Source: a virus. Taken from it: DNA of 64,000 nucleotides. The notes below the pieces were generated by a model, which was not told the origin of the DNA, did not search any database, and was given only the letters and a program-made list of their open reading frames with translations. The position numbers were made by a program, and so were the translations under genes. The DNA lies in IMG/VR virus record IMGVR_UViG_3300027985_000891, positions 60,899-124,898 of that record; one strand, 5' to 3'. Below are positions 1 through 64,000 of the stretch, one piece after another. Position 1 is the first letter of the stretch. Each line of letters starts with the position of its first letter.

Positions 1-71
1 ACGCCTACACGTTTTCCATTGACAATCTTCCAGGCCGCACCCTGTTCGAGATATATTTTAGTATTACTCAT
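1..71 (-). CDS. 5' end of a gene running off the window (MSNTKIYLEQGAAWKIVNGKRVG...), probably structural
   Basis: ATG at 71-69 on the minus strand, open to position 1, downstream of the 571-aa gene. Confidence 0.55.
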   Translation of the reverse strand, partial: MSNTKIYLEQGAAWKIVNGKRVG

Positions 72-102
72 CTCTTAAAAGTTTATGAGCCTGTCAGCCC
101 AA

Positions 103-1818
103 TTAAAGAATACGACCACCTCCTGCATTTGGATACTCAGCTTGACTAACTGTACCATCACCTGCCAACGTTTGTTCTACCTGATCCTGATCAGATGCAC
201 AAGTAATTGACCGTTTAATCGGACAACCAGTTGACAACAGATATGGATTCAGAATAGCTTCAAACTCCGTGCGAGTAACACTGTCTCCTGAAGGAATCAG
301 AATTACTGTTCTTCCTCGACTGGCATGCATGTTACCATGAATACCAATGTCATGTTTAGGAAGCGAATGCTCCAGAATGTAGCTACAGTAAGTTTCCTTA
401 CATACAGACTTGGTACTGTAAGCTCGAGATCCTCCATTGTAAGAACCTACTCCTGATCGCAGTGGTAAACCGAATGCTCCATGAGGATCGTATCCCCAAG
501 CATTATGATTTCTTCCACTACCACCATTATCCGTAGTATATTCTCTCCACTTCCACTCATAACCCAGGTTCTCTGGCAATTGAGCAGCTTGTGTTTTCTT
601 CACATAGGTAGATCCGCAAGCGAATCCAGAGCTTGGAAGTACACTAATACTTCTACCCAAATATCCTCGAACAGTGTCAGGTGGGAAGTCACAATTACAG
701 TCAATCTCTACTGGCTTGGCAATAAAGCGTAGACCTGCAACAGGAACATAAGCTCCATCTTCTGGTGCACTACAAGAAGGACAGTTATTAGGAAGTGTGA
801 TCGATGCAAATGGATCAGATTCTAAACAAGGAGTAATTTCTCCATCTTCATCATCGATCAACTGGAAGTCAGTCACACAGGTATTCACCTGTAAGTGATA
901 AGAACAACATGGTCGACCGGTACCAGACAAAGCAGAAGTAAATACTGCTGTTCCAAACTTTCCAAGAGCAGCATTGATCTGATTTACAATGCTAGGAAGT
1001 TGCGCCTGAAGCGACAATGTACCATCAGCAGGATTCAGTGAGTTATCAAATGTAATTGCTACAGCACCATCCACAGGATGAGTAAAGGTCAATCCTTTGA
1101 TACCTTCAATATTCAAACAGGTATTACAAGAACCTGCCACTGGATCCAAACAGTAGTCAATAGAAGCTCGAGCATGTCCTCCCCACAAACGAACTGCGTA
1201 GAAAGGCAGATTGGGCTTTTTCTTGGCCAACTTGCTAAACACTGATTGATTCCGAGGATTAGTCAGATAACCGGTGTTGTTAATTTGATCCAGTAATGCA
1301 CATGTCAGCTTGTCGGCATCAATGGCATTATCACAAGCATCACACTCGCAACAGTCAGTAGTTACACTGAAGTTGTAAGCGGAAGGTCGATTATAAGGAT
1401 ATTGATTTTGGGTAGTGTCATCCTCAACTGTCACTGTAACCCCAAAGGATTCATTGCAATGAACACACTTGTAGAACAAGTCTACGATGGGTTCTACTCC
1501 ACAACGAGGCGGTTCTGCCGTAGCAGCTTGAATATTGCAACCCCAAATAGAGTCCCCGTATGGTTTACGTAGAACATCTGCCAAACCATCACCATTAGTA
1601 TCTTCACCGATGGCAATTACGATTCGATCAGCGTCAGTCAGAGCATCACCAGGACCCATTGATACGTTGGTAGTATGATCATAAATGACCATTTGGCCAT
1701 CGAAGATCGTATTGAGGGTATACTGCCCATCCGAACCACAAACAAACACAGGCTTGTTTGCAGCGAACAAAGAGTAGTTTCCTCTTGCTACCAATACATT
1801 TTCACGTACCTTTCGCAT
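103..1818 (-). CDS. Cys-rich virion structural protein (auxiliary capsid/decoration-like)
   Basis: 571-aa ORF downstream of the MCP block, a position typical of crAss-like auxiliary capsid genes; function inferred from position. Confidence 0.6.
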   Translation of the reverse strand: MRKVRENVLVARGNYSLFAANKPVFVCGSDGQYTLNTIFDGQMVIYDHTTNVSMGPGDALTDADRIVIAIGEDTNGDGLADVLRKPYGDSIWGCNIQAATAEPPRCGVEPIVDLFYKCVHCNESFGVTVTVEDDTTQNQYPYNRPSAYNFSVTTDCCECDACDNAIDADKLTCALLDQINNTGYLTNPRNQSVFSKLAKKKPNLPFYAVRLWGGHARASIDYCLDPVAGSCNTCLNIEGIKGLTFTHPVDGAVAITFDNSLNPADGTLSLQAQLPSIVNQINAALGKFGTAVFTSALSGTGRPCCSYHLQVNTCVTDFQLIDDEDGEITPCLESDPFASITLPNNCPSCSAPEDGAYVPVAGLRFIAKPVEIDCNCDFPPDTVRGYLGRSISVLPSSGFACGSTYVKKTQAAQLPENLGYEWKWREYTTDNGGSGRNHNAWGYDPHGAFGLPLRSGVGSYNGGSRAYSTKSVCKETYCSYILEHSLPKHDIGIHGNMHASRGRTVILIPSGDSVTRTEFEAILNPYLLSTGCPIKRSITCASDQDQVEQTLAGDGTVSQAEYPNAGGGRIL

Positions 1819-1855
1819 GATTATATGTTTAAAAATGTTATTAAATCAACCTGCT

Positions 1856-2581
1856 TTACTGCATATATAACTTATCAGTAAAGAGAATTTCCTTGAGTTT
1901 CGCTTCAAAATCATTCATCAACCCCAAGTCTCTCAAGGCATAAACTACTGCCACATCTACAATCTTTCTCCACAGGAACGTACTATCAATTATAAAGTCC
2001 GAATCCTGGCTTACCTGTTCGCCGGCAGCATTGGTATAAGACGAAGCTTGATCTAGTAACGAGGGTGCTGCAATATTATCCGGTTTAAACATGTAGTCCA
2101 TATAGAACTCCACGATTTCGTGTTCCGGTTTTTTATACACATAGTACCCGTCATTCCCCTCTTCTCCAAAGGTCTCTTCCCATTCAAAACTAGGCTCCCA
2201 ATAAGGATCTTTTAAAGACTCGTTGACATCATCTGTTTGAATAGTGAATACCCGAAGTCTTCTTTTCTTATCACAATCCTTGGTTTTAAATATGGCCCAT
2301 TGCGTTAATGCTCTATAGTATTTGTCCGGAAACTTAAATACTACACATTCACTTGTGGACCTGACCACAGAGAGTTTCTGTTTCTTTTTCTCCAATAACC
2401 GTAAATGATTACGGATGGTAGTATTGATTTCTGATAAAGCGTAGAAGTTCTCCAGTACGACTTCTTTAGCATGATTGAAGTAAGAATCCCGGGCGGCAAC
2501 CGATATTTTCTTGTTGTACCCTGAATCTATTCTATTAATCTGCTTGATGAACTCATAATGGAACTGCGTCGCTTTAATCAT
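1856..2581 (-). CDS. Putative head-tail ring/connector protein
   Basis: 241 aa; position after MCP and helical N- and C-termini resemble crAss-like ring proteins. Confidence 0.55.
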   Translation of the reverse strand: MIKATQFHYEFIKQINRIDSGYNKKISVAARDSYFNHAKEVVLENFYALSEINTTIRNHLRLLEKKKQKLSVVRSTSECVVFKFPDKYYRALTQWAIFKTKDCDKKRRLRVFTIQTDDVNESLKDPYWEPSFEWEETFGEEGNDGYYVYKKPEHEIVEFYMDYMFKPDNIAAPSLLDQASSYTNAAGEQVSQDSDFIIDSTFLWRKIVDVAVVYALRDLGLMNDFEAKLKEILFTDKLYMQ

Positions 2582-3539
2582 TTTCCAATGCTTTCTCTAA
2601 TCGGATCATTACTTCCTGGTTCGCAGGATCGTTGAAATACTCATAAAGTTTACCATCAGTAGTCGCTATAGGTGTACCAAAGAGTAAGTAACCTTGCGTC
2701 TTATGCTTTTTCAATTTTCCAGTCGCCTTTGCTTTCTGGATCTTATGTCGGATGTTTAGTTCTTCGGTGTCTGCCTGACACATTTCAATGAATGCTTTTT
2801 GCTTGGTCAGTTTGGTACCTCCCATCATTGTCTTGTTGTCCTGGCTGGCATCCCATAGAACTTCATCTATAATACCGCGTTCAACACTTTCATTCGAGAT
2901 CAATCCCAGGGCGAGGGCTATCTTCATCTTCTTAGCATCGTTTAAAGCTGCGTACAACTTCGTTGCTTCAACAGAGAGCGTTCTCGCCTCTTTCTTGATC
3001 TGAGTGTCAATGTTCTTATCAGTGATCACATACTTCACTCGTTGAGATAGAACCGGATTAATCTTCTCACCTCCATGTTGGAAGTGATGATCCGCATTCA
3101 TTCCCGCAAGAATGATCTTGTCAATCGGTCGACTTTTATCTAAAGAAGCTTGACCTTCATACGTAATCACCCTCAATAAAGGATGACTGAAGAATGGATC
3201 GGCAGAGTCATAGACATCGGCAGAAGTAATGTATTCTTTAGCCCTTGGATGTTTATCCGGATACTTCAGTTTACATGCTACTACCAGTTTGTCCAATTCT
3301 GCTTGCTTCTTTTCATCCATCGTTTCATAACCCTTCAACATCCACATTCGGCGTGAAGCAGACCAATTAGGTCTAAACATTTGTCTTGAGTTCGGAAAGC
3401 GCTCGGATTTATATTCTCCGGTAGCGCGATCCTCCTCATGATTGTTTTCAGTGATCTTCTGAAACTGTGTCATTAGACCATTAATAGCCTTGAAGCGTTT
3501 GCTTCCCTGCCTTGGTCTGATCGTGATTAATTCTGCCAT
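2574..3539 (-). CDS. Conserved hypothetical protein of the capsid module
   Basis: 321-aa ORF directly downstream of MCP, overlapping the next gene. Confidence 0.6.
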   Translation of the reverse strand: MAELITIRPRQGSKRFKAINGLMTQFQKITENNHEEDRATGEYKSERFPNSRQMFRPNWSASRRMWMLKGYETMDEKKQAELDKLVVACKLKYPDKHPRAKEYITSADVYDSADPFFSHPLLRVITYEGQASLDKSRPIDKIILAGMNADHHFQHGGEKINPVLSQRVKYVITDKNIDTQIKKEARTLSVEATKLYAALNDAKKMKIALALGLISNESVERGIIDEVLWDASQDNKTMMGGTKLTKQKAFIEMCQADTEELNIRHKIQKAKATGKLKKHKTQGYLLFGTPIATTDGKLYEYFNDPANQEVMIRLEKALEND

Positions 3540-3555
3540 ATTTCAATAGTTTTAT

Positions 3556-5097
3556 TTAGTACTGTACAGCTGGTTTAAACCATGCAGTCAATGTCACGTC
3601 TTTTACGCGAAGACCGAATGTGTCAGCAGCATACAGTTGATAACTTCTCTGTGGTCCACCACAATTGAATCCTTTTCCAGCACGACTGTTGATAGGACCA
3701 GCGGGTGACCATGTACCACAATCGTAACTAAAGACCTCAGAATCCCTACGCTTCAGAAGCTCGATATTGGAACCTCCACCATTACCCATACCATAGTCAA
3801 GGATAATAAACTCGTAGGAAGAAAGTGGTAAACCAGTATCCGGGTGCGTTACCGAACCGTTCAACCAGGTACTGTCAAGAATGTTCCAGTGCTCTACTTT
3901 GATGGAACCAAATGGGAAAATGGTATACTCGGTAAAGTAAGCAGTTGGATATTTCAGACCTTTATAATTGGAAGGCTGGTAAGATTTACCAGGACCGGTA
4001 AAAGTATTGAAGTCAGACTTGATAGCACTAACATCATACTTCTCAGTAATCCAGTTATTCCATAAAGTCAAACCTCCCTGTCCAGTATAAACAGTGATGT
4101 TTCGTCTTTCCGGTGGTACCCGGTCAAACCATATAGACTGAAGATAGTCTACGAACATATCAATGGATCCACCATTGATTGGGTAAGGAATCACGTTTCC
4201 ATCTTCCAAGAACTCCAAGAGTCCCGGGCCGATTCGACGGTGGAATCCTACCGTATTGTCGATGATGTTTTTACCACCACTTCGACCATAGTAAAGCATG
4301 AGTTCTTTTTCCCATTTGGCTTGTGCCAGGAACTCGGCTTCCATATAAGAAATGATCTGATCCGGATAGGATTCAGTCATAGCCTTACCTGCAGCATCCA
4401 CGGCTTGCATTCTCAAGTTCAAGCTATGCGCCTTATTGGTTACTTCTATACTCTTACCCCAATCGGTAAGATCAGACTGAAACTCAATATAGCTCATACC
4501 TCCAAACTGAGTAGAACCGTATCCTCTGGAAGCTTCGGAATAGGCTGCACCTATCTTAATCCACTTCAGAGTGGGCTCCAGTAATTCGGGAGGAAAGTAT
4601 CCGTTAGGATCTGAGTCTACAATCTGTACCGGATAAAGGAAACCAGTTCCATCGGCTACAGGCAAACCCTGAATAACAACTTGACATTCCTTCGCTACAT
4701 CTGGTGCCAAAATATCCCCTTCAACGAACCATTCTACATCCAACTTAATGTTGAACTCAGTTCCTTGAACACCGGGACAATCAACGCCTGGGTGAACATT
4801 TTCAAGCTGAACAGCCTGTACTTCACCAGTACCTCGAAGTCTCCAACGGATCCAATCAGTATCGATTACTCGAGTTCTTCCAGAACCTTGTAAAAAGTCC
4901 TGCATGGGAGTACGCTTGTCCACCAACGACGGAGCGGCAGTAGAAATGTACTGCATTACTGGATCCGTAAGATCCATCCAAGGCTTTGCAAATGGGTGCG
5001 TCAACAAAAGGATGTTCTCACTGGCAAAATTTGCCCAGTACTTATCCTTTTTGGTTGACTCCTCATAAATCTTGAATTTACTTACATTCGGTCTCAT
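3556..5097 (-). CDS. Major capsid protein (crAss-like, HK97 fold)
   Basis: 513 aa; order terminase-portal-scaffold-MCP; segments such as WRLRG, KLDVEWF, EKELMLYYGRS, GPGLLEFLE and YTGQGG resemble crAss-like MCPs. Confidence 0.85.
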   Translation of the reverse strand: MRPNVSKFKIYEESTKKDKYWANFASENILLLTHPFAKPWMDLTDPVMQYISTAAPSLVDKRTPMQDFLQGSGRTRVIDTDWIRWRLRGTGEVQAVQLENVHPGVDCPGVQGTEFNIKLDVEWFVEGDILAPDVAKECQVVIQGLPVADGTGFLYPVQIVDSDPNGYFPPELLEPTLKWIKIGAAYSEASRGYGSTQFGGMSYIEFQSDLTDWGKSIEVTNKAHSLNLRMQAVDAAGKAMTESYPDQIISYMEAEFLAQAKWEKELMLYYGRSGGKNIIDNTVGFHRRIGPGLLEFLEDGNVIPYPINGGSIDMFVDYLQSIWFDRVPPERRNITVYTGQGGLTLWNNWITEKYDVSAIKSDFNTFTGPGKSYQPSNYKGLKYPTAYFTEYTIFPFGSIKVEHWNILDSTWLNGSVTHPDTGLPLSSYEFIILDYGMGNGGGSNIELLKRRDSEVFSYDCGTWSPAGPINSRAGKGFNCGGPQRSYQLYAADTFGLRVKDVTLTAWFKPAVQY

Positions 5098-5121
5098 CCT
5101 TTCATTATTTATTAATCAATA

Positions 5122-6264
5122 TTAAGCTCCATCGCTGGAGAATAAGTAAGCATTCTGACGAGCAGGTTGTCGACTACGGTTTCCACCATGTCTTTGATTG
5201 AGAAGATCCATAATGTCCTCATCACGCTCTTCTTTACCTTGCTCTTTAATCTTGTCAAGCTTAAAGCCATCCAGTAATAGTTTACCAAAAGCCATTTGCT
5301 TTTCAAGATCATTTTTAAACTCTGCCTCAAGCACCTGGTACTTGGTGAATCTTCGGGTTACAGTACCTCCTTTTCCATCAGGTACCTGCCTGATTTCAGT
5401 AGGCTCGAAATAAGCAGAACGGAGTTGTTCTTTTTCCGCATCCGTTAATTTCATACCCAAAATGTTTCCTCCATCAATGATCTTATTCATTGAAAGCGTC
5501 AACTGTTTCACCTGTTCAGCATGTGCCTGCTCCTGAGCTCGTCTTTGTTGAGTCTCATTCGCAAGACGTTCCTTTCGTTTTTTATCGAAATGTTTAGTAC
5601 TGGCCTGAGCTTTTTCATTTAGTTTTTTGGAAAGCTTGTGCGTTTCAATCAAGGATTCTGTTTCGTCTTTTCCAAGACCCAGATCCATATACATGGCGCG
5701 TACACTTTCCTCCAGTTGATCTTCAGTCGCATTTTCCAAATCCAGATCAGCATACTGTCCATCATTGATGGCATCTTTTAATACAGCAGGATCACCTCCT
5801 TTCATAAGAAAGTCAATGAAATCTTTGTACTGAGCCGTCTGTTCCAGGATATGCTCTCTACCAGAATCCAATGTTTTAGCAACATAACCATCCAACTGAC
5901 TAATCAGCTGTTTCCAATCCATCTTCTTGTCAATCTCTTCACCGAAGATATCCGGACGACTTTTAGCCAACTGTACTCCTACCAATGCTGCTTCACTATA
6001 TTCAGCATATTGTTCATCAATAGGTGGTGTTACTGTCTCTACTGGTGGCTCCTCTTCTTCCTCCTCTTCTTCTTCGTCTACAACCGGTGGAGTCGGCTCC
6101 GGTTCTGGCTCTGTAGATATCTGTACAACAGGTTTTTTATCATCTATCAAAGTGTCATCCTCCTCTTCTGGAGAAATGATGTCGTCCATCCGTGTCTGGA
6201 AAGAGATCGGACCTCCGACTTCTATTTCGGCGACTAAGTTGCCTTGTTCTTCTAATTCTGCCAT
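5122..6264 (-). CDS. Acidic scaffold-like protein
   Basis: 380 aa with an E/D/P-rich disordered N-terminus and coiled coil, between portal and MCP. Confidence 0.65.
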   Translation of the reverse strand: MAELEEQGNLVAEIEVGGPISFQTRMDDIISPEEEDDTLIDDKKPVVQISTEPEPEPTPPVVDEEEEEEEEEPPVETVTPPIDEQYAEYSEAALVGVQLAKSRPDIFGEEIDKKMDWKQLISQLDGYVAKTLDSGREHILEQTAQYKDFIDFLMKGGDPAVLKDAINDGQYADLDLENATEDQLEESVRAMYMDLGLGKDETESLIETHKLSKKLNEKAQASTKHFDKKRKERLANETQQRRAQEQAHAEQVKQLTLSMNKIIDGGNILGMKLTDAEKEQLRSAYFEPTEIRQVPDGKGGTVTRRFTKYQVLEAEFKNDLEKQMAFGKLLLDGFKLDKIKEQGKEERDEDIMDLLNQRHGGNRSRQPARQNAYLFSSDGA

Positions 6265-6346
6265 TATTCAAAAATATTTAATAGGTTACTCAATATTCTA
6301 TAGTTAAGTTATAGGCTCCGATAAAACTACATTGCTCTATAGCACA

Positions 6347-8881
6347 TTATGTAGTCTTCATACCTTTGAGCCTAATCTCTTTAGCCTTCAAGCGCATTTC
6401 ATCTTCATGTTTCTTAAGATCAAGTGCACGGTCTTTCTCATTCTGAATAGCCTCATGTTGTATTTTGATCCGATCACGCTCCTGAGCATCATTAATCTGA
6501 TTAAGGTTAATATCATGCTGCTGGGCGTAGCGAGTAGAATTGATCTCTGCCAGGATCATATCCACTTGAGCTTTGTGGTTCATCTTTTGCATCTCGAACT
6601 GTTGCATCATCTCTTGCATCTGCTTTTGAATCTGTGCTTGTTGCTGCATAAGCATTTGCTGATTTTGCACCTCTTCCTGTCGTCGGTCTGCTGCACCCTT
6701 CTCTGCACGTTCTGCAATATTGAGAATCTCAGCCCCATTGTTAGCCCACATTAAGCGTATCAATTCAGGCATAGTGATCAAGCCATTTTGTACCATGGCT
6801 TGGGCTACACTCTTGACGTTCATGATGTTGTTGTAGTCATCTGTGGAATTCCGCACTTTGACAGCCAATTCTGCTGGGCTCATTAGCTGCCAGTCTATTT
6901 CCAGCTCTGCTACCGACATATCGTCCAGAATATACGTTCGGGCAAATTCATTATCCTTGAATGCTACCCGGGTTATCTTCAACATATAGTTGAGCAGATT
7001 CTCTACTACCTTATTATGTGTAGAATAGATATCTTCTGTTTGGTATGAGGACTGTACAATAGATTGTTGATTGTTACTTACCGCAACATACGGCGCAACC
7101 TGCCCCAGGCGGGAGGGGTTATATGACATGGATAAAGCTGCCTGCTGACGGATAAACTCCAGGTACTGTAGTCTACCGGCTACGTCTGACATAGTACTCA
7201 GATCCATATCTTTGAATATCTGAGAGTCAATACCCGGGTTCCAATCTTCATTGGTAGTATCGATCGGAGCGATCTTACCATACTTCATCATCATGATCCA
7301 TTTACCCCAGCTCCATTCTTTGGGTTTGGCATTCATGGTTGTAAGTAAAACCTTACCGACATCCGTGGCCTCCATTTCATGGATCTTAGCCATCTGTACA
7401 TTATATTTGTACTGCCATGGTTTTCCTAGATCAAGAGGCGCAACATTTTTTGCGTTACCAAATAACCTTCCGTACTCTACTCCTATATATGGAAGCTTCG
7501 TGTTCCATGGGTTATCAACAGAAGCGTATTGATAAGGTATGGGACGCTTGTTCAAATATATCGCATCTGTTGTTCCAATTTTATCAACTTCCCAAACCTC
7601 GGGGACCCAGATCACCTTTTGAGATATGTCCCCTTTCGATTGATTATACTTATAGCTCTCGTCCAGCCAGTAATGTTTGATACCTTCCTGAGTCACTCGG
7701 GTCAAATAGATTAGCTTGCGAAGTGACTTCCATACAATATGTACATGACGAATAGATGAGTATCCATCATCATCTGATCCAAACCGTTGATATATGGCTT
7801 TGACATATTCCTGTCCTGCTTTGGTCCGAATATCCGGAGAGTTTTCAAATATCTTTCCTCCAGAGTGAGCATCCGCAGCACTGACTTCTGCTACCAGGCG
7901 AGACTGCATACTATCATAGGCAATATTGCTATCGGCAAATGAGTTGAAGACACCATCCAGTTTAGCTAGATCTGCAGACTCCATGATATCTCCAAACTTA
8001 TTATGTAAGTCAGAGAGATTGATACGTTGCTCATATTTAGCCCATTCACCATCTTCAATGAAGTGTGTATTCCGGGAGGAAGAGCTCATAAACCCTACAG
8101 GATTAACCAGCTCGATATGTGGCATATTATGTCTGACCGTGACATAATAGATTTCTTCTCCGGAGATAATGCCGTGTTTAAAACCTTGATCAGTCAGATA
8201 CTTGATATCATAATGACTCATAGCCCAGTCAACTAACTTCTGTCCCTGCATCTCTGAAGGACTCTTGTAGTCCTTTCGCATATAGTTATCGATCTCATCC
8301 GGAGTCATTAACTTACTTTCCTGATCTACCTGGGACATAAACTGATCCTGTTCCTCCGGGGACAGTGAGTACGGATCTGTAATCTTAAGTCGGTACATCA
8401 CATCCATCATGGCTTGCTGACGAATGGGTTCAAGATACTTTTGACTTAAGTATTGCTGGAAGAGTTTATTCCGGTGCATTTTACGCATATTCATGCTGTA
8501 CCCGGAAGCATCAATAGCCAGTGGTTTTAATGGTCGACGTTGTTGTTCTCCCACCATAGCCTTAGCTATCTGATCAATAAGTGGTAAATGTTGTATTTCA
8601 TCATAGCCGGCACTAAGTCCTTCTTCCTCCAACTCCGCACCCATGGTCGGTACATAAGCTCGCATAGCCTCTTCACCTCTACCATTGTATAGATTATAGT
8701 TGAGTCGAAGTCTTTTCATACGTTCACTATCATAGTAATACCCATAATAGTGATCATAGAAATCGGCACACCGTTCAGCCCATTGAAATCCTTTTGCCTT
8801 CTTTTTAGCCCAGGTTAATCGCTGCTGTGGATATCCTATTTCCTGCAGTACTTCAGAGTCTATGTATTTATTAGTAGACAT
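6347..8881 (-). CDS. Portal protein
   Basis: 844 aa after the terminase; NYNLYNG, GEEIYYV and WVPEVWE motifs plus a Q-rich coiled-coil C-terminus, as in crAss-like portals. Confidence 0.85.
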   Translation of the reverse strand: MSTNKYIDSEVLQEIGYPQQRLTWAKKKAKGFQWAERCADFYDHYYGYYYDSERMKRLRLNYNLYNGRGEEAMRAYVPTMGAELEEEGLSAGYDEIQHLPLIDQIAKAMVGEQQRRPLKPLAIDASGYSMNMRKMHRNKLFQQYLSQKYLEPIRQQAMMDVMYRLKITDPYSLSPEEQDQFMSQVDQESKLMTPDEIDNYMRKDYKSPSEMQGQKLVDWAMSHYDIKYLTDQGFKHGIISGEEIYYVTVRHNMPHIELVNPVGFMSSSSRNTHFIEDGEWAKYEQRINLSDLHNKFGDIMESADLAKLDGVFNSFADSNIAYDSMQSRLVAEVSAADAHSGGKIFENSPDIRTKAGQEYVKAIYQRFGSDDDGYSSIRHVHIVWKSLRKLIYLTRVTQEGIKHYWLDESYKYNQSKGDISQKVIWVPEVWEVDKIGTTDAIYLNKRPIPYQYASVDNPWNTKLPYIGVEYGRLFGNAKNVAPLDLGKPWQYKYNVQMAKIHEMEATDVGKVLLTTMNAKPKEWSWGKWIMMMKYGKIAPIDTTNEDWNPGIDSQIFKDMDLSTMSDVAGRLQYLEFIRQQAALSMSYNPSRLGQVAPYVAVSNNQQSIVQSSYQTEDIYSTHNKVVENLLNYMLKITRVAFKDNEFARTYILDDMSVAELEIDWQLMSPAELAVKVRNSTDDYNNIMNVKSVAQAMVQNGLITMPELIRLMWANNGAEILNIAERAEKGAADRRQEEVQNQQMLMQQQAQIQKQMQEMMQQFEMQKMNHKAQVDMILAEINSTRYAQQHDINLNQINDAQERDRIKIQHEAIQNEKDRALDLKKHEDEMRLKAKEIRLKGMKTT

Positions 8882-11204
8882 GGAATGGTTTGTTTTGCGT
8901 TATATATCTTCTTCTTCTAGCCAGAAACTGATCCAGGTCTTTCATAGGCTTGATATCTGGTTTGTGTTCAAATGGTACCATGCGCTCCTGAGATAGCCAT
9001 AATACCAGTAACTTGAGTGCAGATACATGGTCAAAGTTCTGCTCCCGATCATAAGCAATCAGCTCTGATAATAGTCTCGGGGAATAGAATTTATCTATAT
9101 TGGTTAGTACACGTCCATCCTCACTGGTACCCCAGGTTTCCAATAGCCACTGTCGAATAAGAATCTCACAGTGAATATTAAGGCTCTTACTCATATGCAC
9201 ACCTACATCATACTTCTTCCCTGGGTTCTTTAATGCAGCACTGATCGCTTCATACGGAGAGATCTGCAATAGATGTTGTTTATTCTTCATCTTACAATAC
9301 CGGATAAAATCAGGAATGTTATTTTCTACCAAGATTTTGGCATTGTAGTATGTAGCCAACTGAATGGCAATATCATGTATATCATGTACCTGATCATACC
9401 GGCCTATATACTCTGCTACAATGGCATCCTGTAGACCACCATTCCACTGACCATCCACAAATCCTTTGTGAACCAGGATCGATGCTAGTGAGGTACCCCC
9501 ATTATCATCCTTGACCGGGTCATAGACTACCTTGTAGAGTGATTTTCTAAATGAAGGATTAGGTATATCTTCCGGTGGATGTTCATAAATCACCACACAT
9601 CCGGCAATATCTCCTTTATAAGAATCCAGGTTAAGTGTAGTAATGGGTTTTATTTTACGATGTACATCTTCCTGCCATAGGACAGCATCGCCGGCTTTGT
9701 TCCAATGCAACGCTCCAATAGAAGCATGCAACGGAAACAGTTCATGACTGAGTACTGTTGCTTCTCGTTGTCGAAGCTTGGCAGTAGGAAACACATTGGC
9801 CGTAGGAGAAAGAAACATTTCTGAAGGCACAATAGGACGTGCCATCATATAACCATCCAGGGCGGAGGATGTGGCTGCTTTTTCTCTGAGTTTACGTTGA
9901 TTCAGTTCTTCAGCCAGAGCAGCATCGAGATCGGTATTGCCCAGTTTATCTTTAAAGTCATTATCCACATAATATGCCGGCAAGAAAAATCCTATAGGTT
10001 TGATTCTATTCTCCCAGTAATCCTTATATGGTAAAAAGTTATAGGCTTCCGGATCCTCAAAAACTATTTTGGATTCAGTGATCTTTTCCATGTTACCACC
10101 GGTACCTATGTAAAAGCTGGATCCAAACTTATTTCGTCGGATCTGACAGGTTTCATTGGAAGCATGTACATCTAATAGATTAGCTAACAGACCAACCTCT
10201 TCTATGACCATGACCGTTGGACGAGTACCTACCGCGGCTTGCGGGTTCTCTGAAGTATAAACACCATGCTGTATTTTAGTACCGGTACCACCAGTCAACC
10301 AGGTATTTCCTTCCTGATATTTATACTCATGACGATAAGGAGATTTAGAATTGTTAGGTGTAAGTGTTCCGGAATAGTTGTTATGAAAGTAACCCGGGAT
10401 GAATTCCTCACCGGTTCCCCAAGAACCATAATGTTTGGTCAACCATTCCTGAGTGGTTGTAAACTTGGTCAATAAATCAGAGGACTTGGATGCCAATGCA
10501 GAACCTACAAAGATTTCTACCGGTGCCGGTCTGTTCAAATAACTCTCATCAAAGTACTTCTTACCATAGAAGTTATACTCATGACCAATTACTGCATTTC
10601 CACAAAAGAAAGATTTACCAAAACCCCGGGATCCCAGGACAAAGAAGTTCAGTGCTTGATTTAGAAAATAAGGTCTTCCAAGAGGCTTTTCATGTGTCTG
10701 ATATAGATATTCACGAGCTTCTATATATTTTTTATAGCCCTTACCATCCGGTAATATGATACTATCCTTAATTCGATCCAGTATCCGGAGTTCTTTATCA
10801 GACAAGGAAAGGATTCCTTGATCCTCCAATTTCTTTACCAATCGATGAGAGGTGTATTCAGGATCATCTTCAAATCCACTGAAACCTCGACAGGTCAACC
10901 AACCATAACTCATCAACCATTCTACATCCCGTAGAAGTGGTCTGATCTTACGAGTCGTATTGCCTTTCTCATCTTCATCGTCAATGATGCAAAAGTTGGT
11001 ATAGTAATAGAGAAAGCCTGGCATGTAGCGCCAGCCTCCTTCTACACCATTGCTATCATTTCCCCACTTTCCTTCCAGACAGTAACGTTCCTGTTCCTCC
11101 CAATGACGTTGATAGGCGGTTGAATCCGGGTGAAACTCCGGATGGGAGTTTACCACAAAATCATCAATATTATATAGTACTGGAAATAGCCTTACAGCTT
11201 TCAC
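8871..11204 (-). CDS. terL: Terminase large subunit
   Basis: Walker A-like GSRGFGKS, Walker B VIEEVG, GTGG coupling motif, nuclease motifs YDP, VENN and NFDHVSA. Confidence 0.9.
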   Translation of the reverse strand: MKAVRLFPVLYNIDDFVVNSHPEFHPDSTAYQRHWEEQERYCLEGKWGNDSNGVEGGWRYMPGFLYYYTNFCIIDDEDEKGNTTRKIRPLLRDVEWLMSYGWLTCRGFSGFEDDPEYTSHRLVKKLEDQGILSLSDKELRILDRIKDSIILPDGKGYKKYIEAREYLYQTHEKPLGRPYFLNQALNFFVLGSRGFGKSFFCGNAVIGHEYNFYGKKYFDESYLNRPAPVEIFVGSALASKSSDLLTKFTTTQEWLTKHYGSWGTGEEFIPGYFHNNYSGTLTPNNSKSPYRHEYKYQEGNTWLTGGTGTKIQHGVYTSENPQAAVGTRPTVMVIEEVGLLANLLDVHASNETCQIRRNKFGSSFYIGTGGNMEKITESKIVFEDPEAYNFLPYKDYWENRIKPIGFFLPAYYVDNDFKDKLGNTDLDAALAEELNQRKLREKAATSSALDGYMMARPIVPSEMFLSPTANVFPTAKLRQREATVLSHELFPLHASIGALHWNKAGDAVLWQEDVHRKIKPITTLNLDSYKGDIAGCVVIYEHPPEDIPNPSFRKSLYKVVYDPVKDDNGGTSLASILVHKGFVDGQWNGGLQDAIVAEYIGRYDQVHDIHDIAIQLATYYNAKILVENNIPDFIRYCKMKNKQHLLQISPYEAISAALKNPGKKYDVGVHMSKSLNIHCEILIRQWLLETWGTSEDGRVLTNIDKFYSPRLLSELIAYDREQNFDHVSALKLLVLWLSQERMVPFEHKPDIKPMKDLDQFLARRRRYITQNKPFHVY

Positions 11205-11716
11205 GTCCGCTTTTCGCGCGACGACCTCTGAGCACCTCCTCTAAGAACCGATTTGTTCATTTTGTCGATCATGTTTTTCCGGACCTTATCCAGGCCATCC
11301 CAGATCTTTGGCAGCTTATCCATAATACGGATATACTTAGAGAGATCTGAATCGTCGTCACTAATCGTGAGCGTCCGGAGTATTTCAGTAAGCTGATCGA
11401 GCTTCTCTATTTGTATGTTGTAAAGAAATTCCTCTTTCTCCATACAATACTTACCATAGGTTTTTCCCAGAGCGGTGAACTGTTCCTCATCGAACTCTGG
11501 CCAATAATTGGTCTTAACCTCTAGTAACTTATCTTTACGCGGCATCCGGAAGATCTTGGACTTAGGATCCTCTATCATATAGAGTGACCACATAATCTTA
11601 CTGGCTTCTTCTTTTCCTCGCGTATCTATTAATGCCTTGAACTCACTGATGTATTTGAGTTCAGGATTCTGTTTGAAAAAATCTTGATCGGGATCCCCTG
11701 TTACAAATGCACTCAT
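11201..11716 (-). CDS. Possible terminase small subunit
   Basis: 171-aa helical protein overlapping the terL start; C-terminal LRGG; assigned by position. Confidence 0.45.
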   Translation of the reverse strand: MSAFVTGDPDQDFFKQNPELKYISEFKALIDTRGKEEASKIMWSLYMIEDPKSKIFRMPRKDKLLEVKTNYWPEFDEEQFTALGKTYGKYCMEKEEFLYNIQIEKLDQLTEILRTLTISDDDSDLSKYIRIMDKLPKIWDGLDKVRKNMIDKMNKSVLRGGAQRSSREKRT

Positions 11717-11717
11717 C

Positions 11718-12017
11718 TTATACCCGTTTTAGGCAAGGATCATTATCTGGACATGTTTCTTTACAGCAACAGAAGTCCGTACTACTATCCTTACAGTTAA
11801 TTTTTACTACCTTGTTAGGCTTAGTGCTCGTCAGACCCCAGCAGGGAGGACGGCATGGTACACAATCGTAAGTGTATTTCTTTAAAGGCATATTCGTTAC
11901 ATGAGCACAGCAGTTCCCTACTTTCCCACAGATTTCGTACACCTCCGGATACTCTAATGGTACTCGCTTTAATGGGTTCCGCTGTGCCTTGTATATATGA
12001 ATAGTCATGTCTAACAC
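11718..12017 (-). CDS. Small Cys-rich hypothetical protein
   Basis: About 99 aa with many Cys, co-oriented with the structural module. Confidence 0.5.
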   Translation of the reverse strand: MLDMTIHIYKAQRNPLKRVPLEYPEVYEICGKVGNCCAHVTNMPLKKYTYDCVPCRPPCWGLTSTKPNKVVKINCKDSSTDFCCCKETCPDNDPCLKRV

Positions 12018-12171
12018 GTTTTAAAAAATGCAACTAGCAACATAAGCCCCAGGGTAATGAGGTAGCTAATTGTCATGTCTCTTCTTTCTTTTTTCCTGCT
12101 CATACACCGTTATTAAAGATGCAATGACTGCTACAGTCCATGCAATACATGCAAAAACTGCCACTGCTATT

Positions 12172-12678
12172 TTATACCCTTCCATAAAGCAACGTCATCT
12201 CTTGTTGTAATTGTAAGGACGATAATGCTTCCCACTCTTTATCACTTATTACACAGGATAGTTTTGACGATTTAAGACTCTCTAATATTTTTCTAGTTAT
12301 GTCATCTTTTATGGCCTCATTGTATTGTAGTGTATGCTCTGCTGACAATACTTGACCAGGCAGTATGTTACCTTTTAGACCAGGAATCCGATCATACCAT
12401 ATCTCATTTATATACTCTACCATCATATCGATACTATCTTTTTTACCAAATATCTTATGAGTAACTTTTTCCAAAGAATTTGGAAGAGGATAGGGTATTG
12501 AATCATCACCAGTAAACTCCATAAACCCGGGACCCTTTTTTCTAAAAGATCTCTTTAGGCCATCCAATATTTTATCGAACAGTGGTCGAACGCTTCGGAT
12601 GTGATATACCGGTGACGTCGTCCCGTCCTGATACGTCATAACTATCCCCATGTTGTATGTATCTCCTCTTAAGCTCAT
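12172..12678 (-). CDS. Protein containing a segment paralogous to the MCP central region
   Basis: GPGFMEF..IPYP..SIDMMVEYINEIWYDRIP versus MCP GPGLLEF..IPYP..SIDMFVDYLQSIWFDRVP. Confidence 0.7.
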   Translation of the reverse strand: MSLRGDTYNMGIVMTYQDGTTSPVYHIRSVRPLFDKILDGLKRSFRKKGPGFMEFTGDDSIPYPLPNSLEKVTHKIFGKKDSIDMMVEYINEIWYDRIPGLKGNILPGQVLSAEHTLQYNEAIKDDITRKILESLKSSKLSCVISDKEWEALSSLQLQQEMTLLYGRV

Positions 12679-12918
12679 TTAATATCTTTTGATCTATTTT
12701 ATAAAGTCTTACTAGTCTCCAGTCCGGCCACCCTCTAGGAGGTGGAGCTGAACTACTCGGTAGAGGTGTTTCCTCTATTAAATATCTATGGTTCAATAAA
12801 TGCTATTTTAGAGCGTCTCATTATATCCATCCATTCCTGATACGTATAACTCTCCGGTTTACTATGATTACCTATAACATTGATAATCACCGTTTCCTGT
12901 AAATATTCCTTTATTTTA

Positions 12919-13305
12919 TTACCTAAGTCTTCTCGCCACATAATGAAAATGATCATACATGGGTTTAGCATATTCTTCTATAACTATTTGTCGACCGTTA
13001 CACTGTAATACATCTCCAGGATTAAACCAGTCAACATCCAGTCTAAGATTGAATACACTACCATTGATTCCTTGCAATGCTTCAAAAATCTTATTGATGA
13101 CATCGTCTTTATAATCAACTCTTCTTGGTACATAGTCATCCTCAATCGCACTGTATATCTTACGATACTCATTCCCTCTGTCATCTTTTGCCACTGCACC
13201 GCCTCTTAGTTTCCAGTGTACATAATCTTTATCTACTGGAGGCTCATATGATCCTTTTATGTAATTATACAATGGTGCTTTCATACACATTGTCCATTTA
13301 TACAT
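12919..13305 (-). CDS. Truncated paralog of the MCP N-terminal region (start probably at MKAP, about 13284)
   Basis: DKDYVHWKLRG and GINGSVFNLRLDVDWFNPGDVL versus MCP DTDWIRWRLRG and GVQGTEFNIKLDVEWFVEGDIL. Confidence 0.7.
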   Translation of the reverse strand: MYKWTMCMKAPLYNYIKGSYEPPVDKDYVHWKLRGGAVAKDDRGNEYRKIYSAIEDDYVPRRVDYKDDVINKIFEALQGINGSVFNLRLDVDWFNPGDVLQCNGRQIVIEEYAKPMYDHFHYVARRLR

Positions 13306-13496
13306 CGCTCACCTGGTTGACAATACGCATCGGTGTAACAACGTCTGGTTCTGTTTAATCCTGCTACTACTTTATTGGCTACTGCTTGAGGAGCTAAACT
13401 AATAGCATTTGCTTTTTCTCTTGCCTGTGCAATGAACGCTTCCTGTTGCTGCACAGACTGTTGTGTTACTTGTTTTTTACCACATCCACATCCCAT
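13281..13496 (-). CDS. Small Cys-rich protein (MGCGCGKK...)
   Basis: 71 aa; N-terminal CGCG and C-terminal CxxDxxCxxGxxCxxGxC module. Confidence 0.6.
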   Translation of the reverse strand: MGCGCGKKQVTQQSVQQQEAFIAQAREKANAISLAPQAVANKVVAGLNRTRRCYTDAYCQPGERCINGQCV

Positions 13497-13556
13497 AACT
13501 TTGGATTTAAAAGAAGAGGGAGCCCTTCGACTCCTCTCTCCGCTAATGAAAGAATG

Positions 13557-13961
13557 TTATCCTAATGTCAATATGTTTTCTCCATGCACCTGCGGCTTAA
13601 GTAAAGCATAACCAATAAAGGTTATTTTTAACTTGGCCTTGTCAGGATTCAGAATCTGCTTATTGTTCTCATCGAGGATCCAAAGATCCAATCCATCTTT
13701 CAAATACACCCATATACCTTTGGTAATAGGCATCTTTCCACTCGGGTACCATTGATCCTTTTGATCCTGGCTAAGCTTTTCCGCATCACTTTCTGTGAAT
13801 TCTGCAATGAACTGCTGACCTTCCTTACGAATCTCAGCGGTACATCCGCAATCCGGTTGCCAGTGAATAATATCTTCCGGATCACCTAATATTTCCCAGG
13901 ATACTTGTACTTTTTGACCTGGAAGTATATTTCCTATGTCTGCCAAATCACTTTTAAACAT
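13557..13961 (-). CDS. DUF1573-like Ig-fold protein
   Basis: CGCT motif in a beta-rich 134-aa protein. Confidence 0.5.
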   Translation of the reverse strand: MFKSDLADIGNILPGQKVQVSWEILGDPEDIIHWQPDCGCTAEIRKEGQQFIAEFTESDAEKLSQDQKDQWYPSGKMPITKGIWVYLKDGLDLWILDENNKQILNPDKAKLKITFIGYALLKPQVHGENILTLG

Positions 13962-14295
13962 GCTTTTTATTTTTTGTTAATTGAAATCCTATACCTTCAT
14001 GCTCTTTAAACTTGTTCCAGCGATCTTTGGATTGTATGGGACCCCACTTAAGAGCAGGACACAAGTCAGTACGAACATGAGCCCTTGCCGGCATCTTACA
14101 TTTACAGTCACTATGCTGACATTCACCAGCTTTCATACAATCACTGCAAGTTAAATAGCGATACATAAACTGCTCTATTTCATGCACTTCGGGTGTCCAA
14201 TCGCTCTGATCCAGTCTTTTCAAAATTGATCTCAATATCCAGATCATAAAGCTTCTCCATCGAGAAGGCATAAAATAATACTTTAGTTTAGTCAT
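13954..14295 (-). CDS. Cys-rich putative Zn-binding protein
   Basis: CxxC..C..CxC..CP..KW pattern. Confidence 0.55.
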   Translation of the reverse strand: MTKLKYYFMPSRWRSFMIWILRSILKRLDQSDWTPEVHEIEQFMYRYLTCSDCMKAGECQHSDCKCKMPARAHVRTDLCPALKWGPIQSKDRWNKFKEHEGIGFQLTKNKKHV

Positions 14296-14818
14296 TGTAC
14301 TTTGTCAAAATATACCGTTGGTTCAACAAAAAGGTAAAAGCATCTTCGGCCTCAAGCTTTTCTTTAAACTTGTTACCAACAAATACATCACCTTTCCAAT
14401 TAGCAACTACACCTCGAAATGCTTCAGGAGGTGCCATTTTATCTTTTAATCCGGGCTTCTCCAGAGTCAATGCCTGAAAATCTACCCATTCCTTATTCAA
14501 TTCCGATGCAGCAATATGATCCATTACGGTAACCAAGTCTCCTGGTTTTAATTTGTCCCATGGATCATTTACCCCATTTCCTACTGCCATTACTTTACCT
14601 ATGGGAAAGAGCTGCGATTCACGTTCGGATTGCAATGTTTTCTCTGAATCAAATCCTACATAAAGAGGAGTGTTTCTTTTTTCTGATCGATCTGCATCAT
14701 AATAATACAGTCTTACTAATATCTTATCTCCTAAAATCTCATACTTACTGAAGTCCTCCGGCACCGGTAAATTTCTCCAGTGATGGAAGTCTGCTGCTAT
14801 CTTCTCCTGTTTATTCAT
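14288..14818 (-). CDS. GroES-like co-chaperonin
   Basis: ILGDKILVR, GKVMAVG and LKPGDLV match the Cpn10 pattern; extended relative to GroES. Confidence 0.65.
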   Translation of the reverse strand: MNKQEKIAADFHHWRNLPVPEDFSKYEILGDKILVRLYYYDADRSEKRNTPLYVGFDSEKTLQSERESQLFPIGKVMAVGNGVNDPWDKLKPGDLVTVMDHIAASELNKEWVDFQALTLEKPGLKDKMAPPEAFRGVVANWKGDVFVGNKFKEKLEAEDAFTFLLNQRYILTKYND

Positions 14819-14982
14819 TTGTTACACCTAAAGTTTTATTAATAAATTTTTTCAAGTTTCTGATATCACTTATGTTATCTAGTGAATCCCGGACTATACC
14901 CTGATCTCCTCCTTTTTTATCCGGCTTGATCCGACCCTCTTGAAGGATCTCTAGGTACTTAAATGCCAGTTTCAGTTTAACC

Positions 14983-15204
14983 TCATTCTCCATTTGCTTG
15001 CTGTTTTAATTGTTCAATATCGACAATCGTAGGCACAACATATCTTTCACCTTTGTATCGGTACGTTAGTTCACCCTTTAGGAAAGCGGCCAAGGCTTTT
15101 CTTGCCATTGTTCTTTGGTTCAAGTTTGTCACCCGGTTGCCCTCCTTGTTCAGCTCGTACTTTGGTATAGTGCTGTAATCTTTTTGACCTACGAATTTCT
15201 TCAT
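14983..15204 (-). CDS. Hypothetical protein
   Basis: 73 aa, overlapping neighbours in operon fashion. Confidence 0.5.
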   Translation of the reverse strand: MKKFVGQKDYSTIPKYELNKEGNRVTNLNQRTMARKALAAFLKGELTYRYKGERYVVPTIVDIEQLKQQANGE

Positions 15205-15481
15205 CTTCTCTTCTTTTTATGATTTTTCGATATCGCTCTATTAACTCAGGATCTTCAATATCATTCTTCTTTAACCGTTCAATCTCCCGGTCCAGTGTTC
15301 CCAACTTAACCATGAATGTACCAAAACCTTTCCATAGAATTTTGGGCATATCTGGGAGTTTCATCTTTTCTCTGGTAGACTTAAAAAGCGTATCTACCAT
15401 CAGGTTTACATCTTGATATGGAATATCCATTTCTTCCGATATCTTCTTGACGGTCCTAATTATTACAGTTGTACTATCCAT
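15071..15481 (-). CDS. HU/IHF-like DNA-binding protein
   Basis: Two N-terminal helices then ILWKGFGTF (IHF/HU GFGTF motif). Confidence 0.7.
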   Translation of the reverse strand: MDSTTVIIRTVKKISEEMDIPYQDVNLMVDTLFKSTREKMKLPDMPKILWKGFGTFMVKLGTLDREIERLKKNDIEDPELIERYRKIIKRREDEEIRRSKRLQHYTKVRAEQGGQPGDKLEPKNNGKKSLGRFPKG

Positions 15482-15840
15482 TAGAAGTTTACTATTGTTT
15501 TGAACTGAAAGTTAAGTTTTTTCGGTATAGCTGAAAGTTTTAACCCATCTGGCAACACTAGCCTCTTCTCCTTTGTTTGAATCAAAAGACCTATGCTCTT
15601 CAACTTGCCCCGATAGGTATACACCTCATCTTTAACTTTAAACTTCATTCGATCCGATAGCTCTTCTACAGCATCAGGACTATCCAGTTCCCATCCATCA
15701 TTATACATCAACATACTTTCTACCAGGAACTCTTTAACCCTCTTTTTCGCTCTAATCTTTTCCGGAACATTCAATAATTGGAACACATCCACGTAAAAGT
15801 TAACGAAAGCTTTCTTGTCGTTAAAAACAAACTCACGCAT
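15481..15840 (-). CDS. Hypothetical winged-helix-like protein (start probably MREFVF at 15840)
   Basis: C-terminal part of track ORF 15481..15963; YRGKLKSIGLL is a wHTH-like pattern. Confidence 0.5.
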   Translation of the reverse strand: MREFVFNDKKAFVNFYVDVFQLLNVPEKIRAKKRVKEFLVESMLMYNDGWELDSPDAVEELSDRMKFKVKDEVYTYRGKLKSIGLLIQTKEKRLVLPDGLKLSAIPKKLNFQFKTIVNF

Positions 15841-15842
15841 AG

Positions 15843-15932
15843 CAAATATATTTTTTCTATACCGTAAATATAGGTAGTTAGACAAATCTATAAAAATATT
15901 ATAGGATATTAATTTTACTTCGCTTATATTTG
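15843..15932. promoter_or_regulatory. Divergent promoter region with TATATTTG on both strands
   Basis: TATATTTG at 15925-15932 (+) and 15850-15843 (-) match the Bacteroidota -7 element TAnnTTTG at the strand switch. Confidence 0.5.
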
Positions 15933-15936
15933 TAAC

Positions 15937-16752
15937 ATGTTGTTCTTCAAAGATTCCACACACACATACTATAATGTCAACGGCGTATACACTTCAGTAA
16001 CCGCCTTAATCGAACGATACAAGCAACCTTTTGAAGAAGACTTCTGGGCTACATACAAGGCCTTAGAACGACTAATAGGTGCCGAAGAGTTCAGAGATCT
16101 ACGAAGACACCGTGATTGGAAATCTCCAGCCTTTATTGAATGGGCATGCCTCTTTGTAGATCAACCTTTGCTTTTATCCACTATTAGTGAAATCAAAGCT
16201 GAATGGAGAGAAGAAAAGAATGTTGCTGCTGACCGGGGTACACACTATCACTCGGTTAAAGAGAAACAAGCATTGGCTAGTGGAAAAGCCATTAATCCCT
16301 TTGATGATAAGTTCTACGTTACGATCAAACCAACAAAGGCCCCAGGGAAGGACAAGGAGTCTATTCCGTCATTGGCTTCTCTTCTCGACGGTTATCACCC
16401 GGAACTTATCCTGTTCAATCACCGATTTAAGATTGCCGGCACTGCTGATAAAGTCTTTATTGAAACAATCGACGGTATTCGCTATATAGACATTGACGAC
16501 TTCAAGACCAACAAAACAATTAAGAAGACCAACTCGTTTCAAAAGATGAGACCTCCTCTGGACAAATTGGATGATTGCAACTACAATCACTATCGTCTCC
16601 AGATCTGCATCTATGCCTGGATGTTGGAGCAAGAAGGATATAAGGTACGAAATACTTCCTTTACCCATCTGAATGAGGTCTATAAAATTTCATACGGACA
16701 TACTCGAAAGTATATCGAGCCTATGCTCAATCACTTTTATCAAAATCAATAA
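15937..16752 (+). CDS. PD-(D/E)XK (Cas4-like) exonuclease
   Basis: RGTHYH, IAGTADKV, IDDFKTN and YRLQICIY motifs. Confidence 0.8.
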   Translation: MLFFKDSTHTYYNVNGVYTSVTALIERYKQPFEEDFWATYKALERLIGAEEFRDLRRHRDWKSPAFIEWACLFVDQPLLLSTISEIKAEWREEKNVAADRGTHYHSVKEKQALASGKAINPFDDKFYVTIKPTKAPGKDKESIPSLASLLDGYHPELILFNHRFKIAGTADKVFIETIDGIRYIDIDDFKTNKTIKKTNSFQKMRPPLDKLDDCNYNHYRLQICIYAWMLEQEGYKVRNTSFTHLNEVYKISYGHTRKYIEPMLNHFYQNQ

Positions 16753-17019
16753 TCATGAGAATATCCACACCAGAAGGTATTGAACTTGACGGTCTTGGTC
16801 TAAACGACTATGCCATTAAGATTGATCACACCAACAAGACTCTCGAATGGAGAGAGAATGAGACTACCAACAAGCTATCCTATGTACAAAAGTTACAAAT
16901 GGAAGAAGCAGCAGAAAAGAAGTATCCCGGATACAACTGGATGCGAGAGTACAAAAAAGGAGATGTAACCGTTTGGGCTTCCAGTCAAGAAGAAGCCAAC
17001 AACGTATTCAAGCAAATGA

Positions 17020-17670
17020 ATGTATAAAGTAGAGCAAAAAATATACCTATTATTCTATCATGATCGCACCATGATGACTAACCATTGGGAAACGGTGCGA
17101 AAGAACTTAACTTTGGAGAAAGCAAGAACTATTGTGAAGCGAAAACGAAAGGATCATCGTTATGTAGTCAAGGATTTCGGTGGCCGTATGGAGGTTACAC
17201 TCTATCGTTATCGTATCACTATGATGGTATTCTTAATGGTATTTAGTTTTGGATGCCTGATTGGTCAAAGTCGGCTCTTGACAGGGATGACCGCTTTTCT
17301 TAGTGGTGCAGCCGATGGCGTCAATCAGGCACTTTTGTTTCATTACGATGAAGTACAAAGAGTACATCCTAACATTAAAGATCAATGGTGGGATCCCGAT
17401 ATTTCCTGGAAGAACAAATATAAAGACTGGGATGAGGGAGATACTCGTGCAAGATTCCCTTTATCTAAAACAGCTTTCGTATCTTTAACAGACGGTTACC
17501 ACTTAACCCGAATGCTGAGTAATAAGTTACTAGGAACAGCAATAACCTACAATTTTTCCGGACCTCACAGAGACAAATGGTACATGTATGTCGTAGAAAC
17601 ATTAGCCATTTTTGCTGTGCGCTCGTTAGGATTTCACTTAACCTATACATTAGTCTATGGCCGCAATTAA
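17020..17670 (+). CDS. Membrane protein
   Basis: Hydrophobic segments plus WKNKY and LTDGYHL motifs. Confidence 0.55.
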   Translation: MYKVEQKIYLLFYHDRTMMTNHWETVRKNLTLEKARTIVKRKRKDHRYVVKDFGGRMEVTLYRYRITMMVFLMVFSFGCLIGQSRLLTGMTAFLSGAADGVNQALLFHYDEVQRVHPNIKDQWWDPDISWKNKYKDWDEGDTRARFPLSKTAFVSLTDGYHLTRMLSNKLLGTAITYNFSGPHRDKWYMYVVETLAIFAVRSLGFHLTYTLVYGRN

Positions 17671-17890
17671 AAGAGAATGGCACTATGAAGTGTTTAATAC
17701 CTGCGATGACTTCGAAACCTGGCAGGCTGATTGTGCTTATGAGCGTAACATACAAACCATTCAGGTCATGGATCAATGCGAATGTGGTTCTGGTGGTGCA
17801 CAAAAAGTAATGGTAACATGGTGGGTCACTCCTCCTGGGTCTTGTGATCACGAAGGTGGAATGCCCAGCTCAATGGCTCCTCCATCATGA
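17657..17890 (+). CDS. Small Cys-containing protein with a PSS-rich tail
   Basis: 77 aa, overlapping neighbours. Confidence 0.5.
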   Translation: MAAIKREWHYEVFNTCDDFETWQADCAYERNIQTIQVMDQCECGSGGAQKVMVTWWVTPPGSCDHEGGMPSSMAPPS

Positions 17891-18270
17891 TCGATATTAC
17901 AGGTGTCATGCGATATATGTTACCTTCATGTATCAAAGGTACAGACGGAATTATTTGCTTCGATTCTGTGTATAAAACACATAAACATTTCCCGGACGAA
18001 CGTTTATTTGAACATCCTCTTAAACCTTTAGTGTCCTATTCTTTTATCGAATTCGACATGGGAATGGGCTCTGATATAAAAACTAAAATGATTGACTTAA
18101 CGAATATCATGAAAAGCTATCTGAGACAGAAGCTTAAACAGGTTGACACTGACATGTATGGCATGGAGTGTGTTGACGGAAAATGTGTACCGGTATGTAA
18201 TTGTTTGGAAGACTGTCCAGAAGGACAAGAATGTGACTATAAAGAAGGAATATGTGTACCCGCGATTTAA
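17887..18270 (+). CDS. Hypothetical protein with Cys-rich C-terminus
   Basis: CVDGKCVPVCNCLEDCPEGQEC...CV module. Confidence 0.55.
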   Translation: MIDITGVMRYMLPSCIKGTDGIICFDSVYKTHKHFPDERLFEHPLKPLVSYSFIEFDMGMGSDIKTKMIDLTNIMKSYLRQKLKQVDTDMYGMECVDGKCVPVCNCLEDCPEGQECDYKEGICVPAI

Positions 18271-18450
18271 ATAACGTTCTTAAAGAAGCAATTAAGAAAC
18301 AGGTATTTCCCCGGGGAATGCGTGTAATTGCAGAAAGAGTATCCAATGATGTGGTTTACGCATACAAGTTGACCGATATCATCAGCAAAAGAGTGATTGA
18401 AGCTCTATCAGAGAGAAACAGATTGTATGTCAATGTAGAGCCAGCGAGTT

Positions 18451-19035
18451 ATGACTATAAGCAAACTGCTTATTATCCTCTTACTGATCTTGCCATTAAA
18501 TACTATGGTGGGCCAAGCTTACCAGGAACTAGTTAAGTTTAGAGACGGATGGATTTACGAACCTGAATTCGATTATACAGTATGTCCTTGGCAAACTTTT
18601 CGATTACAACCTTACTTGAGTTTACAAATAGATCTGGTCGCCGATCAGCAAGCTTTAGAAGTTCTTCAAGTAGAACCCTGGCTTTTTATGATTGATCTAC
18701 TGGACATTTACCATGGACACCCTTTTAGTTTTGACAGACTGGAATTAATTAGAAGGTGGAGTGAAGCTCCAAAAAAGTACACAGTACACATTCCCGGATT
18801 ACCGGTACCTTATGACGAATACTTTAGACTTGTGTCACCTTCTAAAGCATTAGACATAACCAAAAACGGAACCGGAGGATGGTACTACGAAAACAGTGGG
18901 GGGAAACTAGCATTGGCTATCAAGCAGCTTGGGCCAGCTTCCTATCAGATAAGCGCTGCATTATTTATGGAAGCAAAATCATTGCAGACCCAGGCTATAG
19001 TTACGCTAAAGAGTTTCATGTTGACATTCCCCTAG
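18451..19035 (+). CDS. Exported protein with signal peptide
   Basis: MTISKLLIILLLILPLNTMVGQ signal-like N-terminus. Confidence 0.55.
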   Translation: MTISKLLIILLLILPLNTMVGQAYQELVKFRDGWIYEPEFDYTVCPWQTFRLQPYLSLQIDLVADQQALEVLQVEPWLFMIDLLDIYHGHPFSFDRLELIRRWSEAPKKYTVHIPGLPVPYDEYFRLVSPSKALDITKNGTGGWYYENSGGKLALAIKQLGPASYQISAALFMEAKSLQTQAIVTLKSFMLTFP

Positions 19036-20833
19036 AAGGATACATACGATTATTTGAAAAACTTGCACCACGCGATGACATCAGCTTTAATCATGTCGCA
19101 CATTTCATTGACGCCTTATGCTATGATATTTCACATATATTTCCAAGCGTTCCATATCATAATCAATGAGTATGATAACAAAGAGCTGGAAGAGAGTATT
19201 TCTTCTTTGTATTTTGTATTTTTATTCGGATGACCATGTTTCCATACGACAGATATTATCACTACTACACTTTGATAGACAATCTATTCAATCCTCATGG
19301 CGAGGACGGATTTAACTTCATTGAACGTATCAATATGCTCTTCAATGGCGATGAAAGAGGTATAAAGTGCGTCCTGATGATTTACTATTTACATATCGAT
19401 ATTCGTAAAGCTTATGAACAAGCATATGCACGTCAAGTACAGTTTGCAAGAAAGGAAAGATTTCTCAATACCCTCTACAACAGTGTCTCTGATTCTATAC
19501 AATACATTGTTTAATAACATGCAAAATGAAATAGGAGACTACTTGGGACAAATGACACCTTTGTATCATGAAGATATCTGGGATGATGCTTATTTAAAAA
19601 TAGATACCTTATGTATTGACTTCAAAAACTATCTACAGAAACCTGTTAGTTTTAAAGATCACTGCGTGAGTGTTTACCAAAAAATGTTTAAATGATAGGA
19701 TATAAAAAAACCATGTACTGGTATTCCCGTATACTGGATATGTCAGCCTTTTACGACAAAAACTTTAGATATATCAAAGAATTAGATAGTTTAAGATACA
19801 TTATTGGAAATGGTCTCAGATACTTTTACTAGATACCCCAGGGAGAGGCTTGCACTGTACCTTTGCCTATTTCAAACCTTAGCTACATACGATGACATTG
19901 ATTCACTTGCTTACACCATTATCGTAGAACTAAATGAGATCTATGGATTCGAATATAACTATAAGCCCGTCGTCTTCTGGAGAGGTGAAAGGGATATCAC
20001 GGATGAGATCACAAGGCAAGCTCGAACCGGTATTCCATTCATACGTTAGAATATTCAGTATATGCGAACGAATCCTACGATTTCATTACGATCAGAAGAG
20101 CTTCAGTCCAGTAACACTGATTCAAGTAGATTTTCTTCTACTGGAGGACCAGATTTTGCGTTTTACATGAAAACTTATTATAAGATCGCAGATGTATTCC
20201 TTTACACTCCACTAGGCATTCATGACGTATTAAGAAACTTTATTCAAACTTTATATGCAGCTAAAAAACTATCAAGAACTACTACAGATCATGTGTAGCA
20301 TACAAAATCAAACTACCTTCATTCTTAAGAGTCTCTATCCGGAAATGAATAACCTTAGACTGGTAATTTTTTATCATAAACATTTGGAATGGAATACATG
20401 AAACAATACATACCACTCTTCGGTTTTATGAGAACAGCTTTCCTTAGTGAAGACAGAATTCTAACAAACCGTCTTGTTGTACTCACACTTCATCTTCAAA
20501 ATCAACCACCATGGCGAACCTTATCGAGGTTAGACGCTTTAAAAGATATCAATCCGTCTTTCACATAATACGAAAAATAGCCTTTCATAAAGAACTATTC
20601 ACATTAAGCAGTGAACTGTATTATCTACAATAGCCCTATACGCTACCTACCCTAGGATATATTTCCAGATCGATATGCCGGCATTATTTTGGGTACACTC
20701 ATTTAAGTCCCCCCCTTTATATGGATGTTAGTTCCTCTATATATGGATGTTAAGTTTAGTACCCTCTAATGCATGACCCCTTCAAAGTTATCCCCCCCTT
20801 CGTTGATTACTAACTTTCCTAAATTTATACATT

Positions 20834-21187
20834 ATGTCTAAACTTGTCGGTAAGAAGGCTGACGCAGCTTTCAACGCTTTCGCATTCCGTTCTGAGATTA
20901 AGAAATCCAACGGAGATACGCAAGAAGTTTTCATGCTTGGGTTGTTCAAGGAACAACGTTACGATTCGAATGTCAGATCTGGTTGGATCCAACATTCTTC
21001 GCTTGTATCCGATCTCATGGACACGCTCTCATACGAGGAGCAAACCATTACTGGTACTGTCATGAAATCGGGCAAGCAGTTCGTTCTATACCTCGATCAG
21101 ATGCCTGCTGAGGTAGAGAATCGAGATGGTAAGCCTAGGTACGACTGTAGACCAGTTCGCATCGTTGGCTTCGAAATACCTGAATAA
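20834..21187 (+). CDS. Hypothetical beta-rich protein, possibly a highly expressed early gene
   Basis: 117 aa with codon usage distinct from its neighbours, its own upstream non-coding region and a terminator. Confidence 0.65.
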   Translation: MSKLVGKKADAAFNAFAFRSEIKKSNGDTQEVFMLGLFKEQRYDSNVRSGWIQHSSLVSDLMDTLSYEEQTITGTVMKSGKQFVLYLDQMPAEVENRDGKPRYDCRPVRIVGFEIPE

Positions 21188-21192
21188 AACCC

Positions 21193-21224
21193 CAGGGAGA
21201 GGAGAAATCCTCTCTCTGTTTTTT
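21193..21224 (+). terminator. Intrinsic terminator
   Basis: CAGGGAGAGGA-GAAA-TCCTCTCTCTG followed by a T-run. Confidence 0.75.
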
Positions 21225-24200
21225 ATTGTGTGGGTGTGGCGGGTGGGATTATTCAATCAAACTAACATGACTAGAGAACAACTGGAACGATATTGGATGC
21301 TATATCAGCTTATAGGTAGTATAACTTCCTATCGTGGTGGTTATCTAAACTTGAGCACATGGCAAGCAGCTCGTGAATTACGTGACTTATGCGGTCATGC
21401 TATCTATTACTACACCCAGATGAAATGAACAGAACATACAAATACTACATACTCTTTAGGTCTTGCCGCAAGATCTTATGGGGAACACATTTCATTAACG
21501 TGGATCATGAGGTATGCTGGCAAACAGTTTATTCCATAACGGATATATTGGTCCGTGAAGATGCTAGACAGAATATTATTTGGCTCTAAGGCTATGTATA
21601 AACACTAACTAAATGAACGATAAACCAAATAAAGTTTTGTTTGAACTGTATTTTGATATATTCCTGACTATGCATGAAGACACATTTCCAATAGGAGCTG
21701 GTATATACCTGTCACTATTTGGTATCATTGATCTGCTTGATAAACACAATAACTGATTAATAATGAGCGAGTTATACTTCAATCTCTATGTGATCATGTA
21801 TGAATACTTCTATCCTTTAGAGTTTAATATCTACATGATCATAATCGACATCCTGGATGGAAACCTATTATAGACTGTTTTCTGCGATACGTTACCACTA
21901 TCATTACCTTTATTGGATGTCCGATGCACAAATAGATGATGATACGTACTACTTACTTCATGATATCGTATTATTGTTAGATAATTATGTAAAACACTGA
22001 GTAAGAACGAGTTAAAGTGAAAAAGTATACCTAACCCCCTGATTTAGACCCTTTTGAACATACCCTCAAAACAAAAGTGCTATAATTATGGTCTTTTATG
22101 ACAATCACTACAAATCCATACTTTCTTATTATTATCTCTATTTTACTAGAACCTTTAGATTATGTTATTGGAAAGCTGATATATTTTATAATGAAGAAAG
22201 AGATCGTTTTTTATACTATGCTCTATATGATATGATTCAGTTTATTAATACTTATCAAGTCCCAGGGAGATGAAGGTTTATATCCTCTTATTTAACTGTG
22301 ATATGTTCGCACATTCATATTATTTCTACTATAATGGCCACCCGGCAGATTATGTGTATGTCTCTTTACATAACCTATACGACTTACTAAAAGATGACTA
22401 AACTATATCCTCTTATCTTTCGATTGATCTGGATCAATTCTTATGTCTATTATGTATATGTTGATACTGAGGGCGAAGAGGTTTCTGATGCAGCACATAA
22501 ACTATACACTTTACTAAAATGACTCACTATCTTATCTATATTCGAACATTTCATGATCTTCTTATTCATGTAGAAACAGAGCATACCTTACGGGAACTTT
22601 CTCATGCTCTTTATCGTATCTATCTTCCTATCTATGATAACTATGTACAAGCGTAAACCTTTCTATAAGCTCATCTTTCATATGTTGGACCTGTTTACTA
22701 ATAATCCTTATACTTATAATCCACCATATGAAGATGTCCGTAAAAGTGCTGTATTTTTGTTACATCATATCTACAATCATGAATGACTCTATCAACTATA
22801 CTTTACTCATCAATCTGACCCGCAAAGCTCTCAAATTGTATCTGGATGAGTACATGAAATTCGTTATTCCAGAGTCTCTACCAGCATTTATAGCCATGCA
22901 TCAACTGTATTATGTTTTACATTATGATCTACCCGATAACATACTCTAAGTTATTCAGACACTTCTATATGATTATTTATAACGATTCTCATAGTAGACT
23001 ATCAAGAGATGCAAATAGGACTTTATTTAGACTTGATATCTTACTACAAAGTACAAAGACTAACTTTCCTTTCACATGAACATTTATTATCTTATATGGA
23101 TCAGAAAATACTTCGCTGAGTATTGGCTTTTCTATCAGCTTCACTATGAGGTGTATAGCATTTTATATGAAATTATAACACTTCACGATGAATACTTTAC
23201 ATCACATGATCAGAAGTATTAAGGATTATCTGTTTCTTCTCTGGTTTGATACTAATGTGTATAATCCTGACTTCGACCAGCTCAGAACACTTCATTATCT
23301 TTGGGAAGAGTTCGCTTACCTTTCTAACCAATTTTATCGAATCAACTGTTATGTTTGATTTGATGCTAAGAGTTCTTACAACGTATTTGTATAACCAGTA
23401 TGAAGAACCATACTGTCTGCCAACAGTTCTATCTGTCTATCAACTATATCATGTTTTACACTATGAACTACCAGATGTACTTTAGAAAGTTAAGATTGTG
23501 TTGCGGACATTATCTGCCATTATTGAATGTACATGATCACTTGTTGCTTATCCAGATATATAATGATATCGATTATCTGATTGCTATACACATGAGACAA
23601 TATGGTAAATATAATGCGTGATGTTACAAGCTATTACAGCTATTACTTCATAGAGACCCCAGAGGGATGGATTCGTGATCTTCCCCAAGAATATTATGAT
23701 GTAGACAAAGTATGTAGAATGCTATATTTTATTCTTCATAATGAAGCATGTGCTTCTAAATTATCTTTCTATGATACTGAAGTTTAAGATCTGTTTCCGG
23801 ATCATTCGCATGATGATTATTTATAATCATAAGTTTTTATTTTCTATGATAATAACATCTAGATACATTAATACTATTGGTAGTCTATCTTTTGAAGTAT
23901 CACCAGCTTTTCATCAAACTTATATTGAAGTACATAATGCATCAGTAAAACTCATTGACTGCCTCACTACACATTTTGAACCATGAATGAGAAGATTTAC
24001 ATCCAGTACTATTCCTGGTTTCTTAATATGATACTTCTCAAGGATACAGTAACCGGAGGAGGTGCTGTATTCTTCAAAGTACTTTCACTTAGAGACGATT
24101 TATCTCAAACAATTCAAAGAACTTATGGGCCTACCAATTAACTATTTACCTTCTTACTATGTCTGGCATGATACAGCAACTGTCTTTTTCTATTACTATG

Positions 24201-25870
24201 AGAATCGGTTTGACTTACAAGGACCAGAACTTACTGCTGTAGTTAATGCCATTTATAGTATGGGTCTTAGCGTGAGAATTCGCAAGCGCCGTTATGGATA
24301 AATATACTACAAATCTTAAACACTTTAAGACAGTTATAGATATACTTTATAAGTATTACTACTTTTATCTAAATCCTCATTCACGTATTCATATTGCCAT
24401 ATTTAGAATATCACTTAACTCCTTTTTAAATGAAAACAATAACATTAGATCATCAAACACCTGATGATACCATGGACATCCTGGAAAAGCTTAAAGCTAA
24501 TGGGCATACGGATGTTATTATTAGCTATAATGGAATAGCTAAAGTTTATAACATCGACGTTTATCTGGACATCCTAAACAACTACTTTGATGGACTTGAA
24601 AACATACAAGAGCATGCTGAACATGATTGAGCAAATGATGTGGATAGCGACAAATAAGAGTGGATATCATGCTTGGAAAGCTTGCGATTCGCTACTTGTA
24701 ACTTTAAGAGAGCAGGTAAATATTTGATAACTTTTGTAATACTATCAACATGAAAAACCTGCTCTTTTATTACTATATAATGCGTAGTATGAGATTATGT
24801 CTTTATATTGAATATGAGGATGGGAAACGTCAAGATATAGTCAAAGATGTTTGGTATCAATCTATTTTATTATCCAACTTTATATACCATGACCAAATTT
24901 AGTCTTAAAGATCATACATATCTTCTTGGATGGGTCCGTGATCATTTAGCTCATAACATTATGAATGTGTATGAAGAAGAACATCCTTGGGTCTATGCAA
25001 TTTATTTAGTAGCTTGTATATCTAATCATGATCAATCTTACCCTTCTTAAGTTATTAGTTAGCTCCTTTCTCCTGGGATCTGTATGTGATCCGGATAACT
25101 TTGATTTCGTCTGTACTACACCAGTTGGACTTCAAATCTTTGATGATCATATAAACGGTTGTCATGGAGCTAGATACATTCAGGTAACAAATGTTACTTC
25201 AGATTCTATAACATTATATGTTAAAGATAGTGTTGTTATCAACTCGTTTGAAGGTAACATCACAATTGAACTCCCATGCCATTAGAGACATATCTATCTA
25301 TCTTCAGAATGTTCAAAACAAGGATTGAAACATCTGCTGATACATTTGGATGCTACTATTGTACTCAGTCAATCATTAACGCATACTGGTATCATATAGT
25401 AAGATATAAGTAATTTCCCCTTTTAAACACTCAGTCATTGGGAGGCCTTTGGGTCTCCCTTTTATAATTATGAACGCTATAATATACTATCAACTTTTCT
25501 GTGCTGCTTATAACTTATTTGTTTCACATTATTGGCCTATAAGCTATAATTGTTCATCTATAGCTAACGATATTCAAGAGCTATCATGGAAATGTAGATA
25601 TCTGAAGTATCATGATATAACCACTATAAAATAAAAAAACATGAAAAAGACTATCGTATTCTTATGCTTTTGCATGATCATACTGATCTGTGCATTTGTT
25701 ATACATTTCCTGGAACCTATAATAGGACCAGGTGCAGCGATCTTTATTACCTTACCTGCTGCTGCAGTTATACTTATGAATGTAGCTATTAAAGTATATG
25801 ATCGCTATGGATAGAAATTTTATGTGACAGAGTAAAAACACTGATTATTAACTTATTTAAAATATGAAAC

Positions 25871-26488
25871 ATGAATATTTTAGCATCACGTCCCATGGAC
25901 GTTATCAAAAGAAGAATCGTATTAACAGGTACAAAGGACATCATGTTCGACCGGTACGCCGGCGACAACAACACAAAGTTGGAACCAGCTCAGAAGTTAT
26001 ACCTGAAGCCAGAACCGGACGGAGAGTTGCCCAGTATTATACTACCGGCGGCCAATTTTATGAGCTTCTTATCCGCCCATAATACCAACTCTGCTCCAAA
26101 GAGGCTGAGGGATGCAAGAAAATATAAGGCAATAGCCAATGCTTGTTTATCATTTGTAGATATTGAGGAAGAGCATATTCCTTTTATGAGGAATGGTAAA
26201 CCTATTAAGTTTGATAGGTTTAATGCTGAAGAGATCGATACTGTCAGTGGATGTTATATCCATCGTAGTGTAGCAAGATTGGAAAAGGGTATACCTAATC
26301 CAAAAGTACGACCAGTGCTTCCTAAACCATGGAGTGTTGAGTTTACGATGGTTATTCATCCAAATAAGGAAATCAAAGAAACAGAGATCTACAACCTTAT
26401 TTCTGAAGGAGGTATTGCAATAGGTTTAGGTACCTATCGTGGTGTCTTTGGAAAGTTTGTTGTAGAAGCTTGGGATGAAATAAAGTAG
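25871..26488 (+). CDS. Solo RAMP (Cas7-like) protein
   Basis: N-terminal strand RIVLTGTKDIMF, IILPAANFMSFL (RAMP IP-helix motif), late strand WSVEFTM and C-terminal Gly-rich loop GGIAIGLGTYRGVFGKF. Confidence 0.75.
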   Translation: MNILASRPMDVIKRRIVLTGTKDIMFDRYAGDNNTKLEPAQKLYLKPEPDGELPSIILPAANFMSFLSAHNTNSAPKRLRDARKYKAIANACLSFVDIEEEHIPFMRNGKPIKFDRFNAEEIDTVSGCYIHRSVARLEKGIPNPKVRPVLPKPWSVEFTMVIHPNKEIKETEIYNLISEGGIAIGLGTYRGVFGKFVVEAWDEIK

Positions 26489-27279
26489 GCAAGGTATGGA
26501 GGGGCTCTGATCGGTGTGGAGAGGAGGGGCGATGCAAGACGCTGCACTGCATAAGATAACTCTACCTGGGAAACTGGGTAGAGTTTTTTATTATAAACAT
26601 ATGTGCTTGGTTGAGCTTGGATCGGAAAGGAGTGGCAATGTAAGGATAGGCTCGGAAATGATAGGCAAGGATAGCTTTTTACCCAAAACTAAAAATATAA
26701 TCAATGCTAGGCTCGGCACGTCTCTGACTGGCCCTTCCTGGCCCTGCCTGGAGGGGCGGTGCTATGCTTTGATAGGCAAGGAATGGTTTTTACCCTGAAA
26801 CTGAAGATATAACGCGTAAGTGTGAGGAAGTGCTAGGCCCTGACAGGCGAGTCTCGGAGTGGATGGGATTGGTAAGGATTTGCTAGGCAAGATTTTTATA
26901 CCTAAAACTAAAAATATACTAAGAATAACTTGGATAGTCACGGACTGGACTGGAGGGGATTTGCTAGGACAGGCGGTGCTAGGATGGGATTGGCGAGGAT
27001 GGGCACTGAAAGGTAGTGAAAGGAGAGGCTATACAAGGCAAGGCTTTTACCCAAAACTAAAGATATAATACTCAGAAACATTGGCCGGGATGGGCATGGA
27101 TGGTCAAGGATGGGACTGGAGTGGAGGTGATAGGCACTGCAAGGATTGGTTTACCCAAAACTAAAGATATATTTTAGGCGGATCCAGGCTGGGTACTGCC
27201 CGGACCGGCTGCGATAGGAGTTGCCCGGATGGGAGGGGAGAGGCTCTGCAAGGAAAGGTCTTGCTTTGCTAGGCAAGGT
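26486..27279 (+). repeat. Array of seven pentamer-periodic tracts (NN+GGH/TGH) with a conserved linker; putative guide-like ncRNA array
   Basis: Tracts at 26486-26550, 26602-26671, 26703-26787, 26819-26893, 26930-27044, 27081-27150 and 27175-27279; linker consensus TTTTACCCAAAACTAAARATATA follows tracts 2-6. Confidence 0.9.
26558..26590 (+). terminator. Terminator-like hairpin after the first pentamer tract
   Basis: ACTCTACCTGG-GAAA-CTGGGTAGAGT followed by a T-run. Confidence 0.7.
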
Positions 27280-27458
27280 TATATTATCGTTGTAACTAAA
27301 TAACTTGTTATATGAAATCTGTTACTATTTATCCGGATCCCATTGCCCAATTACTTGATAAGATTGATAAGGAGAATGAACAAAAGCATAAGAAAGAAAT
27401 GATTATGCCGGCATCTCACAAGATTACCTTGTTTTTCTTATCTCTTTATTAGTTGTTC

Positions 27459-27483
27459 GAGGGGGTCGAAAGACTCCCTTTTT
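27459..27483 (+). terminator. Intrinsic terminator
   Basis: GGGGGTC-GAAA-GACTCCC followed by TTTTT. Confidence 0.7.
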
Positions 27484-28511
27484 ATCTGAAACTTTTAAAA
27501 TAAAACATAATGGCAAAGAAACTGACATCTCAAACGGTGAACACTTTCATGAAAATTACTCATTTGTTTATCCATGATACTGAAATAGCAAAGAAGAAGT
27601 ATTGGGAGAACAATAAGAAGAGCTCTCCTCAGAGCGATTTCTATGATACAGCGCTAAGTAGAGCTAATGAGCTATTGGAGAAGTTACAGAAGCTCTATGA
27701 CTCTATCGTAAAGGATGAAAAGAAAGAAGTATAGAGTCTATGCGTTCCCTAAGAAATACGCTAGAGTTTATATGCTTCTTTTTAGATCCATAATGTATGT
27801 AAACAGATTAAGAGCATCTAACTCATTTAGTAAATATGCTCTTTATGTAGATCTTAGAGTACTCATTTCGTTACTTAGACTGTATATTCGACATAAACAT
27901 GAGTATTTCGAATAAGTTTCAATGGTACTTCTCTTTATTGGTATGGATGTCTCAACATATAACTAATAAGTTAAATCCTTTAGATCAGTATAATGAACAG
28001 ATGTATATTGCAGATGAGCTTATCAGATTAAGTAGTATAGCTTATCATATGTATCTTATTCATTTCAAAGAGAACACAAACCCCAGAGGGTGAGGATGAT
28101 ATGATTACCTATAAATGAATATGGAACAGAGAACTATGTATCAACGCAGATTCTATCATTACTGCTATGACTTCTTTCATTGGCGTCTATTAATATGGGA
28201 TAGAGATATGCACGATTTCAGTAATGAGACTTTGAATATGATCTTGGAACTGGAAACTAAAGTGAGAGTTCTTTATCGGATGTTAGATGATTGTCCTCGC
28301 GCGCGTACTTAACTATACTATAATTATAGTTTATACTATAAAAAAGATATATGTTATATCTATTAGTATGTGTTCCTCTCCCTGGGATCTTGTCTATAGT
28401 TAGTGTATCTACTGTAAGTAAGTACAGTTAGTATACTTACTATAAGGGTCTAACAATCGAGGTACATAAAATGTTTTAAAAAAGTTTACTTATTGCTTAA
28501 AATATACAACG

Positions 28512-28826
28512 ATGACAAAAATTCGTCCTGATCGTTACGATCTTGATAAAGTAAAAGCTGATATGGCTGATAATATTGTTAATTTGATATCAGTAGTAGT
28601 TCTTACCCTTATAGGTATCATAATACTATACTTTGCTATTTATGGTGCAGTAGTAAGAACTCAAATAGAATACTGGGAACAAGCACATAAAGCTAACTTT
28701 TTTGCTACCATGCATAAGTATAATAAGTTTCAATCCTGTCTTGAGTATCAGGATACCTGTTTATGTGCTTACAATCTTCCGGAATATGAACGAAAATGTT
28801 ACTGCGATGAACAAGAAACTCATTGA
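28512..28826 (+). CDS. Single-pass membrane protein with Cys-rich C-terminus
   Basis: Hydrophobic stretch IVNLISVVVLTLIGIIILYFAIYG. Confidence 0.55.
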   Translation: MTKIRPDRYDLDKVKADMADNIVNLISVVVLTLIGIIILYFAIYGAVVRTQIEYWEQAHKANFFATMHKYNKFQSCLEYQDTCLCAYNLPEYERKCYCDEQETH

Positions 28827-29160
28827 GATACAGTTTAGAGCTGTCAAGATTCTACATTATAAGTATGGAGAAAGATTAAATAGTGGGACTACATCTAAAT
28901 ATGATATAATCATATATAACTTTCTCAATACTGCTCGTAGGATACTGGCTCGATTAAAAAATCGAGTATGAAAAGTAGACATATTATTAGCATCTTAACA
29001 ATGTTTATGAAAATGAATATACAGGATGCTGATGCTAGAAATGCTGATGACATTGTAGTGCTCAACATGTCATATGATGAGATCATTAAAGTACTAGGTC
29101 ATGAGCAAAAGAAATACATTAGAAATCATGGATTACTCACACCTAAAGTAAATAACCGTT

Positions 29161-29979
29161 ATGAATGATCCTCGTGTCCATGGAAATATCTTGGTACATA
29201 AACATTCTAAGAGAGCTTATTCTGTTGTTCATCCTAAAGTATTAGGACCAGACAGAATCATTAGAATAGGTGTAATAGATACTACGACCGGTGCTATTAT
29301 GTATATTCCTGAAGACGATGTTATAAACTTTGACATATATACCAAATCTGAGTGGAATAGACGTAAACAAGCAAAAGTAAATCCTTTTATTCCTACACCC
29401 AATAGAATAGTACGATGGGTACCTGAAACAGATGATCATAAAAATGTATCATCTACCAATGCTGTACCTAGTCAATCGCTATTTGATGTATTAGAAGTAG
29501 ATGATCTTATTAGTCACCGGGCTACAACTAATGGTAAGCATAATAATGTTTATCTTGTTACTTATATTGATAGAGTAACTCGATATGTCACTGTAAGTAG
29601 TAAAGATAATAATGAAGATATTTATCTGAGTATACCAGCTAATACGATTATTATGGAGTATACTCGGGTGGGTAAAAGGGAAGCTGCAAAGCCTCACATA
29701 CTAAATATTGTACGAATATTAGAAACTCGTATTTATGAGCATCTCTATTCTAATACTTGGTTAGACCGGTATTATCATCGATACTGTATAAAACGTGGTA
29801 GAGATATTCCCAGAGAAGAGCGAATTGAAGATGAAGAGCACATATTTGTAGCTCCTGGTGAGATATATCGTTATTTGAAGGAGAATATACCACTTGACGA
29901 TTTAAAAGCGCTTAAAAACGAATTAAATGCTGATCATGAACTGGAAGATATATCGAAAACTACTATGGAAGATAACTGA
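29161..29979 (+). CDS. Hypothetical protein
   Basis: 272-aa ORF coupled to the upstream gene. Confidence 0.6.
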   Translation: MNDPRVHGNILVHKHSKRAYSVVHPKVLGPDRIIRIGVIDTTTGAIMYIPEDDVINFDIYTKSEWNRRKQAKVNPFIPTPNRIVRWVPETDDHKNVSSTNAVPSQSLFDVLEVDDLISHRATTNGKHNNVYLVTYIDRVTRYVTVSSKDNNEDIYLSIPANTIIMEYTRVGKREAAKPHILNIVRILETRIYEHLYSNTWLDRYYHRYCIKRGRDIPREERIEDEEHIFVAPGEIYRYLKENIPLDDLKALKNELNADHELEDISKTTMEDN

Positions 29980-30150
29980 ATACAAAAATTCATTTAGTGA
30001 TGACACATTGGATAGATATTTACTTGAAAACACACTTTATTATCAGGCTCAGATACTTACCAGATTAATAAGTCAATATGAAGCAGGTAGATTTCTATAA
30101 AAACTATGATTATTACTTATACTATCTAGAAGGAACTAAACATTCACATT

Positions 30151-30495
30151 ATGGTCATAGCATTTGCATTCCATGGAGTCGTTAAGCATAAAGAACAACC
30201 TATCAAAGGAGCCATTGATGCATTACGAGAACTTACTTATGATCATGCACTCGTGCTTGTATCAACATCATCTGAACCTGAACTTTACAATGAAGTCAAA
30301 TATCTCGCCGGCTATGGCATCAGCCTATTTGGTATCAACATTGTTCCTAATCAAACGATTAGCTCAATCAATGGATCATATTACGTCAACTATGAGATAC
30401 TAATTGATCCTAAAGCCATTGGAGCACCATTAGTTCCAGAAGGATATATCGATTGGATCCAAGTAAGAAAATTACTAAAAAACAAGCTATCTTGA
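30151..30495 (+). CDS. Degenerate HAD-like (BT0820-type) protein
   Basis: IAFAFHGVV where DFDGT is expected; later GIN.VPNQ, IDPKAIGAPL and IDW motifs retained. Confidence 0.5.
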   Translation: MVIAFAFHGVVKHKEQPIKGAIDALRELTYDHALVLVSTSSEPELYNEVKYLAGYGISLFGINIVPNQTISSINGSYYVNYEILIDPKAIGAPLVPEGYIDWIQVRKLLKNKLS

Positions 30496-30511
30496 TGGTC
30501 AAAAATAGACC

Positions 30512-31534
30512 ATGAAACACTTTTTGTTCATTTCAGTATTCTTATGTGTAATAGCTGATATCTATTCACAACAATGTTTTGTAACAGACTTCGAATATCA
30601 GTTCTATGTACCACCTGATCATAACCATCAGACTGATAGAGCATTACATACTCACTGTCTAACGATTTTTGCCGTAGTAGACTACTTTACTTATCTTGAT
30701 TTTAATGGCAATGAGCCGGCAATAGTACAATGGGTAGAAGATAACTGGAGTAATGTAAAAGAGGTCTTTGCTATTGAAAATGTTAGTGTGGATGTATCAG
30801 CTATTCACATTTATACAGAACCGGATTGGATCACATTGGGTACCTATAATAATATTCAAGAAGTACTTTATGATTTTGGTGGTTTCATTAAAGACGATGT
30901 CAATGGACGCTTCAAATGTATGATGACCACCTATGAATGGGGAGGTGGTATTGGTTGGGTAGGAGGATATAATACTCCTCGTAAACCGGTATACAATCAG
31001 AGTGGCTTATTAGGATACTATGGCGCATACAATGTGTGTGGTAACTTATCTAAAACAGTTACTGATTATCCTGCTTATTCATGGAATACAAATGTACTTG
31101 CTCATGAACTGGGACATAACCTTGGACTTGGACATACCCACGATGGTATATGGGGTCCTAATAATGATATGAGAGTTGACGATTGTGCAGGTAATCCTAT
31201 GACACCGGTTATTATGCCTATTGAATATAGTACTGCTATGAGTTATTGTCATCTTACATCTCATGGTATTGATCACACCAAAGGATTTGGTTTCTATCCT
31301 GGTGAACTTATGCGAGCTAACATCTTTGCTACTCCTATGTTGGAGATAGTCGATGGTACCTTAATTCTTCAAGGCCTTCTTCAAGGTTATGAGTATCAGG
31401 CTTCAGAGATTATTATTCCTAATGGTGGAAACAGCGCAAACTATTATCTTACTTTGAGAGCAGATGAAGTTACTATCGAAAATAACTTTATAGCTTATCC
31501 AACTTTTCAAATTTATCCCTCAGTGTGTAATTAG
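30512..31534 (+). CDS. Secreted metzincin (reprolysin/M12B-like) metallopeptidase
   Basis: Signal peptide, HELGHNLGLGH zinc motif and Met-turn AMSYCH. Confidence 0.85.
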   Translation: MKHFLFISVFLCVIADIYSQQCFVTDFEYQFYVPPDHNHQTDRALHTHCLTIFAVVDYFTYLDFNGNEPAIVQWVEDNWSNVKEVFAIENVSVDVSAIHIYTEPDWITLGTYNNIQEVLYDFGGFIKDDVNGRFKCMMTTYEWGGGIGWVGGYNTPRKPVYNQSGLLGYYGAYNVCGNLSKTVTDYPAYSWNTNVLAHELGHNLGLGHTHDGIWGPNNDMRVDDCAGNPMTPVIMPIEYSTAMSYCHLTSHGIDHTKGFGFYPGELMRANIFATPMLEIVDGTLILQGLLQGYEYQASEIIIPNGGNSANYYLTLRADEVTIENNFIAYPTFQIYPSVCN

Positions 31535-31572
31535 CAACTGATGTGAGAAAAGTAACAAATAATTGAGACTTT

Positions 31573-31959
31573 ATGACTACTGTTGACAAGATAGGGAGGT
31601 TTCTTGCCTCTACTATGCATTACAAAATGGGTCTTACACAAGAATATCAATGGTTCTTTAAAGAAACTTCACTATATAGATATTTTCTCGGGCTTAATAT
31701 ATATGGCGACCGAATAGATGTAGATACTTTAAGTAGTACTCAACGACAAGAAATCATACTTACTATATTTCTTAATCAAATGTGGGAGTCTGATATTATT
31801 AGTAACCAAGAACATGAGACTTATCACTTGATGAATAAAAGTACTGATGTTGAAACGCAAACACTATTATCTGGTATTTTAGAAGTCTTGTATCCACAAA
31901 TGATTAAACTGTGGATCAAAAAACATGGAAAGATACCTTGGGTAAAAATACACTCATAA
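31573..31959 (+). CDS. Hypothetical protein with C-terminal M..S.D.ET motif
   Basis: LMNKSTDVETQTLLSGIL. Confidence 0.55.
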   Translation: MTTVDKIGRFLASTMHYKMGLTQEYQWFFKETSLYRYFLGLNIYGDRIDVDTLSSTQRQEIILTIFLNQMWESDIISNQEHETYHLMNKSTDVETQTLLSGILEVLYPQMIKLWIKKHGKIPWVKIHS

Positions 31960-32004
31960 CTCTTAGAAACGAATAATTTTTAACTTTACGCTAAATCCAC
32001 TAAA

Positions 32005-32796
32005 ATGGCAAACGATAAGCTTTATGGACTGTTAGCAGTCACTGATTCTTTAGCTGTTTCTTTTAAGAATATGCTTAAGGATTATATCAACTTTTTCAAA
32101 AATAATCAAGGAGCATTTACTGGAGAAAAGAAAACATATACTCCAGCCGGTGATGCTGTTGATGAACCTAAACACCGCGGTAACAGACTTGTTCAAACTA
32201 CTGTAGATGAAAAGTTTGAATGGTTTGTTGAAAATACGGAAAAGTACTTAAAAACACTGTTTGATCAAGAAGCTACCAATGCATCTGGCATGGCAGTAGC
32301 TGATCTAATTGTTGATGGTAAAGACTTTGGAACATACAGTTCCCTCGAATTACTGAGATTGAAAAGTATCCTGGAGAATGGAGATCTCTTAGCAATGTAC
32401 GGTTTAATACCGGTTCGCTCTGATGCAGAAGAATGGAACAAAACTGTTGAAGAAAATTACAAAGATAGGGCGATATATGAGAATCCAATGTTATCTTGGG
32501 ATAATAAAACTACTGAAAAGGAGAGTTACATTCTAACAGATCCTAACTTGGATAAAATAGGAGATAAAAACTATACTCCACAATTAGGAACTAAGAATAC
32601 AACACGCCTCCTGGGGCATGGTACCACTCAAAAATTTAGTGGTGAATGGTCTCAAAGACAACGAGCTACTGCACTGAAAAGAATTAAACTGTTTCACATA
32701 GGAGTAGTAGAAGCTTTGAAAAAAGCCAATGATGTAGAAATACGTAGCTCTGTATTTGATCCGAAAAAGTTCTTTGATTATATTAATCAAGGATAA
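32005..32796 (+). CDS. Uncharacterised protein, helical with a long beta-hairpin
   Basis: 263 aa; FTGEKKTYTP, VQTTVDEK, ELLRLK, FSGE and ALKKAN resemble a widespread uncharacterised family; followed by a structured RNA. Confidence 0.7.
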   Translation: MANDKLYGLLAVTDSLAVSFKNMLKDYINFFKNNQGAFTGEKKTYTPAGDAVDEPKHRGNRLVQTTVDEKFEWFVENTEKYLKTLFDQEATNASGMAVADLIVDGKDFGTYSSLELLRLKSILENGDLLAMYGLIPVRSDAEEWNKTVEENYKDRAIYENPMLSWDNKTTEKESYILTDPNLDKIGDKNYTPQLGTKNTTRLLGHGTTQKFSGEWSQRQRATALKRIKLFHIGVVEALKKANDVEIRSSVFDPKKFFDYINQG

Positions 32797-32799
32797 AGA

Positions 32800-33140
32800 T
32801 ACCTGTAGCTTAAGCTTTATACTTACAGTAAACACCGTTGTGCTAGACATTAAGCATTAGTGTTGAGGTATAGACTTAGGCTTATGTTGATTGGTTGGAA
32901 AGATCAGGTAGTATAATATTCCCCGTCGCGAGTTCGAGTCTCGTCCCGGCCTCGAAAGTTTAGGTGTCGTAAAAAACCGTATAACGGTCCCGGGTCTAGG
33001 ATCCGGGTTTTACGGTCGGGTAGTTTAACAGGTAAAACCGGAGGAATTAATATAGCATTAGCATAAAGCTATCTGAACATCGATTACAACACAAGCCCCT
33101 CGCACCCGAAGGATATTGATCTGCGAGGGGTTCTTTTTCT
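32800..33140 (+). ncRNA. Structured ncRNA with a circularly permuted tRNA-like domain (YrlA/Y-RNA-like)
   Basis: T-arm GCGAG-TTCGAGT-CTCGT (32928-32944) and 3' acceptor strand CCCGGCC (32945-32951) precede 5' acceptor strand GGTCGGG (33014-33020) and D-arm GTTT-AACAGGTA-AAAC; boundaries approximate. Confidence 0.7.
33095..33140 (+). terminator. Terminator closing the ncRNA
   Basis: GCCCCTCGCA...TGCGAGGGGT followed by TCTTTTTCT. Confidence 0.65.
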
Positions 33141-33158
33141 TACTTTAAATAACACGTT

Positions 33159-33617
33159 ATGTATCACTTTAATAATTTTTGTTATGGTATAGAAGTCAAT
33201 AAAAACAAGAAGTTACTATCATTACTGGAAGAATATGACGTAGAATATCAATGTATCGTTTATATTCCTGGTAAATGGTCAACAAATCCTAGAGAAAATG
33301 GTCCACTTACATTTGAAATATCTACATGGTATCATGGATCATGTGATCAGGATTATTATCCTGGCGTTTTTGGTTTTATCATCACAGATGATGATCATAA
33401 TCCTGAGTATGCTACTATTGTACGTGAAGCAAACGAGGAACGTTACAAAGAAGCTTTTAAATATGGCTTAGAAATGTTTCTTAAGTCTGAGAAAGAAGAC
33501 TTAGAACGATTAAAGGATACAAATGAATATAAAGACTTTGAGCGTCATATAAAAGAACTCGAAGAGATTATAATTGAAACGCAACCTTGTTTTCATATAG
33601 TAAGTGCAACATCATGA
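33159..33617 (+). CDS. Hypothetical protein
   Basis: 152-aa ORF. Confidence 0.55.
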   Translation: MYHFNNFCYGIEVNKNKKLLSLLEEYDVEYQCIVYIPGKWSTNPRENGPLTFEISTWYHGSCDQDYYPGVFGFIITDDDHNPEYATIVREANEERYKEAFKYGLEMFLKSEKEDLERLKDTNEYKDFERHIKELEEIIIETQPCFHIVSATS

Positions 33618-33899
33618 TACCATTTAAATGGCCTAAAATAAAGACTGGTGATAAGTTTACTAGAAGATCTAAATCGTTTAACTTGATTCGATCACATGTA
33701 AACATGAAGCGTTCCCTGGGAATATTTCAGGTAATACCAGATGAACAACGCATACAAGAAATGACAAAACAGTATAACGAAGTATCACATAAGAAGGTTG
33801 GATATCGACCGATGCGTGACGCGAACAAAGAGATTATTGGTTATGAAATCTATCCATTATGAGCATATTACAAGATTTAGGTTTAAAATAAGCTAGTTT

Positions 33900-34016
33900 G
33901 CGCAGGTGGTGGAATTGGCAGACACGTTGATTTTTGAGGAGTCAATATCCTTTTATTTAAGGCGTTCTGTTTTCTAGCGACACGAGCGTTTGCAGGTTCG
34001 AATCCTGCCCTGCGCA
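33900..34016 (+). tRNA. Atypical tRNA-Leu-like gene with ambiguous anticodon and 46-nt variable region
   Basis: Acceptor GCGCAGG/CCTGCGC with discriminator A, Leu-type D-arm GTGGAATTGGCAGACAC, T-arm GCAGG-TTCGAAT-CCTGC; no encoded CCA. Confidence 0.7.
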
Positions 34017-34097
34017 CGGAGATATATTAAACTAAAAAAAAAGGAGGTAAACTATGAAATAAGCAAGATAAAGGTTTATATAGTTATACTTAACTTA

Positions 34098-34121
34098 AAG
34101 GGGGCTTCGGTCCCTTTTTTT
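34098..34121 (+). terminator. Intrinsic terminator
   Basis: GGGGC-TTCG-GTCCC followed by a T-run. Confidence 0.75.
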
Positions 34122-34143
34122 ATTTAAACTAAACTCACTAGAG

Positions 34144-34527
34144 ATGGTGTTTCATAAAACAAATAAGGACTTCAAGAAAGCTCTTGAAGAATTTGCTTAT
34201 AAGTGTCAGGAAAGTGACAAAGAAAGTATTAAAAGTAAGGCCAATTACTTTTATCTAAAATGGAGACATATAATAAAGGATAAATCAGAAGATGGTTTTG
34301 AACTATACTGTTTAAGAAAACTTGTTAAGACTCTAAAGTCAGGTAAATATTGCAATATTCCTTTATCACAAATAGTCACTATAACACGTGCTGAACAGCT
34401 CAAAGATAAAGATTCTAAAAAGGCCGACTATGGTACTATGGCTCTACTTAAAAGTGGACAAGTCGTAAGGATTAAACCTACATTAGATGATCCTTCCTTT
34501 CGTGATGTAAACGAAGTTCTTTTTTAA
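34144..34527 (+). CDS. Hypothetical protein
   Basis: 127-aa ORF. Confidence 0.5.
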   Translation: MVFHKTNKDFKKALEEFAYKCQESDKESIKSKANYFYLKWRHIIKDKSEDGFELYCLRKLVKTLKSGKYCNIPLSQIVTITRAEQLKDKDSKKADYGTMALLKSGQVVRIKPTLDDPSFRDVNEVLF

Positions 34528-34537
34528 ACTATTTTAT

Positions 34538-34942
34538 ATGTCAAAAGAAAAAACATTAGGAGTAGCATTAGTTAAAGAAGCTTGCCCTTTATGTGGTAAA
34601 CTTCAAGATGGTCCCATTATTATGAATAAGATTCTTTCTGAAACAAGAGCCCAGGAGGTGGAGAATCTTCATGGAAAGACCATTGGTTACATGGAAAAAG
34701 CCTGTCAAGAATGTCAGGATCATATGAAACTTGGTATTAAGTTAGTAGTTATCGATGGCAAAAAGAGTGAACCAGGTAATGTCTGGCGTACCGGTCATCA
34801 ATATGTAGTTACGGAAGATTTTATCAATAAAGTTTTTGCGGATTCTGTACGTGAAGATATACTTAGTAAAAGAGCATCATTTATACCCATTGAAGTGGAA
34901 GAAGCTTTAAAATTAAATACTGCTTTATCTGAAGAAGAGTGA
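34538..34942 (+). CDS. Zn-finger protein
   Basis: CPLC and CQEC pairs. Confidence 0.6.
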   Translation: MSKEKTLGVALVKEACPLCGKLQDGPIIMNKILSETRAQEVENLHGKTIGYMEKACQECQDHMKLGIKLVVIDGKKSEPGNVWRTGHQYVVTEDFINKVFADSVREDILSKRASFIPIEVEEALKLNTALSEEE

Positions 34943-35346
34943 TATATTTGTATTATATCACATATGTTAACCTTTAAACTCAGACTATGTATAACAGATA
35001 TAAAGATACTTTAGTCATGAAGGAACTTAAACGTAAATTACGTGAAATCCGACACATGACTGATAATGGTGTACTTAAAATGGATGAGGTTAGTAAACTG
35101 TGTGATCAAATCATCGAACACAAATCCGTTTTAGAATGCATAAAAAGTTTACCACCTACTACAGCCGGCTACAATCCGTGGCACTCAGCTGTGAAACCCG
35201 GGAGCACATAAAAGCTTTCCGGAACTTGCAAAACTTGCACAACCAATATTTTTATCGTAACTGCTCACAGGACCCAAAGGTACATATTGAACATTCTTAT
35301 CAGAATGGTATCATAGAAGGTATTATTTTATCAAAAACAAAACATC

Positions 35347-35673
35347 ATGAAAAAGTATGTAACAGAATGCGGTCCAACTCCGATGCTGGAGTCACAATAC
35401 AATGTCAAGCGATGGAAGGAAGCTCAGTTATTGTTTCGGACCTTGAACAACCCAAAGATAAAGACCTTATTGGAGCTATTTTTGGAGAAAGGAGGTCCTA
35501 TAACCGTTACTGATATTTATATTAAACTTCGTTGGGAGCAATCAGTAGCTTCACAGTATTTGAGCATTATGAGAAAAGCAAGACTTGTTTTAACTGACCG
35601 ACAAGGTAAGTTTATTTACTATTCGATCAATACTGATCGGTTAGATGCAATTGATTCATTACTTAAAACATAA
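35347..35673 (+). CDS. ArsR/SmtB-family HTH regulator
   Basis: LNNP..., VTDIYIKLRWEQSVASQYLSIMRKARLV..RQGKFIYYSIN. Confidence 0.8.
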   Translation: MKKYVTECGPTPMLESQYNVKRWKEAQLLFRTLNNPKIKTLLELFLEKGGPITVTDIYIKLRWEQSVASQYLSIMRKARLVLTDRQGKFIYYSINTDRLDAIDSLLKT

Positions 35674-35676
35674 TAT

Positions 35677-36024
35677 ATGTCGAAAGTTAAGCCTATTAAG
35701 AAACTTGTCACCTTCCCTTCATATGTGTGGCAAGACGTTACAAGCTATGTGATGAAGAAATATCACTTAGTAGTACCGAAACACAACTTTGATATTTCAA
35801 AGTTTATTTACTCTACTAGTTTTGACTATAGAAAATTTGTAGTGCAGATTAGTGAAAAACAAGCTATGCTTCTATTCACATTAATCTGTAAGAAGCTGGG
35901 AGTAGCGTTTATACCTGATTCTCAAGGATGGAAGGTAGTTACTCTCGAAGAAACAGCAGATCAACTTCTTGAATATGCTAAACGTATTGTCGTAGATGCA
36001 GAAGAAGTTGAACAACATCAGTAA
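35677..36024 (+). CDS. Hypothetical protein
   Basis: 115-aa ORF. Confidence 0.5.
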   Translation: MSKVKPIKKLVTFPSYVWQDVTSYVMKKYHLVVPKHNFDISKFIYSTSFDYRKFVVQISEKQAMLLFTLICKKLGVAFIPDSQGWKVVTLEETADQLLEYAKRIVVDAEEVEQHQ

Positions 36025-36051
36025 TCATTAGTTAACTAAAACAAATAAGTT

Positions 36052-36612
36052 ATGTCTAAACAACCAAAATTGTCAGTTGCTACAGCTGACCTACCAGATG
36101 CAATTAAACAGTCTTTAGCTATCCCGGAAAATGCGATAGCTTCAAAAGTCGTAATAGGCTTAGTTGGAGACGAGTATACCTCCAGAGATGGAAGGCATAC
36201 TTTTGTACCTGTTACTCTGTTTCAGAACCGAAAAGATGTTACGGTCGGATCTCAAGTGGTTACCGATGCTAACAAGTTCTTCAGAGGATGGGATTACAAT
36301 ACTGTACTTCGATGTACTGAAAACGTGGACAAAAACATCTATGATAAGATGAAGTTCAAAGAGGGAGTTATTATTGAAGGTGCGAACCTGGCAGTTGATT
36401 ACTCTTTGACTCCATTTTATGATGATCAAGAAGGAGTTCTCAATCCTCGTACCGGTGAATATCTCCAATCAGGAGGTGAGCCAATCTACAGAAATGTACG
36501 GTTTGGATTCGGTGAGGTTGAGCATACCGGTTTAGATATCCCAAGAGATAGTTCTGAACTGGAAGAAGTGGCTGATTCTTATTCTCTCGAGAATGAAGAA
36601 GCAACCTTTTAA
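36052..36612 (+). CDS. Hypothetical protein, possibly OB-fold/SSB-like
   Basis: Beta-rich 186 aa with an acidic tail ending in F; terminator-like hairpin follows. Confidence 0.5.
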   Translation: MSKQPKLSVATADLPDAIKQSLAIPENAIASKVVIGLVGDEYTSRDGRHTFVPVTLFQNRKDVTVGSQVVTDANKFFRGWDYNTVLRCTENVDKNIYDKMKFKEGVIIEGANLAVDYSLTPFYDDQEGVLNPRTGEYLQSGGEPIYRNVRFGFGEVEHTGLDIPRDSSELEEVADSYSLENEEATF

Positions 36613-36959
36613 AGTTGAGCCAGTAGGAGGAGAATACTATGTGTTCTCCTCTTTTTATTATCTTGCTATAGTAGATATCATGGAAAAAGTAGTATCTAGA
36701 AGGATTTATACTGATTTAACCTGTTTTGTTCTTATTAGTAAACTTGTATTTCTCTTTCATGGAAGTGTACGCCGGAATATTTCAAGCATTTAGATATCGT
36801 GTAGTAGATTACTGGGTTTCAGACATTGTTGAGATAACTCCCTATAAAGAACAGTATTCAACATTAATGGGTATCATCCAAATACTGGAAGATATCTCAA
36901 TGGCCCTTACAAAAGACTCTAATGTAACTCCTGAGTTATTTGACTTTATATGATTAGCT

Positions 36960-37946
36960 TTGTTAAAAAAGCTGATGGAAAATTTATTTAGTGATGACCG
37001 AGCGGAAACTCCACCATATGTAGTGCTGGATGATGCTCCTATAATGCCATTCAGTCAGACGATTGACTGGGGTCTTCAACAAATGAGAATAACCGAGCTC
37101 CACTCCCTGGGGCTTACAGGACAGGGAATCAAAGTAGCTGTCTTGGATACTGGAGTAGATACAGATCATCCTGATCTAAAAATAACAGATGCTCTTGACT
37201 TTACCAGATCCGGAACTGTAGAAGATACAGTAGGTCATGGTACACATGTAGCCGGTATCATAGCAGCACAAGGAAATGAACAAGGAACTTTAGGAGTAGC
37301 ACCTGGTGTGAATATCTATTCTTATAAAGTATTAGCAGATGGTAGTGGTAATCTGGTGGATGTGGCCAATGCTATTAAGCATGCTGCAGATAATGGTATT
37401 GATGTTATCAATATGTCATTGGGATCACCTTCTAATGCTGCTTACTTGGAACAAGCATGTTCTTATGCTGCTTCAAAAGGAGTAATTATTGTTGTGAGTT
37501 CTGGAAATTCCGGAAAAGAGCAGAAGTTTTATCCTGCCAGTTACTCGGCATGTTATTCAACTGGAGCTTCAAATATACATAAAGCCATTAGTGGTTTCTC
37601 TTCATTTACTGACGCTCTTGAATGGGCTGCACCAGGTGAACGAATCCTTTCAACATACTTAAAAGGTGGCTATGCCGTTCTTTCAGGTACTTCTATGGCT
37701 GCTCCATTTGCTACCGGTTGTGTAGCTTTAATGAAACAAGCTGGTGTTAGGATGGAATACAATATACTAACCCAATCCACGGATGATATTCTTACCCCTG
37801 GGTTTGATAAGAAAAGTGGATATGGTATTATTAACCCTCATAAAGCCATTAGTGATTTAAAAAAACCCGAACAACCTAGCCCATCACTCAAAGACGAGTT
37901 ACTAAAGATGAAGGCGCTGCTAGATCACATCCTTGAGTTGGTCTAA
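36960..37946 (+). CDS. Subtilisin-like serine protease (S8)
   Basis: VAVLDTG, HGTHVAG and GTSMA catalytic triad motifs. Confidence 0.9.
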   Translation: MLKKLMENLFSDDRAETPPYVVLDDAPIMPFSQTIDWGLQQMRITELHSLGLTGQGIKVAVLDTGVDTDHPDLKITDALDFTRSGTVEDTVGHGTHVAGIIAAQGNEQGTLGVAPGVNIYSYKVLADGSGNLVDVANAIKHAADNGIDVINMSLGSPSNAAYLEQACSYAASKGVIIVVSSGNSGKEQKFYPASYSACYSTGASNIHKAISGFSSFTDALEWAAPGERILSTYLKGGYAVLSGTSMAAPFATGCVALMKQAGVRMEYNILTQSTDDILTPGFDKKSGYGIINPHKAISDLKKPEQPSPSLKDELLKMKALLDHILELV

Positions 37947-38474
37947 GCGTTGAGTTAGGATTTGTTTACTAAGTTCTTGAGAGAGGTCCCTATGGCCTCT
38001 CTTTTTATCTGAAGTGACATGATAACTAAAAGAATCACCCAAGATTTATCAATCATTGTAGCTCCACCCCTTAAGTTTACCGTATATACGAACCATTACT
38101 ACATGTATGTAGATATAGAAATTTTAGAGAAAGGCAGCAAAAATAACTATAAGTTTCTAAAATCAAGAAAACATGATATTACTCCCAGAGTATTTCGAAG
38201 ACCCATCATAACTATTGAACAAGTTGTTCAAGAAGAACTTCAAAAGCTTAAAGAATGACGTTAGAAGATATCAAACAAATCAAAAAGGAGATGGACGATG
38301 TCCGTCAACAAGTTTGGGAGACTAAAGTCAAACCAAGCATGATCAAGCGTATGAAGACGCTTAGAATTACTAAAATAGAGTATCGAATGGGCGTTCCTTT
38401 CTTTACTTTACAAGATGGTAACACGTATGCAGACGATGACTTTATTGCAATGACAGCACCGAAAAAAGAATTTT

Positions 38475-38768
38475 ATGACATCTACATTGATCCCTGGCAT
38501 GAATACGGATACCCGATCGACTATGATGTCGATCTTACAGAAAAATAACTTATCTCTCTTAGATATATCGATACTCTATAATATGGCGATGGGATATACA
38601 ACAGAGCAGATAGCTTCGATGTTACATTTATCTCCTGATGCTATTAAAAGTCGTAGAAAAATTTTGATGCGTCGTTTTCATGCGATTAATGCTCCTAATC
38701 TGATTTACAAAACTAGAGTACTTATTCTTGCTTATGAAATCTACCTCTTTAACCCTCCATCTAAATAG
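38475..38768 (+). CDS. LuxR-type HTH protein
   Basis: MAMGYTTEQIASMLHLSPDAIKSRRKILMRRF. Confidence 0.7.
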   Translation: MTSTLIPGMNTDTRSTMMSILQKNNLSLLDISILYNMAMGYTTEQIASMLHLSPDAIKSRRKILMRRFHAINAPNLIYKTRVLILAYEIYLFNPPSK

Positions 38769-38945
38769 ATCCTACTATTATGGATATTTTACCATTATGT
38801 GGCAAATACTAACTAAATCTAAAGGTGTTCATAGTAAACCTACTACAAATACTCATCGACTATTAAATTTACTTGTAAATATTGAGGCTTATGGTTTAAC
38901 AAGAGGCATGTCTTTTATTCTTAACAAATCATATAAACACTAAAC

Positions 38946-39584
38946 ATGAAGAACTTTATTAGATGGTTTAAAAACCTACTTGCGCCGGTTCTCTATACCA
39001 AATGGAAAATCAGCAAAACGATTTGGCCACATGATCCCGGCTATGGAACTGTTCGTAAAAACAGGCTTACAGGTAAAGGTGTTATATTAGATACCGGTCT
39101 TACTCGTATGAATGCTGAAGGTACAATAAGATTACTGAATAGACATCCAACTATTACAACCAATCAGTTGGAGGATATAGTGAATAAAAGAATAGCACAG
39201 TACAAGAAAAATGGGTATCATCTTGGTACTGGTTTAGAATACTATTTATCCAAAGCTCTTGAGCTGGATAACTTTGAACAAATGGCAGATATTACTCAAA
39301 TGACTCATATGCAACTTAGAGAGATCTTTGGTGATCCTCATTATAATCATGTACAAAAAGAAAGTCGTATACGATGGTATTTATGGTTTGTATACTATCA
39401 GAAAGCAGAATATATTATATGCTCTAGTAAGAAACGTACTGCTTTTTATATTTATGATAAACATAAGATTCATCCTCCACATGCTAAAGACTTCGTTAAA
39501 GAGTTACATTCATTATTAACAGTGATGAAAAAGCATTATGAGTTGTATGAAGACCCCAGGGGAAGGCTCCCCCGTAACTTCTAA
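38946..39584 (+). CDS. Hypothetical protein
   Basis: 212-aa ORF. Confidence 0.5.
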   Translation: MKNFIRWFKNLLAPVLYTKWKISKTIWPHDPGYGTVRKNRLTGKGVILDTGLTRMNAEGTIRLLNRHPTITTNQLEDIVNKRIAQYKKNGYHLGTGLEYYLSKALELDNFEQMADITQMTHMQLREIFGDPHYNHVQKESRIRWYLWFVYYQKAEYIICSSKKRTAFYIYDKHKIHPPHAKDFVKELHSLLTVMKKHYELYEDPRGRLPRNF

Positions 39585-39623
39585 AAAAAGAAGAGGGTCT
39601 GGAAGCTTTAGACCCTCTCTTTA
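39583..39623. terminator. Bidirectional terminator between convergent genes
   Basis: A-run, then AGAGGGTCT...AGACCCTCT, then T-rich tail. Confidence 0.65.
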
Positions 39624-39656
39624 GGCAAATTCCGTAGTATATGGAAAGAGTATTAG

Positions 39657-40337
39657 TTAAAGTTGACCAACTGCAATTACTCCAATTCGGAGTACGCCGT
39701 CAAAGTCTTTCTTAAATGGTTGTAAATATTCAGCCAATACTCCCAATCCCTTGCTGATAGGTACAATAGCTGTAAGCTCTAAAGCTGCAGTATTCTCTGT
39801 ATCAGCATCATGTATAAGCATTGCAGGAGCTACTGAAATAGTCGTTGGAAGTGAAGTTGCATCTTTAAATAGATGGACTTCTACTCCAGCTGACAATTTA
39901 AACTGAGTTTGTAGATCCAAAGAATCACTACCAGGTATAACTTTATATCCGGCACCACCATGGACAATTATCCTGCTTTTCTCCCCGGAAGAGGCGATAT
40001 AGTAAGGATAAATACCTCCGTTAACACCTGATTCATTGGAAAACAAGTCATTACTACCCAGTCCGATGGATCCGTAGATAGGAATAGCAAACCGGTCACT
40101 CTCTAAGAGCATGCCCGTAGCCTTACCTGCGAAAATAAAGTTATTTTCAAGACTACCATCCAAGTCCCGTACTGCAAAGCTTAGTTTAGCTCCTACCTGC
40201 CATGGATTGGCAGCACTAGGACCAAATGGCTCTGCATTGTTTAATGGTCGTATCGCTCGTATTTGAGTCGGTGACTGACCAAAAACCGTTAAACTAATTA
40301 TGCTCAGTAGAGCAATCAATAAGTGTTTCATTAGCAA
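39657..40337 (-). CDS. Exported, probable outer-membrane beta-barrel protein
   Basis: Signal peptide MKHLLIALLSIISLTVFG followed by alternating amphipathic strands. Confidence 0.55.
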   Translation of the reverse strand: MLMKHLLIALLSIISLTVFGQSPTQIRAIRPLNNAEPFGPSAANPWQVGAKLSFAVRDLDGSLENNFIFAGKATGMLLESDRFAIPIYGSIGLGSNDLFSNESGVNGGIYPYYIASSGEKSRIIVHGGAGYKVIPGSDSLDLQTQFKLSAGVEVHLFKDATSLPTTISVAPAMLIHDADTENTAALELTAIVPISKGLGVLAEYLQPFKKDFDGVLRIGVIAVGQL

Positions 40338-40342
40338 TAATT

Positions 40343-40672
40343 TTAGTTGACTTCTTCAATCTCAACTGTATCATCAGAAGCTTCAGCCTCTACTTTTTCT
40401 ATAGATCTGATAACTCCTGGTGTATGTACTGTAATCGCTTTCTCCTTGCTATCGGCTTCTATTAAGTCAGTTAATGCTTTTATCTGACCATATATTTGTG
40501 CTTCCTCTTGTTCTTTTTGTCTTATAAATGACTGAATCTGAGCCATTTGCTGTCGATACTGATTGAGTTGATTTCTCACAAGTTGAAGTGTACCTTCATA
40601 CCCTTTAAGATGTGATTTTACTGTTTCTGATAATGATGACATGATATTGAAGATTTCTATAAAAAAGTGCAA
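40343..40672 (-). CDS. Coiled-coil hypothetical protein
   Basis: Q/E-rich heptad region. Confidence 0.5.
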   Translation of the reverse strand: MHFFIEIFNIMSSLSETVKSHLKGYEGTLQLVRNQLNQYRQQMAQIQSFIRQKEQEEAQIYGQIKALTDLIEADSKEKAITVHTPGVIRSIEKVEAEASDDTVEIEEVN

Positions 40673-40731
40673 TGTAGTACTTTTATCTCTAAACTTTTTA
40701 TAGTTAGATTATTAACCTTTAAACATAAAAC

Positions 40732-41244
40732 ATGAAGCTAAAAGATATTCAAGTAGGCGATCAATTTATGGTAGCTACTCCTTTTATGGAAAAGAAAGTA
40801 CATTTAGTATGTATATCTATTAATGAATGCCCGAAGTATCCATTCACTTCAGACGAAGATGATCCTAAACATCGACGAAGATCTTTAGGTCAAGGAGAAG
40901 GACAAGTACAATTTGTAAGTGCTGAATCAGAAGGATGTACTGGTAACGAAACAATACCTGATCTCATGTTTGCAGAAGTAGAACCCAATATGGGACTTAC
41001 ATTAAGTATTCGAGAGGAAGAACAACTGAAGTCTTATGGCTTTGAACAAATAAGCGAAGATGATGAACATTTTGATCAAGATACTAAGGAACAGGCTATT
41101 CAGTACTTTGAAACTATGAAGAACTTCTTTCAAGACAAGCAAGAAGACATATTTGAAGATGCTGAAGTGCAAGATCTCATTGAACAAATAAAAGCTACTC
41201 AAGGACCCGGTGACTCTTTTATGATTCTTGGTGATAAAATATAG
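40732..41244 (+). CDS. Acidic hypothetical protein
   Basis: 170-aa ORF. Confidence 0.55.
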   Translation: MKLKDIQVGDQFMVATPFMEKKVHLVCISINECPKYPFTSDEDDPKHRRRSLGQGEGQVQFVSAESEGCTGNETIPDLMFAEVEPNMGLTLSIREEEQLKSYGFEQISEDDEHFDQDTKEQAIQYFETMKNFFQDKQEDIFEDAEVQDLIEQIKATQGPGDSFMILGDKI

Positions 41245-41312
41245 GGAGTTAGTAATGGCTACAGAGGGGGCAGTAATTGCCCTCTACTGTAGCATATTTG
41301 GCAGAACATTTA

Positions 41313-41528
41313 CTATTGACTTGATGATGCTGGTGGTCCAGAGCTCGAAGGTGGTGGCGTACTACTCGATGCAGGTGCGCTACTCGAAGGAGGAGCACTG
41401 CTTGACGGCGCCATACTACTCGAAGGCTCAACAGGACTTACTACCAGGGGATAGATACAGTTCAGTGTATTCTGTATCTGACGAAGTTGGGCGAAAAGAT
41501 TATTCTTTTCTTGCTGTGTAAAACTCAT
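41313..41528 (-). CDS. Small protein with tandem PSSS repeats
   Basis: PSSSMAPSSSAPPSSSAPASSSTPPPSSSGPPASSS, encoded by roughly 18-nt degenerate repeats. Confidence 0.55.
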   Translation of the reverse strand: MSFTQQEKNNLFAQLRQIQNTLNCIYPLVVSPVEPSSSMAPSSSAPPSSSAPASSSTPPPSSSGPPASSSQ

Positions 41529-41650
41529 AAACCTTTAGTTTAGACACTCCTGATGGAGGATATATGTTTGTAAATTTATATGCAAAAGTTTATCTTCGAG
41601 GCTAGTTACATATTATGGTAGGTAAAATGTATTAACCACTATAGCCAATT

Positions 41651-41977
41651 ATGAAGAAACACTATCGATGTCCTACAGAAACGGACTTCGGAGTGGGAAG
41701 CATTGCTGATATTTACGAAGACTTTAGAAACTTACAGAATTATCAGGGTAGAGCAAGACTAATATGTGAGCTTGACGCGAACACACCACAACATCAGAGG
41801 CAGTACATTAGAGCAGAGATAGGTAATCCTAAAAAGCAAGCCCCACATACGGTTATATGGACTTGGAAGCGCTGGAAAGTAGAGTTCATAGACGGTCCCA
41901 ATAAAGGTTTTATTACAGCCAGAAAAATAGCTTATTTTGTCGCAGTAAGTAATAATTATGACTCAGGAACAAACTAG
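41651..41977 (+). CDS. Hypothetical protein
   Basis: 108-aa ORF leading the replication operon. Confidence 0.55.
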   Translation: MKKHYRCPTETDFGVGSIADIYEDFRNLQNYQGRARLICELDANTPQHQRQYIRAEIGNPKKQAPHTVIWTWKRWKVEFIDGPNKGFITARKIAYFVAVSNNYDSGTN

Positions 41978-41980
41978 AGT

Positions 41981-43915
41981 ATGACCATAAATCTTTACGA
42001 CTTAGAGGTCTTAGGCAACCTTTTTGTCGGAGTTTTCAAAGAACCCAAGAATAAAGAATACTTTGTTTTTATCATCTGGAATGATGGTGTCAAGACTATA
42101 GATGATCGAAATTCTATGCGTAGTTATCTAAAAGATAAACTATTAGTAGGTTTCAATAACCTGTCATTTGATGCTCCTGTACTAGATTATGTACTATCAG
42201 ATGATCGTCCGGATGTATATCAAATAAAAAGATACGCCAATGAGTGTATCGACGCTAAGTGGCCTCTAAAACGAGAAGAGCAACTAAAAATACCCAACCT
42301 AGATCTACTTAAGATCCATCACTATGACAATAATGCTAGACGTACTAGCTTAAAACAACTGGAGTTTTTCTTTCAGTTGGCTAATATAAAAGAGCTACCA
42401 TTTGCTCACGATGCTATTATCAAGACAGAAGCTCAGGTTAAAAAAATAGTTAGTTATTGTAAATATGACTTGAAACCCACTGAGATATTCTTTGAGAAAT
42501 CCCGGGAACATATTTTACATCGACAAGATGTTACACGGATGTTTAATATGTCTGCAATGAATATGTCAGATTCATCCATTGGTGAAAATATGGTGTTATC
42601 TGTTTTGTCTAAAGAGCTTCAAATCCCCAGGGAGAAGCTTGACAAGATGCGTACTCAGTATGATGAGATTGAAATCAAAGACTTAATCTTTTCATACATA
42701 TGGTCCTCTCCCTGGGTCCTGGATGCTAAGGAAAATTATTTTAACCACTTACACTTAAAATCAACTGTTTCAGATAAAGGCAATAAAGTATTTGACATAA
42801 AAAGTCAACAAGACTTTACTCAGATACATTTCAATAATGGACTACAACTTACAATCACTTATGGTTTAGGTGGTATTCATGGATGTGTACCTAAAGGAGT
42901 ATATGAATCTGACCAGGACTATATTATTATGTCTTGTGATGTTGCAGGAGAGTATCCTAATGTCATAGCTGCTAATCAACTTTATATTCAACACTTTGGA
43001 CCACAGTTTACTCAGATCTATAAAGAACATATTGTAGATGAAAGAAAGAAATGGCCTAAGAGTACCCACAAAAGATTAAACAAGAGCTATAAGGATGCCG
43101 GTAACTGTGTATTTGGAAAAACCGGTAGTGAATATAGTGCACTGTATGATCCTAAAGTAATGTTGACAATTACGGTTAATGGACAGCTTATGAAAGCTCT
43201 TTTAGGCAATCTGCTTTCATTGATCCCGGACAGTAAACTACTAATGTTAAATACGGATGGTCTTGAGATTAGGATACCAAGAAAATACAAACATTGGTAT
43301 CACTTAATTTGTGCCAGATGGGAAAAATTAACTAACTTAGATCTGGAGCACGATGAGTACGAGAAGCTGGTTATTAATAATGTTAACAACTACATTGGCT
43401 TCTATACCAATGGAAAAGTAAAGCGAAAGGGTTTATTCTGTTTACGAGAGGATTTGATTGCTAATGAGCAGTATCACAAAAATCCATCTTCCTGTATTAT
43501 TCAAGAAGCTATTTTTAACTATTTCAAGGACGGTACACCAGTTGAAACGACAATTAAAAACTGTCAGTCACTGCATGATTTTGCTATTGGTGTTAAAAAG
43601 CAAAAAGGGTTTGATTTTGGTCTTCTGATTGCTGATCATAATCGAAGTGTATCCATCAAAAAGAATAGTGATAGATTACTTAGGTTTTATGTAGCAAAAC
43701 ATCAAGGTCTACCTGATGAAAAATATGAAACAGGAAGTCTAGTTAAATTTTGGCATGACAGTAGAATAACAAGCATCTTAAAAGATCATACTGTCAATAT
43801 TATTCAACGTATAGTAGGTAAAGATCTATCTCGATACAAAAACATAGATTATGACTACTATATTTATGAAGCATATAAAATCATTTCCGACATAGAAGGA
43901 ATGGAATTAGCATGA
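41981..43915 (+). CDS. DNA polymerase family B with 3'-5' exonuclease
   Basis: Exo motifs YDLE, GFNNLSFD and YCKYD; Pol motifs DVAGEYPN, KDAGNCVFGK, NTDG and KRKG. Confidence 0.9.
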   Translation: MTINLYDLEVLGNLFVGVFKEPKNKEYFVFIIWNDGVKTIDDRNSMRSYLKDKLLVGFNNLSFDAPVLDYVLSDDRPDVYQIKRYANECIDAKWPLKREEQLKIPNLDLLKIHHYDNNARRTSLKQLEFFFQLANIKELPFAHDAIIKTEAQVKKIVSYCKYDLKPTEIFFEKSREHILHRQDVTRMFNMSAMNMSDSSIGENMVLSVLSKELQIPREKLDKMRTQYDEIEIKDLIFSYIWSSPWVLDAKENYFNHLHLKSTVSDKGNKVFDIKSQQDFTQIHFNNGLQLTITYGLGGIHGCVPKGVYESDQDYIIMSCDVAGEYPNVIAANQLYIQHFGPQFTQIYKEHIVDERKKWPKSTHKRLNKSYKDAGNCVFGKTGSEYSALYDPKVMLTITVNGQLMKALLGNLLSLIPDSKLLMLNTDGLEIRIPRKYKHWYHLICARWEKLTNLDLEHDEYEKLVINNVNNYIGFYTNGKVKRKGLFCLREDLIANEQYHKNPSSCIIQEAIFNYFKDGTPVETTIKNCQSLHDFAIGVKKQKGFDFGLLIADHNRSVSIKKNSDRLLRFYVAKHQGLPDEKYETGSLVKFWHDSRITSILKDHTVNIIQRIVGKDLSRYKNIDYDYYIYEAYKIISDIEGMELA

Positions 43916-44994
43916 GTAAAGATCAGATACAATCAGAAGTAGTAGACGAGATTATTAAACATAATGGTCATGGAGGTCTACAAATAGCAACAGGAGTAGG
44001 TAAAACAAAGATAGTTATCGACTATATTAAGAAAGCAGAGATCAAAAGTGTGCTCTGGATGGTACCTACGATTAAATTACGAGACAAAACTATTCCTGCA
44101 GAGTTTAAGAAATGGGATGCAGAAGACATATTCAAAGACTATATCCAGACTATATGCTATAAGAGCATAAATAAACTACACGATGAAGAATATGACCTTA
44201 TCGTTATGGATGAGGGTCATAATATCACGCAGATCAGTTCAATGTTTTTCTTTAAAAATAAGTGGAATCGAATACTATTCCTAAGTGCCACTTTTCCCAG
44301 GTATGGTTTTAAGTATCGTTTCATGGAAAAACTTAAAATTAACTTGATTCGAACTATAACTGTAGATGATGCTGTAGAGGATAACCTGATATCCGCTTAT
44401 ACGATTTTTGTTATTAATACAAAGTTAGACACTCAAAAAGTAATGAGTGGTTACGGATTTCCAACAAGTGAACAATCTACATACGACTACTATACAAAGA
44501 AAATTGCAAGCTATCCATTTCAGGCGCCTCAGCAGCTATATTTACAAAGGATGCGTGCAATCTATGACTCGAAAAATAAAGTACGAGCAGCCAAAAAAGT
44601 TTTATCTACTATGGCGCCCAGTTTAAGAGTAATCATTTTTGCTTCAACTATTAAAGCTGCAGAAAGCTTATGTGAATACACTTATCATTCGAAAACAGAT
44701 GATCATCATTATGCTCTTTTTAACGAAAAGAAGATTAATAGATTAGCTGTAGTCGACGCAATTAATGAAGGTGATAACTTGGTTGATATTGATGTCGTAG
44801 TTATTGTACAGGCCAATAGCAATGACCGAAAATACATCCAAAGACAAGGGAGAGGTTTACGATGGCGATCAGATCACTTAGCTACTATTTACATTATCCA
44901 GGCAATTAATACTGTTGATGTTGATTGGGTAAATAAAAGCTTAAGTTCAATCTCCGCTGATAATATTTTTCACCTTAATGAAGATATTTTATGA
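43912..44994 (+). CDS. Superfamily 2 helicase
   Basis: ATGVGKT, DEGH, LSAT and QRQGRGLR. Confidence 0.9.
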   Translation: MSKDQIQSEVVDEIIKHNGHGGLQIATGVGKTKIVIDYIKKAEIKSVLWMVPTIKLRDKTIPAEFKKWDAEDIFKDYIQTICYKSINKLHDEEYDLIVMDEGHNITQISSMFFFKNKWNRILFLSATFPRYGFKYRFMEKLKINLIRTITVDDAVEDNLISAYTIFVINTKLDTQKVMSGYGFPTSEQSTYDYYTKKIASYPFQAPQQLYLQRMRAIYDSKNKVRAAKKVLSTMAPSLRVIIFASTIKAAESLCEYTYHSKTDDHHYALFNEKKINRLAVVDAINEGDNLVDIDVVVIVQANSNDRKYIQRQGRGLRWRSDHLATIYIIQAINTVDVDWVNKSLSSISADNIFHLNEDIL

Positions 44995-45362
44995 GTTTCT
45001 TTAAAAAAAGATTAGAAGAAGTAGAAACACCTACTATTCATGAAGACTGTATTCCTCAGATCATTCCTAGTAGAATTGATCAAGAAACAGAAAGACAACT
45101 ATTTTATATGTTTTATCGAATCAAGGAGGCTAAAATGGATGATGCTCTAATCCATATTGAACCTTCACTTACCAAGTGGTGGGATGATTTATGGAAAAGA
45201 TATGATGATGCAGTACGTAGATCAAAATTACTTGATCGATTAAACGGAGTACTTGAAAACGAATTTACTTCACAGGAGCTTGAAGATTTGTCACAACTGG
45301 ATAAGTTTAAAATTAAAGCTCACGAAAAATCACCACATGATCTGGGTGAAACTCCATTTTAA
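44991..45362 (+). CDS. Hypothetical protein
   Basis: 123 aa, coupled within the operon. Confidence 0.5.
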   Translation: MSFFKKRLEEVETPTIHEDCIPQIIPSRIDQETERQLFYMFYRIKEAKMDDALIHIEPSLTKWWDDLWKRYDDAVRRSKLLDRLNGVLENEFTSQELEDLSQLDKFKIKAHEKSPHDLGETPF

Positions 45363-45826
45363 TGTTAAGACGAGATATAGAGAAGTTGATCAGAATTATT
45401 GAACCTCAAGTTATTAGTATCTTGAAGGCTCATGGTCTGATAACAGATCCGAAAAAAAAGATGAAGTATGGAAGTGTCGTATTGACACAGAAAGGTAAAG
45501 CATTAATTGGTCTCAGTGATATCCCTATTACAGAACAATGGTTAACATCGTGGATGGAATTATGGCCTGTTGGTTTTAGAGGATCCCGGGCTACTATTCG
45601 TGATAAACTAAATCGATTTCTACAAGAACATGATTGTTCCCTGGATGAGATTATAGAATCAACAAACCGGTGGTTACAAGATAAGAATACTCCATATCAT
45701 GGAAGTGCTCATCATTTCTTCTACAAAATGGAAGGAATAGACTCGGAGATATCCCGGTGTGAGGAGTATTTGGATATTATTCGTAGTCCTGATAAGAAAT
45801 CAGATAGAAACTTCTTTGTAGAATGA
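45362..45826 (+). CDS. Putative replication initiator/helicase-loader-like protein
   Basis: Immediately upstream of DnaB; wHTH-like LTQKGK and W.ELWP pattern. Confidence 0.45.
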   Translation: MLRRDIEKLIRIIEPQVISILKAHGLITDPKKKMKYGSVVLTQKGKALIGLSDIPITEQWLTSWMELWPVGFRGSRATIRDKLNRFLQEHDCSLDEIIESTNRWLQDKNTPYHGSAHHFFYKMEGIDSEISRCEEYLDIIRSPDKKSDRNFFVE

Positions 45827-46752
45827 AGCGTATTGATCAAGTATTTGACGAGGAGCTTCTTTATATAGAGGCTCGTATGAAAGGCCTGATCAAGTCCATG
45901 TTAACTCCATGGCCGACGATCAATAAGGCAGGAATTCAAGGTTGGGAGTGGGGTACTATTAACACCATAGCAGCAATGTCTGGTGTTGGTAAGACTGCAG
46001 CTGTCAATCAACTTGTTACTGAGACCCATGGCTGTAACCCGGGTGAACCCATCTCAATATTATTCTATACGATGGAAATGGCAGCTACTAAGCTGATAGC
46101 CCGAACTATTTCGCACGATATTAAGTGGACAGTACAGGATATCTACACTAATATGGATCAAGCGAAATTAGACTATATTAAAACTAATATTAAAGTAAAC
46201 CATGATCAAAAGGATATCTTTTACGAGGAGATACCTAAGACATCTTTTGCTACCAGGAACGAAATAGAAGCTTTTATTAAAGCACGCCCCAGGAGGAAGG
46301 TGTTAGTTATCTACGATCATGCATTACTCGTTAGAAGCGATAATCAAGATTCCGAAAGAGAACGACTGATCCAATTGATGAGTCACTTTAACGACCTCAA
46401 AAAGATCTATCCCAATAGTATGTACATACTTCTTGCCCAGTTAAACCGGGATTTAGAGGATATGAGCCGGATACTTAAACCTATGTTACAGTTTCCTAAG
46501 AAAGGAGACATATTTGGATCCGATGCATGCTTTCAGTTTAGTGATGTCGTTCTGGTTCTACATGATCCCTATAAGCTAAATATTGTACAATATGGGCCAA
46601 ATAAGTGGCCTACGAGAGGATTTGTGTTTGGACACTTACTTAAAGTAAGAGAAGGAATTCCCGATAAAGTGGTAATGTTTCATAACAAGCTGGAACATAA
46701 CCGGTTAGTAGAATTGACTCAGCAAGATTTAACAAACTTTGGTTTTAAATAA
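45823..46752 (+). CDS. dnaB: DnaB-like replicative helicase
   Basis: AMSGVGKT, MEM, YDH, LAQLNR and LKVREG. Confidence 0.85.
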   Translation: MKRIDQVFDEELLYIEARMKGLIKSMLTPWPTINKAGIQGWEWGTINTIAAMSGVGKTAAVNQLVTETHGCNPGEPISILFYTMEMAATKLIARTISHDIKWTVQDIYTNMDQAKLDYIKTNIKVNHDQKDIFYEEIPKTSFATRNEIEAFIKARPRRKVLVIYDHALLVRSDNQDSERERLIQLMSHFNDLKKIYPNSMYILLAQLNRDLEDMSRILKPMLQFPKKGDIFGSDACFQFSDVVLVLHDPYKLNIVQYGPNKWPTRGFVFGHLLKVREGIPDKVVMFHNKLEHNRLVELTQQDLTNFGFK

Positions 46753-46758
46753 GCACAC

Positions 46759-47379
46759 ATGCAGCTTAATTCAACAGTAGGCTATCATATACCCAATGAT
46801 GAGGTTGCCAAAGAAATCATCGTACAGTCACTCAAGAAGGATGTTACCAACTATGGTATCTGTATTATGAATCAGAAAAAACTCAGGGTATATGAAAGCA
46901 TGGTAGAGAAAGCAGAAGATCTCTACTTTATTTCAGCGTACAAGTATAACGAAGAGAGAAGATATGATTTGTATCCCAATAAGCTTACCATTTGGAAGCT
47001 ACCTAAGCACATATTAATGAGCTGGGACAAGCATATGATTGAACGTCATCCAGAGAAGAAGATCATCATCTTTCCTCCAAATCTAGCTATTATGGTATGG
47101 CAATTAGGTCAGGGTATTATTCCTGAACCGGTTCAACCACAAAGTACTGTAGGTATCAATGACTTCGGACATGTTTATAAAGTTCCTCTTCCCACGGGAG
47201 ATGAAGAAAGCTTTACTATCCGGGACAAAGCATGTATGGCCTTAAAAGTACCCAGAAGTGAAAAGGAGTGGCTGAATACACTAATTATTGAGGCTAGACT
47301 CAATGAACGAAAAGATCATGAATATCTTATTAACACATTAGTAAAAGCATATTACGAATATGATAGAACTACCGAGTAG
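46759..47379 (+). CDS. Hypothetical protein
   Basis: 206 aa; C-terminal TIRDKACMALKVPRSEKEWLN. Confidence 0.6.
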   Translation: MQLNSTVGYHIPNDEVAKEIIVQSLKKDVTNYGICIMNQKKLRVYESMVEKAEDLYFISAYKYNEERRYDLYPNKLTIWKLPKHILMSWDKHMIERHPEKKIIIFPPNLAIMVWQLGQGIIPEPVQPQSTVGINDFGHVYKVPLPTGDEESFTIRDKACMALKVPRSEKEWLNTLIIEARLNERKDHEYLINTLVKAYYEYDRTTE

Positions 47380-48148
47380 CCAAGAGGCAAAACCTACTAC
47401 TGTTAGATCAATGATTATTATCAGTCGCCCCAAAGTGGGTAAAACTGAAGCATTACTGAAACTGCCAGATAGTATACTTTTTGATCTTGAGAACTCAGCT
47501 CATCTGTATGGAGGCACCTATGTGAACATTGATGATGAGTGCAGAAAACTAAAAAGTGGCCCGATTAATGTTTTGCTACAATATGCCGAACTTATTAAGA
47601 AAGAAAATGAAAACTTGGGTCATTTTAAGTATAAATTTGGTATTATTGACACTATATCTGCCCTTGAAGAATACTGTGATGCATATGCTACGTATTTGTA
47701 TACCAAAAGTCAACAGGGTCAGAATTTTAAAGGCAAAAGCGTTGTTACCGAACTAGAGTACGGCGCAGGGTATAACTGGCTACGAACCGCATTCGATATG
47801 GTATTATCTCCATTCTTTCACCTGTTTGAAACCCTAATCTTGACTTCTCATGTCAAGGATAGTTCTATAACAATTAGAGGAGTAGTAACACCATCGATCG
47901 ATATCAATCTGACCGGTAAACTCAAGTTAATTACTACTGCCAAAGTAGATGCTATTGGTACAATGTTCCGTGATCCGGATAAAGACAATACCAATATTCT
48001 AAGTTTCAAGACTATGAGTACTGATGTTGTATGTGGTGCTCGACCTCCTCATTTAAGTAATAAGGAGTTTGTGATCTCTGAGAAAGACCCAGTTTCTGGA
48101 GATCTTAGAACGAACTGGGATGGCATTTTTCCAACTAATTTTTCTTAA
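47360..48148 (+). CDS. AAA_24/Sak4-like ATPase
   Basis: SRPKVGKT, DLE, IIDTIS and LTSHVKD. Confidence 0.8.
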   Translation: MIELPSSQEAKPTTVRSMIIISRPKVGKTEALLKLPDSILFDLENSAHLYGGTYVNIDDECRKLKSGPINVLLQYAELIKKENENLGHFKYKFGIIDTISALEEYCDAYATYLYTKSQQGQNFKGKSVVTELEYGAGYNWLRTAFDMVLSPFFHLFETLILTSHVKDSSITIRGVVTPSIDINLTGKLKLITTAKVDAIGTMFRDPDKDNTNILSFKTMSTDVVCGARPPHLSNKEFVISEKDPVSGDLRTNWDGIFPTNFS

Positions 48149-48165
48149 TCATAACATGTTATCAT

Positions 48166-48807
48166 ATGAAATACGGTTTTAGAGAAGATCAGGTTAACAC
48201 TGGAGGTCCTAAGTTTCCAATAGGACCGGCCATTGATAATGTTATACTTGAAAAGGTAGAATATGTATCTGGTCAAGACAAGAATGGGTCATCTTTTGAA
48301 GCAGTTGACTTTTATTACCAACGAGAAGATGAGGCCGGAGTTGAACAAAAGATCAAGGATAGACTTTTTACCGTAAATGAGTCTACTTTGCAGCCTAAAC
48401 CTAATATGACATTAGAAGATGTCACTAAGAAGGCATATGAGGTCTTCAACACTAAATTGCTCCGAGTAGCGGAAGCATGCAATATCGGCAGAGAAGAAGT
48501 ACAAGAACAATGTGCTAATAGCTCTACTTTTCGAGAGCTTATTGAAACGTATGCTGAAATCATTAATAGTCGGGCAAAGGGTAATTTCTTTTGGTTGAAA
48601 ACCCTGCCTGACAATAATGGATATACCCGGGTAGCAGCATTCACAGACTTTATACAAAATATGTCTGAGAGTACTTGTAGACTCATGTATACCAAGTATG
48701 AACAGGATAAGATAGCTAACATGCGTACAGCACCAGCTGCTGGCGTGCATGAAGAAGCAGGAGCTCCGGGTACAGACTGGAGCAATGTTTCGGAAAGCAA
48801 GTTCTAA
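48166..48807 (+). CDS. Putative single-stranded DNA-binding protein
   Basis: Follows the Sak4-like gene; beta-rich with a flexible tail ending in F; terminator at about 48823-48855. Confidence 0.55.
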   Translation: MKYGFREDQVNTGGPKFPIGPAIDNVILEKVEYVSGQDKNGSSFEAVDFYYQREDEAGVEQKIKDRLFTVNESTLQPKPNMTLEDVTKKAYEVFNTKLLRVAEACNIGREEVQEQCANSSTFRELIETYAEIINSRAKGNFFWLKTLPDNNGYTRVAAFTDFIQNMSESTCRLMYTKYEQDKIANMRTAPAAGVHEEAGAPGTDWSNVSESKF

Positions 48808-48862
48808 TCATTTAAGGGTCGTAAGGTCTCAGACAAAGTGTCTGGGGCCTTTTTAGTTTTAG

Positions 48863-49876
48863 ATGATGAAATACAACTTTATCAACATTCACGTTTCAAG
48901 TAAAGCACACCTCAACCAGACAGTGTCAGATGAGGATATTATTTACTTCTGTTATGGTGATTTTGATTATAACGAGTATTTAATAAGCCCCAGAGGAGAG
49001 AGGGATCCATCACTAATATTTGATATCTATAATGGCGAACTTAAGTGGAGAGACTTTGGCCGGTCTCCTTATCCACGAGATGCTGTCGAATTCTACATGT
49101 ATTGTGAGGAAATCAACAACGATCGCAATATCAGCTATGGAAGAGCACTTAACGAGATTAAGTATAAGGTCAAACCAGGCATATGTCCTCAGACCAACTA
49201 TAAAACTAAAACAGAGGCGATACCCGCTCTGAAGTTTAGAAGAACCTATTATTCCTGGGAACTCAAGTATTGGGAAGACTATCATATCCAATATAGCACT
49301 CTAAATCATTTTGATGTTTATCCGGGAGAGTTATGGGTCAATAAGATCTTATGGCATCGATCTACAGAAGGAGATCCTATGTTTGTATACTTATTTGACC
49401 AAAAGAAGTCGATATGGAAAGCCTATCGCCCCCACGCTCCCTGGGAAATTGTTAAAGGTAAAAATCAGCGAAAACGCTTCTATACAGAAAACACTACACA
49501 TCACATCCAAGGATATAAGCAAATACCAGAAGAAGGAGAAATACTCTTCATTACCAAGAGTATGAAAGATGTGATGATATTCTTTGAACTAGGATTACCC
49601 GCTATAGCACCACACTCGGAAAATGATTTTATACCGTTATCCGTGTTAGAAATATTAAGGAACAAGTATACACATATCATCGTTAATTACGATAATGATT
49701 ACACTGGAATTAGTCGTAGTACTGCAATAACTCAAGAACACAAATTATTACACTGGAACGTTCCTAAAGGCTATATCGGCAATCCCAAGGATCCATCTGA
49801 CTTATCAAAAAGTCATGGATTGAAAGAAGTCGAGTTACAAGTAAATAATCGACTTAGATACTATAGTATCATATAA
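48863..49876 (+). CDS. Primase (TOPRIM, crAss-type)
   Basis: SPRGERDPS, WRDFG, ITKSMKD, YDND and KDPSD. Confidence 0.8.
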   Translation: MMKYNFINIHVSSKAHLNQTVSDEDIIYFCYGDFDYNEYLISPRGERDPSLIFDIYNGELKWRDFGRSPYPRDAVEFYMYCEEINNDRNISYGRALNEIKYKVKPGICPQTNYKTKTEAIPALKFRRTYYSWELKYWEDYHIQYSTLNHFDVYPGELWVNKILWHRSTEGDPMFVYLFDQKKSIWKAYRPHAPWEIVKGKNQRKRFYTENTTHHIQGYKQIPEEGEILFITKSMKDVMIFFELGLPAIAPHSENDFIPLSVLEILRNKYTHIIVNYDNDYTGISRSTAITQEHKLLHWNVPKGYIGNPKDPSDLSKSHGLKEVELQVNNRLRYYSII

Positions 49877-49917
49877 ACTTTTTTTATTATATAAACTCAC
49901 ATAATTTTTGGAATTTT

Positions 49918-50619
49918 ATGGGGTCCGAATATTTAAACAATATTTTTGGAACCTGGCTCGATCCGCTAACTCGTTGGGGTATGGCTTTTGGTTTTGGCAA
50001 AATGATTAAGTCTTTAGATGAGGCTTACAAAACTGACGTTATTTATCCTCCTAAAACTAAAGTGTTTCGAGTTTTTCAGGTAACACCTTTCGATCAGGTT
50101 AAAGTGATCATGCTTTTACAGGATCCATATCATGATGGTAAAGCTACCGGCTTGGCAGCAGCAAATGAACTAGATCCCAACAGTGAGATCACACATATGT
50201 CACCTTCATTACAGGTGATCTATAGAGAGTGGCAGAATGATCCTGCTACTACGGCTAGTGAAGAGTTTGATCCTACATTTATATCCTGGGCAAATCAGGG
50301 AGTAATGATGTTAAATGCAGCACTTACTGTAAAGCAAGGAACACCTACTTCACACCTATCTATCTGGAGACCATGGACTGAAAAGTTTCTACTCTCATTA
50401 AGTCAAGAGAAACCTAATCTAGTATACGTATTGATGGGTCGTAAAGCTCAAGAATGGAAAAGTTACATTATTAATGGAAGAATTATCACTGTACCACATC
50501 CGGCAGCTGAAGTTTATGCTGCACGCTTCAACAAGGAAGCTGGATTTTACCAGTCACGCATTTTTTCTAAAGTTAATGAAGCATTATCTCTATTTAAACA
50601 GGAACCTATATCATGGTAA
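49918..50619 (+). CDS. ung: Uracil-DNA glycosylase (family 1)
   Basis: LQDPY, ATGLA, WANQGVMMLNAALTV and HPAA. Confidence 0.9.
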   Translation: MGSEYLNNIFGTWLDPLTRWGMAFGFGKMIKSLDEAYKTDVIYPPKTKVFRVFQVTPFDQVKVIMLLQDPYHDGKATGLAAANELDPNSEITHMSPSLQVIYREWQNDPATTASEEFDPTFISWANQGVMMLNAALTVKQGTPTSHLSIWRPWTEKFLLSLSQEKPNLVYVLMGRKAQEWKSYIINGRIITVPHPAAEVYAARFNKEAGFYQSRIFSKVNEALSLFKQEPISW

Positions 50620-51089
50620 AAGGTAATGCATTAACGGAAGTACATGAGAAAAGAATCGCTAGACTATTTCATATGTTCTCTGACTTTAATGTAGATATAG
50701 CAGGGAATCCTAACTATCCCATGATCGTTATTGATCGGGTGAAACTATTACATACTTATATTAATAACTTCGATCTATATTTCCTAGAAAAAATGAGTAT
50801 CAATGGGGAAATACCGCCTACAATCTTTCAGCATAAGTTACGCCAAGGGACAAAAGTTTCTAAGTCTCAACTCGAAGAGTATGTGGAGACCTACGGATTT
50901 CGAAGAGTGTATCCTATTAAACTATATGGAACTGACCTATTTTTGTCTGGTTGGAATTTCAAAGATCGACACAGAGGCTTGCTTAAGTACCCTGTCTTTG
51001 CTAGGTACCGTTGTCACTACTTCTTCAGTCATGAAATCGTAGATAGTATTATTGAAGATTATCCTGAATATAAACTGTTAAAAATATGA
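50613..51089 (+). CDS. Hypothetical protein
   Basis: 158-aa ORF. Confidence 0.5.
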   Translation: MVKGNALTEVHEKRIARLFHMFSDFNVDIAGNPNYPMIVIDRVKLLHTYINNFDLYFLEKMSINGEIPPTIFQHKLRQGTKVSKSQLEEYVETYGFRRVYPIKLYGTDLFLSGWNFKDRHRGLLKYPVFARYRCHYFFSHEIVDSIIEDYPEYKLLKI

Positions 51090-51177
51090 GCTTAATCCTT
51101 TTTATCATTTGTACAACTATCTTTCTAATAGTATTCTTTAGTATGATAGAAAACATTGTCAAAAAATATAGAAAACC

Positions 51178-52428
51178 ATGAATGTACTCGCAGATCTTGC
51201 ACGCATAGGTAGACAAATTATTATTCGTCACTCTTACTATGGTATCTTTTTGTCTACACTTAATAGAAAAGTAGACAATGATCCTCAAAGATGTCCTACT
51301 GCTGGTGTATCCAAGAATGGATTGAACACTCAGATCGCAGTGAATGAAGAGTTTTGGTACAAACTATCCCAGGGAGAGAAGATGTTTGTTCTCATCCACG
51401 AACTACTACATATATGTCTGTTCCATATTACTATGAGACAGTCTTATCGTGACTATATTATGTTTAATATAGCAGCTGATCTTGAGATCAATCAGTATCT
51501 ATTTGCCATGGACGATGTAGACAATTTAGCCGGTGCACTCAAGCTGGAAGACCATGGCTTTGATCCTAAAAATGAGGCGCTTAAGGGTACCCGATATTAT
51601 TATGAGAAACTCATGCAAAAGAGGGAAAAGAATCAACTACCTAAAGGTACTCAACAATTATATGAAGCCATGGCTAAAGGTGAACAAACTATATGTTCTC
51701 ATAAAACCTGGAATGAGTTTGAAGGTTTAACAGAGAGTGAAAAGCGTGTCATTGAAGAACAGATACGTAGCCAAATGAAAAGTTCATGGGAGAACGTAGA
51801 TAAAAGTCGAGGTAACATTCCTAATGCATTAAAAGGTATACTCGATGAGATTCTAAAACCTAAGAAAGCTATCTTTGATTGGCGTAGAACGATACGTCAG
51901 TTTACCGGTGCATATTCTAATGAGATCTTTACCAAAAAACTTCGAAGGAAATACAACAAAAGATTTCCTGCTATGCCCGGGCTCAAGATTAAGAACCAAA
52001 AGAGTTTACTTTGTGCAGTAGATACATCTGGTTCAGTATCTAAAGATGAGTTTATTGAATTCATGAGAGAAATCGATGTTGTCCGTCGTGCTGGTGTACA
52101 TGTTACTGTTGTTGAATGTGATGCATATGTAGACAAAGAAAAGGGTGTATATAAATTCACCGGTCTAAGCTCTATTCAAGATCGTAAAGTAACCGGTGGA
52201 GGTGGTACCTCATTCGATCCGCCTATTGAATTTCTTAACGAAGAAGCTAACAAGTATAGTGCACTTATTTATTTCACGGATGGATATGCTCCATGTCCGG
52301 ATACCATTCCTCGTCGTCCTGTGATGTGGGTCATCTCTCAAAGTGGTGACAGCATTCAGCACTTAAAAGAGCAGGGTTTTCCTGGAGTTATCATTCGTAT
52401 TCCTGAAGAAGAAAATTTTCATTCATAA
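51178..52428 (+). CDS. Metallopeptidase-like (HExxH) plus VWA domain protein (DUF2201-like)
   Basis: HELLH, NIAADLEINQ, MIDAS DTSGS, GGGGTSF and YFTDG. Confidence 0.85.
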   Translation: MNVLADLARIGRQIIIRHSYYGIFLSTLNRKVDNDPQRCPTAGVSKNGLNTQIAVNEEFWYKLSQGEKMFVLIHELLHICLFHITMRQSYRDYIMFNIAADLEINQYLFAMDDVDNLAGALKLEDHGFDPKNEALKGTRYYYEKLMQKREKNQLPKGTQQLYEAMAKGEQTICSHKTWNEFEGLTESEKRVIEEQIRSQMKSSWENVDKSRGNIPNALKGILDEILKPKKAIFDWRRTIRQFTGAYSNEIFTKKLRRKYNKRFPAMPGLKIKNQKSLLCAVDTSGSVSKDEFIEFMREIDVVRRAGVHVTVVECDAYVDKEKGVYKFTGLSSIQDRKVTGGGGTSFDPPIEFLNEEANKYSALIYFTDGYAPCPDTIPRRPVMWVISQSGDSIQHLKEQGFPGVIIRIPEEENFHS

Positions 52429-52442
52429 CTTAACATTAAAAC

Positions 52443-53705
52443 ATGGGTAAAAAACAGAAGCAATCAAAAGATGACGGCATGATTCAATTTGATATCGATG
52501 CTGCAAAAGGTATTGTTAAGTATCTGATTCAGAACAACAGAGACAATGCAAAGAAAGGTATCAAGAAGAAGGTAGCCGTTGAGTTAATAGGTGATGCCGG
52601 TCTAGGTAAGACTAGTGCATTACTCCAGGTCGCCGATGAAATGAACATGGAGATGTGTAAGATAAATCTGGCACAGATTGAGGAGATAGGTGACATCGTA
52701 GGTTTTCCGGAAAAGAAACACTTCATTCATCGTAAGAATGATGAAGGTAAAATCGAAGAGAAGTGTATCAGTGAACCTCAGTTACCTGCATGGTTTGCTG
52801 CAGGTTGGGAGCCAATGGATAAAGATCCGGTAATGAGTTATGCTGCACCGGAATGGATTTCTAATCGTGGTCCATCAGGTATCCTCTTATTGGATGACTG
52901 GACTCGAGCAGATCAAAGATTCATTCAGGCAGTCATGGACTTAATTGACCGGGGTGAATACATTTCCTGGACACTGCCGCATGACTGGCATATTGTGTTG
53001 ACATCTAACCCAGCTAACGGTGAGTATATCGTTAATGAAACAGATGATGCACAAGCTACCAGATTTCTATCGATGGGCATCAAATACAACGAGAAGATCT
53101 GGGCAGAATGGGCTGAACATAATCACATTGATTCAAGATGCATTAACTTCATGCTCTTTAATCCAGAGGTGGTAACAGGTGCCAAGGATAAGGATAACAA
53201 CCAGCGAATACCTGCCAATCCAAGACAGTGGGTGAATTTCTTTCATACTATTAACAATCTTGATGACTATCAACAAAAAGATAACCTGCGAAGGATCGAA
53301 ACGTTGGGTCAGATGGCATTAGGTAATGAGTTGATCACCATGTTCCTTGCCTTTATTCATAATAACATGGATAAGTTACCGGACCCAGAGTTTATGATCA
53401 AAGAACCTTCTCTTGATAAAGTATTGTTTCAGATCAAAGACTGTGTAGGTACCGGTGCGAAGTACAGAAATGATATAGGTAGTGTATTATCGATTCGATT
53501 TGCTAACTATCTAATCAAGTATGCAGATGAGAATCCTGTGACTAGTAGAGTCATAGACAGGGTTCATGATATTATTGTTAACGAAGTATTTGGTGCTGAT
53601 TTAAGTTATACAATTGCCAAAAAGGTATACTTTAAACACAGGCAGAAGTTTGTATCTTTAATTAGTAAGCCAACCTTCATGAAGTATATAACAGTAACTC
53701 AATGA
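52443..53705 (+). CDS. MoxR-like AAA+ ATPase
   Basis: GDAGLGKT, LLLDD, LTSNP, AQATRF and NPRQW; paired with the VWA gene. Confidence 0.85.
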   Translation: MGKKQKQSKDDGMIQFDIDAAKGIVKYLIQNNRDNAKKGIKKKVAVELIGDAGLGKTSALLQVADEMNMEMCKINLAQIEEIGDIVGFPEKKHFIHRKNDEGKIEEKCISEPQLPAWFAAGWEPMDKDPVMSYAAPEWISNRGPSGILLLDDWTRADQRFIQAVMDLIDRGEYISWTLPHDWHIVLTSNPANGEYIVNETDDAQATRFLSMGIKYNEKIWAEWAEHNHIDSRCINFMLFNPEVVTGAKDKDNNQRIPANPRQWVNFFHTINNLDDYQQKDNLRRIETLGQMALGNELITMFLAFIHNNMDKLPDPEFMIKEPSLDKVLFQIKDCVGTGAKYRNDIGSVLSIRFANYLIKYADENPVTSRVIDRVHDIIVNEVFGADLSYTIAKKVYFKHRQKFVSLISKPTFMKYITVTQ

Positions 53706-54889
53706 GAACTATTAAATGTTTTGATGTTAATAGTACATATGGGGCGTCTATTGTGACGCCTCTTTTTATTTGGCCTGACCAATACGAACGCATCATGTCT
53801 TTTAACGTAGGTACTGTCTCCAAATTGAAAGAAGGAGATAAAGTATTTTTTCCTAATCATATTGATTACCCGAGAGTTAAGTTTCGCCAGTGGGCAGAAG
53901 AAAGAGGCATTGCTATTGCCAAGTTTCCTAAGAATGCTAACGTTACTATCGTTGATACAGATGTAATGGATAATATACTCAAGTCCATAAAGAAAGTAAC
54001 GATTCATAAACGAGCTATCAATGCTATTGATATGCCTATGGTATATAGCGATTACTATGAATCATTTACAGATCAAACTATTTACTGGATAGGAACCCTT
54101 GATGGAGCGTATGCTGCTTCTGGAAGACATTATCCCAAACTTGAACCGGATGTATCAGTAGAACTATACATGCTCTATGATCCTTTAGTTAAAGATGAGA
54201 AAGCTCTTGAGCAGTTCGATCTATTGATCAACAAATACATCTCTTCGAAAGAGATGAATGTCATATCCTGGTCTGATTTTTATACTCAAGTATCCAGTGA
54301 TCTCAAACTGACTCCAGAAAACTTTTGGAACATTCATGCGATGTTATGCAGTGAAGACCATGAGACAAGGGAATTAGGAGTAGAAATGATGACAAACTTT
54401 GACCCTAGTCATTCTGTTTTTCTATTTGATCTGCTTTTCTTATTAAGAAACACTACAATCAGATCGTCTATAACTTACAACAAGGTCACTTTTAAACCAT
54501 TACGTAACATGTTAGGTAATTTGTACACAGACAATAGTCGTTATGGTAATGACTATGATTATCAAAGTGGCTACTTTTTACAAAACATATTTACATATAT
54601 GGTTAAGTGGTACAAAGAGCATAAGTTAGGTCATATGATTCCAAGTGATTTTATCAAAGATCTTTATAGAAGGATACTCGATAAAGTAGAGACACCTGCT
54701 GAAACAATCAAATGGTTACCTGGTTTAAAAGTACATAGTATTATCTTTGATTTAAATCCTGAGTATTTTCCTAATCAAGTATCTAACTATCTAAAAGATG
54801 AGCAAGAGGAACAGACAGGCGGGACATCAGTGGGAGAGGTCGTGCATGAGTTTACTGAAGAAGATCTTTCCGAATATAGTAACAAGTAG
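53702..54889 (+). CDS. Hypothetical protein coupled to the AAA+ gene, with internal M..S.D.ET motif
   Basis: 395 aa; HAMLCSEDHETRELGVEMM. Confidence 0.65.
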   Translation: MRTIKCFDVNSTYGASIVTPLFIWPDQYERIMSFNVGTVSKLKEGDKVFFPNHIDYPRVKFRQWAEERGIAIAKFPKNANVTIVDTDVMDNILKSIKKVTIHKRAINAIDMPMVYSDYYESFTDQTIYWIGTLDGAYAASGRHYPKLEPDVSVELYMLYDPLVKDEKALEQFDLLINKYISSKEMNVISWSDFYTQVSSDLKLTPENFWNIHAMLCSEDHETRELGVEMMTNFDPSHSVFLFDLLFLLRNTTIRSSITYNKVTFKPLRNMLGNLYTDNSRYGNDYDYQSGYFLQNIFTYMVKWYKEHKLGHMIPSDFIKDLYRRILDKVETPAETIKWLPGLKVHSIIFDLNPEYFPNQVSNYLKDEQEEQTGGTSVGEVVHEFTEEDLSEYSNK

Positions 54890-55169
54890 ATCCGAGTCCA
54901 GATCACGAGATAATATGAAGGTGGATCTGATGAATAAGGATGAACATATATATGGTCAGCTCCCTCTTCACTTTCAATGTAAGACTTTAAGTAAAGGAGC
55001 TAATTACCATAAGCTGCTATCTGAGATGCCGACACCTGGGTGTATTTTACATAAGCTTACCTCTAAATCAGAAGGAGGTAAGTTTATGCCCCAGGGAGAG
55101 TATGCGATCATGCATGTAGAAACACTTCTTAATCTTTTATACAAAGCTTATGGAGAGAAAGAAGATTGA
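54798..55169 (+). CDS. PD-(D/E)XK Holliday-junction resolvase-like nuclease
   Basis: NRQAGHQWER, VDL and QCK. Confidence 0.7.
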   Translation: MSKRNRQAGHQWERSCMSLLKKIFPNIVTSRSESRSRDNMKVDLMNKDEHIYGQLPLHFQCKTLSKGANYHKLLSEMPTPGCILHKLTSKSEGGKFMPQGEYAIMHVETLLNLLYKAYGEKED

Positions 55170-55530
55170 ATTATCAAGAGTATATGATGTATCCTATCTC
55201 AGTAACCATATATTTATAAGAAACCTTGCTCGAAACGATTCTTTTCATTATCACATCATAAAAAAATATCCTATGTATTTATTACTTGCTAATCCTGAGA
55301 CCTTTGAAGTACATCAAGTTCAAGAAAACAAACAAGATTATAATGAGTTCACAACAATAGTTCAACTCAAACCTCCACCCAATAGTGGTAAGGATGTATT
55401 TCATATCACTGAACTTACTACCATTGAAGGTCTTAACTTCGAACAGATCATGAATATGATGTACTCCGAAGATGAAGAAACCAAAACTTTAGTAGAAGAT
55501 ATTCTACTTAACTATCAGAAACAAGATTAA
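55150..55530 (+). CDS. Hypothetical protein with C-terminal M..S.D.ET motif
   Basis: MNMMYSEDEETKTLVEDIL. Confidence 0.6.
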   Translation: MERKKIELSRVYDVSYLSNHIFIRNLARNDSFHYHIIKKYPMYLLLANPETFEVHQVQENKQDYNEFTTIVQLKPPPNSGKDVFHITELTTIEGLNFEQIMNMMYSEDEETKTLVEDILLNYQKQD

Positions 55531-56147
55531 TGCTATTAGAACAGGTATGGTCATCCACCAATGCAAGTACGCTATTGGTATTACCACTGTTTAATGATTT
55601 AACTGCAGGCATCAAGACAAAAACAGAACCGCAAGTAGGTTTTCCATTTATTCTACTTGCGTATGAGTATGGGCTACAACGTGCCTATGTATTCCGTAAA
55701 GAAGATCCGAAGTTCCATGTTTTATATTTAGTTTTCAATATGTTAGTGTTAGAAGACTTAGGATATACGAGTAGTCCATACTATTCTTTGAATGAACTAA
55801 TTGTTGACTCTAATGTTTGTATAGATGTTGAACATATCAACGAAAAAGTTCTTTACTCTTTACAGATACCTGCCCAGTTTCTACCAGACATTGAACTGAT
55901 TATCCAAGGAAAGTATAGTGCTGTCAGTTTACAATATAAAGAGGCAGTACGTATCAAATATAAAGTAGTCCCGAAGTGGAAAAACTTATTAGGTTTCTAC
56001 TTATGCCAGGAGAATATGGCATTTGCAGTAGTCAATAAGTCAGACCGGCTTCGACTGGACATCGAAAAACATATCGGTGCTTCTGTAAGTAAGACTCAGG
56101 AGTATTACGAAGTCTTCTCTACCATAAAGGAGACATGTTTTATTTAA
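55530..56147 (+). CDS. Conserved hypothetical phage protein
   Basis: 205 aa with DIELIIQGKYS motif; terminator at about 56159-56191. Confidence 0.6.
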   Translation: MLLEQVWSSTNASTLLVLPLFNDLTAGIKTKTEPQVGFPFILLAYEYGLQRAYVFRKEDPKFHVLYLVFNMLVLEDLGYTSSPYYSLNELIVDSNVCIDVEHINEKVLYSLQIPAQFLPDIELIIQGKYSAVSLQYKEAVRIKYKVVPKWKNLLGFYLCQENMAFAVVNKSDRLRLDIEKHIGASVSKTQEYYEVFSTIKETCFI

Positions 56148-56229
56148 GTTAGTAAGTGAGGGAAGATCCATACGGGTCTTCCTTTTTTTTTATCAGTGTT
56201 TTGCTTATTTTGTAGGCAAAATATGTATT

Positions 56230-56577
56230 ATGATTCAAGTAAATAATGTTCAACTGAAACACAACGGTTTACTTACCGACAACACTACCAAACTTACACT
56301 CTATCTTCCGGAATGTACTGAAGAACAGGATGTGGAACTCATTAAGATGTCTAAGAAAAGAACAGTAGGCATCATCATTGTAGATCCTGACATGCTTTCT
56401 GATATACAAGAGCTTATAGCACAGATGAAAGATTTGTTACCTGAAAAAGAAGTACTACCGGAGCCTATCGAACGTCACAAATATGAGGAATGTGTGGATC
56501 CTCTTCCCTTATTTACACAGATGGCTCGAGGAGAATTACAATCATATGCACCTGAAGTCGATGAAGAGCAATTTTGA
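56230..56577 (+). CDS. Hypothetical protein
   Basis: 115-aa ORF. Confidence 0.5.
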   Translation: MIQVNNVQLKHNGLLTDNTTKLTLYLPECTEEQDVELIKMSKKRTVGIIIVDPDMLSDIQELIAQMKDLLPEKEVLPEPIERHKYEECVDPLPLFTQMARGELQSYAPEVDEEQF

Positions 56578-56812
56578 TCCTATGCTCTCACGTCTGGAGA
56601 CCTTCAACATTATATCTTCAGATGTTCGTAGTCAACTCGAGGAGATGATTAAGAGCGACGACATGGAAACATATGTAATGGCTCGGGATTTTATTGTCAC
56701 GCATTACTATGATACTATGAGTGATGAACGTAAAGACCATTCCTATAATATTATTACAGACGTAGAAAAGTTTAAACGTGCACTACAAAAAGGTGTACCT
56801 GTCATCCCTTAA
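56483..56812 (+). CDS. Hypothetical protein with M..S.D.ET motif
   Basis: EEMIKSDDMETYVMARDFI; true start probably further downstream. Confidence 0.55.
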   Translation: MRNVWILFPYLHRWLEENYNHMHLKSMKSNFDPMLSRLETFNIISSDVRSQLEEMIKSDDMETYVMARDFIVTHYYDTMSDERKDHSYNIITDVEKFKRALQKGVPVIP

Positions 56813-57080
56813 CTTCGATGAGGAGGATTTTATTCCTTGCGAAGTTTGCAGGTCAAGAGCAGTTGATATACATCATATCGATTGCCGCGGTATGGGAGGT
56901 AGTAAGCTAAAAGATTACATAGAAAACTTAATGGCACTGTGTAGAGCATGCCATAATGAATATGGAGATAAGAAACAGTACATGACTTATCTTCTGGAAA
57001 TCCATTTAACTTATTTAGTTACCAAAAAAGTTATATCCAATGCCGACAAGCACTCAATACTTCAAGAGCGAAACGCTTAA
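56778..57080 (+). CDS. HNH endonuclease-like protein
   Basis: CEVC, DIHH and NLMALCRACH. Confidence 0.8.
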   Translation: MHYKKVYLSSLNFDEEDFIPCEVCRSRAVDIHHIDCRGMGGSKLKDYIENLMALCRACHNEYGDKKQYMTYLLEIHLTYLVTKKVISNADKHSILQERNA

Positions 57081-57678
57081 GTTCTTTACAAAATACATTA
57101 CTAGTGATGACCTTATTCTGGACGTAGGATGTGGAACAGGAACCTATTCTGATTTACTCCGTCCAATGGGGTACAATAACATACATGGTGTAGAAGTATT
57201 TCCGGACTACATCGCTAATTATTCTCTCAAGGATAAATATGATAGACTTTATCATGATAATATACTAGAGCTTCCTTCTTCTATTTTAACTATTTATGAT
57301 GTAGTAATCATGGGGGATGTATGGGAGCATTTATCTAAACCTGATGCTGATAAACTATACAAATCATTCATGAGGCATCAGACTGTGATTATTGCAGTAC
57401 CGTTTAATGCACCCCAGGGAGAGCACTTCGGTAATAAGTATGAAATACATCTCCAGCCTGAACTAACTCATGATAAAATGATGGAGTATTATCCGGATCT
57501 TATTCCCTTGTGTCTACGATATGACTACGGTGTGTATATCAAGACAGCCAAACAACTATTTGAACCTCTCTATGTATTACATTTGGGAGGTGAGATGTTG
57601 AACCGATTATTAGATGAAGGTAAAACATTAGTCAAAGCCAAACATGAGTATAAAAGCGCGTCTCCTACAGATTGGTAA
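57040..57678 (+). CDS. Class I SAM-dependent methyltransferase
   Basis: ILDVGCGTG and GDVWEHL. Confidence 0.8.
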   Translation: MPTSTQYFKSETLKFFTKYITSDDLILDVGCGTGTYSDLLRPMGYNNIHGVEVFPDYIANYSLKDKYDRLYHDNILELPSSILTIYDVVIMGDVWEHLSKPDADKLYKSFMRHQTVIIAVPFNAPQGEHFGNKYEIHLQPELTHDKMMEYYPDLIPLCLRYDYGVYIKTAKQLFEPLYVLHLGGEMLNRLLDEGKTLVKAKHEYKSASPTDW

Positions 57679-58264
57679 GCTCATTGATGAAGCTCTTAAG
57701 GAGCTGGAAGAAGAGCGAATACAAAACTACTACACAGTATACATCAATATTAACACAAAGACTAACTCACGGATCAGTAATCTGTCCATGAGTATGCGTG
57801 GCAACTATGATGTGATTCTCTCCCTGGGGTCTTCGAGAGAAGTAATCCTGGACACTACAGAGTTCTGGGAAAAAGTATACAAACAAGCCCTAGCTGATAA
57901 GAAGTACACCGATGTACATATCTACAGCAAACCATTGAAAGTATCAAGGAAGGAAGTTAATATGGAGACATTCATCCTAGTAACTAACCCGGAGTTTCCC
58001 TGGAAGGACATGCCGATACCAGTACTGAGTCTTAATCATAGAGCTATAACTACAAAGAGCAGAAGATTTGTACCTAACGGATGGGAAAGATGTCTGTATG
58101 CCGGTAGTTGTATACCCTTTGAAGACCTGGTATTTCTACTTGAACACATCTCATCTCTTGATGGCTTTCATTTCAGAGGATCAAACTATACAGACACACA
58201 ATGGAGATATCTTACTGATTTATTAAATAACTTTAAAGTCAAGAACCCAATATGGACACAATGA
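57644..58264 (+). CDS. Hypothetical protein
   Basis: 206-aa ORF. Confidence 0.5.
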   Translation: MSIKARLLQIGKLIDEALKELEEERIQNYYTVYININTKTNSRISNLSMSMRGNYDVILSLGSSREVILDTTEFWEKVYKQALADKKYTDVHIYSKPLKVSRKEVNMETFILVTNPEFPWKDMPIPVLSLNHRAITTKSRRFVPNGWERCLYAGSCIPFEDLVFLLEHISSLDGFHFRGSNYTDTQWRYLTDLLNNFKVKNPIWTQ

Positions 58265-58797
58265 GGCTAGAAGAATATAAGCATATTTTTGATGAGACAG
58301 CAGTTTATCCAGCAAGAGTAGACAAATTTGATTTGTGCTATCTGTATCTGGGCTTAATAGATGAGCTCCATGAACTTTATGATGCAATAAAGGTAGGACA
58401 TCCTATTAGAGTACTGGACGAAGCTGGTGATGTTTTCTGGTATACAAATGGTATTGATATTGTCACTGGTATTGATAAGCTTGCTGATATGATTACCTAT
58501 GGTGCAGTTAGTAGTGGTTTTCCTACTTATACATTGCAAGGAGCCATACTTGAAGACATTAACAAATGTATCTTATCTATTACTAAGCGTGCAGGTAAGC
58601 TTAAAAAATATTATAGAGATGGTAGACCCGATATTTTTGGTGAAGTTAATCCTATTATGGAAGAAGTAATAGGTGCTTTGGAAAGAGCATTGAGCCTGTA
58701 TAATTTTTCAGTTGAAGAAGTACTTCGATATAACCATAGTAAGTTACTGGAAAGAAAGAATCAGAATACTTTACACGATATTGATCGTCATGAATAA
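58252..58797 (+). CDS. MazG-like nucleotide pyrophosphohydrolase
   Basis: LGLIDELHEL, DEAGDVFWY and N..KL..R. Confidence 0.75.
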   Translation: MDTMRLEEYKHIFDETAVYPARVDKFDLCYLYLGLIDELHELYDAIKVGHPIRVLDEAGDVFWYTNGIDIVTGIDKLADMITYGAVSSGFPTYTLQGAILEDINKCILSITKRAGKLKKYYRDGRPDIFGEVNPIMEEVIGALERALSLYNFSVEEVLRYNHSKLLERKNQNTLHDIDRHE

Positions 58798-59074
58798 TAT
58801 TTTCTGGAGAGCAATAGGAGAAATATTCAGAAAGTTTGCTGCCATTCGTAATGGCATGTACGAGAATGCTGGTATGATTATCCGTTATGAAGAGATGCAT
58901 TTTATTGCCGGCAAGTTTAAGATAACTATCATCGCAGAAGAAGTCATTGAAGACTTACAGAGCGCCATTAAGAAAGCCATAGAAGATGAAAACTATGAGC
59001 TGGCCGATCAGTTAACCAAAAGATTAAACAACATTAAAAATCAGAACGATGAAGATAGAACTGGAAGCATTTAG
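58712..59074 (+). CDS. UvrB/UvrC-motif protein
   Basis: KKAIEDENYELADQL; true start probably at MNNIF. Confidence 0.55.
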   Translation: MKKYFDITIVSYWKERIRILYTILIVMNNIFWRAIGEIFRKFAAIRNGMYENAGMIIRYEEMHFIAGKFKITIIAEEVIEDLQSAIKKAIEDENYELADQLTKRLNNIKNQNDEDRTGSI

Positions 59075-61882
59075 ATCTAAGAACGGTGAGATCATTATCG
59101 CCGATGAGATCATAGATCTTAAACCAAAGTTTTTTGTTAGTCCTACAGTATCACACAGGCGTGCAGACATGAAGTTTAAACATTTGACAGATGAAATGCC
59201 TGATGCCGACTATGAAAGAGATACTGTCACTATTGTATTCAATGGTGATACACAGGATCCTCCTAAGAAAAAAGAACTGGATATTAGTAAATTAACACCT
59301 GCAGGTACAGCACAAATTCATCCTAACTTACCACCTGCACCCGCTTTCAAGGATGAAAAGGAAGATGGTGTATTTCAACACACTGCAATTCTTTATAACA
59401 ATCGATCTTATAATCGTATCCAGTGTCCCAATCAGATTAAAGAGATGATGGCAGGAAGTGATCCGGACGCAAGCGTTATGGCTTATGACCTACTCAAACA
59501 TCACAGCCAAGAACTTGCTGGGTTTATACGCATCTAAGTTAGGGATGGATGGAGCTTTACTGCTTGTTACGAATGCTAAGATATTAAACATTCATGCATT
59601 TGAAGCATCAGTACAGCCCCTCATCCTGGGGCGTGTATTATCTAGTACCGAGCTAACAAGAACGTTCATTATTATAAACAACGATCCTCTCCGGATATCT
59701 ATGACCAGTCATGATATACAAGACTACGGTTTTATCAAATTAAATATTCCACAACAGGTTTTAGACATGCTTACTTCAGATGACGAGGAAACAGTAATCA
59801 TGGCCGCAGACTTATTTATAATACATTATGGATCCTTCATACCGGAAGACTATAAAGACTCTATTGCCAAACCGTAGTTGGCATAAGGGAGTCTTTCGTG
59901 AAGTATACTTTATAAGAAAGGTAACTTTTAACTCTATGGATCATGCAGTTTTACTTTCCTACGATAAGTATATAATATCATTTGACATGGATAAAAAAGA
60001 AAGGGCTAAAAAAGTTAGCAATACCATACTTGTGAATGTGGACTTTGAAAATAGTATACCGGGTTATGTAGTATTTAATGGCTGGCCCAGGGTATTATCC
60101 GCACTGCATTGTGATGCATCTATCTGTGAACAACTGCAATACGCTGACGAAGAGAACACGATTTTTTTAATCGATATAATTATTGCTCATGAACATTACA
60201 CTTGACGAAGAGGAAATGAAGTTATCGATTGATGACTTGAGTAACTCCTTCATGCTCATAGAATATAGTACAGCAGAATATATATTTCTTATGAGTGAAC
60301 ATAAATCCAATCCCGTGTACCATGGAGCAGGACAGTGGTTAGTTGACATACCAGGTATTATGATCTTAGAAGATGGATATTCTGAAAGTGCAACATTAAC
60401 ATTAATATCATCTCGCTCGGTTAAATATGGACAGATTCAAGATGAACCATTAAGACAAATGTTATTGTCAGATGATCAAGAAACGCGAGCAATAGGATAT
60501 GGTATTGCATCTGTTAAATACGCTTCAAAAAAATTACTATTAAACGCTCCCAAACAGGAAGGATCTTTGTATACTCAAAAATGAAAGTACTATGAAAGTA
60601 ATATACTGTCAGGCAATGCCTAGTGTCTGTTTCTTATTTAAAGAGTTAAAGGATGAAGGGAGATATGATACTGAATGTATCATGGTTACCGAAGAAACTG
60701 GTGCTGAAGAATGTAAAGTTAGTGTATCTAAAATAGATCATACATACTATGTAGTTAGAACATTTCGATCAGGATCAAGTGTAGAATATGTTAATACATG
60801 GGTAGGTAGAAATATTCACAAGAAAGTAAGCAAACAAATAATAGATATGGTACAATCATCTGATCAAGAGAGTGTTGTCTTAGGTATGGCTATGCTAAAA
60901 GAACTTATATGCTAATCTATCCTATCCAGAAAAAGATTAAAGGCAGTCATCATCATAAAGTAGAACCGAAGCTTGAACTATTAGGATATATTCTAACAGA
61001 TGAACACTATTCTAAAAAGTATATCATAGTAAGAGTTTTCCATCTAGCCATTGATTTTGCCTATGCAGATTATAGTAAAGATCATTCCGGACTGACCATA
61101 ACCAGAGTGAGAGTATTGCATTTTCCAAACGGTATGTTCTGCGATTCACTTAAAAGTGAATTAAACTTTCTAACTATATGGGACATGATTGTATCAGAAG
61201 ATATAGAAACTAAAGTAATGATCAAAGACATGCTATATGGATACTTCAAAGAACTTCGATGATCTGGTATTAACCTATATGGGTCTCTATGCTCGCTTTT
61301 ATATATTCTATACTTTTCCTCCACCTCGTTTACGATCAGATGTTTATCGAGCATTGAATGCAGTACATGATCACTTAAAAAAATTTATCAGTGAAGGCGT
61401 ATCACATCTACAAGCAGAGAAAGACAAAGGGAAGTTCCCGGCCTCTCCGTATTCTAGCAGGCGTTGGAATTATACGAGATGAACAGTTGCTCATTGTTCC
61501 TATCTTTCCTATGGAAACCCTCATCAGACGACAATCAATATCAGAAACGTGGCATCCTTATAGTAGTATAATAGAACGCTATTATGAGATTGATAAACTA
61601 TATGGATATGAAGCTCCCCGAATAATAAGGTACACAGACAACAAAAGATTAGGTACTATTCTCTACAATAATTTTACCGGTTTTCAACCCAGACGTCGAG
61701 CTACTCAGATATTACAGAACATTCAGGTTGATGTCGTTCCTATGCTTTCTTCTTTTGATATGGAAACCCGGTTACTTGCCCATGGTATTTTAGTAGAACA
61801 TATGCTAAAGCCTTTATTGAAGGATTGGCGTAAGTTCAACCTCAATCCTGTCAACAAAGTAAGTAAGAAGTACAAATCATAA
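59049..61882 (+). other. Cluster of seven coupled genes sharing a C-terminal M..S.D.E(T/S) helix motif
   Basis: ORFs at 59049, 59458, 59828, 60183, 60592, 60909 and 61391 carry the motif near their C-termini. Confidence 0.7.
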
Positions 61883-61929
61883 CTAGGGGTTTAAATAAAA
61901 TGATGTACATATCTTCGTAAAAAAAAGAT

Positions 61930-62352
61930 ATGGCGAGTTTTAATAAGTTTCAACAATTTGTCGAGGATCTGGCCAAAGGAGTTCATAATTTCACTTCGGA
62001 TGCCACCTGTTCTGTAACTGTAGCATTGACTAATAATGCCAATGCACCTGTAGCTACTAATGCTGTACTTGCTGATCTTACTGAGATAGCTTATACGAAC
62101 CTTTCATCTAGGATCATAACAGGTATCACAGCAGAACATACTACAGGTACGGTTACATTCACAGCAAACGACTTAGTGTTAACTGCTTCAGGTGCTGTGG
62201 CTACATTCAGATATGTGGTTCTCTACAATGATGATCCTACTAGCCCGGCGGATCCTTTGATTGGTTGGTATGATTATGGTTCCGACGTGACGCTGGCGAA
62301 CGGAGAAACCTTTACAATTGACTTTACTACAGGGTTTGCAACCTTAACGTAA
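61930..62352 (+). CDS. Putative virion structural protein
   Basis: MASFNKF.., FRYVVLYND and LIGWYDYG..TLANGETFTIDF resemble a common phage tail-associated family. Confidence 0.65.
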   Translation: MASFNKFQQFVEDLAKGVHNFTSDATCSVTVALTNNANAPVATNAVLADLTEIAYTNLSSRIITGITAEHTTGTVTFTANDLVLTASGAVATFRYVVLYNDDPTSPADPLIGWYDYGSDVTLANGETFTIDFTTGFATLT

Positions 62353-62885
62353 TGCTCACTATCGATAAATATGATGAGTCATATTTTGAGGGTAGAGAAG
62401 CTGAGTATGCACATAATGCAGGGTATAGTTCCTATGTAGATCAGAAGATTAATGTAGAGGAAGTAGCTAGGCGAATACATGAGCATGGTATTCTCTCTCC
62501 CAATGATCTCATTTTGGATGCCGGATGTGCATATGGTTTTGCTGTAGAAAAGTTTAGAGAACTAGGCTATGAAGCCTGGGGATGTGAAGTGTCTGACTAT
62601 GCACTTAGTCAGAGTACTTCACCATACCTGTTTAAGATGGATATCTTTGATACTCCAATAGAACCCTTCGATGTGATCTTTACATCCAGGGTACTTCCTT
62701 GTATAGAGAATATTGAAGAACTGATCCTTCATCTTAATCAAACCTATAAGAAACAGATACATGTAATAGATACATCAGGCAATGCTAAGTTCTATAACAT
62801 TCAACCTATAGAATGGTGGAGAGCATTACCGTTTCAGAATACTATCTTAATAGATAGGGGACATATGCAAAAACTATGGCAGTAA
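62352..62885 (+). CDS. Class I SAM-dependent methyltransferase
   Basis: ILDAGCAYG and GCEVSDYA. Confidence 0.8.
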   Translation: MLTIDKYDESYFEGREAEYAHNAGYSSYVDQKINVEEVARRIHEHGILSPNDLILDAGCAYGFAVEKFRELGYEAWGCEVSDYALSQSTSPYLFKMDIFDTPIEPFDVIFTSRVLPCIENIEELILHLNQTYKKQIHVIDTSGNAKFYNIQPIEWWRALPFQNTILIDRGHMQKLWQ

Positions 62886-64000
62886 CAGTTGTAGCGGGTG
62901 GTTCGGCTCCTCATTGTAGACCGATGCGTAATTCAAGTGGCATCCCTTATGTCGTTGTCAATGTAAGTGGTAATATCCGAGTCTACAAAGGTAATTCCGC
63001 AACCCCTTCTTCTTTTTCTGAACAAGACGCTGGTAATGCTCCTGATGCTTCAACCTATTTGATACATAGTGCGGCTATTGACTCTACAGGAGTTATTCAT
63101 ATTCCATATGTAGATGTAAACGGGAAAAGTACTGCACTGAGATACGTTACCTTTTCTACCTCTACCGATACTTTCTCAGGAGATACTTCAGTCCATGATA
63201 TTGGTGACGCTTCCCCAGCCAGTAATTATTACGGGTGTCGTGTTGCTATTGATAGCCATGATATTCCACATGTAATATGGTCTGATGTCATCACTTCGAT
63301 GGGAACAGATATCCAAACCCCACACTATACTAATAGGAACGGCGGTTCGTGGAGTACCCCTTTTACAGTTTGGATTTCAGGAGATCATCAGGTAGAAGAT
63401 ATATGGTTCATTGACAGTACTGAGCTGGTTAATATGTCTACCGTACGAAATGCGGCTGGAGATGACAATCTATACCAGCATTGGTGCAATAATAACTACC
63501 CTACAGCGGTAAATTCTAGTGGTTCTCTAGACAATATAGAAGATGTAGACGCTACCTCGCATGCTAGTGTGGCTATGAAATCTGATGGCGATGTAGTCAT
63601 CGCATATAGAGGGGCCTCTGCTGATTCTTTTGCTATATTAGTACAAGAGCAATCCCCACCATCCGGACTTGCTAACTGGGGTTTTAATAACCCCTCTAGT
63701 AACGTCGGTAAACTGGCTAGCACTGTTTGCGTAGGTACGGATATTTATGTTTTCTACGTAGACGATAATGATGATCTGGTTTACAATTATTACAATGGTT
63801 CTTCTTGGGCAGGTGAGACATCGCTAGTAACAGGGACTATCACCCAACTTAATGCTAAGTGGGCCAGATTTGCAAATAGAGGTTCAGATGGTTCATTGTA
63901 TGAAAACTCTAATTCTGGTATACCCGAAATAGATTATACTTACTATGATGGTACAAATCTTGTTTGGGATACATTCGAACTGTCTTCTGGTGCTTTTACA
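62876..64000 (+). CDS. Partial beta-propeller/BNR-like protein (putative tail or receptor-binding), runs off the window
   Basis: ATG at 62876 (MAVTVVAGGSAPHC...); repeats AAIDSTGVIHI and VAIDSHDIPHV; absent from the ORF track, consistent with no stop before 64000. Confidence 0.65.
   Translation, partial: MAVTVVAGGSAPHCRPMRNSSGIPYVVVNVSGNIRVYKGNSATPSSFSEQDAGNAPDASTYLIHSAAIDSTGVIHIPYVDVNGKSTALRYVTFSTSTDTFSGDTSVHDIGDASPASNYYGCRVAIDSHDIPHVIWSDVITSMGTDIQTPHYTNRNGGSWSTPFTVWISGDHQVEDIWFIDSTELVNMSTVRNAAGDDNLYQHWCNNNYPTAVNSSGSLDNIEDVDATSHASVAMKSDGDVVIAYRGASADSFAILVQEQSPPSGLANWGFNNPSSNVGKLASTVCVGTDIYVFYVDDNDDLVYNYYNGSSWAGETSLVTGTITQLNAKWARFANRGSDGSLYENSNSGIPEIDYTYYDGTNLVWDTFELSSGAFT

What the first reader, a model, noticed from the sequence alone, without database searches (positions are those of the whole stretch)
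25871..27279. Solo RAMP/Cas7-like gene plus pentamer-periodic RNA array: candidate non-CRISPR RNA-guided system
Seen in sequence: starting at the gene's own stop codon are seven G-rich tracts of 13, 14, 17, 15, 23, 14 and 21 pentamers. Each pentamer is a variable dinucleotide plus a conserved triplet, mostly GGA/GGC/GGT or TGC/TGA (tract 6: tt-GGC cg-GGA tg-GGC at-GGA tg-GTC aa-GGA tg-GGA ct-GGA gt-GGA gg-TGA ta-GGC ac-TGC aa-GGA tt-GGT). The register does not slip within a tract, yet the NN strings differ entirely between tracts. Established: RAMP/Cas7 proteins polymerise on RNA with a fixed nucleotide step, and this 205-aa protein has the RAMP Gly-rich loop. No cas1/2/3/5/6/8/10 or repeat-spacer array is recognisable in the window. 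Inference: one subunit binds each conserved triplet and the NN dinucleotides together spell a discontinuous guide aimed at competing phages or host genes. From memory this resembles phage RAMP + GGY/NN repeat ('VIPR') systems; I cannot verify that here, and this locus is GGA-rich.
Basis: partly seen in the sequence, partly recalled or inferred. Interest (0 to 1): 0.96.

Follow-up and report, generated by a model that had tools for sequence, protein, structure and literature searches.

The report
VIPR guide-RNA system in crAss-like phage
This is a real example of the VIPR system described in 2026, a small Cas7-like protein gene followed by seven five-base-repeat guide-RNA units, carried by a crAss-like phage and built on an unusually loose repeat, but the kind of system is already known and its targets here remain unknown.

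Summary
Right after gene 25871-26488 (+) lie seven same-strand pentamer tracts of 13, 14, 17, 14-15, 23, 14 and 21 units. None occurs elsewhere in the window or in the 124,898-bp virus record.

- A 95-sequence family profile hits PDB chain 36pp_D, 'SUSP1 Vipr protein', at E 1.4e-9.
- The AlphaFold model (pLDDT 96.7) has a Csm3/Cas7 fold, Z 12.4.
- 122 of 125 homologous loci carry same-strand arrays beside the gene.

The local differences:
- The repeat is K-G-H/NN, not GGY/NN. Only 39 of 116 units are GGY, and A at the 'Y' place is commoner than in any homologous locus examined.
- No accessory gene is conserved.
- The host phage is crAss-like.
- Non-canonical motifs such as TGH/NN are already reported (10.64898/2026.10.21.760802).

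No target was found under the 1-nt-skip rule, and no RNA data exist. This scan already holds 497 VIPR notes from at least 372 genomes.

Verdict: new member of a known kind, modest interest.

The parts
25871..26488 (+). vipr gene, 205 aa: a stand-alone RAMP (Cas7/Csm3-like) protein with G-loop GLGTYRGVFGKF at residues 185-196
   Evidence: ORF. Family profile hits PDB 36pp_D 'SUSP1 Vipr protein' at E 1.4e-9. AF2 pLDDT 96.7. Csm3 fold, Z 12.4, rmsd 3.9, 161 aligned; Foldseek E 6e-6. 2275 homologs.
26486..26550 (+). Pentamer tract 1 (13 units). It starts on the gene's TAG stop codon, so it is probably co-transcribed with vipr.
26558..26591 (+). Intrinsic-terminator-like hairpin (12 pairs) plus T run, which closes the vipr + tract 1 unit
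   Evidence: The fold of 26486-26592 has z -3.40.
26602..26671 (+). Pentamer tract 2 (14 units), ending in the conserved TAGGC AAGGA
26678..26700 (+). Conserved AT-rich tail/spacer, copy 1 (TTTACCCAAAACTAAAAATATAA)
26703..26787 (+). Pentamer tract 3 (17 units)
26793..26811 (+). Tail/spacer, copy 2 (diverged)
26819..26888 (+). Pentamer tract 4 (14 units, 15 with the following AAGAT)
26900..26918 (+). Tail/spacer, copy 3
26930..27044 (+). Pentamer tract 5 (23 units)
27046..27068 (+). Tail/spacer, copy 4
27081..27150 (+). Pentamer tract 6 (14 units)
27150..27172 (+). Tail/spacer, copy 5
27175..27279 (+). Pentamer tract 7 (21 units), ending in TAGGC AAGGT and followed by a different AT-rich end (27280-27310)

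Best explanation
The locus is a VIPR (Viral Interference Programmable Repeat) system of a crAss-like phage. It consists of one vipr gene and seven vrRNA units on the same strand.

By homology with the characterised SUSP1 and P. fulva systems, the expected mechanism is as follows. Vipr protomers bind one per pentamer and form a helical filament. The filament buries the conserved trinucleotide (here K-G-H) and presents the NN pairs. The NN pairs base-pair with double-stranded DNA while skipping every third target base. Binding silences transcription of a competing mobile element or another target.

Shown here: the protein family, the fold, the array anatomy, and the gene-array linkage across the family.

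Inferred: that the tracts are transcribed from the + strand, that the filament forms, that the 1-nt-skip rule applies, and what kind of target is hit.

Local peculiarities:
- Tract 1 overlaps the stop codon and ends at a terminator hairpin.
- Tracts 2-6 are each followed by a locus-specific AT-rich tail.
- The repeat is relaxed to K-G-H.
- No accessory (vap) gene is present.
For: Protein:
- A profile of 95 family members matches PDB 36pp_D 'SUSP1 Vipr protein' at E 1.4e-9 (profile 93-191, chain 99-190). The next hits are at E 0.23.
- In that printed alignment, counted by hand, SUSP1 R138 (thumb, contacts G2), W178 and R179 align with R147, Y189 and R190 here. R190 is invariant and R147 nearly so in the family. 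The contact roles come from 10.64898/2026.04.26.720927.
- The model has pLDDT 96.7. The top 22 VIA rows are all CRISPR RAMPs, the best being Csm3 9g9a_D at Z 12.4. All Foldseek rows listed are type III CRISPR complex chains.

RNA:
- There are seven fixed-register tracts with hypervariable NN.
- G at place 4 (= G2) is the best-kept base, 108 of 116. This fits the conserved R147 and Y189.
- The tracts are not more structured than shuffles, z +0.82 to -1.46, as expected for a guide-presenting strand.
- A conserved 3' handle and tail follow the tracts.

Family:
- 122 of 125 homologous loci (viral, genome and metagenome contigs; some are duplicates of one contig) have same-strand arrays beside the gene.
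- They share the 3' handle AAGGC AAGGN followed by a T run.

Other:
- No Cas1, Cas2 or Pfam RAMPs match in the record.
- No self-target: the best hit is 19 of 26 NN bases (73%), within the shuffled controls. The paper's own self-target control gave the same result (section 27).
- A second assembly of the phage differs at three array places: two at place 5 (A>T) and one in an NN. None is at the K-G places.
Against: - No RNA run holds the locus, so transcription, strand and processing are untested.
- No target was found for any guide.
- The skip rule could not be checked in this clade.
- Only 39 of 116 units are canonical GGY, and strict YNNGG never runs beyond 2 units. In SUSP1 the Y pocket is reported to exclude purines and G1 is read by D177, which is T188 here (10.64898/2026.04.26.720927). 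Binding of these relaxed units is therefore assumed, not shown.
- The HMM alignment to SUSP1 Vipr covers only the C-terminal half.
- The reverse complement of the tail contains TAGTTTTG in 3 of 5 copies (my reading of the sequences). I recall this as fitting the Bacteroidota -7 promoter box, so antisense transcription is not excluded.
Confidence: 0.88

Rival explanations
1. This is a decaying VIPR locus. The protein is intact, but the arrays have drifted in an AT-rich genome (GGC to GGA, TGC, TGA). Many units no longer bind Vipr, so the system is weak or inactive.
For: Only 39 of 116 units are GGY. Strict YNNGG runs reach 2 units at most. The window has the highest A share at place 5 (0.41) of all 126 loci, and its DNA is 35% G+C. 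SUSP1 Vipr is reported to exclude purines at Y3, and perturbing GGY abolished silencing (the two April 2026 preprints, Results).
Against: - The register never slips over 116 units. Place 4 is G in 108, and place 5 is never G. Free decay would not avoid G or indels.
- Other low-G+C loci (L023-L025, 33% G+C) keep GGC, so composition alone does not force the change.
- Relatives with 50-60% G+C also carry 25-33% A at place 5 (L029, L037, L043, L087), so A seems tolerated in this clade.
- The three differences in a second assembly spare the K-G places.
Confidence: 0.07
2. This is a VIPR-like RNP with a different read-out: it targets RNA, or uses a skip rule other than 1 nt, because the repeat and the G1 and Y3 contacts differ from SUSP1.
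For: D177 of SUSP1 is T188 here, and C173 and V175 are I184 and L186 (hand-counted). No 1-nt-skip target was found. In the held loci, 1-nt skip gave no more near-matches than skips of 0, 2 or 3: 7 against 17, 10 and 10 guides at 18 of 20 or better.
Against: The paper reports using the same 1-nt-skip workflow for types III and V, with hits for 44 of 63 and 23 of 39 guides (section 27). The thumb arginine and the G-loop aromatic-Arg pair are conserved. My searches were small or demanded exact matches, so the blanks carry little weight.
Confidence: 0.04
3. This is not a guide array at all, but a DNA-level or antisense feature. Candidates are G-quadruplex-prone DNA, protein-binding iterons, or C-rich RNAs transcribed from the - strand from promoter-like boxes in the tails.
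For: The reverse complement of 3 of 5 tails reads TAGTTTTG (from the sequences), which I recall as fitting the Bacteroidota -7 box TAnnTTTG. GG every 5 nt could in principle stack.
Against: The gene next door is a Vipr homolog. In 122 of 125 homologous loci the G-rich strand is the gene's strand. The tail motif occurs only in this locus (5 copies), not genome-wide. No replication or iteron context was seen.
Confidence: 0.01

Closest known systems
VIPR systems, with the type II system of Escherichia phage SUSP1 and the P. fulva prophage as the experimental reference (bioRxiv 10.64898/2026.04.26.720920; 10.64898/2026.04.26.720927; 10.64898/2026.10.15.759431, abstract only)
   Same: A stand-alone RAMP protein homologous to SUSP1 Vipr. 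Phage-borne. No cas genes or CRISPR array. An array of about 70-115-nt pentamer tracts with hypervariable NN and a conserved 3' end. Several vrRNAs lie downstream of the gene.
   Different: - The repeat is K-G-H, not GGY.
- There is no vap gene.
- The tail is short, AT-rich and without a predicted stable fold or pseudoknot.
- Tracts reach 21-23 units, against 9-16 reported.
- The first tract overlaps the stop codon.
- The host phage is crAss-like. The words 'crAss' and 'Bacteroid' do not occur in the discovery paper's main text, and its supplementary tables were not readable.
Non-canonical VIPR arrays reported from genomic-language-model clustering (bioRxiv 10.64898/2026.10.21.760802; passages read)
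   Same: 5-nt periodic arrays next to Vipr-like folds whose fixed trinucleotide departs from GGY, including motifs degenerate at one place such as TGH/NN and WGT/NN.
   Different: Here two places are degenerate within the same tracts (G/T at place 1, A/C/T at place 3). The protein belongs to a clade whose other members mostly use plain GGC. I could not check whether this clade is among those 21 clusters, because figures and supplements are not held.
Cas7/Csm3 backbone subunits of type III CRISPR-Cas effectors
   Same: The fold: RRM core with G-loop, Z 12.4 to Csm3 9g9a_D and 11.2 to 6ae2_B. One subunit binds per fixed RNA step.
   Different: No Pfam RAMPs match. No crRNA repeat-spacer array and no Cas10, Cas5, Cas6, Cas1 or Cas2. 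A 5-nt rather than 6-nt step. The guide is read discontinuously.
TIGR-Tas tandem interspaced guide RNA systems (named in 10.64898/2026.10.21.760802)
   Same: A non-CRISPR, phage-associated RNA-guided system encoded as a short-period tandem array.
   Different: That preprint gives an 18-nt period, and I recall a different effector family. There is no similarity to this protein.

Membership tests
VIPR | Vipr protein homologous to characterised Vipr proteins | tested here: met
   A family profile (95 sequences) matches PDB 36pp_D 'SUSP1 Vipr protein' at E 1.4e-9 and 41.3 bits. Only profile positions 93-191 are aligned.
VIPR | Minimal RAMP fold: single RRM core, glycine-rich loop, thumb | tested here: met
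   AF2 pLDDT 96.7. Z 12.4 to Csm3, and the top 22 VIA rows are all CRISPR RAMPs. G-loop GLGTYRGVFGKF. The thumb arginine R147 aligns with SUSP1 R138 (hand-counted). The thumb as a structural element was not inspected separately.
VIPR | Tandem pentamers in which a conserved trinucleotide alternates with hypervariable NN ('GGY/NN or a related consensus') | tested here: met
   Seven tracts and 116 units. Information is 0.99, 1.58 and 0.63 bits at places 3-5, against 0.10 and 0.07 at the NN places. Runs of H-NN-K-G reach 18 units.
VIPR | Canonical motif as used for the paper's first-pass detection: at least 4 consecutive YNNGG units | tested here: not met
   The longest strict YNNGG run is 2 units, and 39 of 116 units are GGY. 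The paper itself admits NNNGG, YNNNG and NNNNG arrays (Methods section 20), and NNNGG runs of 4-5 units occur 9 times here. This row therefore marks a variant, not an exclusion.
VIPR | Invariable 3' extension (tail) after each repeat tract | tested here: met
   The conserved handle TAGGC AAGGN and the tail TTTACCCAAAACTAAARATATA follow tracts 2-6. There are 5 copies, found only in this locus. No conserved fold is predicted.
VIPR | Gene-array linkage across the protein family | tested here: met
   122 of 125 homologous loci have same-strand arrays within 1.5 kb upstream or 2.5 kb downstream. The misses are L006, L082 and L124.
VIPR | Accessory vap gene (typical, with six vap families for seven types) | tested here: not met
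   No neighbour of the window's gene has a homolog in the other loci. The commonest other neighbour cluster is in 18 of 126 loci. This is probably a vap-less type. The type could not be assigned because the figures and supplements are not readable.
VIPR | No cas genes and no CRISPR array | tested here: met
   No Cas1, Cas2 or Pfam RAMPs match in the 124,898-bp record. TRF finds no CRISPR-like array in the window. There are no PADLOC hits for the gene or for 6 of 7 neighbours.
VIPR | vrRNAs expressed and co-purifying with Vipr | not testable with these tools
   No RNA run is listed for the locus.
VIPR | Targets matched by NN under the 1-nt-skip rule (at least 80% NN match) | tested here: inconclusive
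   Own genome: best 68-73% except 63% for tract 5, within the shuffled controls. Five exact sub-patterns found 0 in IMG/VR. One 9-unit hit does not extend, 24 of 46. 0 of 401 and 0 of 201 genomes at up to 3 mismatches.
CRISPR-Cas type III (Csm3/Cmr4 Cas7) | RAMP subunit encoded with Cas10 and other cas genes and a repeat-spacer array | tested here: not met
   Only the fold is shared. There is no Pfam RAMPs match and no Cas1, Cas2 or array.

The most novel reading that the evidence does not exclude
This Vipr truly works on a doubly relaxed scaffold. Only the second G is fixed, A is accepted where SUSP1 Vipr is reported to exclude purines, and T is accepted at the first G. If so, the clade's real rule would be K-G-H/NN. 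VIPR filaments could then form on far more degenerate RNAs than the GGY definition, and YNNGG-based searches, allow. A vap-less seven-guide VIPR would also serve a crAss-like phage of Bacteroidota in sediment or vent communities against targets not yet sequenced.
Probability: 0.35. Interest if true: 0.45.

Novelty: new member of a known kind. Interest (0 to 1): 0.3.

Why it matters
VIPR was described only in 2026, and its rules rest on two closely related type II systems. This locus adds three things.

First, it is a well-delimited natural example in a crAss-like phage.

Second, it lies in a clade of at least 258 representative protein clusters with no accessory gene.

Third, it has the most relaxed repeat among the 126 loci compared here.

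If the relaxed K-G-H units are bound, the GGY definition is too narrow for both discovery pipelines and guide design. That is a modest refinement of a known system, not a new kind of system.

Tried and rejected
1. Single-sequence AlphaFold gave pLDDT 36 and was unusable. It was replaced by the alignment-based model.

2. Pfam found nothing for the protein at E up to 10. PHROGs gave only phrog_4652, of unknown function. PADLOC found nothing.

3. Rfam found no family in 25400-27600 at E up to 1, and none at gathering score in 20 of the 125 homologous loci. I therefore saw no hammerhead-interspersed architecture.

4. Target hunting under the 1-nt-skip rule:
- Own genome: no hit above the shuffled controls. 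The skip-3 'hits' are the arrays themselves.
- IMG/VR exact sub-patterns of tracts 6, 4, 1, 7 and 3 (11-12 units each): 0 hits.
- Tract 5, 9 units: 1 hit (L127), which matches only 6 of 28 bases outside the seed, so it is chance.
- Tract 2 was never searched in a public collection.
- Tract 6 in 401 genomes, and tract 1 in 201 genomes, of the phylum of G001 at up to 3 mismatches: 0 hits. The reversed control pattern gave 2 and 0.
- These scans needed exact or near-exact matches and covered samples only, so they say little.

5. Skip-rule test inside the clade. 2448 ten-unit guide windows were compared against 813 kb of held loci. Guides reaching 18 of 20 or better numbered 17, 7, 10 and 10 for skips of 0, 1, 2 and 3. 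That shows no enrichment for 1 nt and is uninformative, because the held DNA is mostly the flanks of vipr genes. One guide of L091 gave 0 of 4 and 0 of 121 genomes of its genus.

6. Expression: no RNA holder is listed. Laid DNA contigs show only that a near-identical phage occurs in other runs.

7. Residue-versus-motif association. 95 distinct proteins were tested of the 110 loci that had a near-full-length match and at least 15 units; the other loci were dropped. No single position stands out, and the associations probably follow subclades.

8. The homo-trimer prediction gave no verdict: score 0.40 against a mark of 0.42. It is not used as evidence.

9. Type assignment (I-VII), and whether this clade is among the 667 published systems or the 21 non-canonical clusters, could not be checked. 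Figures are not held and supplements are closed.

10. The idea that the tail is a genome-wide promoter is rejected, because the motif occurs only in this locus.
Full report
**What is there.** Gene 25871-26488 (+) encodes 205 aa. From its TAG stop codon onward the + strand turns G-rich: 32.4% G against 18.9% for the window. It also becomes 5-nt periodic. Same-base autocorrelation is 0.41, 0.41, 0.40 and 0.39 at lags 5, 10, 15 and 20, against 0.20-0.31 at other lags and 0.27-0.29 at lag 5 in both flanks.

A fixed-register detector (G at place 4, G or T at place 3, at most one bad unit in a row) returns seven tracts:
- 26486-26550 (13 units)
- 26602-26671 (14)
- 26703-26787 (17)
- 26819-26888 (14, or 15 with the next AAGAT)
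- 26930-27044 (23)
- 27081-27150 (14)
- 27175-27279 (21)

It returns nothing on the - strand of the 64 kb. No other part of the 124,898-bp virus record shows the periodicity; the record is CheckV 76% complete. The longest unbroken run is 18 units, against a maximum of 7 in 2000 shuffles.

**Anatomy of the unit.** Over 116 pentamers the two NN places carry 0.10 and 0.07 bits. Place 3 is G 83 / T 30, place 4 is G 108, and place 5 is A 48 / C 56 / T 12 / G 0. The consensus is therefore NN-K-G-H. Only 39 units are canonical GGY, and strict YNNGG never runs beyond two units.

The last two units of most tracts are conserved (TA-GGC AA-GGN). Tracts 2-6 are followed by a locus-specific AT-rich tail, TTTACCCAAAACTAAARATATA, present in 5 copies in the record, all in this locus. 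Tract 1 differs. It begins on the stop codon and ends at a 12-pair hairpin plus T run at 26558-26591 (z -3.40). It is therefore probably the 3' part of the vipr transcript. That last point is inference.

The tracts themselves fold no better than shuffles, z +0.82 to -1.46. Rfam finds nothing.

**The protein.** Pfam gives no hit. PHROGs gives only a family of unknown function. The family is large: 2275 proteins at E up to 1e-3 among 2608 candidates and 258 representative 50%-identity clusters.

A profile of 95 members hits one meaningful PDB chain, 36pp_D 'SUSP1 Vipr protein', at E 1.4e-9 over profile positions 93-191. The next hit is at E 0.23.

With that alignment AlphaFold gives pLDDT 96.7. 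The model aligns to Csm3 9g9a_D at Z 12.4 (rmsd 3.9, 161 residues). The first 22 VIA rows are all CRISPR RAMPs. Foldseek agrees at E 6e-6.

I counted along the printed alignment by hand. The SUSP1 residues reported to hold the second G (thumb R138, G-loop W178) and the cation-pi arginine R179 correspond to R147, Y189 and R190. R190 is invariant and R147 nearly invariant in the family (roles from 10.64898/2026.04.26.720927, Results part 1). D177, which reads the first G in SUSP1, is T188 here. The best-kept base of the repeat (place 4) thus faces the conserved contacts, and the looser places face changed ones.

**The family context.** I compared 125 homologous loci: 83 viral contigs, 21 genome contigs and 21 metagenome contigs, 35-71% identical. 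Several are duplicates or near-copies. Of these, 122 have same-strand arrays next to the gene, upstream, downstream or both. The misses are L006, L082 and L124.

Nearly all use GGC. They end in AAGGC AAGGN followed by a T run, like the window's handle.

The window has the highest share of A at place 5, 0.41. The next are 0.31-0.33 in L029-L032, L043, L037 and L087. Three low-G+C loci (L023-L025) keep GGC, so base composition alone does not explain the drift. No single residue tracks the A share.

No neighbour gene is conserved. The window's flanking ORFs have no homologs in the other loci. The commonest other cluster occurs in 18 of 126 loci.

The hosts named in genome records span Proteobacteria, Planctomycetota, Desulfobacterota, Patescibacteria and an Ignavibacteriaceae MAG.

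**What is known.** VIPR systems were reported in 2026.
- The discovery preprint (10.64898/2026.04.26.720920; I read Results, Methods sections 18, 20 and 27, and figure legends) describes Vipr RAMP proteins, vrRNAs of 9-16 YNNGG repeats with a 3' tail, the 1-nt-skip rule, programmable repression, seven types and six vap families. It notes alternative NNNGG, YNNNG and NNNNG arrays.
- The structural preprint (10.64898/2026.04.26.720927; Results part 1 read) shows one protomer per repeat.
- A third preprint (10.64898/2026.10.15.759431; abstract only) shows phage-satellite competition.
- A fourth (10.64898/2026.10.21.760802; passages read) recovers 99 VIPR-like 5-nt clusters, 21 with non-canonical motifs such as TGH/NN.

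This scan itself holds 497 VIPR notes from at least 372 genomes. The kind is therefore known, and so are non-canonical motifs.

**What could not be shown.**

Expression: no RNA run is listed. DNA contigs only show a near-identical phage in other runs. One assembly differs at 26944 (A>T, place 5), 27221 (T>C, an NN place) and 27229 (A>T, place 5).

Targets: none was found in the phage's own genome, matching the authors' own self-target control. None came from exact sub-patterns of five tracts in IMG/VR. One chance hit appeared for tract 5. Tract 6 gave 0 of 401 and tract 1 gave 0 of 201 sampled genomes of the phylum of G001, the Ignavibacteriaceae MAG. The skip rule could not be checked within the clade. 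These blanks are weak, because the scans were exact or sampled.

**The carrier.** PHROGs identifies a major head protein, portal, large terminase and DNA polymerase. The terminase is closest to Cellulophaga phage phi14:2 (36% identity over 97%), followed by crAss-like phages and Flavobacterium phages. The phage is therefore crAss-like, with a probable Bacteroidota host. The host is inferred. The discovery paper's main text mentions neither crAss nor Bacteroidota, and its tables were not readable.

**Verdict.** The local interest lies in four features: the relaxed K-G-H repeat, the lack of an accessory gene, the stop-codon-overlapping first unit, and the crAss-like carrier. It is a new member of a known kind. 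The main open question is what the seven guides target.

Noticed in passing
window 21857-25413 (+): A run of some 25 tightly packed or overlapping small ORFs (42-85 aa) on one strand. Many are rich in Tyr, His and Leu, with similar C-terminal ...LY..L... stretches. They look like a tandem family of small paralogous phage genes just upstream of the VIPR locus.
   Followed up: no
window 30512-31534 (+): A 340-aa phage protein with an N-terminal signal-like segment and a reprolysin/M12-type zinc metalloprotease domain (PF13688, E 3.8e-10).
   Followed up: partly
window 28512-28826 (+): A 104-aa protein with a weak PADLOC match to a two-transmembrane 'Effector' model (PDLC00691, E 4.9e-4). It lies 1.2 kb downstream of the array. 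No homolog was seen next to other vipr genes.
   Followed up: partly
window 26486-26494 and tract ends 26662, 26773, 27270: The nine bases TAGGCAAGG that close tracts 2, 3 and 7 also open tract 1, exactly at the vipr stop codon. The only other copy in the 125-kb record is at window 11730. It is unexplained whether this is a handle, a processing site or chance.
   Followed up: no
L091 2858-2947, L095 2850-2944, L097 2883-2952: In several homologous prophage loci an array lies directly upstream of vipr, and its T-rich tail runs into the ribosome-binding region and ATG of the gene. This suggests coupling of vrRNA 3' ends with vipr expression in the clade.
   Followed up: no
L092 (Planctomycetota MAG contig), L041, L010: Very large arrays next to homologous vipr genes: 12 tracts with 160 units in L092, 8 tracts with 211 units in L041, and 5 tracts with 155 units in L010.
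   Followed up: no
held loci: Two ten-unit guide windows from homologous arrays match held DNA at 20 of 20 NN bases with no skipped base, and two more with three skipped bases. I did not look at where. G+C-rich low-complexity DNA or unmasked array remnants are the likely cause.
   Followed up: no
window 26944, 27221, 27229: A second public assembly of the same phage differs from the window at three array places: two A>T at the third trinucleotide place and one T>C in an NN pair.
   Followed up: partly

What the first reader, a model, noticed from the sequence alone, without database searches (positions are those of the whole stretch)
26662..27171. Conserved handle and linker delimit individual RNA units
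Most tracts end in (TA/AA)GGC-AAG(G), and tracts 2-6 are followed by a ~23-nt linker: TTTTACCCAAAACTAAAAATATA, TTTTACCCTGAAACTGAAGATATA, TTTTATACCTAAAACTAAAAATATA, TTTTACCCAAAACTAAAGATATA, TTTACCCAAAACTAAAGATATA. It is non-palindromic, unlike typical Cas6 substrates. Inference: it is a processing, termination or promoter signal releasing roughly 95-150-nt RNAs of unequal length, and the array grows by unit duplication followed by NN diversification.
Basis: partly seen in the sequence, partly recalled or inferred. Interest (0 to 1): 0.7.

Follow-up and report, generated by a model that had tools for sequence, protein, structure and literature searches.

The report
Guide-RNA boundaries in a phage VIPR array
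The conserved "handle" and 22-25-base linker are real and mark the boundaries between guide RNAs of a VIPR system, a CRISPR-related phage system first described in 2026, so this is a new example of a known kind.

Summary
Five 22-25-nt linkers lie exactly where quoted. They are 80-96% alike and occur nowhere else in the 124,898-bp contig. Five of seven tracts end in TAGGC-AAGG or a one-letter variant.

The array is a VIPR guide-RNA (vrRNA) array. The upstream 205-aa gene folds as a Cas7/Csm3-like RAMP and matches the solved SUSP1 Vipr chain at its G-loop. Same-strand NNGGN tracts accompany this gene family in 100 of 102 loci. VIPR preprints describe vrRNAs as pentamer repeats plus an invariable 3' tail.

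Handle plus linker are therefore this phage's constant 3' end and inter-guide spacer. The terminal RAGGC-RAGG followed by A/T-rich sequence is family-wide. Unlike the SUSP1 tail, this linker is short and unstructured.

Whether the linker is kept as a tail, cut, or acts as a promoter remains open, because no RNA data exist. "Duplication then NN diversification" found no support. One related contig lacks units 3-5.

This scan has already found VIPR loci in at least 9 other genomes.

The parts
25871..26488 (+). vipr gene (205 aa, RAMP/Cas7-like, protein P0001)
   Evidence: No Pfam family. 2275 homologues at E<=1e-3. AF2 pLDDT 85.1. Top Foldseek hits are Csm3 chains, E 3e-6. The profile matches the SUSP1 Vipr chain 36pp_D at E 1e-4 over the G-loop.
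26486..26550 (+). Unit 1: about 13 pentamers that start on the vipr stop codon; no terminal handle or linker
26558..26591 (+). Terminator-like hairpin (12 pairs) plus T-run that closes unit 1
26602..26671 (+). Unit 2 tract (about 14 pentamers) ending in the handle TAGGCAAGG at 26662-26670
26677..26699 (+). Linker 1 (23 nt)
26703..26787 (+). Unit 3 tract (17 pentamers), handle at 26773-26781
26788..26811 (+). Linker 2 (24 nt, with a 2-nt insertion)
26819..26892 (+). Unit 4 tract (14 pentamers) plus the handle variant TAGGCAAGA at 26884-26892
26894..26918 (+). Linker 3 (25 nt)
26930..27044 (+). Unit 5 tract (about 23 pentamers), handle variant AAGGCAAGG at 27035-27043
27045..27067 (+). Linker 4 (23 nt)
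27081..27150 (+). Unit 6 tract (14 pentamers), interrupted handle at 27131-27145
27150..27171 (+). Linker 5 (22 nt)
27175..27279 (+). Unit 7 tract (about 21 pentamers), handle at 27270-27278
27280..27305 (+). Degenerate last linker copy; shares only AACTAAA (27294-27300) with the five linkers
27312..27452 (+). 46-aa ORF between the array and the next terminator; belonging to the system is not shown
   Evidence: no Pfam family
27459..27488 (+). Terminator-like hairpin plus T-run; possible end of the array transcript

Best explanation
The region is the guide-RNA array of a VIPR system in a crAss-like phage. The gene at 25871-26488 encodes the Vipr protein, a lone Cas7-like RAMP. The seven GG-periodic tracts are vrRNA guide regions. 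By the published mechanism, one Vipr protomer binds each pentamer and the two variable letters of each pentamer read target DNA with a one-base skip. The 'handle' (TAGGC-AAGG) is the constant last two pentamers of each guide. The 22-25-nt linker is this phage's version of the invariable 3' tail, or inter-guide spacer, that separates one vrRNA from the next.

My reading of how the units are made is an inference, not shown here. The array is transcribed rightward with or just after vipr. Vipr filaments cover the tracts up to the handle. The short, unstructured, A/U-rich linker is left exposed and is cut or trimmed by host RNases, giving units of roughly 105-150 nt.

What is shown: the anatomy, the protein fold and family, the family-wide linkage of gene and tracts, the family-wide 3' boundary, and the lack of structure in the linker.

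What is inferred: transcription, Vipr binding, where the RNA ends lie, and DNA targeting.

My odds: VIPR array 0.93; handle plus linker form the unit boundary 0.8; precursor processing rather than a promoter for each unit about 0.5.
For: Protein. The model has pLDDT 85.1 and pTM 0.82. The best Foldseek matches are Csm3/Cas7 chains of type III CRISPR complexes, E 3e-6 to 1e-4. The profile of 20 family members hits one relevant PDB sequence, 'SUSP1 Vipr protein' 36pp_D, at E 1.1e-4. The match covers the G-loop. The Arg aligned with SUSP1 R138, an aromatic residue at W178 and Arg at R179 are kept; these residues are named as RNA contacts in the paper section read.

Linkage. My GG-phase detector finds 7 tracts in the window, all on the + strand and all in the array, and none elsewhere in 64 kb. 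It finds at least one same-strand tract in 100 of 102 related loci. In 90 of 91 loci where the gene was located, a tract lies within 400 nt of it. Only 2 weak minus-strand calls appear in the 81 loci. On the experimentally studied SUSP1 locus the same detector recovers the published layout of one tract upstream and three downstream.

Boundary. Across 216 distinct tracts of relatives, the last two pentamers have A at NN position 2 in 80-81%, against 34% overall. The next 7 bases are 75-87% A+T, against 46% background. The 5' side has no comparable motif.

Literature. vrRNAs are 9-16 YNNGG repeats followed by an invariable 3' tail, and they co-purify with Vipr. [quoted passage not shown] In the SUSP1 work, sharing the consensus tail is treated as making a vrRNA competent for Vipr complex formation.

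Processing. In relatives, linkers can be as short as 7-16 nt, which leaves no room for a promoter.

Polymorphism. One related contig joins unit 2 directly to unit 6 through a shorter, diverged linker that lacks the ATATA end.
Against: There is no RNA evidence of any kind for this phage. The linker differs from the only structurally studied tail. It is 22-25 nt with 0 predicted pairs. The four SUSP1 tails, in contrast, give a helix with compensatory changes in 4 of 5 pairs. Units 1 and 7 lack a full linker: there are 5 linkers for 6 consecutive units, and only a degenerate copy after unit 7. A 3' tail therefore cannot be strictly required in this form. Each linker ends in a -10-like hexamer (TATAAT, TATAAC, TATACT, TATAAT, TATATT), so a promoter for each unit is not excluded. 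The pentamer motif is looser than published GGY: position 3 is G 74% / T 25%, and position 5 is A 44% / C 45% / T 10%. No conserved accessory (vap) gene was found within 3 kb. No DNA target was found for any guide. The sequence match to SUSP1 Vipr covers only about 50 residues, and Foldseek TM-scores are modest (0.31-0.55).
Confidence: 0.8

Rival explanations
1. Each linker is a small transcription module. The T-run after the handle ends the upstream RNA, and the conserved block ending in TATA(A/C/T)(T/C) is a promoter for the next unit. Every vrRNA would then be a primary transcript and not a processing product.
For: All five linkers end in a -10-like hexamer, and conservation stops right after it. 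Each linker starts with a run of 3-5 T directly or 5 nt after the handle. The handle region of unit 7 scores as a weak terminator-like hairpin. An A/T-rich stretch with TATAAA also precedes unit 2, which has no linker.
Against: The sigma-70-type scan finds no + strand promoter inside the array. The -35-like TTTACC sits only 12-13 nt from the -10-like hexamer. The motif occurs nowhere else in 125 kb, so it is not a general phage or host promoter. Relatives have linkers of only 7-16 nt. The variant contig keeps unit 6 behind a linker that lacks the ATATA end, but this is a single contig at depth 2.7.
Confidence: 0.2
2. The linker is the recognition site of a sequence-specific endonuclease, either Vipr itself or another phage protein. 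It would be cut as Cas6 cuts CRISPR repeats, but without a hairpin.
For: Vipr is a RAMP, and Cas6 nucleases are RAMPs. The linker is a conserved, array-specific sequence.
Against: None of the passages I read ascribes nuclease activity to Vipr. Linkers of relatives with 55-70% identical proteins share no sequence with this one, whereas the handle is shared. No second RAMP or conserved neighbouring gene was found.
Confidence: 0.08
3. The linkers act mainly at the DNA level, as short homologous blocks where recombination deletes, duplicates or swaps guide cassettes between related phages.
For: A related contig lacks units 3-5 (402 nt), with the break points inside linkers. The linkers are 80-96% identical while the guides are unrelated.
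Against: The junction linker in that contig is diverged (18 other letters) and is not a clean hybrid of two reference linkers. This role would not explain the family-wide strand bias or the conserved handle. It could coexist with the RNA role rather than replace it.
Confidence: 0.1
4. The linker is a self-cleaving ribozyme, as in the hammerhead-interspersed VIPR arrays reported for types I and V.
For: Such arrays are reported in the VIPR preprint (text and legend of fig. S19).
Against: At 22-25 nt with 0 predicted pairs it is too short and unstructured. Rfam has no match in the window except one tRNA elsewhere. The long linkers of 10 related loci also gave no ribozyme match.
Confidence: 0.01

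Closest known systems
Type II VIPR system of Escherichia phage SUSP1 (Vipr YP_009199429.1, vap1, four vrRNAs); bioRxiv 10.64898/2026.04.26.720920, .720927 and 2026.10.15.759431
   Same: Both have a lone RAMP protein of about 200 aa, with same-strand pentamer tracts beside the gene. Both show variable NN positions and fixed G positions. In both, a constant last pentamer is followed by a constant 3' segment after every tract, and both are phage-encoded.
   Different: The proteins align only over about 50 C-terminal residues (E 1e-4). The SUSP1 tail is about 40 nt with a covarying helix or pseudoknot, whereas this linker is 22-25 nt and unstructured. SUSP1 repeats are NNGGT, here NN-(G/T)-G-(A/C/T). 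SUSP1 has vap1 directly after vipr; here the array follows vipr and no conserved neighbour exists. SUSP1 has 4 guides of 7-16 pentamers by my detector; here there are 7 guides of 13-23.
Other VIPR array architectures (staggered arrays, hammerhead-interspersed arrays, single-vrRNA loci; repeat variants NNNGG, YNNNG, NNNNG, WGT/NN, TGH/NN)
   Same: They show that inter-guide segments and the fixed trinucleotide vary between clades. A relaxed motif and a different spacer therefore lie within the known range.
   Different: I could not see the figures or supplementary tables. I therefore cannot tell whether this protein family, its RAGGC-RAGG terminal handle or a short unstructured spacer is already catalogued. 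No ribozyme was detected here.
Class 1 CRISPR crRNA: repeat-derived handles cut by Cas6, spacers bound by Cas7 filaments
   Same: Both use a RAMP filament on a guide RNA, alternate a constant segment with variable guide segments, and arrange the guides as an array.
   Different: Here there is no palindromic repeat and no cas gene set. The guide is itself a 5-nt repeat, not a free spacer, and the units differ in length (105-151 nt).
TIGR-Tas arrays (tandem interspaced guide RNAs)
   Same: They are a non-CRISPR guide array found in phages.
   Different: Their period is 18 nt and their effectors are Tas proteins (passages only). Here the period is 5 nt and the effector is a RAMP.

Membership tests
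VIPR system | Vipr protein: a small RAMP with RRM core, glycine-rich loop and thumb | tested here: met
   AF2 model at pLDDT 85.1. Csm3/Cas7 chains are the top Foldseek hits. The profile hits the SUSP1 Vipr chain at E 1.1e-4. The G-loop G-x-G-x-[FY]-R-x-x-F-G-K-F aligns with SUSP1 G-V-G-D-W-R-P-R-F-G-R-F.
VIPR system | Tandem pentanucleotide repeats (GGY/NN or a related consensus) on the gene strand beside vipr | tested here: met
   Seven tracts, + strand only. The consensus is relaxed to (G/T)G(A/C/T) in the window and is GGC in relatives. 100 of 102 related loci have such tracts.
VIPR system | An invariable 3' extension (tail) after each repeat tract | tested here: met
   A conserved linker follows 5 of 7 tracts, a degenerate copy follows tract 7, and a terminator hairpin follows tract 1.
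VIPR system | Accessory gene (vap) next to vipr (stated as typical, not universal) | tested here: not met
   Clustering ORFs of 102 loci plus this genome gave no neighbour family beyond vipr in more than 20 loci. Nothing follows vipr here but the array.
VIPR system | vrRNAs are expressed and bound by Vipr | not testable with these tools
   No RNA run was available, so expression and binding could not be examined here.
VIPR system | NN dinucleotides match natural DNA targets under the 1-nt skip rule | tested here: inconclusive
   No match above shuffled controls in the phage's own 125 kb or in 577 kb of related loci. Four exact sub-patterns had no hit in IMG/VR. Mismatch-tolerant searches of large collections were not possible.
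SUSP1-clade (type II) vrRNA tail | About 40-nt tail with a conserved hairpin or pseudoknot | tested here: not met
   0 predicted pairs in five linkers, against 5 pairs with 4 compensatory in the four SUSP1 tails.
CRISPR array | Direct repeats of 23-50 nt alternating with unique spacers, with cas genes nearby | tested here: not met
   The 'spacers' are themselves 5-nt periodic and 70-115 nt long. The only RAMP is the lone vipr gene, and no Pfam Cas family was found in the neighbours scanned.
Hammerhead-interspersed VIPR array | A self-cleaving ribozyme between guides | tested here: not met
   No Rfam ribozyme in the window. The linker has no structure.

The most novel reading that the evidence does not exclude
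In this large Vipr family, guide maturation may need no dedicated nuclease, ribozyme or structured tail. A family-wide terminal code, two constant pentamers RAGGC-RAGG followed by A/U-rich RNA, would set where the Vipr filament ends. Host RNases would then trim the bare linker. The same short linkers would double as recombination points at which whole guide cassettes are lost, gained or exchanged between related phages. That would be a route to new guides without Cas1/Cas2.
Probability: 0.2. Interest if true: 0.55.

Novelty: new member of a known kind. Interest (0 to 1): 0.35.

Why it matters
It places a VIPR system in an environmental crAss-like phage. The word 'crAss' does not occur in the main text of the first VIPR preprint or of the language-model survey. 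It also documents a tail type unlike the one studied structurally.

Two measurements may help people who annotate or engineer VIPR guides. First, this Vipr family shares a terminal RAGGC-RAGG handle followed by A/T-rich sequence, while the rest of the spacer differs from locus to locus. Second, the fixed trinucleotide here tolerates T at its first position and A at its third. This goes together with G-loop changes (I182, I184, Y189) in this protein and its closest relative.

None of this changes the known picture of how VIPR works.

Tried and rejected
RNA evidence. The look-up of sequencing runs listed no RNA holder, so RNA ends could not be mapped.

Closer relatives. The linker pattern found only two coding-region chance hits without tracts in IMG/VR. 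The metagenome scan gave nothing closer than 70%.

Targets. No guide matched the phage's own contig or the fetched loci above shuffled controls. Four exact 9-10-unit sub-patterns of guides 6, 5, 4 and 7 had no IMG/VR hit.

Ribozymes. Rfam found none in the window, in 10 related loci, or in the L068 and L099 arrays at E up to 10.

Structure. Single-unit folds were no more stable than shuffles, with z from -0.96 to +1.77.

Promoter. The sigma-70-type scan found nothing on the + strand of the array. A resemblance of the linker to the T3 RNA-polymerase promoter, which I recalled from memory, was dropped because the motif is absent from the rest of the genome.

phi14:2 lead. The abundant early non-coding RNAs reported for the crAss-like phage phi14:2 (passages only) lie in regions without pentamer tracts or 5-nt periodicity. 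They are not VIPR arrays.

VIPR type. It could not be assigned, because figures are not held and supplements are closed. My guess of type I rests only on the text naming six vap genes for types II-VII.

Full report
WHAT IS THERE. Reading window 26000-27800 shows a non-coding stretch from 26486 to 27279 in which GG recurs every 5 bases. It starts on the stop codon of a 205-codon ORF. A simple phase detector (GG or TG at pentamer positions 3-4) finds seven tracts, all on the + strand: 26486-26535, 26617-26671, 26703-87, 26819-88, 26940-27044, 27081-150 and 27185-279. It finds nothing else in the 64-kb window on either strand. Written in register, the tracts hold 13, 14, 17, 14, 23, 14 and 21 pentamers of the form NN-(G/T)-G-(A/C/T).

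THE OBSERVATION. The five quoted linkers each occur once, at 26677, 26788, 26894, 27045 and 27150. They are 22-25 nt long, 12-29% G+C against 47-62% for the tracts, and 80-96% identical in pairs. Four copies at up to 3 mismatches compare with 0.01 expected by shuffling. The whole 124,898-bp contig has no other copy. The handle TAGGCAAGG is not enriched in the window overall (11 matches at up to 1 mismatch against 10.4 expected). However, 6 of those 11 lie in the array, on the + strand, at tract ends or at the start of tract 1. Tracts 2, 3, 4, 5 and 7 end in it, tract 6 has it interrupted, and tract 1 ends instead in a 12-pair hairpin plus T-run. After tract 7 there is only a degenerate linker copy that shares AACTAAA. 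Linker-to-linker distances are 111, 106, 151 and 105 nt.

THE PROTEIN. The ORF (P0001) has no Pfam family and only a weak hit to a PHROG of unknown function. It belongs to a large and very conserved family: 2275 proteins at E<=1e-3, and 76% mean column identity among 20 aligned members. Its AlphaFold model (pLDDT 85.1) is most like Csm3/Cas7 subunits of type III CRISPR complexes (E 3e-6 and up, TM 0.31-0.55). A profile of the family hits one relevant PDB sequence, 'SUSP1 Vipr protein' (36pp_D, E 1.1e-4). The match covers the last strands and the glycine-rich loop.

THE LITERATURE. That name led to four 2026 preprints. I read Results, Discussion and the type-classification method of 10.64898/2026.04.26.720920, plus passages that include its supplementary legends. 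I read one Results section and passages of .720927. I read passages only of 2026.10.15.759431 and 2026.10.21.760802. Figures and supplements were not seen.

These papers describe VIPR systems as follows. A phage-encoded ancestral RAMP (Vipr) polymerises on vrRNAs made of 9-16 YNNGG repeats, one protomer per repeat. The NN letters pair with double-stranded DNA targets with one base skipped between pairs, which silences competing phages and satellites. Each repeat tract 'precedes an invariable 3' extension', the tail, which forms a pseudoknot in the SUSP1 clade and caps the RNA's 3' end. Seven types are named, with varied array layouts (staggered, hammerhead-interspersed, single guide) and varied repeat consensus.

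LINKAGE OF GENE AND TRACTS. I fetched 80 IMG/VR loci, 21 metagenome loci and Burkholderia phage vB_E436, whose proteins are 44-71% identical to P0001. The detector finds a same-strand tract in 100 of these 102 loci. Of the two misses, L006 has a visible short tract below threshold and L106 ends at the gene. In 90 of 91 loci where both gene and tract were located, a tract lies within 400 nt: upstream only in 35, downstream only in 26, both in 29. Nine loci were left out of that count because my peptide motif did not find the gene. In the 81 loci there were two weak minus-strand calls. As a positive control, the detector recovers the published SUSP1 layout of one tract upstream and three downstream of vipr-vap1, all on the gene strand. 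The window's capsid gene matches the Crassvirus major capsid family (E 1e-42), so the host phage is crAss-like.

WHAT THE HANDLE AND LINKER ARE. Over 4144 pentamers of relatives, the NN positions carry 0.04-0.14 bit. Position 5, which the detector does not use, is C in 88%. Positions 3-4 were used for detection, so their values are inflated. The last two pentamers differ from the rest: NN position 2 is A in 80-81% (34% overall) and NN position 1 is A or G in 87-91%. The next seven bases are 75-87% A+T against a 46% background. The 5' side shows only a C at -1. The window's TAGGC-AAGG followed by a T-run is therefore the local form of a family-wide 3' boundary.

The rest of the spacer is specific to each locus. 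In relatives it ranges from 7-25 nt and A/T-rich to 45-101 nt with hairpins. Spacers of 7-16 nt leave no room for a promoter, which favours transcription of a precursor that is then cut.

The window's linker has no structure. Single units fold no better than shuffles. RNAalifold gives 0 pairs for the five handle-plus-linker copies. For the four SUSP1 tails it gives 5 pairs, 4 of them with compensatory changes.

MECHANISM, WITH ODDS. I take handle plus linker to be the constant 3' end and inter-guide spacer of each vrRNA (0.8). The most likely route, at about even odds, has three steps. The array is transcribed rightward. Vipr covers each tract up to the handle. The bare A/U-rich linker is then cut or trimmed by host RNases.

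The main rival (0.2) is a promoter for each unit. Every linker ends in a -10-like hexamer and conservation stops there. Against this, the consensus scan finds no + strand promoter and the -35-like block is only 12-13 nt away. The motif is also unique to the array.

The NN strings of the seven units, with handles removed, share runs of at most 3 pentamers, which is no more than shuffled order gives (P=0.79). I therefore see no trace of duplication followed by divergence.

Laying contigs of four metagenome runs on the region gave two results.
- One run has a 151-nt contig (depth 2.7, one other letter on each side) that joins 26673 to 27076 through 18 different letters. In other words, unit 2 is followed by unit 6, behind a shorter linker without the ATATA end.
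- The same run also has the reference order across linker 1, with three differences (26736, 26737, 26757). All three lie at fixed-motif positions and none at NN.

Unit content thus varies between close relatives, but this rests on a single low-depth contig.

DIFFERENCES FROM THE DESCRIBED SYSTEMS. The tail is short and unstructured. The fixed trinucleotide is relaxed, with T at its first letter in 25% and A at its third in 44%. P0001 and its nearest relative carry I182, I184 and Y189 in the G-loop where most of the family has R, L and F. These positions align beside SUSP1 residues said to shape the pyrimidine pocket. A link between the two observations is my inference. No conserved accessory gene lies within 3 kb in this family. 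I found no targets.

VERDICT. The feature is real and was read correctly as a unit boundary. It belongs to a system published in 2026, which this scan has already met in at least 9 other genomes. It is a new member of a known kind. The modest added value lies in the family-wide terminal handle and in the unstructured spacer.

Noticed in passing
window 26486-27185: The pentamer phase shifts by +1 at each of the first five junctions: tract starts modulo 5 are 1, 2, 3, 4, 0, 1, then 0 (arithmetic coordinates). Every spacer therefore breaks the 5-nt register by the same amount, although spacer lengths differ. Relatives show no such rule; for example, L092 has 25-nt spacers.
   Followed up: partly
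window 33900-34016 (+): Rfam tRNA match (42.6 bits) spread over 117 nt for a 71-position model, while ARAGORN finds no tRNA in the window. It may be an interrupted or unusual tRNA-like element.
   Followed up: no
window 19800-25800 and 27500-28300 (+): Dense run of overlapping 50-100-codon ORFs on the + strand upstream and downstream of the VIPR locus. None of those scanned has a Pfam family.
   Followed up: no
L109 (phage SUSP1) 1898-1917, 3163-3182, 3311-3330: Each SUSP1 tract is preceded by a conserved leader of about 17 nt (AGAGGGTYTTTTAAKT-like) as well as followed by its tail. The passages I read mention the tail but not this leader.
   Followed up: no
L110 (phage phi14:2) 2905-4601: The long early non-coding region of phi14:2 has no 5-nt periodicity but ends with a tRNA-like T-arm and acceptor sequence.
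   Followed up: no
102 related loci: The commonest neighbour of this Vipr family is an exonuclease-like protein, in 20 loci; it is annotated 'exonuclease' in Burkholderia phage vB_E436. An ORF antisense to vipr appears in 87 loci and is probably a shadow of the conserved gene.
   Followed up: partly
window 30512-31534 and 32005-32796 (+): A reprolysin-like zinc metallopeptidase (E 4e-10) and a DUF7873 protein (E 9e-31) lie 3-5 kb downstream of the array.
   Followed up: no
L086 607-628, L087 11253-11274: The only two IMG/VR matches to the linker pattern lie in coding sequence, and by my reading of the printed DNA both encode LPETKNI. With about one match expected by my rough estimate, I take this as chance.
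   Followed up: partly
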